Origin: Haloferax volcanii DS2
GTDB lineage: Archaea; Halobacteriota; Halobacteria; Halobacteriales; Haloferacaceae
Length of the DNA: 32,000 nt
Assembly (NCBI RefSeq): GCF_000025685.1
Contig: NC_013967.1
Location: 180,001 to 212,000, forward strand
Direction: 5' to 3'
Under the pieces are notes generated by a model. The model was not told the origin of the DNA, ran no database searches, and worked only from the letters and a program-made list of their open reading frames with translations. Below are positions 1 to 32,000 of the stretch, one piece after another. Position 1 is the stretch's first letter. Every line of letters starts with the position of its first letter. A program made the translations under genes and the position numbers.

Positions 1-114
1 GTCCGCCCCTCGGGGACGGAGCCGAAGATGCGCGTCTACGCCGAAGCCGGGAGCGAAGACGCGGTCTCGACGCTCCTCGAAGCCGGCCGCGAACTCGTCG
101 AACCGCTCGTCTGA
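1..114 (+). CDS. 3' end of an alpha-D-phosphohexomutase family gene (PGM/PMM/GlmM-like), truncated by the window edge
   Basis: Frame 1 reads VRPSGTEPKMRVYAEAGSEDAVSTLLEAGRELVEPLV* with TGA at 112-114. RPSGTEPxxRVYxEA matches the conserved C-terminal domain-4 phosphate-binding loop of phosphohexomutases. Confidence 0.6.
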   Translation, partial: VRPSGTEPKMRVYAEAGSEDAVSTLLEAGRELVEPLV

Positions 115-123
115 GCGGGCGGT

Positions 124-504
124 TCAGGGCTCTCGTCTCTCTTCTTCGTCGCCGACCGGTCTGACGACCCCGCGGTACGCCGGCGTGAAAAGCGGGAGCG
201 TCTCCGCGTGCTCGGTCAGCGAGACGCCGTCGCCCCCGGACTCGACGAGGTCCGCGGCCTGAAGCTTCGGCAGGTGGACGTGAACGATGCCGACCTCCGC
301 CTGCTGGACGACCTGCACGTCGACCTCGTCGGGCGGGAGGTCGGTCGTCCGAACCGCGAGGGCGACCGCGAGGTCCCAGACCGACGCCGGCTCCGACCGG
401 TCGTGGAGGTACTCCAGCACGTAGCGGCGCGACGGGTCCGCGAGCGCGTCGAACACGCGGTCCCAGTCGGTCAGGATACGGTCGCTCCGGTCTCGGTGTG
501 CCAT
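124..504 (-). CDS. Winged-helix (ArsR-like, haloarchaeal DUF7344-type) putative transcription regulator, 126 aa
   Basis: ORF 124..591 is trimmed to the internal ATG (cat at 502-504). The upstream 29 codons are Arg/Ser-rich junk. The protein MAHRDRSDRILTDWDRVFDALADPSRRYVLEYL...HVHLPKLQAADLV has the typical haloarchaeal wHTH pattern. Confidence 0.6.
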   Translation of the reverse strand: MAHRDRSDRILTDWDRVFDALADPSRRYVLEYLHDRSEPASVWDLAVALAVRTTDLPPDEVDVQVVQQAEVGIVHVHLPKLQAADLVESGGDGVSLTEHAETLPLFTPAYRGVVRPVGDEEERREP

Positions 505-587
505 GGGCCTTGACTCCCTAGCGCTTGACGACCGGCGGCTAAATCTGTGTCGATTGTTAACTCTCAACATCCGCGGCGGCGCGGCCG

Positions 588-998
588 TCACTCGTCGCGC
601 AGGACGCCGCGAAACCGCCCCTCGTCGTCGCTTCGGTCCTCGATGTCGAATCCGAGCGACTCGTAGAACGGCTTGACGCCCCCGTCGAAGTCGACGACGA
701 GTCGGCCCCGGCGGTCGAGCGCCGCACGGACGAGTTGGGTTCCGACCCCCCGGCCGCGGCGACTCGGGGAGACGGCTACGGCCTCGATATAGTCGCCGTC
801 GAGCGCCAGCGCGCCGACGACCCGGCCGGACGCCTCCGCGACGAGGCAGTCGCCGGCGGCCAGTCGGTCGCGGATTTCGCCCGCGTCGGCTTCGAGCAGT
901 CCGGCGTCGAGGACGCGCATCACGGCCACCAGTTCGTCGGGGTCGCCCTCGCGGACGCGGGCTCCGCCGGTCTCACGGTCTCTCTCGGTGTCTTCCAT
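588..998 (-). CDS. GNAT family N-acetyltransferase, 136 aa
   Basis: The start is the internal ATG (cat 996-998) after a 94-codon Arg-rich extension. The acetyl-CoA binding motif A is present: [20 protein letters not shown] (Q/RxxGxG/A), followed by FYESLGF. It begins 8 nt downstream of the SAMP2 stop on the same strand. Confidence 0.75.
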
Positions 999-1006
999 AC
1001 CGCCGA

Positions 1007-1207
1007 CTACCCGCCTTTGATGAGGCGGAGCACCTTCACGCGGTCGACTTCGACGGACTGGTCTTCGGGGACGGGGCGGCCGTCGACGAGGACGGTCACC
1101 TCGTGGGGGCTGAGGTCCACCGCCCGCACGAGGTCCGCGTAGGTCCCGTCGTCGTCGACGGCGACCTCGCTGGTCTCCTCGCCGACGACCTCGACGGTCA
1201 CGTTCAT
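1007..1207 (-). CDS. samp2: Ubiquitin-like small archaeal modifier protein (SAMP2-type, beta-grasp ThiS/MoaD fold), 66 aa ending in GG
   Basis: The protein is [66 protein letters not shown], with ATG at 1205-1207 and a C-terminal diglycine. As far as I can recall, the length and sequence match H. volcanii SAMP2 (unverified). Confidence 0.85.
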
Positions 1208-1280
1208 GGTCGCTCGTGGGTCGGGCGCGGGTTTCAGTCCGTCGGCTCGGCGTCGGCCGGGGGCGGTCTCCGTCTCGCAC

Positions 1281-1290
1281 GGTTTATGTG
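1281..1290 (+). promoter_or_regulatory. TATA-like box for rfcA (ggTTTATgtg), centred about 28 bp upstream of the ATG
   Basis: An AT-rich hexamer in an otherwise GC-rich spacer. The spacing to the start codon fits a leaderless haloarchaeal promoter. Confidence 0.5.
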
Positions 1291-1312
1291 CGGGGCGGTC
1301 GGTAGAACGGAT

Positions 1313-2296
1313 ATGAGCGAGGCCGCGGAGTCGGGCGACGCCCCGGCGGGTCGTGAAATCTGGATCGAGAAGTACCGACCGCAGACCTTCGACGACGTCT
1401 ACGGGCAGGACGACATCGTCGAGCGCCTGCGCAGCTACATCGAGCGCGACGACCTGCCGCACCTCCTGTTCGCGGGGCCGGCGGGCGTCGGCAAGACCAC
1501 CTCCGCGACGGCCATCGCCCGCGCCATCTACGGCGACGACTGGCGCGGCAACTTCCTCGAACTCAACGCCTCCGACGAGCGCGGTATCGACGTGGTCCGC
1601 GACCGCATCAAGAACTTCGCGCGCTCGTCGTTCGGCGGTCACGACTACCGCGTCATCTTCCTCGACGAGGCCGACTCGCTGACGAACGACGCGCAGTCGG
1701 CGCTCCGCCGGACGATGGAGCAGTTCTCCGACAACACGCGCTTCATCCTCTCGTGTAACTACTCCTCGAAGATTATCGACCCCATCCAGTCGCGCTGCGC
1801 GGTGTTCCGGTTTTCCCCGCTCGGCGACGACGCCATCGCGGAGCAGGTCCGCGACATCGCCGCCGCCGAGGACATCGAGGTCACGGAAGACGGCCTCGAC
1901 GCGCTGGTCTACGCCGCCGGCGGCGACATGCGCCGCGCCATCAACTCCCTTCAGGCCGCCGCGACGACCGGCGAGGTCGTCGACGAGGAGGCCGTCTACA
2001 TGATTACCTCGACGGCCCGCCCCGAGGACATCGAGGAGATGGTCCGGGCCGCCATCGACGGCGAGTTCACGGCCGCGCGCAAGCAGTTAGAGACGCTCAT
2101 CGTCGACACCGGGATGGCCGGCGGCGACATCATCGACCAGCTTCACCGCTCGGTCTGGGAGTTCGACCTCGACGAGCGCGACGCCGTCCGCCTCATGGAG
2201 CGCATCGGCGAGGCCGACTACCGCATCTCCGAGGGCGCGAACGAGCAGGTCCAACTCGAAGCGCTCCTCGCGTCGCTCGCGCTCTCGCAGAACTGA
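1313..2296 (+). CDS. rfcA: Replication factor C small subunit (clamp loader), 327 aa
   Basis: ATG at 1313. The protein has [17 protein letters not shown] (RFC box II), Walker [14 protein letters not shown]-like [12 protein letters not shown] motif QSRCAVFRF and sensor 2 GDMRRAIN. There is no intein. Confidence 0.95.
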
Positions 2297-2363
2297 ACGC
2301 AGGACACTGCACCGGTCGTTTCGACGCCGCGGTCTCCGGTCTCTCCACTCGTTTTCGCGTCTG

Positions 2364-4730
2364 TCACGCCCGGAACTCGAAGCGCGCGCCGCCCGCCGTT
2401 CCGGAGGTCACGATGGCCGACCAGCCGTGGGCCTCGGCGATGGATTGGACGATGGCCAGCCCGTAGCCGATGCCGTCCTCGCCGGTCGTCTCGCCCGGTT
2501 CGAACACCTCGTCGCGGCGCTCGGGCTCGATGCCGGGGCCGTCGTCTTCGACGTAGAAGCCGCCGTCGACGCCGCCGACCTCGACGCGCACGTCGCGGCC
2601 GTCGTGTTCGACGGCGTCGTCGGGAGTATCCCGACTGCCCGTCGAGCCGTGCTCGACGGCGTCACCAGACGCAGTCTGGTTGCCCGTGGAACCATGTTCG
2701 ACGGCGTTCCGAAACAGATTGGAAAGCAGTTCGGCGAGGCGGTCCTCGTCGGCGTCGACGACGACCGACTGGCTGGTGACCAACTCGGCGTCGCCGGTAT
2801 CGGTGGTCGCCCACGCCTGCCGGGCGACCGCCCCGAGGTCGACGCGCTCCGTCTCGTCGACCAGTTGGCCGCGGCGAGCGAGCGACAGCAGGTCGTCGAT
2901 GAGTTCTTCCATCTGTTCGAGCGCCCGCTCGGCGGTGTCGAACCGCACCTCGTCGCCGGTCTCGCGGGCCAGTTCGAGGTTCCCGCGGGCGACCGAAAGC
3001 GGGTTGCGAAGGTCGTGGCTCACGATGTTCGCGAACTCTTCGAGGCGCTCGTTCTGTCGCTCTAGCTCGCTTTCGCGGGTCTTCCGCTCCGTGATGTCGG
3101 TGTAGATGGCGTACCCCGCCCCGCGCTCCTCGCCGGGCGACAGCGGGACGACGTTCAGGATGAACTCGCGGACGCCGCCGTCGGTCCGGCGGCGGACCTC
3201 CCCGCGGTAGCTCTCGCCGGTGGCGACGAGGAGTTCGGGGATGGTCTCGTCGGCCCCCGGTTCCGGCACCGGGTCCGGGTCCGGCTCCGGCGGGACGATT
3301 CGCCCGAGGAGGTCGCTGCCGACCACGTCGTCGGCGTCGTAGCCGAACGCCGACTGGAACGCCCGATTCACGTCGCGAACGGTGACCGCGCCGGCTTCCA
3401 CGTCGTAGGCGACGGCGGCGTCGGAGACGTGTTCGAACAGCGCCGTCGAGCGGTCGCGCTCCTCGCGGAGCCGCGACTCGGCGCGGATGCGCTCGGCCGT
3501 GACCGCGACGTGCGCCATGAGGAGTTCGGCCAGTTCGGCGTCGCGCTCGTCGAACGCGCCGGGGGTGAACGTGGTCGCCTGAAAGACGCCGAGGTCCCCG
3601 ATGGGGACGCTCAGGACCGCGCGGTACATCCGCTTGACCGGCCTGGCCTCGGGGTGGTTGCGCACGTCGTCGGTGATGTCCGTGTTCCCCGACAGGTACA
3701 CCTCGGCCGCGATGCCGCCGTCGTCGAGCGGGACGCGCTCCGCGCCGTCGGCCGGCGCGTCCGACGAGATAGCCGCCGGAACGATGTAGCCGTCCTCGAC
3801 GACGCCCACGTAGCTGATGTCGAACTCGAGGATGTCGTCGGTGATTTCGACGGTCTGTTCGAACAGTTCGTCGAGGCTCGTCGCCGCGGCCAGTTCGGTG
3901 GCTCCTCGGTGGAGTCGCTCTATCTGCTCGCGGCTCTTTCTGACGGCGGCTTCGGACTCGATGCGGCTCCGCGTCTCGGAGACGTAGGACACGAGGAGTT
4001 CGGCCAGCGTGAGGTCGGTCTCGTCGTACGCGCCGACCTCGTTGGAGATGGCCTGAAACACGCCGTCGTCGCCCAGCGGGACGCTCACCGCCGAGCGGTA
4101 CGCGGGGTCGTCGGGGTCGGCCACGGGGTGGTCGCGCACGTCGTCCACGAGAAACGAGCGTTTGGTCCGGTGCGTCTCCCCGAGCAGGCCCGTGTCCGAG
4201 GGAATCGGCCCCGTCCCGGCCATATCGTCGTTGTTGGCGGCGACGTAGAAGCTGTCCCCGTCGTGGACGAAAAACGAGGTGTTGTCGAACTCGAGGATGT
4301 GCTCCGTGAGGCCGATGGCGCGCTCGTAGAGTTCGTCGACCGTCCCGGCCGTGATGAGGTCCGTCGTCCCCTCGTAGAGCCGCTTGAGCCGGTCCCACTC
4401 GGCGTCGTTTCGGGCCAGCGCCACCTCCTCGGCGTCTCTGTCGGCGGTCGATGCGAGCACCCATCGAACCTGCGATTCGAGCCCGGAGCGGTCGCCGCGG
4501 CTGACGTAGGCGTCGAATCGGGCCGGCCGCTCGACGGCCTCGGGCGACACCTCGGTGTACAGAATCGTCGGCACGTCGCGGGGTATCTCGGCGTCCGGGT
4601 CCGTGACGACGACGCACGCCGCGTCGCTCGGGTCGTTCTCGTCACTCGCTGACGCCACCGTGACCCCGTCGCCGAGGGCGATATCGTCGAAGTCGTCGTC
4701 CACGAAAACCGTTGGGTCCGTCGCGTGCAC
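2364..4730 (-). CDS. Sensor histidine kinase with two GAF domains, a PAS domain, HisKA and HATPase_c, 788 aa
   Basis: The H-box is FANIVSHDLRNPL and the N-box is LFRNAVEHG. The G-boxes are DDGPGI and GYGLAIV. Two GAF-like blocks are each followed by SVPLGD(D)GVFQA and SVPIGDLGVFQA. A PAS-like block lies before the coiled linker. The start is GTG at 4728-4730 and is somewhat uncertain. Confidence 0.85.
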   Translation of the reverse strand: MHATDPTVFVDDDFDDIALGDGVTVASASDENDPSDAACVVVTDPDAEIPRDVPTILYTEVSPEAVERPARFDAYVSRGDRSGLESQVRWVLASTADRDAEEVALARNDAEWDRLKRLYEGTTDLITAGTVDELYERAIGLTEHILEFDNTSFFVHDGDSFYVAANNDDMAGTGPIPSDTGLLGETHRTKRSFLVDDVRDHPVADPDDPAYRSAVSVPLGDDGVFQAISNEVGAYDETDLTLAELLVSYVSETRSRIESEAAVRKSREQIERLHRGATELAAATSLDELFEQTVEITDDILEFDISYVGVVEDGYIVPAAISSDAPADGAERVPLDDGGIAAEVYLSGNTDITDDVRNHPEARPVKRMYRAVLSVPIGDLGVFQATTFTPGAFDERDAELAELLMAHVAVTAERIRAESRLREERDRSTALFEHVSDAAVAYDVEAGAVTVRDVNRAFQSAFGYDADDVVGSDLLGRIVPPEPDPDPVPEPGADETIPELLVATGESYRGEVRRRTDGGVREFILNVVPLSPGEERGAGYAIYTDITERKTRESELERQNERLEEFANIVSHDLRNPLSVARGNLELARETGDEVRFDTAERALEQMEELIDDLLSLARRGQLVDETERVDLGAVARQAWATTDTGDAELVTSQSVVVDADEDRLAELLSNLFRNAVEHGSTGNQTASGDAVEHGSTGSRDTPDDAVEHDGRDVRVEVGGVDGGFYVEDDGPGIEPERRDEVFEPGETTGEDGIGYGLAIVQSIAEAHGWSAIVTSGTAGGARFEFRA
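2604..2708 (-). repeat. Imperfect 45-bp (15-codon) tandem repeat, about 2.3 copies, inside the kinase N-box
   Basis: On the + strand, gTGTTCGACGGCGTc lies at 2604-2618, gTGCTCGACGGCGTc at 2649-2663 and aTGTTCGACGGCGTt at 2694-2708, with a period of exactly 45 bp. This encodes NAVEHGSTGNQTASGD / AVEHGSTGSRDTPDD / AVEHDGRDVRV. Confidence 0.85.
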
Positions 4731-4850
4731 GGCAGTCCCCCTACTGGAGGGCGACGAGAACTATAATCGTTGCGGCATGTTCTCAATGAGCAAGAACACG
4801 CCGCGAGCGGTCCGATTCGGCGGCGCGGCGCTTTGACCTCGCCGGATTCC

Positions 4851-5336
4851 TCAGTTTAGCGACCAGAACCCGTAGTTGAGCGCGGCGGCGAAGCACGTCC
4901 ACAGGAGGTAGGGGACGAGGAGGGCGGCGGCGCGCCGATTGACGGCGGCGAACTCGCGCGTCGTCGCCAGAATCGCCGCGAGGAGGACGACGATGACGGC
5001 GAGGCCGACCGCGGGCGACCGCAGTCCGAAGAACGCCGCGGACCACGCGACGTTGACGACGAGGTGGCCGACGAAGACGGCGAGCGCCCGCTCGCGGCGG
5101 GGGTGGTCGCGCCGGGAGACGAGCCACGCGGCGACGCCCATGAGGGTAAACAGCGTCACCCAGACCGGGCCGAACACCCAGTTCGGCGGGGCGAACCACG
5201 GGCGGGCGAGCGTCGCGTACCACGACCCCGCGTCGGTGACGGTGAAGACACTCCCGAGCGCGCCTGCGAGTTGCGCGAGGGCGACCCACGCGAGCAGTTC
5301 GACCGCCGGTCGCCGCCGGAGCGAAGCGAGTTTCAT
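4851..5336 (-). CDS. tspO: TspO/MBR family tryptophan-rich sensory protein (5-TM), 161 aa
   Basis: ATG at 5334-5336. The protein has [33 protein letters not shown]...[10 protein letters not shown]...[16 protein letters not shown], which are the TspO signature Trp-rich motifs. Confidence 0.85.
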
Positions 5337-5427
5337 ACTCTTCGTTCGCTCGGGTGGGAAATGAACGACGCGGCCCGTGCGGGCGAAATTGTGGGGAATC
5401 GGGCGTCTGCGTCCATCTCCCGGAACT

Positions 5428-5434
5428 GTTTTAC
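5428..5434 (+). promoter_or_regulatory. TATA-like box for alaS (GTTTTAC), centred about 28 bp upstream of the ATG
   Basis: It lies in the 122-bp divergent tspO/alaS spacer. The same cTTTTAC element occurs at the same distance upstream of the CDS starting at 25994. Confidence 0.4.
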
Positions 5435-5458
5435 CCGACGGTAGACCAGAGTTTGGCA

Positions 5459-8227
5459 ATGAGCGAACTCGAAGCGGAGTACCGCCTCGACTACTTCGAG
5501 GAGGAGGGCTTCTACCGGAAGCAGTGCCCCGTGACGGGGGTCCACTTCTGGACACGAGACCCCGACCGCGAGACTTGCGGCGAACCGCCCGCCGACGACT
5601 ACACCTTCATCGACAACCCCGGCTTCGACGAGGAGTACACCCTCGAAGAGATGCGCGAGAAGTTCCTCTCCTTCTTCGAGGAACACGACCACGAGCGCAT
5701 CGACCCCTACCCGGTCGCCGCGAACCGCTGGCGCGACGACGTGCTCTTGACGCAGGCCTCTATCTACGACTTCCAGCCACTCGTCACGTCCGGCGAGACG
5801 CCGCCGCCGGCCAACCCGCTGACCGTCTCCCAACCCTGCATCCGGATGCAGGACATCGACAACGTGGGCAAGACCGGTCGCCACACGATGGCGTTCGAGA
5901 TGATGGCCCACCACGCGTTCAACGCCCGCGAGGAGGCCGGCGACAAGTACGCTTACGAGGGCGAGGTCTACTGGAAGGACGAGACGGTCCGCCTCTGCGA
6001 CGAGTTCTTCGAGTCGCTCGGCGCTGACATCTCCGAAATCACCTACATCGAGGACCCGTGGGTCGGCGGCGGCAACGCCGGTCCGGCCTTCGAGGTGCTC
6101 TACCGCGGTGCCGAACTCGCCACCCTCGTCTTCATGTCGATGAAGCAGGACCCCGACGGCGACTACGAACTCAAGGACGGCAACACCTACTCGCCGATGG
6201 ACACCTACATCGTCGACACGGGCTACGGGCTCGAACGGTGGACGTGGGTGTCGCAGGGGACGCCGACGGTGTACGAGGCCGTCTACCCCGACATGATCGA
6301 GTTCCTCAAGGACAACGTCGGCATCGAACACACCGACGAGGAGGAGGAACTCATCCACCGCGCGGCGAAGCTCTCGGGCCACCTCGACATCGACGAAATC
6401 GACGACCTCGCCACCGCGCGCGCCGAAGTCGCGGGCGAACTCGGCGTCGACGAGGCCGAACTCACTTCGCTGCTCCGCCCGCTCGAAGACATCTACGCCA
6501 TCGCGGACCACTGCCGAACCCTCGCGTACATGTTCGGCGACGGCATCGTCCCCTCGAACGTCGGGACGGGCTACCTCGCCCGTATGGTCCTCCGGCGCAC
6601 CAAGCGCCTCGTGGACAACCTCGGCGTGGACGCCCCGCTCGACGAACTCGTGGACATGCAGGCCGAGCGCCTCGACTACCAGAACCGCGACACCATCCGC
6701 GACATCGTCCGCAGCGAGGAGCGCAAGTACAGAAAGACGCTCGAACGCGGCTCCCGTAAGGTCCAGCAGCTCGCCGACGACTACGCCGACACGGACGAGC
6801 CCATCCCGCTCGACGAGCTCATCGAGCTGTACGACTCCCACGGCATCCAGCCCGACATGGTGCAGGACATCGCGGAAGAGCGCGGCGCGACCGTCGACAT
6901 CCCCGACGACTTCTACTCGCTCGTCGCCGACCGCCACGAGCAGGTCGACGGCGAGGGCGAGGCCGACGAGCGCGACGACCGCCTCGGCGACCTGCCGGCG
7001 ACGGACAAGCTCTACTACGACGACCAGGAACGCACCGAGTTCGAGGCCGTCGTCCTCGACGTGTTCGAGCGCGAGGAGGGCTACGACGTGGTCCTCGACC
7101 AGACGATGTTCTACCCCGAAGGCGGCGGTCAGCCCGCCGACCACGGCTCGCTCGCCACCGACGACACGACGGTCGAAGTGACCGACGTGCAAATCGTGGG
7201 CGACGTGGTGCTCCACCGAACCGACGAGGACCCCGGTAAGGGCGAGTTCGTCCGCGGCCAGCTCGACGCCGAGCGCCGCCGTCGGCTCATGCGCCACCAC
7301 ACGGCGACCCACGTCATCGGCCACGCCATCCGGACGGTCCTCGGCGACCACATCCGGCAGGCCGGCGCGTCGAAGGGCGTCGACCGCTCGCGGCTCGACG
7401 TGACCCACTACGACCGCATCACCCGCGAGGAGGTCACGCAGATAGAGCGCGTCGCCAACGAAATCGTGATGCGGAACATCCCGGTCAAACAGGAGTGGCC
7501 GGACCGCCGCGACGCCGAGAAGAAGTACGGCTTCGACCTCTATCAGGGCGGTATCCCGCCGGGCGAGCAGATTCGCCTCATCCACGTCGGCAGCGACGTG
7601 CAGGCCTGCGGCGGCACCCACGTCAAGCGCACCGGCGACATCGGGGCCGTCAAGGTGCTGACGACGGAGCCCGTGCAGGACGGCGTCGAGCGCGTCGTCT
7701 TCGCGGCGGGCGACGCGGCCGTCGAGGCCACCCAGCGCACCGAGGACGCGCTGTACGGCGCGGCCGACGTGCTCGACGTGAACCCCGCGGACGTGCCCGA
7801 GACGGCAGAGCGCTTCTTCACCGAGTGGAAGGAGCGCGGCAAGACCATCGACCGCCTGAAGACGGAACTCGCCGAGGCGCGCGCCGCGGCGGGGGCCGAC
7901 GAAATCGACATCGACGGCACGCCCGCCGTCGTCCAGCGCCTCGACGGCGACGCGGACGAACTCCGCGCGACCGCGAACGCGCTGGTCGAAGAGGGGAAGG
8001 TCGCCGTTCTCGGCTCCGCCGCGGGCGGCAGCGCCCAGTTCGTCGTCGGCGTCCCCGACGACGTGGGCATCAACGCCGGGCAGGTCGTCGGTCGACTCGC
8101 CGGCAAGGTCGGCGGCGGCGGCGGCGGTCCCGCGGACTTCGCGCAGGGCGGCGGCCCCGACGTGGACGCGCTCGACGGCGCGCTCGACGAGGCTCCCGAC
8201 GTGCTTCGGACGGTCCTGAACGCCTGA
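5459..8227 (+). CDS. alaS: Alanine--tRNA ligase (archaeal type), 922 aa
   Basis: ATG at 5459-5461. The N-terminus is [27 protein letters not shown]. The class II core has [13 protein letters not shown], and the editing domain has HTATHV...CGGTHV (HxxxH/CxxxH). A C-terminal DHHA1-like [15 protein letters not shown] is present. Confidence 0.95.
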
Positions 8228-8331
8228 GTCGGTCGCGCGACGCCGACGAGTTCGCGTTCGCTTTCGCGGTTTCGCTTGCTTCGCGTCCGCGAGACGGACG
8301 CCCTAAGTCGCTCGCCCGCCGAGCCCCCGGT

Positions 8332-9108
8332 ATGCCCACGGCAGTCGCGGACGGGGTCGAACTGTACTACGACAGCGAGGGCGACGGCGAGACGGTCGCC
8401 TTCGTCGGCGACGCGGGCTACGGCGCGTGGCAGTGGGGGTGGCAGCACGCCGCCGTCGCCGGCCGCTACGAGAGCCTCGTGACCGACCTCCGCGGGGCCG
8501 GCCGCTCCGACGCGCCCGCGGGGCCGTACTCGGTCGCGACGCTCGTCTCCGACCTCGTGGCCGTCCTCGCGGACGCGAACGTCAGGAAGGCCCACCTCGT
8601 CGGATTCGGCCTCGGCGGGCTGGTCGCGCTGGAGGCCGCGCGGACGACGAACCGCGCCCGGAGCCTCACGCTCGTCGGCACCGCCGCCTCCGGGGATGGC
8701 ATCGACCCCGACCCGCTCTCCGCCGCGCCCGACGACCCGGCCGCGCTCCGCGAGTCGCTCGCGCCGGCGCTCTCCGAAGAATTTCGCGCGGAACAGCCTG
8801 ACGTGGTCGAGCAACTCGTCTCGTGGCGCAAACGGGAGGACGCCGACCCCGAGGCGTGGGCCGCGCAGGCCGCCGCCGTCGCCGACTACGACGCCGGCCC
8901 GCTGTACGAGGTGACGGTCCCGACGCTCGTCCTCCACGGCGGCGACGACCCGGTCTGGCCGGTCGAGGGTGGCCGCGCGCTGGCCGAGGGTCTCCCCCGC
9001 GGCGAGTTCGAGTCGTTCGCGGGCGCGCGCCACCTCGTCACCGTCGAGCGGTCGCGGCTCGTCAACGACGCGCTCGTCTCCTTTCTCGAATCGCTCGACG
9101 ACGACTGA
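8332..9108 (+). CDS. Alpha/beta-fold hydrolase, 258 aa
   Basis: ATG at 8332. The nucleophile elbow is GFGLGG (GxSxG-like with the Ser position replaced, HLVGFGLGGLVA), with C-terminal LVLHGGDDPVWP and ARHLV. The overall pattern is that of the abhydrolase_1/6 family. Confidence 0.75.
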   Translation: MPTAVADGVELYYDSEGDGETVAFVGDAGYGAWQWGWQHAAVAGRYESLVTDLRGAGRSDAPAGPYSVATLVSDLVAVLADANVRKAHLVGFGLGGLVALEAARTTNRARSLTLVGTAASGDGIDPDPLSAAPDDPAALRESLAPALSEEFRAEQPDVVEQLVSWRKREDADPEAWAAQAAAVADYDAGPLYEVTVPTLVLHGGDDPVWPVEGGRALAEGLPRGEFESFAGARHLVTVERSRLVNDALVSFLESLDDD

Positions 9109-9222
9109 GCGTCGCTGTCGGGCGCTCTCCCCGCGGTCGCCGCCGACGCGCCCCGTCGCAGATGCCGGCAGTGAGCGTTCCGGGCGCAACTTCTTTAGAG
9201 CCGCACCGATTGTCTCTCCACG

Positions 9223-9936
9223 ATGACTCGCCCGCGACTCGCGTTCTTGGACGCCTCCCACGGCGATTCGAGCACGTCACGAAACTTCAGGCGCGAACTC
9301 GACGCCGACCTCGTCGAGTTCGACGTGACCGACGGCCGTCTCCCCGACCACTTCGACTACGACGGCGTCGTTATCAGCGGCTCGTCGTCCTCGGTCTACT
9401 GGGACGAGCCGTGGATTCGCAACCTCGTGTCGTGGGTCGCCGACGCCGACGAGCGCGGCGTCCCCCTCTTGGGCGTCTGTTTCGGCCACCAGGTCGTCGC
9501 GGCGGCGCTCGGCGGCACCGTCGAGGACATGGGCGCGTTCGAACTCGGCTACAACGAAATCGAGCGGACTCGCCCGGACGACGGGAACGACATCCTCGCC
9601 GGCATCGGTGAGCGCTTCACCGTCTTCACCTCCCACGGCGACCGGGTGACGGAACTCCCGTCTGGAGCGGACCTCCTCGCCGAAAACGAGTTCGGCGTCC
9701 ACGCGTTCCGCCGGAATCACGCCTTCGGCGTCCAGTTCCACCCCGAGTACGACACCGACACCGCAGAAGCCATCGCCCGCCAGAAGGACTTCCTCCCCGA
9801 CGAGCGGATTCGCTCGGTCGTCGACGGTATCACGCCGGAGAACTACGCCGCCGCCTGCGAGGCAAAGCGCCTGTTCGACAACTTCGTCACCTACGTGAAC
9901 CGGACGAACGCGGGCTCGGTCGAATCGGCGGCCTGA
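9223..9936 (+). CDS. Class I glutamine amidotransferase-like protein, 237 aa
   Basis: The nucleophile elbow is LLGVCFGHQVVAAALGG and the catalytic His-Glu is FGVQFHPEYD. A TATA-like ttcTTTAgag at 9191-9200 lies about 28 bp upstream. Confidence 0.8.
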   Translation: MTRPRLAFLDASHGDSSTSRNFRRELDADLVEFDVTDGRLPDHFDYDGVVISGSSSSVYWDEPWIRNLVSWVADADERGVPLLGVCFGHQVVAAALGGTVEDMGAFELGYNEIERTRPDDGNDILAGIGERFTVFTSHGDRVTELPSGADLLAENEFGVHAFRRNHAFGVQFHPEYDTDTAEAIARQKDFLPDERIRSVVDGITPENYAAACEAKRLFDNFVTYVNRTNAGSVESAA

Positions 9937-10111
9937 GCGTTCCGACGGTCGCGAGCCGTCTTCGAGTCGCATCCGAGCCGCCGTCGAGTCGTGCCCCTCT
10001 CGCTGCCGAGCCGCGCCTGCCCCGCTTTCGTCACCGACTTTTCGGTCGTCCGTCTTCCCCGAATCTCGACCGAGCGAATCGCTTTTCACCGCGCCGAGCG
10101 CAGGGTCTATC

Positions 10112-11275
10112 ATGCTCGATTATCTGGAATTGGAGGGCGACCTGACCGGCGAAGAGAAACTCGTCCGCGACGAGGCCCGCCGCTTCGTCGACGAGCAGGT
10201 CAAACCCGACATCGGCGAGCACTACGAGGCGGGGACGTTCCCGACCGACCTCATCCCGAAGATGGGCGACCTCGGCTTTTACGCGCCCAACCTCGACGGC
10301 TACGGCCTCCCCGGTCTCGGCGAGCGCGCCTACGGCCTCTTGATGCAGGAACTCGAAGCCGGCGACTCCGGCCTCCGGTCGATGGCGAGCGTGCAGGGGT
10401 CGCTCGTCATCTACCCTATCCACGCCTACGGCTCCGACGAGCAGAAACAGCGGTGGCTTCCGAAACTCGGGTCGGGCGAGGCGGTCGGCTGTTTCGGCCT
10501 GACTGAACCGCAACACGGCTCGGACCCGTCGGGGATGGAAACCCGCGCCGAGCGCGACGCCGACGGCTACGTCCTCAACGGCTCGAAGACGTGGATTACG
10601 AACTCGCCCATCGCGGACGTGGCGGTCGTCTGGGCGCGCGACGTGTCGGCGGAGGGGTCGCCGGTCCGCGGGTTCCTCGTCGAGACCGACCGCGACGGCG
10701 TGACGACGAACAAAATCGAGGGCAAACTCTCGATGCGCGCGTCGGTCACGGGCGAAATCGGCCTCGACGACGTGCGCGTGCCCGAGGAAGACGTGCTCCC
10801 GGGCGTCGAGGGGATGAACGGGCCGCTGTCGTGTCTCACGCAGGCGCGGTTCGGCATCGCGTGGGGCGTCGTCGGCGCGGCGCGCGACGCCTTCGAGGAC
10901 GCCCGTCAGTACGCGAAGGACCGCGACCAGTTCGGCGGCCCCATCGCGCGGTTCCAACTCCAGCAGGGCAAACTCGCGGAGATGGCGACCCAAATCACGA
11001 ACGCGCAACTGATGGCCCACCGCCTCACCGACTTGAAAGAGCGCGGCGACCTGCGACACCAGCAGGTGTCGATGGCGAAGCGCCACAACGTCCGCGTCGC
11101 CCGCGAGGTGACCCGAACCGCCCGCGAGATGCTCGGCGGCAACGGCATCACGACCGACTACTCGCCGATGCGCCACATGGAGAACATCGAGACCGTCTAC
11201 ACCTACGAGGGGACCGACGACATCCACACGCTCGTCCTCGGCGCGGACCTGACGGGAATCGAAGCATTCCACTAG
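10112..11275 (+). CDS. Acyl-CoA dehydrogenase (glutaryl-CoA dehydrogenase-like), 387 aa
   Basis: The protein has GCFGLTEPQHGSDPSGMETRAE, GSKTWITNSPIADVAVVWA, RFGIAWGVVGAA, QFGGPIARFQLQQ and a C-terminal YEGTDDIHTLVLG. These are the ACAD N, middle and C domain signatures. Confidence 0.9.
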   Translation: MLDYLELEGDLTGEEKLVRDEARRFVDEQVKPDIGEHYEAGTFPTDLIPKMGDLGFYAPNLDGYGLPGLGERAYGLLMQELEAGDSGLRSMASVQGSLVIYPIHAYGSDEQKQRWLPKLGSGEAVGCFGLTEPQHGSDPSGMETRAERDADGYVLNGSKTWITNSPIADVAVVWARDVSAEGSPVRGFLVETDRDGVTTNKIEGKLSMRASVTGEIGLDDVRVPEEDVLPGVEGMNGPLSCLTQARFGIAWGVVGAARDAFEDARQYAKDRDQFGGPIARFQLQQGKLAEMATQITNAQLMAHRLTDLKERGDLRHQQVSMAKRHNVRVAREVTRTAREMLGGNGITTDYSPMRHMENIETVYTYEGTDDIHTLVLGADLTGIEAFH

Positions 11276-11340
11276 GGCTCGGGAGCGGACGCCCCCGTGG
11301 CTTTCGCTGTTGTGCGTGTCTCATGACAACAGTACACATA

Positions 11341-11350
11341 CATTTATATC
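11341..11350 (+). promoter_or_regulatory. TATA box (caTTTATAtc) upstream of the 96-aa CDS
   Basis: A strong TTTATA element 34-43 bp upstream of the ATG at 11384, within the only AT-rich patch of this spacer. Confidence 0.55.
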
Positions 11351-11383
11351 TTCCCGCCCATAGGTTACGATAGAGGCCCCACA

Positions 11384-12200
<817 letters not shown>

Positions 12201-12244
12201 CGCGAAGACCAGACGTTATCTCTCCCCGCCGCGTCGCGTCGGCC

Positions 12245-12619
12245 ATGGGTCTCATCCACACCGCCCTCGTCGTCTCGGACATCGACGCCACGCTCGATTT
12301 CTACGCCGACCTCGGCCTCGAACGGACCAACGAGTTCGAACTCGACGGCGTCCGGAACGTCTACGTCGGCAGCGACGACACCGACATGGAACTGCAGTTC
12401 AAGTACGACCCGACCTCGGCGGCGCGCGTCGAACCCGCCGGCATCGACCACGTCGCGGTCGAAGTCGCCGACGCCGACCGCGCCTTCGAGGACATCGTCG
12501 AGGCGCAGTCGCCCGACATCGTGAAACCGCCGGTGGACATCGACCCGGTGAACGCCCGCGCGGCGTTCGTGAAGGACCCCGACGGCTACGTCGTCGAACT
12601 CGTCTCCATCGAAGACTGA
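12245..12619 (+). CDS. VOC family protein (glyoxalase I / lactoylglutathione lyase-like), 124 aa
   Basis: ATG at 12245. The protein has MGLIHTALVVSDIDATLDFYADLGL...GIDHVAVEV...FVKDPDGYVVELV, which are typical paired beta-alpha-beta-beta-beta VOC motifs with metal ligands H, E, H, E. Confidence 0.8.
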   Translation: MGLIHTALVVSDIDATLDFYADLGLERTNEFELDGVRNVYVGSDDTDMELQFKYDPTSAARVEPAGIDHVAVEVADADRAFEDIVEAQSPDIVKPPVDIDPVNARAAFVKDPDGYVVELVSIED

Positions 12620-12741
12620 ACTCACCCGCGGTACCGACTCGCCTCGGCCGCTGATTTTCGCCGACGCCGACGCTTCACTCACCCGACGGGCTCGCCGCGG
12701 CGAACAGGTATTTGTTGCCAGAGCGTCAATACGAAGTCGCT

Positions 12742-13194
12742 ATGTCTGAGGACGTAACCGCGCTGTTGAAGCGCGCCTATCAGGACGAGATCGAGACCGT
12801 GATGAACTACATGACCAACTCCATCGTCCTCGACGGCGTCCGGGCCGAGGAGATTAAGGAGTCCCTCCAGACCGACATTCAGGAGGAACTCACCCACGCC
12901 GAACAGCTCGGGAACCGGCTGAAGCAGCTCGACGAGCAGCCGCCGGGCTCGGCGTCATTCGAGGCGCGCCAGCACGACCTCCAGCCCCCGGAGGACAGCA
13001 CGGACGTGCTCGCCGTCATCAACGGCGTCCTCACGGCCGAGGAGGACGCCATCGAGACCTACCGCGCGCTCATCGACGCCGCGGAGGAGGCAAACGACCC
13101 CGTCACCGAGGACCTCGCCGTGACCATCCTCGCCGACGAGGAGGCCCACCGGACCGAGTTCCGCGGTTTCAAGAAAGAGTACGACCGCGAATAG
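12742..13194 (+). CDS. Ferritin-like (bacterioferritin/Dps/rubrerythrin-type di-iron four-helix bundle) protein, 150 aa
   Basis: ATG at 12742. There are two ExxH motifs (QEELTHAEQL and DEEAHRTEF) plus partner Glu residues (YQDEIETV, TAEEDAIETY). Confidence 0.7.
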   Translation: MSEDVTALLKRAYQDEIETVMNYMTNSIVLDGVRAEEIKESLQTDIQEELTHAEQLGNRLKQLDEQPPGSASFEARQHDLQPPEDSTDVLAVINGVLTAEEDAIETYRALIDAAEEANDPVTEDLAVTILADEEAHRTEFRGFKKEYDRE

Positions 13195-13259
13195 GTCCTC
13201 CGAGCACCGAGCGCCGACCGACGGGCGACTGCACGAGGGTTCGATCGCGCTCCGTATTC

Positions 13260-13327
13260 ACTACTTTTCGAAAAATGTGTCATTATCGACCCGTATCTAA
13301 CAAATTATCATCTGTCACAAAAGTAGT
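13260..13327. promoter_or_regulatory. 9-bp inverted repeat ACTACTTTT (13260-13268) / AAAAGTAGT (13319-13327), with flanking TTCGAAA and ATTATC direct repeats, in the AT-rich leader of the LDH-like gene
   Basis: Read directly from the sequence. TTCGAAA lies at 13267-13273 and 13339-13345. ATTATC lies at 13282-13287 and 13304-13309. Confidence 0.45.
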
Positions 13328-13351
13328 ATTCCCAGTTCTTCGAAACAGGGG

Positions 13352-13360
13352 TTTATTTTA
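13352..13360 (+). promoter_or_regulatory. TATA box (TTTATTTTA) for the LDH-like gene, about 30 bp upstream of the ATG
   Basis: The position and composition fit a leaderless transcript starting at or near 13386. Confidence 0.55.
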
Positions 13361-13385
13361 TCAATCCGTCGCTCTAACGACCGGT

Positions 13386-14348
13386 ATGAGCACTGAACGC
13401 GGCAAAGGTACGGTCGCGGTGGTCGGCGGCGCCGGCGCAGTCGGGTCGAGCACGGCGTTCGCGCTGATGGAGAGCAGTCTCGTGGGCGAAATCATCCTCG
13501 TCGATATCGCCGAAGAGCGCGTCGAGGGCGAGGCGATGGACCTCAACCACGGCGCGTACTTCACGTCGCCGGTCCGGGTGCGGACGGGCGACTACGAGGA
13601 CTGCTGGGACGCCGACGTGGTCATCGTCACCGCCGGAGCCAGCCAGAAGCCCGACGAGACCCGCCTCGACCTGATGGAGCGGAACGCCGACATCTTCGCC
13701 GACATGATTCCGCAGATTACCGAGGGGCTGAACGACGACGCCGTGATGCTCATCGTCACCAACCCCGTCGACGTGCTGTCGTACGTCACGTGGAAGGTGT
13801 CGGACCTGCCGGCCGAGCGCGTCATCGGGTCGGGGACCGTCCTCGACACGTCGCGGTTCCGCCACTCGCTCAGCCGCGAGTTCGACCTCGACCCGGCGAA
13901 CGTCCACGCCTACGTCGTCGGCGAGCACGGCGACAGCGAGGTACTCGTCTGGAGTTCGGCGAACCTCGGCGGCATCCCGTTCGAGTCGTACGCCACCAGC
14001 CACGGCGTCGACGACATCGACGCGCTCAAAGCCCGCGTCGAAGAGGAGGTCCGCGAGGCCGCCTACGAGATTATCGAGCGTAAGGAGCGGACGAACTACG
14101 GCGTCGCCCGCTCGGTGGCCGCGACCACCGAGCGCATCCTCGGCGGCGACAACTCCATCCTCACCGTCTCGACGCTCGTCTCGGGGGAACACGGCATCGA
14201 CGACGTCTACATGAGCCTCCCGTGTACCGTCAACCAAAGCGGCGTCCGCGACGTCCACGAGTTCGACCTCTCGGCGGACGAGACGGCGGCGCTCCGGGAG
14301 TCGGCGGGCGTCATCCGCGAGTCTATCGACCGCTTGGACCTACAGTAA
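13386..14348 (+). CDS. L-lactate/malate dehydrogenase family oxidoreductase, LDH-like (Gln at the substrate-discriminating position), 320 aa
   Basis: ATG at 13386, which gives the Rossmann GxGxxG near the N-terminus (VAVVGGAGAVGSS). The protein has VIVTAGASQKPDETRLDL (Q rather than R, so LDH-like), IVTNPVD, and the catalytic GEHGDS. The upstream ATG at 13275 would add 37 AT-rich codons and is rejected. Confidence 0.85.
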   Translation: MSTERGKGTVAVVGGAGAVGSSTAFALMESSLVGEIILVDIAEERVEGEAMDLNHGAYFTSPVRVRTGDYEDCWDADVVIVTAGASQKPDETRLDLMERNADIFADMIPQITEGLNDDAVMLIVTNPVDVLSYVTWKVSDLPAERVIGSGTVLDTSRFRHSLSREFDLDPANVHAYVVGEHGDSEVLVWSSANLGGIPFESYATSHGVDDIDALKARVEEEVREAAYEIIERKERTNYGVARSVAATTERILGGDNSILTVSTLVSGEHGIDDVYMSLPCTVNQSGVRDVHEFDLSADETAALRESAGVIRESIDRLDLQ

Positions 14349-14366
14349 AATAGCCGCGCCGCCGAC

Positions 14367-16481
14367 TCAGTCGGCAGACGCGGGCGTCGTGTCCGCGCCC
14401 GTCCCCGTCGCGGCGGCCTTCGCGTCGAGCGCCTCCACGACGAGTTCAGAGATGTCCACGACGTCGATGGCTTCCTCGTAGTCACCGGTCTTACGGCCGT
14501 CTTCGTACATCGTCGCGCACATCGGGCAGGCGACGACGAAGCGCTCGACGCCGCCGGTCGTGTCGTCGAGCGCCTCGCGCAGGCGTTCTTCGGACGGCTT
14601 CGACTCCTCATCGTGGTCCATCCAGAGGCCGCCGCCGCCGCCGCCGCAACAGAACGACTGGTCGCGGTTGCGCGGCATCTCGGCGAGTTCGACGCCGGTC
14701 GCGCGGATGACCTCGCGGGGCGCTTCGTACTCGCCGTTGTACCGGCCGAGGTGACACGGGTCGTGGTACGTCACCGTCTGGGCGGCGAGTTCGTCACCCG
14801 CGAGGCCGAGGCGGTCGTCGCCGACGAGGCGCTCGACCAGTTGGGTGTAGTGGTACACCGGGTAGTCGAACGAGTCGTCCATCTCCGGGTACTCGTTTTT
14901 GAACGTGTTGTACGAGTGCGGGTCGGTGCAGACGATTTTGTCGAACTCGCAGTCGGCCATCGCGTCGACGTTGTCCTCGACGAGCATCTCGTAGAGGCCC
15001 TCCTCGCCGACGCGGCGCACGTCGTTGCCGTCGTGCCCTTCGTCCTCGTAGAGGATGCCGTAGGAGACGCCGGCTTCCTCGAAGATCTGGGCCAAAGAGC
15101 GGGCGACGGCGCGGTTACGCTCGTCGTAGGAGGGGTAGTCACCGACGTACCAGAGGAACTCGACCGATTCGTCGCGGGCGTCGGGCACCTCGAAGTCGAG
15201 GTCGTCGGTCCAGTCGGGGCGCTTGCGCTGGGGGTCCCCGAAGGCGTTGCCGTTCTGGAAGATGTTCATCATCGCCTCCTGGACCGGCTCTTGCTGTTGG
15301 CCCGTCTCGGTGAGCCGGCGGTTCATCTCGGTGAAGTGCGTGAGGTGTTCGATATCGACCGGGCAGGCGTCCATGCAGGCCATGCAGGCCATGCAGGACT
15401 CCATCGACTCGGCGTCGACGACGGAGGTGCCGCCGTCCGCGACGATGTCGATGGAGTCGCCGCCGGCGTCGACCGACTCGCGGTAGGCCTTCAGGTCGAG
15501 AATCACGTCCCTCGGGTCGAGGTTGCGGCCGGAGGCCTTCGCCGGGCAGGCGTCGGTACAGCGGCCGCACTTCGTGCAGGCGTCCATGTCGAGCATCGCC
15601 TTCCACGAGAAGTCGTCCTCGGAGACGTAGCCGATTTCGTCCGGCGGCGTGTCCGCGGGCACCTTCGGGAGGCGCGTGCCCGCCTTCTCGTCGGCGGTGA
15701 CGACGTTGGCGAAGGAGGTGAGCATGTGCAGGGGCTTGGCGTAGGGGACGGCCGCGACGAACGCCAAGGCGAGGAGCGCGTGGGACCACCAGCCGAACCA
15801 GTAGAGCGTCTGCGCGAGGCCCTGTCCCATGCCCGCGGCGTCGAACACGAGGGCGACGAAGTAGCCGACGAAGCTCACCGTCTCGAAGTCGGGAAAGTCG
15901 GTGCCGACGATGCGGATGCCTTCGAGGACGTAGCCGCCGACGCCGAGGAAAAAGAGCGTCCAGACGAACGCGGCGTCCTCGAAGCCGGTGTGTTTGCCCC
16001 ACAGCCGCGGGTGTCGGACGCCGTAGCGCCGCCACAGCGCCATCCCGACGCCGACGACGAACAACAGCCCCATGAGGTCCATGACGAACGAGTACGAGAG
16101 GTAGAAGTCGCCGACGAAGAAGGAACTGCCCGTCACCCGCCGCCACACGTCGATGTCGATGGCGAGGATGGTCGTCCCGATGAGGAGCGTCAGGAAGCCC
16201 CACATGATAAAGGCGTGCATCACGCCGGCGAACCGGTCGCGCTTGAACTGCTTCTCGTTGGAGAACACCACTTTCGCCGCCCGAACCGTCCGTCCCGGCA
16301 GGTCGGACAGCCGGTCGAACGGGTCTTCACCACCTTTCGCGTATCGCGCGAACCGCTCGTACACCCCGTAGAGGAACACGAGCGACGCGATGGCGGCGAG
16401 ACCGTAGAAGAGCGCCTCGCCGACCGGACTAATCGTCCAGAACGTCTCCCGCGTAACATCCGCCTGTGCCGCAAAGTCCAT
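14367..16481 (-). CDS. Membrane-bound Fe-S oxidoreductase: NarI/DsrM-like multi-TM domain fused to a 2x[4Fe-4S] ferredoxin domain and two CCG (HdrD/GlpC/GlcF-like) domains, 704 aa
   Basis: ATG at 16479-16481; the track start 16487 is TTG. The N-terminal ~260 aa are hydrophobic helices with conserved His (MHAFIMWGF, WWSHALLALAF...PYAKPLHML). These are followed by CTKCGRCTDACP and CMACMACMDACP, then CCG-type motifs (YHDPCHLGR, SFCCGGGGG, ACPMCATM). Confidence 0.8.
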   Translation of the reverse strand: MDFAAQADVTRETFWTISPVGEALFYGLAAIASLVFLYGVYERFARYAKGGEDPFDRLSDLPGRTVRAAKVVFSNEKQFKRDRFAGVMHAFIMWGFLTLLIGTTILAIDIDVWRRVTGSSFFVGDFYLSYSFVMDLMGLLFVVGVGMALWRRYGVRHPRLWGKHTGFEDAAFVWTLFFLGVGGYVLEGIRIVGTDFPDFETVSFVGYFVALVFDAAGMGQGLAQTLYWFGWWSHALLALAFVAAVPYAKPLHMLTSFANVVTADEKAGTRLPKVPADTPPDEIGYVSEDDFSWKAMLDMDACTKCGRCTDACPAKASGRNLDPRDVILDLKAYRESVDAGGDSIDIVADGGTSVVDAESMESCMACMACMDACPVDIEHLTHFTEMNRRLTETGQQQEPVQEAMMNIFQNGNAFGDPQRKRPDWTDDLDFEVPDARDESVEFLWYVGDYPSYDERNRAVARSLAQIFEEAGVSYGILYEDEGHDGNDVRRVGEEGLYEMLVEDNVDAMADCEFDKIVCTDPHSYNTFKNEYPEMDDSFDYPVYHYTQLVERLVGDDRLGLAGDELAAQTVTYHDPCHLGRYNGEYEAPREVIRATGVELAEMPRNRDQSFCCGGGGGGLWMDHDEESKPSEERLREALDDTTGGVERFVVACPMCATMYEDGRKTGDYEEAIDVVDISELVVEALDAKAAATGTGADTTPASAD

Positions 16482-16505
16482 AATCAATCACCGGAGAACG
16501 GAGGG

Positions 16506-16511
16506 TTAAAT
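16506..16511 (-). promoter_or_regulatory. TATA-like box (minus strand ATTTAA) about 27 bp upstream of the Fe-S oxidoreductase ATG
   Basis: ggTTAAATct on the + strand. It is the only AT-rich element in the 81-bp spacer to ecfT. Confidence 0.45.
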
Positions 16512-16562
16512 CTTGCCACCCGAGGCGTGTCGGTCGGCGGATTACGAGCGCCCCGGGCGACC

Positions 16563-17267
16563 TCAGAGCGCGAGGCTGACGAGGAGCGCGGCGGCGAGGA
16601 CGAGTCCGGGCGCGTCGCGCCGGCCGAACCGAATCTCCGGAAGCGTCGGGTTCCACGCGAAACACCGCGCGCGGAGCGCGAGCGCGAGGGCGTCGGCCCG
16701 CGCGAACGACCGTCGGAGGCCGGCGGCGGCGACGAGCGAGAGCCGTTCGTCCAGCCGTCTTTCGCTCCCGAGGCGGGCCGCCTGCGCCTCGCGGACGCGG
16801 CGCAGGTCGCGGCGGACCAAGGGGAGAAACCGGAAGACGAGGGCGACGCCGACGCCGAGGGCGACGCCGAACCGACCCGGCACGAGCAGCTGAATCGCCG
16901 CGCGGGACTCGCGTACGGGCGTCGTCCTGACGTACGCCGCCGCGACGAAGAAGACGAGTAGCACGCGGACGCTGGCGAGCGCGGGTTCGACGGCCGCCTC
17001 GAGGTCGAACCACGGCGCGCCGAGGCGGGCGGCCTCGACGACCGGGCCGAGCGCGAGGAGCGGAATCGCGTAGCGGAGGTCGCGGAGGGCCGAAACGGGG
17101 GACGCGTCGGCGGCGCGGAGACAGCCCGCGGCGACGACGCCGAGCGCGACGAGTCCGGCGGGCGTCGTGTGCGCGAAGCCGGCCGCCGCGAAGGCGACCT
17201 GCACCGCAAGCTTGGTCCGCGGGTCGAGTCGGTGGGCGAGAGTGTCGCCCGGTTCGTACGTCAGCAC
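16563..17267 (-). CDS. ecfT: ECF transporter transmembrane (T) component, CbiQ/EcfT/BioN family, 234 aa
   Basis: A multi-TM protein with the conserved Arg-rich coupling helices (ARLGSERRL...RRSFARADALALALRARCF). A GTG start overlaps the ecfA stop by 7 nt (GTGCTGA). Confidence 0.8.
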   Translation of the reverse strand: MLTYEPGDTLAHRLDPRTKLAVQVAFAAAGFAHTTPAGLVALGVVAAGCLRAADASPVSALRDLRYAIPLLALGPVVEAARLGAPWFDLEAAVEPALASVRVLLVFFVAAAYVRTTPVRESRAAIQLLVPGRFGVALGVGVALVFRFLPLVRRDLRRVREAQAARLGSERRLDERLSLVAAAGLRRSFARADALALALRARCFAWNPTLPEIRFGRRDAPGLVLAAALLVSLAL

Positions 17268-17962
17268 GGCGGGCGAACGTCGAGGTCGGGGAGGCGGTCT
17301 GCGGCCTCGTCGGGCGCGGCGTCGAGGGCGACGTCGCCGTCGGCGAGGACGACCACGCGGTCGGCCAGTTCGGCCACGTCGCGCAGGTCGTGGGTGACGA
17401 CGACGAGGCTCGTCCCCTCGGCGCGGAGGTCGCGGAGGCGGGCGAGCACGGAGCGCCGGGCGGGTTCGTCGAGGCCGGTGAACGGTTCGTCCAAGACGAG
17501 GTGGTCGGGGCGCATCGCCAGCGCGCCGGCGATGGCGAGTCGCTCGACCTCGCCGCCGGAGAGAGAGTCGACGCGCTCGTCTTCCCGGCCGTCGAGGTTG
17601 ACCGCGGCGAGCGACTCGCGGACGCGGCGGTCGATGTCGCCGCGGTCGAGGCCGAGGTTCTCCGGGCCGAACGCCACGTCAGCGCCGACGGTCGCGGCGA
17701 CGAGTTGGTCTTCGGGGTGCTGGAACACCATCGCCACCGCGGTCCGGGCGGCGACGAGGTGGTCCGAGACGGTCCGGCCGTTGACCGACACCGTTCCCTC
17801 GTCGGGGTCGAGCAGGCCGTTGAAGTGGCGGACGAGCGTGGTCTTGCCGGAGCCGTTCGCGCCCGCGACGACGACGCACTCGCCGTCGTCGATCGCGAGG
17901 TCGACCCCGTTGACCGCGACCGTGTCGCCGTACCGGTGGACGAGTCCCTCGACGCGAATCAT
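17261..17962 (-). CDS. ecfA: ECF/ABC transporter ATP-binding component (CbiO/EcfA/BioM), 233 aa
   Basis: Walker A is GANGSGKTT, the Q-loop is VFQHPEDQ, the signature is LSGGEVERLAIAGAL, Walker B is LVLDEP and the H-loop is VVVTHD. The start abuts the bioY stop. Confidence 0.9.
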   Translation of the reverse strand: MIRVEGLVHRYGDTVAVNGVDLAIDDGECVVVAGANGSGKTTLVRHFNGLLDPDEGTVSVNGRTVSDHLVAARTAVAMVFQHPEDQLVAATVGADVAFGPENLGLDRGDIDRRVRESLAAVNLDGREDERVDSLSGGEVERLAIAGALAMRPDHLVLDEPFTGLDEPARRSVLARLRDLRAEGTSLVVVTHDLRDVAELADRVVVLADGDVALDAAPDEAADRLPDLDVRPPC

Positions 17963-18541
17963 CTACTGGGCGGCGATGGCGTCGGAGCGGACGATGCCGA
18001 CCGCGGCGGCGATTTTGAACGCCTCGGCGGGGATGAACGCGGCGGAGGCCGTCCAGAAGGCGGATTCGAGGCCGACGCGATTGACGTACGCGAAGCCGAG
18101 CGTGCCGAAGGCGTAGACGACGACGGTCCCGGCGACCATCGCGCCGACGAGCCGGGGAGTGCTCACGCGGTAGTCACCGGCGCTGATACCGCCGTGGACG
18201 ACGAGGCCGACGACGACGGCGGCGACGGGGTACGACCAGAGGTAGCCGGCGGTCGGGCCGACGAGCGGCGCGAGCCCTGCCGAGCCCCCGGCGAACACCG
18301 GCGCGCCGAGACCGCCGGCGGCGAGGTAGAGCGCGATTGAGCCGCCGCCCCAGACGGGGCCGAGGAAGATGCCCGCGAGGAAGACGACGAGCACCTGCAT
18401 CGTCACCGGAATCGGTGAGATGGGGTTCGGGAACGAGACGTACCCACTCGCGCCCATGAGCGCCGCGAACAGGGCCGCGCGGGCGATGTTGCCGACGAGT
18501 TCGTCGCCGACGAGTTCGACTGACTCGCGTTCGGTTGCCAT
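17963..18541 (-). CDS. bioY: Biotin transporter substrate-specific (S) component BioY, 192 aa
   Basis: The protein has PISPIPVTMQVLVVFLAGIFLG...GGLGAPVFAGGSAG...GPTAGYLWSY...IPAEAFKIAAA, the BioY family signature. It is the first gene of a bioY-ecfA-ecfT operon. Confidence 0.9.
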   Translation of the reverse strand: MATERESVELVGDELVGNIARAALFAALMGASGYVSFPNPISPIPVTMQVLVVFLAGIFLGPVWGGGSIALYLAAGGLGAPVFAGGSAGLAPLVGPTAGYLWSYPVAAVVVGLVVHGGISAGDYRVSTPRLVGAMVAGTVVVYAFGTLGFAYVNRVGLESAFWTASAAFIPAEAFKIAAAVGIVRSDAIAAQ

Positions 18542-18555
18542 GCTCGTCGCTGTCT

Positions 18556-18585
18556 CGTAAACCCAGTTTAACTTATCGGTTTACA
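18556..18585. promoter_or_regulatory. BirA-type biotin operator: cGTAAACC-N14-GGTTTACA straddling the bioY TATA box
   Basis: CGTAAACC lies at 18556-18563 and GGTTTACA at 18578-18585. That is 15 of 16 matches to the TGTAAACC-N14/15-GGTTTACA BirA signal known from bacterial bio operators. The spacer contains the minus-strand AAGTTAAA, centred about 28 bp upstream of the bioY ATG. Confidence 0.6.
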
Positions 18586-18676
18586 GACTCGGGGCGGGAG
18601 GTCGGTTCGATGCTCGTCGGCCGATTCGGGGGTCTCTCCGGCGCTCGGGCGGCTCTCCGGTTAGTCGGTCAGCATC

Positions 18677-18682
18677 ATTAAA
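18677..18682 (+). promoter_or_regulatory. TATA-like box (ATTAAA) about 30 bp upstream of the 201-aa CDS
   Basis: catcATTAAAgacg in the bioY-divergent spacer. Confidence 0.45.
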
Positions 18683-18708
18683 GACGCTGGGCGTGCCACG
18701 TTCCGGGT

Positions 18709-19314
18709 ATGGACGAGAAGACCGCCGAACTCCGCGATATCTTCATCGAGGCGACCGGCTCGGACACCGTGACCGAACAGCAGTCCGAGTCGCGCGGGTC
18801 GCTCGCCGACGTGGACGACCCCGAAGCGGTCCGCGAGCGCGTCCGCGACATCGTGGCGACGATGCGCGAGCGCTACGCGTTCGACACCGAGTTCGACGAC
18901 GACGCGCTCGTCGCGCTCGTCGTCGGCTTCTTCGACGGCGACTCCGACGCCGACCTCGCGGTCGAACTCGACGCGTCGCCCGAGGCGGTTCGCACCGCCC
19001 GGTTCGACCTCCACCTCGTCCGCGACGCCGACCGCGAGTTCCCGTTCGACGCCGACCGCTTCGACACCCTGCTCGTCGACGGCGCGGACGACGAGGCCAT
19101 CGTCGAGGCGCTCGACGTGCCCGTCGAGGTCGTCTCCGAGTGCCGCCCCGTCGCCGAGGCGGACATCCGTTCGAGCCGGGCCAACTACCGCTTCCGCGAC
19201 GACTTCGCGGAGCTTCTGACCGACGACGACCTCTCGAACCGGATGGCCGAGGACGCCCGCCGCGACGGCCTCCGCGAGGCGACGGAAGATATCGAGACCG
19301 ACGTGTCGCTGTAA
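18709..19314 (+). CDS. Very acidic conserved haloarchaeal hypothetical protein, 201 aa
   Basis: MDEKTAELRDIFIEATGSDTVTEQQSESRGSL... It has high GC3, its own TATA box, and sits directly upstream of mcm. The overlapping frame (the N-terminal part of ORF 18693..21476) is Arg-rich junk. Confidence 0.6.
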   Translation: MDEKTAELRDIFIEATGSDTVTEQQSESRGSLADVDDPEAVRERVRDIVATMRERYAFDTEFDDDALVALVVGFFDGDSDADLAVELDASPEAVRTARFDLHLVRDADREFPFDADRFDTLLVDGADDEAIVEALDVPVEVVSECRPVAEADIRSSRANYRFRDDFAELLTDDDLSNRMAEDARRDGLREATEDIETDVSL

Positions 19315-19335
19315 CGGTCGGCCGAACGACGAAGG

Positions 19336-19343
19336 TTCTTAAC
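19336..19343 (+). promoter_or_regulatory. TATA-like box (TTCTTAAC) about 28 bp upstream of the mcm ATG
   Basis: It is the only AT-rich element in the 53-bp spacer. The spacing fits a leaderless mcm mRNA. Confidence 0.4.
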
Positions 19344-19367
19344 CGATTGGAGACATACCCCTGTGCG

Positions 19368-21476
19368 ATGGCGCAGGCCCCCCAGAACCGAGACCTGACG
19401 GAACGGTTCATCGAGTTCTACCGAAACTACTACCGAGAGGAGATCGGGACGCTCGCACAGCAGTACCCGAAGGAAAAGCGGTCGCTGCACATCGATTACG
19501 ACGACCTCTATCGGTTCGATTCGGAACTCGCGGACGACTACATCACGAAGCCCGGCCAGTTCCAGGAGTACGCGGAGGAGGCGCTGCGCCTGTTCGACCT
19601 CCCCGCGGACGTGAAACTCGGGCAGGCGCACGTCCGGATGCGAAACCTCCCCGAGACGGTCGATATCCGGAACCTCAGGGTCAACGACGACCACATCGGG
19701 ACGCTCATCTCGGTGCAGGGCATCGTCCGGAAGGCGACCGACGTGCGTCCGAAAATCACGGAAGCCGCCTTCGAGTGCCAGCGCTGCGGGACGATGAGCT
19801 ACATCCCGCAGGGCGACGGCGGCTTTCAGGAACCCCACGAGTGTCAGGGATGCGAGCGCCAGGGGCCGTTCCGCATCGACTTCGACCAGTCGAACTTCGT
19901 CGACTCACAGAAACTGCGCGTCCAGGAGTCCCCCGAGGGCCTGCGCGGGGGCGAGACGCCGCAGAGCATCGACATCAACCTCTCCGACGACGTGACCGGC
20001 AAGGTCACCGCCGGCGACCACGTCACCGTCGTCGGCGTCCTCCACATCGAACAGCAGACATCGGGCAACGAGAAGACGCCCGTCTTCGACTACTACATGG
20101 AAGGCATCTCGCTCACCATCGAGGACGAGGAGTTCGAGGACATGGAGATATCCGACGAGGACGTGGCCGAAATCGTCGAACTCTCGAACGACCCGGCCAT
20201 CTACGAGAAGATGGTCGAGTCCGTCGCGCCCGCCATCTACGGCTACGAGCAGGAGAAGATTGCCATGATTCTCCAACTGTTCTCGGGCGTCACGAAACAC
20301 CTGCCCGACGGCTCGCGGATTCGCGGCGACCTGCACATGCTGTTGATAGGGGACCCCGGAACTGGCAAATCGCAGATGTTATCATATATCAGACATATTG
20401 CGCCCCGCTCGGTCTACACCTCCGGCAAGGGTTCGTCCTCGGCAGGTCTCACCGCCGCCGCCGTCCGCGACGACTTCGGCGACGGCCAGCAGTGGACGCT
20501 CGAAGCCGGCGCGCTCGTCCTCGCGGACAAGGGTATCGCGGCGGTCGACGAACTGGACAAGATGCGGCCCGAAGACCGCTCTGCGATGCACGAGGGGCTC
20601 GAACAACAGCAGATTTCGGTCTCCAAGGCCGGCATCAACGCGACGCTCAAGTCGCGGTGTTCGCTCCTCGGCGCGGCGAACCCGAAGTACGGCCGCTTCG
20701 ACCAGTACGAACCCATCGGCGAGCAGATAGACCTCGAACCCGCGCTCATCTCGCGGTTCGACCTCATCTTCACGGTCACGGACGACCCCGACCCCGACGA
20801 GGACTCCAAGCTCGCGGACCACATCCTCAAGACCAACTACGCGGGCGAGCTGAACACCCAGCGGACGAACGTCGCCAACTCCGAGTTCACGGAACAGCAG
20901 GTCGACGCCGTCACCGACGAGGTCGCGCCCACCATCGACGCGGACCTGCTCCGCAAGTACATCGCCTACGCGAAGCGCACCTGCTACCCGACGATGACCG
21001 ACGAGGCGAAGGAGGTCATCCGCGACTTCTACGTCGACTTCCGCGCCCGCGGTGCCGACGAGGACGCGCCCGTTCCCGTGACCGCCCGGAAGCTCGAAGC
21101 GCTCGTCCGCCTCGGCGAGGCCTCGGCCCGCGTCCGCCTCTCGGACAAGGTGACTCGCGAGGACGCAGAGCGCGTCACGGGCATCGTCGAGTCCTGCCTG
21201 CGAGACATCGGCATGGACCCAGAGACCGGCGAGTTCGACGCCGACATCGTCGAGACGGGCCGTTCGAAGACCCAGCGCGACCGCATCAAGAACCTGCTCG
21301 AACTCATCCGCACCATGCAGGAGGAGTACGAGGAGGGCGCGCCCCACGAGGAGGTCCTCGAACGCGCCAACAGCGAACTGAACATGGACGAAAAGACGGT
21401 CAACGACCAGCTTGACAAGCTGAAGATGAAAGGCGACATCTACGAGCCCCGCGGCGACGTGTACCGCGCGACTTGA
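19368..21476 (+). CDS. mcm: Minichromosome maintenance (MCM) replicative helicase, 702 aa, intein-free
   Basis: ATG at 19368, in frame with ORF 18693..21476. The zinc motif is CQRCG...CQGCE, Walker A is GDPGTGKSQ, Walker B is AAVDELDKM and the arginine finger is SRFDLIF. A C-terminal wHTH is present. Confidence 0.95.
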   Translation: MAQAPQNRDLTERFIEFYRNYYREEIGTLAQQYPKEKRSLHIDYDDLYRFDSELADDYITKPGQFQEYAEEALRLFDLPADVKLGQAHVRMRNLPETVDIRNLRVNDDHIGTLISVQGIVRKATDVRPKITEAAFECQRCGTMSYIPQGDGGFQEPHECQGCERQGPFRIDFDQSNFVDSQKLRVQESPEGLRGGETPQSIDINLSDDVTGKVTAGDHVTVVGVLHIEQQTSGNEKTPVFDYYMEGISLTIEDEEFEDMEISDEDVAEIVELSNDPAIYEKMVESVAPAIYGYEQEKIAMILQLFSGVTKHLPDGSRIRGDLHMLLIGDPGTGKSQMLSYIRHIAPRSVYTSGKGSSSAGLTAAAVRDDFGDGQQWTLEAGALVLADKGIAAVDELDKMRPEDRSAMHEGLEQQQISVSKAGINATLKSRCSLLGAANPKYGRFDQYEPIGEQIDLEPALISRFDLIFTVTDDPDPDEDSKLADHILKTNYAGELNTQRTNVANSEFTEQQVDAVTDEVAPTIDADLLRKYIAYAKRTCYPTMTDEAKEVIRDFYVDFRARGADEDAPVPVTARKLEALVRLGEASARVRLSDKVTREDAERVTGIVESCLRDIGMDPETGEFDADIVETGRSKTQRDRIKNLLELIRTMQEEYEEGAPHEEVLERANSELNMDEKTVNDQLDKLKMKGDIYEPRGDVYRAT

Positions 21477-21576
21477 GCCGTCCTCGGCTGCTGCGCCCGC
21501 CCGTCAGCGACTCGGCTTCGATTCCGCGCGGAACCGACGAACTTAGTGGAGCGTGCGCTGAGGGGACAGACGACCG

Positions 21577-21879
21577 ATGGACCGAATCTCCGCCATCCGC
21601 AACATCGAAGACGCCATCCGCGACCTCGAATCGGGGGACGCGGACCTCGCCAGCACCGAGCAGCGCGTCGTGACCGTGCTCCGGACGTTCGCCACGGAGT
21701 TCGAAGACGACGCCGGCGACGGGACGCTCGACGCGTGGACGGCCGTCGGCGACGACCGCGCCGAGGGACTTGTCGTCCTCGCCGCCGACGCCGACGACGC
21801 GCGGGCGCGGGTCAGAGACTTACTCGACGAGGCGACCGGCGACGCCGACGACGTGACGTTCTCGGTCGAGCGCGTCTGA
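21577..21879 (+). CDS. Small acidic hypothetical protein, 100 aa
   Basis: ATG at 21577. It has high GC3 and an acidic composition (MDRISAIRNIEDAIRDLESGDADL...). I recognise no family. Confidence 0.5.
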   Translation: MDRISAIRNIEDAIRDLESGDADLASTEQRVVTVLRTFATEFEDDAGDGTLDAWTAVGDDRAEGLVVLAADADDARARVRDLLDEATGDADDVTFSVERV

Positions 21880-22029
21880 GACGACCGCCGCGGGGATTCG
21901 GAATCGGATTCGACGACCGCACGCTTCTGCCGTCGCCGTCACCGTCTCCGCCACCCATTGGTGTCATATAGCTGACCGGAGGGCGACGCGGTCGAACGAT
22001 TTTTCTTTCGACTCCGTGACCGGTCGTGC

Positions 22030-22368
22030 GTGTTGTTGGTCGTGACCTATTCGCAGGCGGCGCGGACGACGCTTCGGAACATCTGCCGGACCCACGACGA
22101 GGTCGTAGTCCGTCAGTTGGGTCGCGCCGCGCTGTTCGACGAGACGGAGTTGGCCGCCTTCCTCGCGCTTCGGCTTCGGGAGAAACACGACGAAGACGTT
22201 CAAATCGAGCAAACCCAGCCGTTCAACGAGTTCGCGGCCGTCCCCGATGCGGTCCGCGAGGCCGCGGCCGCCTACGAGGACCGCGAGTCGCCGGCGACGC
22301 CGTACAGCAAGTTCGCCTCGGGGACCGACCACCCGTCGGCCGCCGAGATGCAGCGCCGCGAGCTATGA
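22030..22368 (+). CDS. Hypothetical protein, 112 aa, first gene of the MinD-associated module
   Basis: A GTG start at 22030 is the first possible start after the in-frame TGA at 21973. The protein is (M)LLVVTYSQAARTTLRNICRTHDEVVVRQLGRAALFDETELAAFLALRL... Its stop overlaps the next ATG (ATGA, 22365-22368). The antisense ORF 21964..22332 is Arg-rich. Confidence 0.55.
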   Translation: MLLVVTYSQAARTTLRNICRTHDEVVVRQLGRAALFDETELAAFLALRLREKHDEDVQIEQTQPFNEFAAVPDAVREAAAAYEDRESPATPYSKFASGTDHPSAAEMQRREL

Positions 22369-23306
22369 GGCTCCGATTGCCCGACGGAACCGCCGTCGAG
22401 GGGCGAGCTATCGACCTCGCCAGCGACTCGGTCGCTGTCGACGCCGACGAGGTCGTCGCCGCGATACGAGCGGACGGGAGAGCCGACGCGCCGGGCGCGG
22501 TCCGAATCGACTGCTCGTCGCCCGGCCCCGGCCACGACCGACTCGGCAGAGTTCCCGTTTCGGACCCGGCCCCGTCCCGCGGGTGGCTCCTCGCGGCAGT
22601 CGGGCGGTCCCGCGGCCGCCGCGCTCCCGTCGCCGACGACCTCGACCGACTCGAAGCGAAACTCGCGGAGCACCGCGACCGTGCGGCCGGGGAGTCGAAT
22701 GCGGACGACCCCGAGCGCGTCGACACGTCCGCGGCCGCGCTCCGCCAGGCCCGCCACCGCGTCGCCGCCGCCGGAGAAGACGAGTCTCGGCTCAGAGAGC
22801 GCGTCGCGACCCTCCGCGGACGGGTGAACGCCCACCGCGACGCCGGCGACGACGAGGCGACCGCGGCGGCCCGACAGGAGCTCGTGGAGGCGGCGACGGA
22901 ACTCTCGGAAGTCGAAACAGAACGCGTCGCGGCCGAACAGCGGCTGTCGGCGCTCGAACAGGCGAGCCGAGCCGAACGAGACAGGCGGGACGCGAGACTC
23001 AAACTCGAAGACGCGGTCGAGAACCGCCGCCGAGACGCGCGGGCGTACTTCGCGGCCGAACTCGGAGCGGAGTTCGAAGCGGCGCTCCGAGACCTCGCGT
23101 CGCTCCCGGCTGCGGCGACTCCGGCGGTCGACTCGCCACCTGTGCCGCCCGCCCCCGAATCAGACCCCGTCGCGCGCTCGCTGGCCGCCGTTCGCCTCGC
23201 CGACCTGTCCGCCCCGGTCGTCCTCTCGTGCGGCCGGTTTTCGGACGCCGAGGCCGCGGCGGACTGGCTCGGCGCGCCGGTCGTTCGGTGTTCTCCCTCC
23301 GATTGA
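22365..23306 (+). CDS. Hypothetical coiled-coil protein, 313 aa
   Basis: ATG at 22365 overlaps the upstream stop. The N-terminal globular part (MRLRLPDGTAVEGRAIDL...) is followed by a long Arg/Glu/Ala-rich helical segment (LRERVATLRGRV...ERVAAEQRLSALEQASRAERDRRDARLKLEDAVENRRRDA). A small C-terminal domain follows (APVVLSCGRFSDAEAAADWLGAPVV). Confidence 0.6.
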   Translation: MRLRLPDGTAVEGRAIDLASDSVAVDADEVVAAIRADGRADAPGAVRIDCSSPGPGHDRLGRVPVSDPAPSRGWLLAAVGRSRGRRAPVADDLDRLEAKLAEHRDRAAGESNADDPERVDTSAAALRQARHRVAAAGEDESRLRERVATLRGRVNAHRDAGDDEATAAARQELVEAATELSEVETERVAAEQRLSALEQASRAERDRRDARLKLEDAVENRRRDARAYFAAELGAEFEAALRDLASLPAAATPAVDSPPVPPAPESDPVARSLAAVRLADLSAPVVLSCGRFSDAEAAADWLGAPVVRCSPSD

Positions 23307-23327
23307 CGGGGCCGCTCCGGGCGTTGA

Positions 23328-23335
23328 TTTATATA
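23328..23335 (+). promoter_or_regulatory. TATA box (TTTATATA) centred 27 bp upstream of the ATG at 23358
   Basis: A strong consensus-like box in the 51-bp gap. It implies that the last two genes of the module have their own, leaderless promoter. Confidence 0.6.
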
Positions 23336-23357
23336 CGAAGCGGCGGCCAACCCCGCC

Positions 23358-24212
23358 ATGCACTCCGATATCGACGTGAGCGCGGACGACGGCGTCGCCC
23401 TCGTCTCGGTCCGAGTCGACAACGACGCGCCGGTCGACCGACGCGTCAGGCTTCGCAACCGCCTCGACGGCCCGGTGCTTCCGCCGCGTCGCGCCGGCGT
23501 CCCCGAACCCGGCTGGGACAACGAGGGCTTCGAAGGCGTCGTTCCCGCGGGTTCGACGGTCGCGCTCGGCTACGCCGTTCCCCTATCGCCGCCGGGCGAC
23601 CGTGACGCCGAGGCTGTCGACGCCGACGGCCTCCCGGAGCACGCGGTCGATGTCGAGACGCTCGGCCGCGCCGACGAGTCGGACGAGGCCGCCGATTCGA
23701 CGCCCGAGGGCGCGATTCGGTCGCTCGGCTCGGCGCGGCCGCCGGCCGACGCGGTTCCCGTTTCTGCTGACCCGCCGCCGACGGTCTCCGCGCCGGAGAC
23801 GCCCGAGTCAGCTCCCGACACCGCCGGCGACGAACGCCCCGACCCGCTTCCGCGACCCGACCCCGACGCCGCCGGCGGCGAACGTTCCACTCCGTCCGAG
23901 CAGCCGACGGACGCCGACGTGTCGGCGGCGGTCGAGACGCGCGAGCCGCGCGACCACGAGACCCAGCGGCCATCGGAGCCGGCGTCTCTCGCGGCCGTCG
24001 AGCGTCGTATCGACCTCGCTGAGCGGCTGGACGGCGCGTCGGTCGCGGACGCCGCGGCGGCGCTCTCGGAGGCCGAACGCGGCGTTGAGGCGCTCGAATC
24101 GCTCGACGCGGACCGCGAACGCCTTCGTCGATTGGCGGCGCGCGCGACCGCGCTCGCGGACCGCGCGGCCGACGCCGACCCCGACGTGGACGCGCTCCGG
24201 AGGCTCGCGTGA
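23358..24212 (+). CDS. Hypothetical protein, 284 aa: N-terminal beta-rich domain, acidic/Pro-rich disordered linker, C-terminal helical tail
   Basis: The N-terminus is MHSDIDVSADDGVALVSVRVDNDAPVDRRVRLRNRLDGPVLPP...VALGYAVPL. A ~110-aa low-complexity D/E/P/A/S linker follows, then AAVERRIDLAERL...ERLRRLAARATALADRAADA. The stop overlaps the MinD GTG (GTGA, 24209-24212). Confidence 0.6.
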   Translation: MHSDIDVSADDGVALVSVRVDNDAPVDRRVRLRNRLDGPVLPPRRAGVPEPGWDNEGFEGVVPAGSTVALGYAVPLSPPGDRDAEAVDADGLPEHAVDVETLGRADESDEAADSTPEGAIRSLGSARPPADAVPVSADPPPTVSAPETPESAPDTAGDERPDPLPRPDPDAAGGERSTPSEQPTDADVSAAVETREPRDHETQRPSEPASLAAVERRIDLAERLDGASVADAAAALSEAERGVEALESLDADRERLRRLAARATALADRAADADPDVDALRRLA

Positions 24213-24871
24213 TTCTCGCGGTCGTCTCCGGGAAGGGCGGCGTCGGGAAGTCGACGCTGTCGTTCGAACTCGCGGCGGAACTGGGGTCGGTCGTCGTGGA
24301 CGCGGACCTCGGAATGGCGAACCTTCCGTACGCGCCCGGTCCCGACCTCCACGACGTGCTCGCGGGTCGGGCCGACCCGCTCGAAGCCGTCCGCTCGGGC
24401 GGGCCGGTCTCGATACTCCCGTGCGGGCGGACGCTCGCCGGCGCGCGGGCGGCCGACACGCGCCTCCTCGCCGACGCGCTTCACGCGGTCGAAGCGGCCT
24501 ACGGCGACGTGGTCGTGGACTGCCCCGCCGGGATGCGCGCCGATGCGGGCGTCCCGCTCGCCGTCGCCGACGCCTGCGTCGTGGTCGCGTCACCGAAGGG
24601 CTACGCGCTGGCCGACGCGGTTCGAACCCGCGAGCTGGCGCGCGAACTCGGCTGCGGGCTCGCCGCCGTCGCGGTCAACCGCGTCGTCGACGCGGTGCCG
24701 CTGGACGCCTTCGCCGACGTGCTCGGCGCGCCGGCGACGGGGATTCCCGCGGACTCGCGGCTGGCCGAGGCGGTCGAGCGGTTCGAGCCGGTCGTCGCGT
24801 CGTCGCCGGAGAGCCTTCCCAGTGCTCGGATTCGGGAACTCGCGGACGCGGTCCGGGTGAGCGGTCGGTAG
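24209..24871 (+). CDS. minD: MinD/ParA-family P-loop ATPase (deviant Walker A), 220 aa
   Basis: The protein has (M)ILAVVSGKGGVGKSTLSFELA (KGGxGK[ST] with the signature lysine), VVVDADLGMANL (switch I) and VVVDCPAG (Walker B). No obvious C-terminal amphipathic membrane-targeting helix is present. From memory, H. volcanii minD1 occupies this position relative to mcm (unverified). Confidence 0.85.
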   Translation: MILAVVSGKGGVGKSTLSFELAAELGSVVVDADLGMANLPYAPGPDLHDVLAGRADPLEAVRSGGPVSILPCGRTLAGARAADTRLLADALHAVEAAYGDVVVDCPAGMRADAGVPLAVADACVVVASPKGYALADAVRTRELARELGCGLAAVAVNRVVDAVPLDAFADVLGAPATGIPADSRLAEAVERFEPVVASSPESLPSARIRELADAVRVSGR

Positions 24872-24964
24872 AAGCGTCGTCTCGTCTTCGGTTCGTTCGC
24901 GAAACAGCGGTTCAGCTCTGGCGTCGTCGTCGCCGTCGGTCAGTGACGGTCGCAGTCTCGCGGC

Positions 24965-25831
24965 TCACTCGCGGAGCGCCACGTACGTCTTGCGGAGCGT
25001 CACGGGCGTCACGTCGGCTACGTCGGCGGCCTCGGCCTGCGTGCAGTCCTCGCCGCGGTCGGACGCGGCGGTGTAGAGACACGCCGCGGCGACGCCGCAG
25101 GGGTTCTTGCCGCCCACGAGCCCCTCGTCGCGGGCCTCGGCGACGTACTCGCGCGCCCGGCGTTCGGTGTCGCTGTCGAGGTCGAGCTTGGTCGCGAACC
25201 GCGGCAGGTACTCGGTCGGGTCGGCGGGCGCGACGGGGAGGCCGAGGTCGCGGTTGAGCGCGCCGTAGGCCGCTTGGTGCTCCGCCTCCGTAGCCTTCGA
25301 CACGTCGCAGACCTCCTCGACGCTCCGGGAGACGCCGGCGACGCGGCAGGCGGCGTAGACGCAGGCCGCGGCGAACCCTTCGAGCGAGCGGCCGCGCAGG
25401 AGGTCTTCGTTCTGGGCGGACTCGAACAGCGAACACGCCTGGTCGCGGATGTGGTTCGGCAGCGACAGCGCGCTCGTCACGCGGCGAATCTCGGTGAAGG
25501 CGTACACCTGATTGCGCTCGCGCTTGGTCGAGATGCGGGCGCGGTTGTGCTGGCGGCGCATGCGGGCGAACTGCCGGCGCTTGCGGCCCTTGATACGCGT
25601 CGAGCGGCCGATTTCGGTCGACAGGCCGCGGTCGTGCCGCGAGCGGGTGAGCGGCGCGCCGGTCCGAGCGGGGTTGCGGTCGTCGTCGGCGAACGAGCGC
25701 CACTCGGGGCCGTGGTCGATGCGGTACTCCGAGACGACGAGACCGCAGTCGGTACAGACCGTCTCGCCGGCTTCGAAACCGAGGTGTCCATCGCATTCGG
25801 GGCAACCCTGGGGGGAGCGTGCTTCACTCAT
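24965..25831 (-). CDS. tfb: Transcription initiation factor IIB (TFB) paralogue, 288 aa
   Basis: ATG at 25829-25831; the track start 25834 is GTG. The N-terminal Zn ribbon is CPECDGHLGFEAGETVCTDCG. The B-reader/linker is GPEWRSF...RTGAP, followed by two cyclin-like repeats (AACVYAACR..., AAACLYTAA...VTPVTLRKTY). Confidence 0.9.
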   Translation of the reverse strand: MSEARSPQGCPECDGHLGFEAGETVCTDCGLVVSEYRIDHGPEWRSFADDDRNPARTGAPLTRSRHDRGLSTEIGRSTRIKGRKRRQFARMRRQHNRARISTKRERNQVYAFTEIRRVTSALSLPNHIRDQACSLFESAQNEDLLRGRSLEGFAAACVYAACRVAGVSRSVEEVCDVSKATEAEHQAAYGALNRDLGLPVAPADPTEYLPRFATKLDLDSDTERRAREYVAEARDEGLVGGKNPCGVAAACLYTAASDRGEDCTQAEAADVADVTPVTLRKTYVALRE

Positions 25832-25858
25832 CACAATTGAAAATCGGTCCCGAACGGG

Positions 25859-25866
25859 TATTTAAA
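25859..25866 (-). promoter_or_regulatory. TATA box for tfb (minus strand TTTAAATA), about 31 bp upstream of the ATG
   Basis: gTATTTAAAc on the + strand, in the divergent 162-bp spacer. Confidence 0.55.
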
Positions 25867-25935
25867 CACGGGTTGTAACGGGGTCGAACACCCGACTCGG
25901 CGCGGTGAAGCCTACCGGTTACCGTTACGCTTGGA

Positions 25936-25949
25936 TATCAGTACTGATA
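25936..25949. promoter_or_regulatory. Perfect 14-bp palindrome TATCAGTACTGATA, just upstream of the TATA-like CTTTTAC (25962-25968) of the 173-aa gene
   Basis: The reverse complement is identical. It lies 45-58 bp upstream of the ATG at 25994 and about 105 bp from the tfb start. Confidence 0.5.
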
Positions 25950-25993
25950 CTATCTGAGAACACTTTTACCCGATAGGCGCGGAGCACCGAGCG

Positions 25994-26515
25994 ATGGGGT
26001 TGTCAGAAATCGCCGCCGCGTTAGAGACGACGACGACTGAACAGCGTTCGCGCTGTGTCCCGACCGTCGATGACACCGATGTTTCCCTCCGCGAGCGCTT
26101 CGAGGCGCACGCAGACGCGCTCCCCTGTGCGCCTGCGGCAGCGGAACGGGTTGTCGAAGCACACGGGTCTGGCACGTCGGTCGGAGCCAGCGCGCGCGAC
26201 GCAGGCGTCGCTCCCGTCACGGCGGCGAAGCTCTTGCACCGTTGCGGCGAAGCGGGCGTGACCCCCCTCGCACCCGAGGCGCGACGCATCGTCCGCGATT
26301 GGATCGACGGGCGCATCTCGCGCGCCGACGCGCTCGCGCTCACCGGCGCGGAGCCGTCGGAGTTCGCCCTCGCAACGTACGTCGAGACACACGACCCCAT
26401 CGACCCCCTCGTCGAAGCCGTCGAGGGCGCGCTGGCCGACCGCACCGACGCGGCCGTCGCCAAGCGCGACTCGCTGGCCGAGACCATGAGCTCGGTCACC
26501 GATATGCAGTTCTGA
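25994..26515 (+). CDS. Conserved hypothetical protein, 173 aa, with two HTH-like segments
   Basis: ATG at 25994. SVGASARDAGVAPVTAAKLLHRCG and ISRADALALTGAEPSEFALATYV look like helix-turn-helix units. The protein has high GC3 and an acidic composition. A T4 tract (26541-26545) follows the stop. Confidence 0.55.
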   Translation: MGLSEIAAALETTTTEQRSRCVPTVDDTDVSLRERFEAHADALPCAPAAAERVVEAHGSGTSVGASARDAGVAPVTAAKLLHRCGEAGVTPLAPEARRIVRDWIDGRISRADALALTGAEPSEFALATYVETHDPIDPLVEAVEGALADRTDAAVAKRDSLAETMSSVTDMQF

Positions 26516-26629
26516 CGCGGGAAACGCCTCCCCACCTCCCGTTTTCGGCTCGGATTCCCCGCTCGCGAGCGGCGGCGCTCGTCGGTCAGCTATCGCTCCG
26601 TCCGAAACGCGGCTGGTGTCCCGTGCGCC

Positions 26630-27373
26630 TCAGCGACGGACGTACTCGCTGACCGAGCCGAGGACGCCGTCGGTGGCAGCCACGGCGTCGATTTCGATGT
26701 CGAGAAGCACCTCCGCGACCGCGGCGACGCCCGCCGCGAGCTCGGCGTCTTCGCGGCACGCCGGCGCGTCGGCGAGGCCGGTCGCCTCGGTCTCGGGCAC
26801 GACCACGTCCGCGTCGTCGAGCGCGCCGAACGTGGAGACGACGGCGTCGATATCGGTGTCGATGTCGGCGGCCCGCGCACTGAGCCGACCGACCGCGTCG
26901 GCACCGCGGTCCGTGGCGGGCGCGACGAGCGCGACCCGGTCGCAGGCCGCGGCGGCGGCGACCGTCTGGTTCGACGCGAGGAGCGGCGCGTCGACGAGGA
27001 CGTGGTCGAAGCCGTCTGCGGCCTCGGCGATACGACCTTCGAACGCCCGCGCGGCGTCGGGCGTCATCGCCCGCGCGAGCCGCTCGAAGGGGGCCGCGGC
27101 CGGGCAGACGGCGACGCGTCCCTCGGCGTCGGTCTCGAACGCGACCAGCCCCGACTCCAGCGGCACGTCGGCGGCGTCGGTGACAAGCGCCGTCGCGTCG
27201 GGGTCGAGCGTCCCCGAAACGTAGTCTGAGAGGCCCTGCGTGGCGAACGCCGCGTCGAGGACGGCCACGTCGCGGCCGTCGGTCGCGAGCGCTGCGGCGA
27301 GTTCGAGCGACAGTCGGGTCGTGCCCGCGCCGCCGGTGGCCCCGACGAGCGCGATGGTGGTGGGAATGGACAT
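26630..27373 (-). CDS. ParA/MinD-fold protein with a degenerate P-loop (both Walker-A lysines replaced), 247 aa
   Basis: MSIPTTIALVGATGGAGTTRLSLELAAAL aligns residue for residue with the neighbouring MinD, ILAVVSGKGGVGKSTLSFELAAEL. KGG is replaced by TGG and GKS by GTT. A Walker-B-like HVLVDAP is retained. Its own TATA (minus strand TATTAAT, 27397-27403) lies 27 bp upstream. Confidence 0.65.
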   Translation of the reverse strand: MSIPTTIALVGATGGAGTTRLSLELAAALATDGRDVAVLDAAFATQGLSDYVSGTLDPDATALVTDAADVPLESGLVAFETDAEGRVAVCPAAAPFERLARAMTPDAARAFEGRIAEAADGFDHVLVDAPLLASNQTVAAAAACDRVALVAPATDRGADAVGRLSARAADIDTDIDAVVSTFGALDDADVVVPETEATGLADAPACREDAELAAGVAAVAEVLLDIEIDAVAATDGVLGSVSEYVRR

Positions 27374-27441
27374 ACCGCGAGTGGTCGGGTGCTCAGATTA
27401 ATAGCTTCGGTCGCCCGCCGCCGGCGTCGCCGGACGCGCGA

Positions 27442-28269
27442 CTACGCCGTCCACTCGCCGTCACCCGATTCCGGGTCCGCTCCCGGCGCGGCGTCCGCGC
27501 AGGCCCGGTAGAAACAGACCTTGTACGTTCGGCCGACGAGCGTCGTGACCGTCGAACCGACGGCCACGACGGCGATATCGACCGTCGACATCGGCGCTTG
27601 GAACGCCGTCACCGCGCCGGCGACGGTGGTCGCCCCGTCGAGGGTGACGAACCAGAGCACCGGCAGGTCGACGACCGAGGTCACTGCGGTCGCGACGACC
27701 GCGTAGCCGACGACGGCCCGGAGGTTGCTGAGGACGAAGTCGACGCTTCTACTGAGCGACCCGCCGGCGGTCTGTCCGTCGAGGACGACGGCGGTATCGA
27801 AGAAGATGAAGACGTAGACGACGGCCATCAGGACCACGAGCGCCACCCCGGACGCGGCGAGTTCGGCGGGCGTGAGGCTCGCGGAGCCGTTCAGCACCGC
27901 GTTGAGTCGGTCGAACCCGACGTAGCCGAGGACGCTGCCGCCGACGACCATCGCGACGACGAACACGACCAATCCGGCGAGGAGCGTCGCGCCGAGCAGG
28001 CTGACGTAGTAACGCTGTGCCGCGGTGGACGCGCGCAGGTCGGTGTCGGAGCCGGGGCGCGCGCCGTCGGCGACGGTGTAGAACGCGCCGGTGAGCGCCG
28101 GCACGGCGAGGAGTTGGAGGAGCGAGCCGACGGCCCCGGCCGGACCGGAGGCGTTGTTCAACGCGCCGACGAGCCCGAACGCGAGGGCGAACGCGACGAG
28201 CACCGGCGTCTCGGTGACGATTCGGAGGGCCGTTCGAAACGATTGGAGGACTGCCACGACAGTCGGCAC
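27442..28269 (-). CDS. Polytopic membrane protein of unknown function, 275 aa
   Basis: A GTG start at 28267-28269. There are at least 6 hydrophobic segments (e.g. VLVAFALAFGLVGAL, LLAGLVVFVVAMVVGGSVLGYV, VALVVLMAVVYVFIFF). An AT-rich TATA-like region lies at 28281-28295. It ends 68 bp upstream of the degenerate ParA-like gene on the same strand. Confidence 0.65.
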   Translation of the reverse strand: MPTVVAVLQSFRTALRIVTETPVLVAFALAFGLVGALNNASGPAGAVGSLLQLLAVPALTGAFYTVADGARPGSDTDLRASTAAQRYYVSLLGATLLAGLVVFVVAMVVGGSVLGYVGFDRLNAVLNGSASLTPAELAASGVALVVLMAVVYVFIFFDTAVVLDGQTAGGSLSRSVDFVLSNLRAVVGYAVVATAVTSVVDLPVLWFVTLDGATTVAGAVTAFQAPMSTVDIAVVAVGSTVTTLVGRTYKVCFYRACADAAPGADPESGDGEWTA

Positions 28270-28345
28270 TCGCGTCTCCCTTATATGTTTTTACATCGAC
28301 ACGTTCGGCGGGAGATGTAGCGCCGGCTGGAGCGACAGCGTGCCC

Positions 28346-28762
28346 TCAGCCCGAGATGGCCGCCTCGATGTCGGCCAGTTCCTCGTCGGAGAGGTCGGGG
28401 CGCTCGCCCGCGACGGCGTGGATGGGACTGCCGCCGTCGCCCTCGAACCGCGGGACGATGTGGACGTGGACGTGGTCGACCTCCTGGCCGGCGGCGGGGC
28501 CGTTGTTGATGCCGACGTTCGTCGCGTCGGCGTCGACCGCCGCCTCGACGCGCGGCACGAGGTCGTTCACGGCGGCGAACAGGTCGGCCGCGGCGTCCGC
28601 CGGCACCTCGTCGAGGCGGGCGTGGTGCTCTTTCGGGACGACGAGCGTGTGACCGGGCGCGAGCGGGTTGGCGTCGAGGAACGCAAGCGATTGGTCGGTC
28701 TCGTGGACGATTCGGCCGGGGATGTCGCCGTCGACGATAGCGCAGAAGATGCAGTCGGACAT
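28346..28762 (-). CDS. HIT (histidine triad) family nucleotide hydrolase/transferase, 138 aa
   Basis: ATG at 28760-28762. The N-terminus is MSDCIFCAIVDG, followed by PLAPGHTLVVPKEH and the histidine triad VDHVHVHIVPR. The in-frame 79-codon upstream extension (TTG at 28999) is not HIT-like. Confidence 0.85.
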   Translation of the reverse strand: MSDCIFCAIVDGDIPGRIVHETDQSLAFLDANPLAPGHTLVVPKEHHARLDEVPADAAADLFAAVNDLVPRVEAAVDADATNVGINNGPAAGQEVDHVHVHIVPRFEGDGGSPIHAVAGERPDLSDEELADIEAAISG

Positions 28763-28901
28763 ACGTCGGATGTCGATTGACGAGGAAAAGAAAGTTCGGA
28801 CCGGTCCGTGCGTGCCGTCTCGTCTGTCTCGCTGTCGGCACAGGTGGAGCGTGTCCACCGAACCTCCTCGGCCGATTGTGGAGGGTCTCGTCTGTGAGAG
28901 A

Positions 28902-29040
28902 CGCAACTGCGCCAATTGCACGCAATCGCAACTGCAATCGACCCTCGATTGCGCAACCTCCCGCTGTTCCCTCGGCGAACTAGTTGATATTGCGCGCAAT
29001 CCATCTCAGATTGCGTAATACATCTATTGAATTGCGCAAT
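28902..29040. repeat. Array of five ATTGC-N0-2-GCAAT palindromes plus GCAAC/GCAAT half-sites in the UDG/HIT intergenic region
   Basis: The five sites are ATTGCacGCAAT 28915-28926, ATTGCGCAAc 28948-28957, ATTGCgcGCAAT 28989-29000 (perfect 12-mer), ATTGCGtAAT 29010-29019 and ATTGCGCAAT 29031-29040 (perfect 10-mer). CGCAAC recurs at 28902, 28927 and 28952, a 25-bp period. Confidence 0.8.
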
Positions 29041-29050
29041 AATCGGTGGG

Positions 29051-29686
29051 TTATCGCTCGGGAAGCAACGCCTCCAAGTCGGCCAGATACTCCTCTAACT
29101 CGTAGCCGAGACGCGACAGCCACACGTCGCGGTACGAGGGGTGTAAAAGCGGGACCACGGTGTAGCCGAACCGCTCGCTCTCGACGGGGTCGAGGACGGT
29201 ATCGAGGAAGCCGTCCAGCGAGGCGTCGTCGAGCGCGAGGACGCTTTCGGTCGCGTGGCGGCCGGTCGGGACCACCACGTCGGGGTCGACGGCTTCGAGT
29301 TCGGAAACGAGGTGGTCGCGGCAGTTCGCCTTTTCGGCGGCCGTGGGCGCGCGGTTCGACCCTTCGCCGTCCGAAGGGAAGCACTTGACGGCGTTCGTGT
29401 AGAAGACGCCCGATTCGTAGCCGACGGCGGCCATCGTCTCGCGGATGCGGCGGCCCGAGTGCCGGGCCGTGTAGGACATCCCGGTCCAGTTGCCGCCCCG
29501 CCAGCGCTCGGCGTCGGGGTTGCCCGCGCCCGGCGCTTCCCCGACGACCATCACGGTCGCGTCGTCGGGGCCGACGCCCCACGAGATGCGGTTGCGGCAG
29601 TCGACGAGCGCCGGACAGCGCGCGCAGTCGGGTTCGAGGACGAGCGTCTCGTCGGCGTCGGGGAACCGCGGGTCGGCGTCGACCAT
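29051..29686 (-). CDS. Uracil-DNA glycosylase, family 4-type (Fe-S), 211 aa
   Basis: The protein has EPDCARCPALVDC (N-terminal Cys cluster), VVGEAPG (GE[AG]PG motif A), YTNAVKCFP and LLHPSY (motif B). The ATG at 29684-29686 directly abuts the stop of the upstream small ORF. Confidence 0.85.
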   Translation of the reverse strand: MVDADPRFPDADETLVLEPDCARCPALVDCRNRISWGVGPDDATVMVVGEAPGAGNPDAERWRGGNWTGMSYTARHSGRRIRETMAAVGYESGVFYTNAVKCFPSDGEGSNRAPTAAEKANCRDHLVSELEAVDPDVVVPTGRHATESVLALDDASLDGFLDTVLDPVESERFGYTVVPLLHPSYRDVWLSRLGYELEEYLADLEALLPER

Positions 29687-29917
29687 CTACTCCGTCAGCG
29701 GGAGCACGATGCCGAAGATAATCGGCGAGAACAGCACCAGCGCGATGCCGAGCCACTCGGCGTCGAAAAACAGCGTTCGCTCCCAGCCGGGGATGGCACC
29801 GCCGCTCACGGCGAGGGCGACTTTCGCGCCGATAGCGCCGAACAGGAACAGCGCGAGCCCCAGTCCGAGGCCGGTCTTGGTCATCCGCGGGTAGTCGATG
29901 TCTCCGTAGCGTCCCAT
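29687..29917 (-). CDS. Small two-TM membrane protein, 76 aa (or 65 aa from the ATG at 29884)
   Basis: MGRYGDIDYPRMTKTGLGLGLALFLFGAIGAKVALAVSGG...WLGIALVLFSPIIFGIVLPLTE. The track start 29944 is TTG, and the first ATG is at 29915-29917. The TAG stop at 29687-29689 is immediately adjacent to the UDG start. Confidence 0.5.
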   Translation of the reverse strand: MGRYGDIDYPRMTKTGLGLGLALFLFGAIGAKVALAVSGGAIPGWERTLFFDAEWLGIALVLFSPIIFGIVLPLTE

Positions 29918-29971
29918 ACTATCCCGAGATGCGGGGACTGGCAAAACCGTTTCGAGAGAGTGTGTGATACG

Positions 29972-30823
29972 TTATCGTTCGATTTCGCCGGCGAGAACGG
30001 GCGCGACGGACACCTCGCTCACGTCGCGTTCGATGGTGTCGGTACCGACGACGCGCTCGATACCGGCGCGCGCGAGTTTCGTGCGGGCGTTGCGGGCGAG
30101 AAGCGGGTGGACGGTCGCACAGAAGACGCGCTTCGCGCCGCCGTCGGCGAGGACGCCGACCGCCTCGCTCATGGTCGACCCGGTGGCGATGATGTCGTCG
30201 GTGATGACCACGTCGCGGCCCTCGAAGTCGGCGTCGCTCGGCGTGATGTCCACGTCGGTCCCGGAGTGGCGCACCTTCTCGAAGTAGTCGGTCTCGCCCT
30301 CGCCGTAGGCGTCGCGGACGGTCTCCGCGATGTCGATGGCTCCCGAGTCGGGCGACAGAAACAGCGGGGCGTCGAGTTCGGGGAGCGGCTCCGCGAGTCG
30401 CCCGGCGGCGTCGACGATGTCGACGGGCACGTCGAAGAAGTCGGCGACGGCGTCCTCGTGGGGGTTGACGAGCACGACGCGGTCGGTCGTCGTGCTGACG
30501 GCGCGGGCGACCGCGCGGGCCGAAATCGGGTGGCCGGCCTCGAACGCCTTGTCCTGTCGGGCGTAGCCCATGTACGGGATGACCGTCGTGACCGCCGATG
30601 CGCCGGCCTCGCGGACGGCGTCTTGCAGTTGGAGCAGTTCGACGTAGGCGTCGTTGCTGGCGGTGCTGGCGACGATGGTGGCGGCGTCGGCGTCGAAACC
30701 GGGGACCGCGGCCAGCGTCTCGCCGTCGGGGAAGCGGTCGTACTCGACGGCCGCGAGCGACTCGCCGAGTTCGTCGGCGAGCGCGGCCGCGAGTGCCTGC
30801 GAGGATGCGCCGGGTACGAGCAT
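29972..30823 (-). CDS. prs: Ribose-phosphate pyrophosphokinase (PRPP synthetase), 283 aa
   Basis: The protein has FPDGE, IPYMGYARQDK and the PRPP-binding loop VVITDDIIATGSTM. ATG at 30821-30823. Confidence 0.9.
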   Translation of the reverse strand: MLVPGASSQALAAALADELGESLAAVEYDRFPDGETLAAVPGFDADAATIVASTASNDAYVELLQLQDAVREAGASAVTTVIPYMGYARQDKAFEAGHPISARAVARAVSTTTDRVVLVNPHEDAVADFFDVPVDIVDAAGRLAEPLPELDAPLFLSPDSGAIDIAETVRDAYGEGETDYFEKVRHSGTDVDITPSDADFEGRDVVITDDIIATGSTMSEAVGVLADGGAKRVFCATVHPLLARNARTKLARAGIERVVGTDTIERDVSEVSVAPVLAGEIER

Positions 30824-30883
30824 ACCCGTTCGTCTCTCGTGGGGGGTAAAACCGCTTTTCGTTGCGTTCAGCCGCGTCGCGTG

Positions 30884-31711
30884 TCAGCGAACCGCGACGC
30901 CGACCGTCTCTAACCCGAGCACCTGCGTCCGCCAGTCGCCCCCGGTCAGCCGAACGCAGAAGCTCCCCGCGTCGGTGACGGCGTAGGCGGCCCGCGCGTC
31001 GTGGGCGAGCGCGACGACCGACTCGTCCAGCGGAATCGGCGCGGCCTCCCACGCGCCCGACTCCTCGTCGCGCGCGACGACGCCGTCCGGGCCGACCGCG
31101 TGGGCGCGGCCGTCCGGCATCGACGCGACCGCCGAAAACGCCCCGTCGAGCGCGTCCATCCAGCCGTTGCCGAGCGCGTACAGTCCCGAGTCGGTCGCGG
31201 CGAGCGGGGTTCCCGAGTCGCCGCCGAGGCGGCCCGCGGGGTCGGACACGTCGGTCACGTCGTTCAAGCCGACGTGCGAGAGGCCGCCGTCACCGATTCG
31301 GTAGACGCCGTCGTCGGCCGCGACGAGGCTCCCGTCGAGGGCGCGGACCGCCCCGACCGCGCCGAGGTCGGTCCACCCGGACTCGTCGAAGCGGGCGACC
31401 CGACCCGAGTCGTCGGCGGCGACGACGCGATTGCGGTGGAAGCCGACGGCCGCCGCGGGGCCGAAGTCGAGTTCGTGGTAGTCGTCGCCCTGCACGAGCA
31501 GCACGTCCTCGTCGGTGGCGACGACGACTTCTCCGGGCGACCCGGCGGCGTCCAGCGCGGTACACCGGCGGTCGATGCGGAAGCCCCCGACGAGGTCGTC
31601 GGAGACGTCGACGGTCACGACCCCGACGCCGGCGGCGACGTACGCCGTCTGCTTGCCGGACTTGTCCGCGTACACCCGCTTTTCGTCGATAGAGAGGTCG
31701 AAATCAGCCAT
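30884..31711 (-). CDS. Conserved hypothetical protein with beta-propeller-like internal repeats, 275 aa
   Basis: ATG at 31709-31711. There are recurrent ~40-aa units with hydrophobic-strand plus D-x-G patterns (VVVATDEDVLLV, VVAADDSGRVARF, LVAADDGVYRI, LAATDSGLYAL, AHAVGPDGVVA, AYAVTDAGSFCV). Confidence 0.6.
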   Translation of the reverse strand: MADFDLSIDEKRVYADKSGKQTAYVAAGVGVVTVDVSDDLVGGFRIDRRCTALDAAGSPGEVVVATDEDVLLVQGDDYHELDFGPAAAVGFHRNRVVAADDSGRVARFDESGWTDLGAVGAVRALDGSLVAADDGVYRIGDGGLSHVGLNDVTDVSDPAGRLGGDSGTPLAATDSGLYALGNGWMDALDGAFSAVASMPDGRAHAVGPDGVVARDEESGAWEAAPIPLDESVVALAHDARAAYAVTDAGSFCVRLTGGDWRTQVLGLETVGVAVR

Positions 31712-31807
31712 CCGTTGGCCCGAGGTTCACGGCGGGGTTCGGAAAGGATTGTGGTCGTTCCCGCGGCGCGGCGACGGGCCGAACGGGCGCGCGAGTGAGC
31801 CGTGTGC

Positions 31808-32000
31808 TTACAGAAACTCCCGCACGTCGGAGTACCACATGTCGTGGTGGTCGAGTTCGTCGAGGGCCTCGGCCACGTCGACCGCGAGGACGTGCCAACA
31901 GCGCTCGCCCTCGTCGGGGTCGAGGTTGTACTGGGAGTCCTTGCAGGTACAGCCCCGGTCTTCGACCACGTACTCGTCGTCGTAGCCGACGACCACGTCG
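31808..32000 (-). CDS. SWIM zinc-finger protein, probably truncated at the window edge (N-terminus outside the window)
   Basis: CTCKDSQYNLDPDEGERCWH matches the SWIM CxCx(n)CxH signature. The frame stays open to position 32000, and the track start at 31996 is only a GTG. Confidence 0.55.
   Translation of the reverse strand, partial: DVVVGYDDEYVVEDRGCTCKDSQYNLDPDEGERCWHVLAVDVAEALDELDHHDMWYSDVREFL

What the first reader, a model, noticed from the sequence alone, without database searches (positions are those of the whole stretch)
22030..24871. Uncharacterised four-gene module ending in a MinD/ParA ATPase, built as two translationally coupled pairs
Four same-strand genes lie directly downstream of mcm. 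They form two tight pairs.

- A 112-aa protein and a 313-aa coiled-coil protein share an ATGA stop/start overlap at 22365-22368.
- After a 51-bp gap carrying a strong TATA (TTTATATA, 27 bp upstream of the ATG), a 284-aa protein and a canonical deviant-Walker-A MinD/ParA ATPase share a GTGA overlap at 24209-24212.

The 284-aa protein has a beta-rich N-domain, an acidic/proline-rich disordered linker of about 110 aa, and a helical C-tail.

MinD/ParA ATPases always work with partner or adaptor proteins (MinE/MinC, ParB, SegB, cargo adaptors). Here the three co-encoded proteins match no family I can name. The coupling geometry argues for stoichiometric co-production. A coiled-coil protein, a linker-plus-tail protein and a ParA-like ATPase are the ingredients of a positioning or segregation machine. 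I am not aware of one being described for this gene set.
Basis: partly seen in the sequence, partly recalled or inferred. Interest (0 to 1): 0.7.

Follow-up and report, generated by a model that had tools for sequence, protein, structure and literature searches.

The report
Haloarchaeal MinD1 gene cluster beside mcm
Next to the replicative helicase gene of Haloferax volcanii lie two conserved, tightly coupled gene pairs of unknown function, one of which joins the unstudied ATPase MinD1 to a likely partner protein, giving a concrete lead to what MinD1 does.

Summary
The window is Haloferax volcanii DS2 chromosome 180001-212000, and the four genes are HVO_0222 to HVO_0225 (MinD1).

- **Sequence features.** One correction: a fifth gene, HVO_0221 (DUF7854), lies between mcm and the module.
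- **Conservation.** In 47 loci from more than 20 haloarchaeal genera the order mcm-DUF7854-DUF7855-DUF7856-DUF7857-MinD1 is kept, while the outer flanks differ. The DUF7857/MinD1 overlap is kept in 45 of 47 loci. AT-rich boxes precede only the first gene of each pair.
- **The three partners.** They match only Pfam DUF families and no solved structure. AlphaFold2 models show an SMC-shaped protein without Walker motifs (HVO_0223). HVO_0224 is a beta-sandwich, a disordered linker and a helical bundle.
- **Limits.** Two divergent lineages keep DUF7855-DUF7856 beside mcm but lack DUF7857-MinD1, so the four genes are two units, not one obligate machine. Published dRNA-seq lists no TSS here, and a minD1 deletion has no reported phenotype.

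Best reading: HVO_0224 is MinD1's cognate partner, and HVO_0222/0223 form a separate scaffold linked to mcm. Function is untested. I rate it a new variant of a known kind, of moderate interest.

The parts
19368..21476 (+). mcm (HVO_0220), 702 aa and intein-free. It anchors the conserved block.
   Evidence: ORF and translation. Pfam MCM domains in orthologous loci. It lies upstream of the module in all 47 loci.
21577..21879 (+). HVO_0221, DUF7854, 100 aa. It pairs with mcm rather than with the four-gene module.
   Evidence: Pfam DUF7854, E=1.2e-33. Its start lies -1 to +5 nt from the mcm stop in 32 of 46 loci. It has its own TSS at chr 201572 in H. volcanii.
21999..22008 (+). AT-rich, TATA-like box ATTTTTCTTT, at -31 to -22 from the GTG of HVO_0222.
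   Evidence: Sequence. An AT-rich 8-mer at -45 to -15 occurs in 37 of 46 orthologous loci, against a 2.1% background.
22030..22368 (+). HVO_0222, DUF7855, 112 aa. A small, very highly conserved protein and the first gene of pair 1.
   Evidence: Pfam DUF7855, E=2e-58. Identity is 62-89% across genera and mean column identity is 78%. An exhaustive profile search finds only 26 clusters at 50% identity, and every named member is haloarchaeal. No PDB sequence match.
22365..23306 (+). HVO_0223, DUF7856, 313 aa. Its N- and C-terminal segments form a globular head that carries a long antiparallel coiled coil. It has no Walker A or B motif. Its start overlaps the HVO_0222 stop (ATGA).
   Evidence: Pfam DUF7856, E=6.6e-99. 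AlphaFold2 model with pLDDT 92.6. The best PDB fold match is an Smc head with coiled coil, 5xei, but E=0.046 is not significant. The alignment shows no GxxGxGK[ST]. A start codon giving the -4 overlap is available in 30 of 41 loci; where the start was placed reliably, the other junctions are -1 to a few nt. The protein was detected by mass spectrometry.
23328..23335 (+). TATA box TTTATATA, at -30 to -23 from the ATG of HVO_0224. This spacing fits a leaderless transcript.
   Evidence: Sequence. An AT-rich 8-mer starts at -34 to -29 in 26 of 46 loci. The same test gives 0 of 46 before MinD1 and 1 of 45 before DUF7856. No TSS is listed in the dRNA-seq table.
23343..23349 (+). GC-rich box GCGGCCA between the TATA box and the start codon. 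It is conserved in many genera; its role is unknown.
   Evidence: Upstream sequences from several genera.
23358..24212 (+). HVO_0224, 284 aa. N-terminal beta-sandwich (DUF7857, aa 1-104); conserved motif R-x-L-G-x-x-R-P-P (aa 121-129); acidic, proline-rich disordered linker; C-terminal helical bundle (DUF8080, aa 207-283) that in many genera ends in ALRRLA.
   Evidence: Pfam DUF7857, E=9e-48. PF26296 (DUF8080) in homologues. AlphaFold2 model. Foldseek returns only generic Ig-like, CBM or MSP sandwiches, with E of 0.005 or higher. Alignments and motif counts.
24209..24871 (+). minD1 (HVO_0225), 220 aa. A deviant-Walker-A MinD/ParA ATPase without a C-terminal membrane-targeting helix. Its GTG start overlaps the HVO_0224 stop (GTGA).
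   Evidence: NCBIfam minD_arch, E=6e-35, 120.6 bits, below the 201.75 cut-off. The best PDB matches are archaeal MinD structures 1hyq, 1g3q and 1ion. GKGGVGK[ST]T, D31/D33, GPDLHDVL, LPCGR and DCPAG are invariant or nearly so in 23 aligned orthologues. The RTGA overlap is kept in 45 of 47 loci.
24965..25834 (-). tfb paralogue (HVO_0226), convergent with minD1. It is the usual downstream boundary of the block.
   Evidence: Pfam TFIIB and Zn_Ribbon_TF. It is present in most loci but is separated from MinD1 by two ABC-transporter genes in Halosimplex.

Best explanation
The locus holds two separate, conserved, two-gene operons that lie beside mcm in Halobacteria.

**Pair 2 (HVO_0224 + MinD1): shown.**
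- MinD1 keeps every catalytic and dimerisation motif of a deviant-Walker-A ATPase.
- It has no membrane-targeting helix.
- It is translated from a start codon that overlaps the stop codon of HVO_0224 in almost every genome examined.

**Pair 2: inferred.**
- HVO_0224 is MinD1's cognate partner. It would bind the ATP-bound MinD1 dimer, probably stimulate or gate ATP hydrolysis, and tie MinD1 to a cargo or surface.
- The contact could be the conserved R-x-L-G-x-x-R-P-P motif (aa 121-129) or the ALRRLA tail.
- The Ig-like beta-sandwich and the helical bundle, joined by a flexible acidic linker, would hold the cargo or surface.

**Pair 1 (HVO_0222 + HVO_0223): shown.** It consists of a very conserved small protein and an SMC-shaped protein with a head and a coiled-coil hairpin but no ATPase motifs. 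It is always next to mcm, including in lineages without MinD1.

**Pair 1: inferred.** It is a non-enzymatic scaffold. It could be MinD1's cargo or landmark, or an independent unit tied to mcm.

**Overall (inferred).** Together this would be a Halobacteria-specific variant of a ParA/MinD-type, ATP-driven positioning system with new accessory proteins. Its target is unknown. Given the mcm linkage, the target may be the replisome or the nucleoid.
For: - **Identity and architecture.**
- **Synteny.** All 47 loci from more than 20 genera keep the gene order. These include Haloferax, Halorubrum, Haloplanus, Halobellus, Halolamina, Halorussus, Halorientalis, Halosimplex and Halobacterium. The flanks outside mcm and tfb differ between them.
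- **Coupling.** The RTGA overlap of DUF7857 and MinD1 is kept in 45 of 47 loci. A DUF7855-to-DUF7856 start giving the -4 overlap is available in 30 of 41 loci, and the other reliably placed junctions are -1 to a few nt (and the gene calls).
- **Promoters.** Promoter-like AT boxes occur only before DUF7855 (37 of 46) and DUF7857 (26 of 46). They are absent before DUF7856 (1 of 45) and MinD1 (0 of 46); background is 2.1%.
- **MinD1.** The catalytic motifs are invariant and there is no membrane-targeting sequence. The literature agrees that MinD1 lacks one.
- **Structure models.**
- **No characterised homologue.**
- **Separability of the pairs.**
- **Specificity.** Eighty unrelated MinD/ParA loci from metagenomes carry no DUF7855, DUF7856 or DUF7857 neighbours.
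- **General knowledge.** ParA/MinD ATPases generally need a partner that accelerates hydrolysis (as stated).
Against: - No interaction was tested.
- A crude mirror-tree analysis gave no excess co-evolution between the DUF7857 N-domain and MinD1. The partial correlation was 0.00, against 0.41 for DUF7856-DUF7857 and 0.35 for DUF7855-DUF7856.
- The minD1 single deletion and the quadruple minD deletion showed wild-type growth, size, shape and FtsZ-ring position. The quadruple mutant's motility matched that of the minD2/4 double mutant.
- The dRNA-seq table lists no TSS for HVO_0222 to HVO_0226.
- Only HVO_0223 of the four appears in one proteome table, so expression under laboratory conditions seems low.
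- The DUF8080 domain and the ALRRLA tail are missing in some genera, including Halobacterium, Halorussus and Halobellus.
- I did not test whether MinD1-clade genes ever occur without DUF7857.
- No DNA-binding domain and no centromere-like repeats were found.
Confidence: 0.5

Rival explanations
1. All four proteins form one stoichiometric machine: MinD1 ATPase, the HVO_0224 adaptor, the HVO_0223 coiled-coil scaffold and the small subunit HVO_0222. The machine positions or segregates a single cargo.
For: - All four genes sit side by side in the same order in 47 of 47 loci.
- The make-up resembles ParA-type systems that use coiled-coil scaffolds.
- The largest, still modest, partial rate correlation is between DUF7856 and DUF7857 (0.41).
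Against: - Two lineages keep DUF7855 and DUF7856 beside mcm without DUF7857 and MinD1.
- The pairs have separate promoter-like boxes and are never overlapped.
- In one genome an opposite-strand gene splits them.
Confidence: 0.22
2. The pairs are functionally unrelated neighbours. Their order reflects an inherited arrangement around the essential mcm gene and carries no functional meaning. MinD1 works with other MinD paralogues on motility, cell shape or CetZ positioning, not on anything linked to mcm.
For: - Synteny also extends to opposite-strand genes with no obvious relation: tfb, DUF7858 and HVO_0228.
- The characterised paralogues MinD2 and MinD4 act on motility, cell shape and CetZ1.
- Rate co-variation between DUF7857 and MinD1 is zero.
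Against: - The flanks outside the block are different in each family examined, while the block is intact.
- The stop/start overlaps and the promoter spacing are conserved at nucleotide level across genera.
- Deleting all four minD genes reduced motility no further than the minD2/4 double deletion.
Confidence: 0.18
3. The module is a decaying or conditionally silent remnant in Haloferax, with little present-day function.
For: - No TSS was detected.
- Proteomic detection is sparse.
- The minD1 deletion has no phenotype.
- One metagenomic lineage shows frameshifted or fragmentary copies.
Against: - All five reading frames are intact and conserved in 47 loci.
- DUF7855 is 62-89% identical across genera.
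- The catalytic residues of MinD1 are invariant.
- Overlaps and promoter boxes are maintained.

This pattern requires purifying selection.
Confidence: 0.05

Closest known systems
Archaeal MinD proteins of Haloferax volcanii (MinD4/HVO_0322, MinD2/HVO_0595 with its neighbour HVO_0596)
   Same: - They belong to the same ATPase family in the same organism.
- They carry a deviant Walker A.
- They are not needed for FtsZ-ring placement.
- MinD2 also has a co-transcribed small neighbour proposed as a partner.
   Different: - MinD4 has a long C-terminal extension with a membrane-targeting sequence, oscillates, and positions archaella and chemosensory arrays.
- MinD1 has no membrane-targeting sequence, no known localisation and no phenotype.
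- MinD1's partner candidates (DUF7857/DUF8080, DUF7855, DUF7856) are unrelated to HVO_0596.
- MinD1's gene is fixed next to mcm rather than next to motility genes.
Bacterial MinCDE system
   Same: A deviant-Walker-A MinD ATPase is encoded in an operon with partner proteins, and the partner is expected to control ATP hydrolysis.
   Different: - There is no MinC or MinE homologue in the locus.
- There is no amphipathic membrane-targeting helix.
- MinD1 is dispensable for division-site placement.
- MinD1 scores below the curated cut-offs of both the minD_arch and minD_bact models.
ParA-type cargo-positioning systems with scaffold or adaptor partners (PomXYZ of Myxococcus, McdAB of carboxysomes); the comparison rests on my own knowledge
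   Same: - A ParA/MinD ATPase works with coiled-coil or disordered adaptor proteins of lineage-specific families.
- The adaptors carry a short peptide that activates the ATPase.
   Different: - There is no sequence or fold relationship to PomX, PomY or McdB.
- Nucleoid binding by MinD1 has not been shown.
- The cargo is unknown.
ParABS and archaeal SegAB DNA segregation systems
   Same: A Walker-type ATPase gene sits in a two-gene cassette with a partner gene. The position beside a replication gene suggests a DNA-related role.
   Different: - No HTH, RHH or ParB-like DNA-binding domain was detected in HVO_0222, HVO_0223 or HVO_0224.
- There are no centromere-like repeats nearby.
- The gene order is partner first, then ATPase.
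SMC, Rad50 and Sph SMC-like proteins
   Same: In the HVO_0223 model, the N- and C-terminal segments form a head from which a long antiparallel coiled coil projects. The top PDB fold match is an Smc head with coiled coil.
   Different: - It has only 313 aa.
- It has no Walker A, Walker B or signature motif.
- It has no hinge domain.
- The fold match is not significant (E=0.046).
- The NCBIfam SMC and ASRP hits are restricted to the coiled coil and lie far below the cut-offs.
- The UniProt label 'SMC-like protein Sph4' on an orthologue is wrong, because Sph4 is HVO_B0173.

Membership tests
ParA/MinD (deviant Walker A, SIMIBI) ATPases - for HVO_0225 | Deviant Walker A xKGGxxGK[ST] with the N-terminal signature lysine | tested here: met
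   SGKGGVGKST at aa 7-16. It is invariant in 23 aligned orthologues.
ParA/MinD (deviant Walker A, SIMIBI) ATPases - for HVO_0225 | Switch I aspartates and a Walker B aspartate in a hydrophobic strand | tested here: met
   D31 and D33 (VVVDADLGM) and D104 (VVVDCPAG) are invariant. The protein aligns along its full length with the archaeal MinD structures 1hyq and 1g3q.
Archaeal MinD subfamily (NCBIfam TIGR01969 minD_arch) - for HVO_0225 | Score at or above the curated cut-off of the family model | tested here: not met
   The score is 120.6 bits against a cut-off of 201.75. It is still the best-scoring family, with E=6e-35. MinD1 is therefore a divergent relative, which NCBI names only 'P-loop NTPase'.
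Min system (MinCDE) | C-terminal amphipathic membrane-targeting helix on MinD | tested here: not met
   The orthologues end 5-10 residues after the last conserved helix, and their tails are variable and not amphipathic. The literature also says MinD1 has no clear membrane-targeting sequence.
Min system (MinCDE) | Co-encoded MinC and/or MinE | tested here: not met
   Pfam and NCBIfam scans of all neighbouring genes return only DUF families.
Min system (MinCDE) | Role in placing the division ring | not testable with these tools
   According to the literature, the minD1 single and the quadruple minD deletions keep the FtsZ1 ring at mid-cell.
ParABS / SegAB partition cassettes | Partner protein with a site-specific DNA-binding domain (ParB HTH, RHH or SegB) | tested here: not met
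   No such domain was found in HVO_0222, HVO_0223 or HVO_0224 by Pfam, NCBIfam or PDB profile searches. No structure model was made for HVO_0222, so a cryptic DNA-binding fold is not excluded.
ParABS / SegAB partition cassettes | Centromere-like repeats next to the cassette | tested here: not met
   Only low-identity, GC-rich matches typical of coding sequence occur in 21450-25000.
SMC/Rad50-type ABC ATPases - for HVO_0223 | Walker A, Walker B and signature motifs in the head | tested here: not met
   The alignment of 36 homologues shows C-P-x-P-x-P-V-H where a P-loop would sit, and A-P-V-V-L without the acidic pair.
SMC/Rad50-type ABC ATPases - for HVO_0223 | Head formed by the N and C termini, with an intramolecular antiparallel coiled coil | tested here: inconclusive
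Pfam DUF7855 / DUF7856 / DUF7857 + DUF8080 | Score above the Pfam gathering threshold | tested here: met
   The scores are 196, 331.5 and 162.3 bits, against cut-offs of 27, 30.2 and 27. PF26296 (DUF8080) is recorded on the homologues.

The most novel reading that the evidence does not exclude
Halobacteria possess a lineage-specific machine, driven by a ParA/MinD ATPase, that is functionally tied to the replicative MCM helicase. MinD1 and its adaptor HVO_0224 would move or position replisomes or sister chromosome copies on a scaffold. The scaffold would be built from the ATPase-dead, SMC-shaped HVO_0223 and the small protein HVO_0222. That would be a DNA-organising system for polyploid archaea with no counterpart in bacteria or other archaea.
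Probability: 0.15. Interest if true: 0.85.

Novelty: new variant of a known kind. Interest (0 to 1): 0.55.

Why it matters
MinD1 is one of four MinD paralogues in the main archaeal cell-biology model. Its function, partners and cargo are all undescribed, and no MinE-like regulator is known for any archaeal MinD.

This analysis gives a specific candidate partner, HVO_0224, with defined regions to mutate. It also identifies a second conserved pair, and shows an invariant position beside mcm.

Together these turn an open question into a short list of experiments. How polyploid haloarchaea organise or distribute their chromosomes and replisomes is also unresolved, and this locus is a reasonable place to look.

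Tried and rejected
- **Metagenome scan with a MinD1 alignment.** It was meant to test whether MinD1-clade genes occur without DUF7857. The generic Walker-A pattern swamped it, and it returned only MinD/ParA relatives of 24-37% identity. It served only to show that such distant relatives lack the three partner families. The reverse co-occurrence test remains undone.
- **No structure model for HVO_0222.** A profile search of the PDB found nothing.
- **Mirror-tree rate correlation among the five proteins.** Signals were weak and inconclusive.
- **'SMC-like protein Sph4' label on a DUF7856 orthologue.** Rejected, because Sph4 is HVO_B0173.
- **Defence-system or phage origin.** Rejected. PADLOC gave only coiled-coil noise to JetC, and PHROGs matched only a generic ParA family for MinD1.
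- **Partition cassette with a centromere.** No repeats were found.
- **Transcript and protein evidence.**
  - The dRNA-seq table lists no TSS for HVO_0222 to HVO_0226.
  - The supplements of the mixed RNA-seq paper do not mention the genes.
  - One proteome table lists only HVO_0223.
- **Membrane association.** None of the proteins has a hydrophobic segment.
- The alignment contained locus-derived sequences.

Full report
**Origin and gene map.**
All six proteins I looked up match Haloferax volcanii DS2 entries exactly. The ParA-like gene at 26630-27373 carries the STRING identifier HVO_0228. The published TSS of HVO_0221 at chromosome position 201572, with its start codon at 201577, corresponds to window position 21577, so window coordinate = chromosome coordinate minus 180000.

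The map is:
- mcm (HVO_0220), 19368-21476
- HVO_0221, 21577-21879
- HVO_0222, 22030-22368
- HVO_0223, 22365-23306
- HVO_0224, 23358-24212
- minD1 (HVO_0225), 24209-24871
- tfb (HVO_0226), convergent, 24965-25834

The name minD1 follows Nussbaum et al..

**Check of the observation.**
- The reading frames, the ATGA overlap at 22365-22368, the GTGA overlap at 24209-24212 and the 51-nt gap are as described.
- TTTATATA lies at 23328-23335, 30 to 23 nt before the ATG.
- MinD1 has the deviant Walker A SGKGGVGKST.
- One inaccuracy: the four genes are not directly downstream of mcm, because the 100-aa gene HVO_0221 lies between.

**What the proteins are.**
- Pfam assigns HVO_0221 to HVO_0224 to the consecutive families DUF7854, DUF7855, DUF7856 and DUF7857. 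All score far above threshold. Homologues of HVO_0224 also carry DUF8080 at the C terminus.
- NCBIfam has no model for them. Its only hits are coiled-coil noise far below the cut-offs.
- Profile searches of all PDB sequences find nothing for DUF7855, DUF7856 or DUF7857.
- PADLOC and PHROGs give no defence or viral assignment.
- MinD1 is closest to the solved archaeal MinD proteins 1hyq, 1g3q and 1ion. It scores 120.6 bits against the archaeal MinD model, whose cut-off is 201.75, so it is a divergent MinD relative.

**Structure models.**

*HVO_0223* (36-sequence alignment, pLDDT 92.6):
- The N-terminal segment (aa 1-88) and the C-terminal segment (aa 267-313) are mixed alpha/beta.
- Helices 90-111, 118-160 and 163-245 run out and back as a hairpin.
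- The top PDB match is an Smc head with coiled coil. At E=0.046 and TM 0.23 it is not significant, and most other hits are plain coiled coils.
- The alignment has no Walker A, Walker B or signature motif.
- Several invariant residues sit in the coiled coil: E145, A148 and G152, then L180 and T185, and D216, N220, R223 and R226. The first five lie close to the hairpin tip in the model. This suggests a specific interface there, which is my inference.
- The N-terminal head part has pI 8.0 in an otherwise acidic protein.

*HVO_0224* (79 sequences, pLDDT 79.5):
- It has a six-strand beta domain (aa 1-104), a low-confidence stretch at about aa 123-205, and a helical bundle at aa 207-283.
- The beta domain matches only generic Ig-like, carbohydrate-binding or MSP-type sandwiches, with E of 0.005 or higher.
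- A short motif, R-x-L-G-x-x-R-P-P (aa 121-129), is nearly invariant. It is found in at least 36 of 46 orthologues.
- Many genera end the protein with ALRRLA, but Halobellus, Halogeometricum, Halorussus and Halobacterium do not.

*Others:*
- None of the five proteins has a hydrophobic segment.
- I made no model of HVO_0222. It is the most conserved of the set, at 62-89% identity across genera with 30 invariant positions.

**Conservation of the arrangement.**
- A scan of one genome per GTDB species with the DUF7857 alignment returned 43 loci.
- Look-ups of homologues from Halorientalis, Halorussus, Halobacterium and Halosimplex added four more.
- All 47 have the order mcm, DUF7854, DUF7855, DUF7856, DUF7857, MinD1 (and the gene calls). 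In 13 of them a further gene, DUF7504/DUF7090, sits between DUF7854 and DUF7855.
- Genes upstream of mcm differ in each family examined.
- In Halosimplex two ABC-transporter genes separate MinD1 from tfb. In Halobacterium litoreum the region beyond tfb is unrelated.
- The block has therefore survived rearrangements on both sides.

**Conservation of the junctions.**
- The stop of DUF7857 and the start of MinD1 share RTGA in 41 of 43 scanned loci and in all four added loci. The two exceptions, L025 and L040, are places where my frame-following ran through a frameshift.
- For DUF7855 to DUF7856, a start codon giving the 4-nt overlap is available in 30 of 41 loci. Where the start was placed reliably, the remaining junctions are -1 to a few nt.
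- DUF7856 and DUF7857 never share such a junction. Where the starts were placed reliably, their gap is 15-199 nt.
- The mcm stop and the DUF7854 start are -1 to +5 nt apart in 32 of 46 loci.

**Promoters.**

I counted an 8-mer with at least 7 A/T in the interval -45 to -15 before each start codon:

| Gene | Loci with the box |
|---|---|
| DUF7855 | 37 of 46 |
| DUF7857 | 26 of 46 (start positions -34 to -29) |
| DUF7856 | 1 of 45 |
| MinD1 | 0 of 46 |
| DUF7854 | 4 of 46 |
| Random 30-nt windows of the same loci | 2.1% |

- The spacing fits leaderless transcripts, which is my inference from the usual archaeal distance between TATA box and TSS.
- A GC-rich box, GCGGCCA (23343-23349), recurs between the TATA box and the start of DUF7857 in several genera.
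- Against this, the dRNA-seq table of Babski et al. lists a TSS for HVO_0221 and then none until HVO_0227. The genes are absent from the supplements of a mixed RNA-seq study. One proteome table lists HVO_0223 but not HVO_0221, 0222, 0224 or 0225.
- Expression in standard culture therefore seems low.

**The four genes are not an obligate unit.**
- An exhaustive profile search with DUF7855 found only 26 clusters at 50% identity. Every named member is haloarchaeal.
- Two divergent members have a different context.
  - L129 and L130 (71% GC): mcm is followed by DUF7855 and a 224-aa protein. That protein matches the N- and C-terminal head parts of the DUF7856 profile (E=1.6e-8) with a shortened coiled coil. 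Then come tfb, DUF7858 and the HVO_0228-like gene. DUF7854, DUF7857 and MinD1 are absent.
  - L128: mcm, DUF7854, a divergent DUF7855 and fragments of DUF7856 are followed by an unrelated gene, and tblastn finds no DUF7857 or MinD1. Several genes on that contig are split, so assembly errors or gene decay cannot be told apart.
- In a Haloplanus MAG a 290-aa membrane-protein gene on the opposite strand lies between DUF7856 and DUF7857.
- Pair 1 can therefore exist beside mcm without pair 2, and the pairs are separate transcription units.
- I could not test whether pair 2 lies elsewhere in those genomes. I also could not test whether MinD1-clade genes occur without DUF7857, because the metagenome scan intended for that was swamped by the generic Walker-A pattern.
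- The 80 distant MinD/ParA loci that scan returned have no DUF7855, DUF7856 or DUF7857 neighbours.

**MinD1 itself.**
- In 23 aligned orthologues, GKGGVGK[ST]T, D31, D33, GPDLHDVL, LPCGR, DCPAG and N157 are invariant or nearly so.
- The helix ALADAVRTRELAREL after the Walker B strand is strongly conserved.
- There is no C-terminal amphipathic helix.
- From my own knowledge, the corresponding helix of E. coli MinD contributes to MinC and MinE binding. I did not verify that alignment here.

**Literature.**
- MinD1's function is stated to be undescribed, and no MinE-like partner is known for archaeal MinDs.
- Single and quadruple minD deletions grow normally, with normal size, shape and FtsZ1 rings.
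- The quadruple mutant's motility equals that of the minD2/4 double mutant.
- No paper in the searchable library names HVO_0222, HVO_0223, HVO_0224 or the DUFs.
- The recently described Dip oscillator is a different locus, HVO_3012 to HVO_3014.
- The UniProt name 'SMC-like protein Sph4' on an H. lucentense DUF7856 orthologue is a mislabel, since Sph4 is HVO_B0173.

**Interpretation.**
- The strongest inference is that HVO_0224 is the cognate partner of MinD1. It rests on three points: a stop/start overlap kept across an entire class, a single promoter-like box ahead of the pair, and an ATPase that lacks its own surface-targeting element.
- Its domain make-up fits an adaptor and ATPase regulator. 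It has a protein-binding sandwich, a short invariant arginine-containing motif, a flexible acidic linker and a helical bundle.
- Pair 1 looks like a non-enzymatic scaffold of SMC-like shape. Its persistence beside mcm without MinD1 argues that its primary tie is to mcm or to something else, not to MinD1.
- It remains open whether the pairs cooperate and whether the target is the replisome or the nucleoid.
- A crude mirror-tree analysis gave no support for co-evolution of DUF7857 and MinD1.
- No DNA-binding domain or centromere-like repeat was found.
- The lack of a deletion phenotype is compatible with a partition-type role in a highly polyploid organism, but equally with a minor or conditional role.

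**Verdict.**
This is a genuine, conserved, uncharacterised MinD-associated locus.
- Three qualifications apply: it consists of two units rather than one, it sits within a larger mcm-anchored block, and no interaction or function has been demonstrated.
- The families are already catalogued as DUFs, and MinD1 has been named and deleted. The advance is the conserved architecture and a candidate partner.
- I rate it a new variant of a known kind (a ParA/MinD system with new accessory proteins), interest 0.55.

Noticed in passing
window 26630-27373 (-), HVO_0228: A second ParA-like gene lies 2 kb from minD1. Its Walker A reads GATGGAGTTR, so both lysines of KGGxxGK[ST] are replaced by threonine. 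Walker-A variants lacking both lysines, mostly GATGGAGTT, are kept in all 34 orthologous loci examined. It is a conserved ParA homologue with a pseudo-Walker A, probably the 'non-canonical homolog' of Nussbaum et al..
   Followed up: partly
window 21577-21879 (+), HVO_0221 / DUF7854: In 32 of 46 orthologous loci this small acidic protein starts -1 to +5 nt from the mcm stop codon. It is therefore a candidate mcm-coupled factor. In H. volcanii the gap is 100 nt and the gene has its own TSS.
   Followed up: partly
L044:6161-6754, L047:7016-7597, L045:6072-6701 and ten further loci: An extra gene of about 200 aa (DUF7504/DUF7090, with a weak DUF835 match and no Walker A) sits between DUF7854 and DUF7855 in 13 of 47 loci. 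It is absent from the window.
   Followed up: partly
L044:1565-5785, L045:1947-5630, L046:3995-7675; split MCM hits in many of L001-L043: mcm carries one or two inteins (Intein_splicing and LAGLIDADG domains) in many genera. The H. volcanii gene in the window is intein-free at 702 aa.
   Followed up: no
window 23343-23349: The GC-rich box GCGGCCA lies between the TATA box and the ATG of HVO_0224 (-15 to -9). It recurs at the same spacing in Haloferax, Haloplanus, Halopelagius and others. It may be a regulator site or a promoter-proximal element.
   Followed up: no
L128 (JGI contig Ga0307748_1096), 5500-9400: mcm, a DEAD-box helicase gene, DUF7855 and DUF7856 all appear split or frameshifted, and DUF7857 and MinD1 are absent. 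This is either an error-rich assembly or a lineage in which the block is decaying.
   Followed up: partly
L009:7025-7897 (-): A 290-aa multi-pass membrane-protein gene on the opposite strand is inserted between DUF7856 and DUF7857 in a Haloplanus MAG.
   Followed up: no
proteins P0372, P0374, P0376: Three long proteins (831-1190 aa) of unknown origin each match positions 13-38 or 1-37 of the DUF7855 profile 7 to 11 times. This suggests a repeat resembling that segment. Unexplained.
   Followed up: no
window 24965-25834 (-), tfb (HVO_0226), and 25994-26515 (+), HVO_0227 / DUF7858: A TFB paralogue convergent with minD1, and the DUF7858 gene, are also syntenic in most loci. The dRNA-seq table lists no TSS for this tfb.
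   Followed up: no
database record of the H. lucentense DUF7856 orthologue (P0021): UniProt names it 'SMC-like protein Sph4', but the experimentally studied Sph4 is HVO_B0173. This is an annotation error that could mislead.
   Followed up: yes
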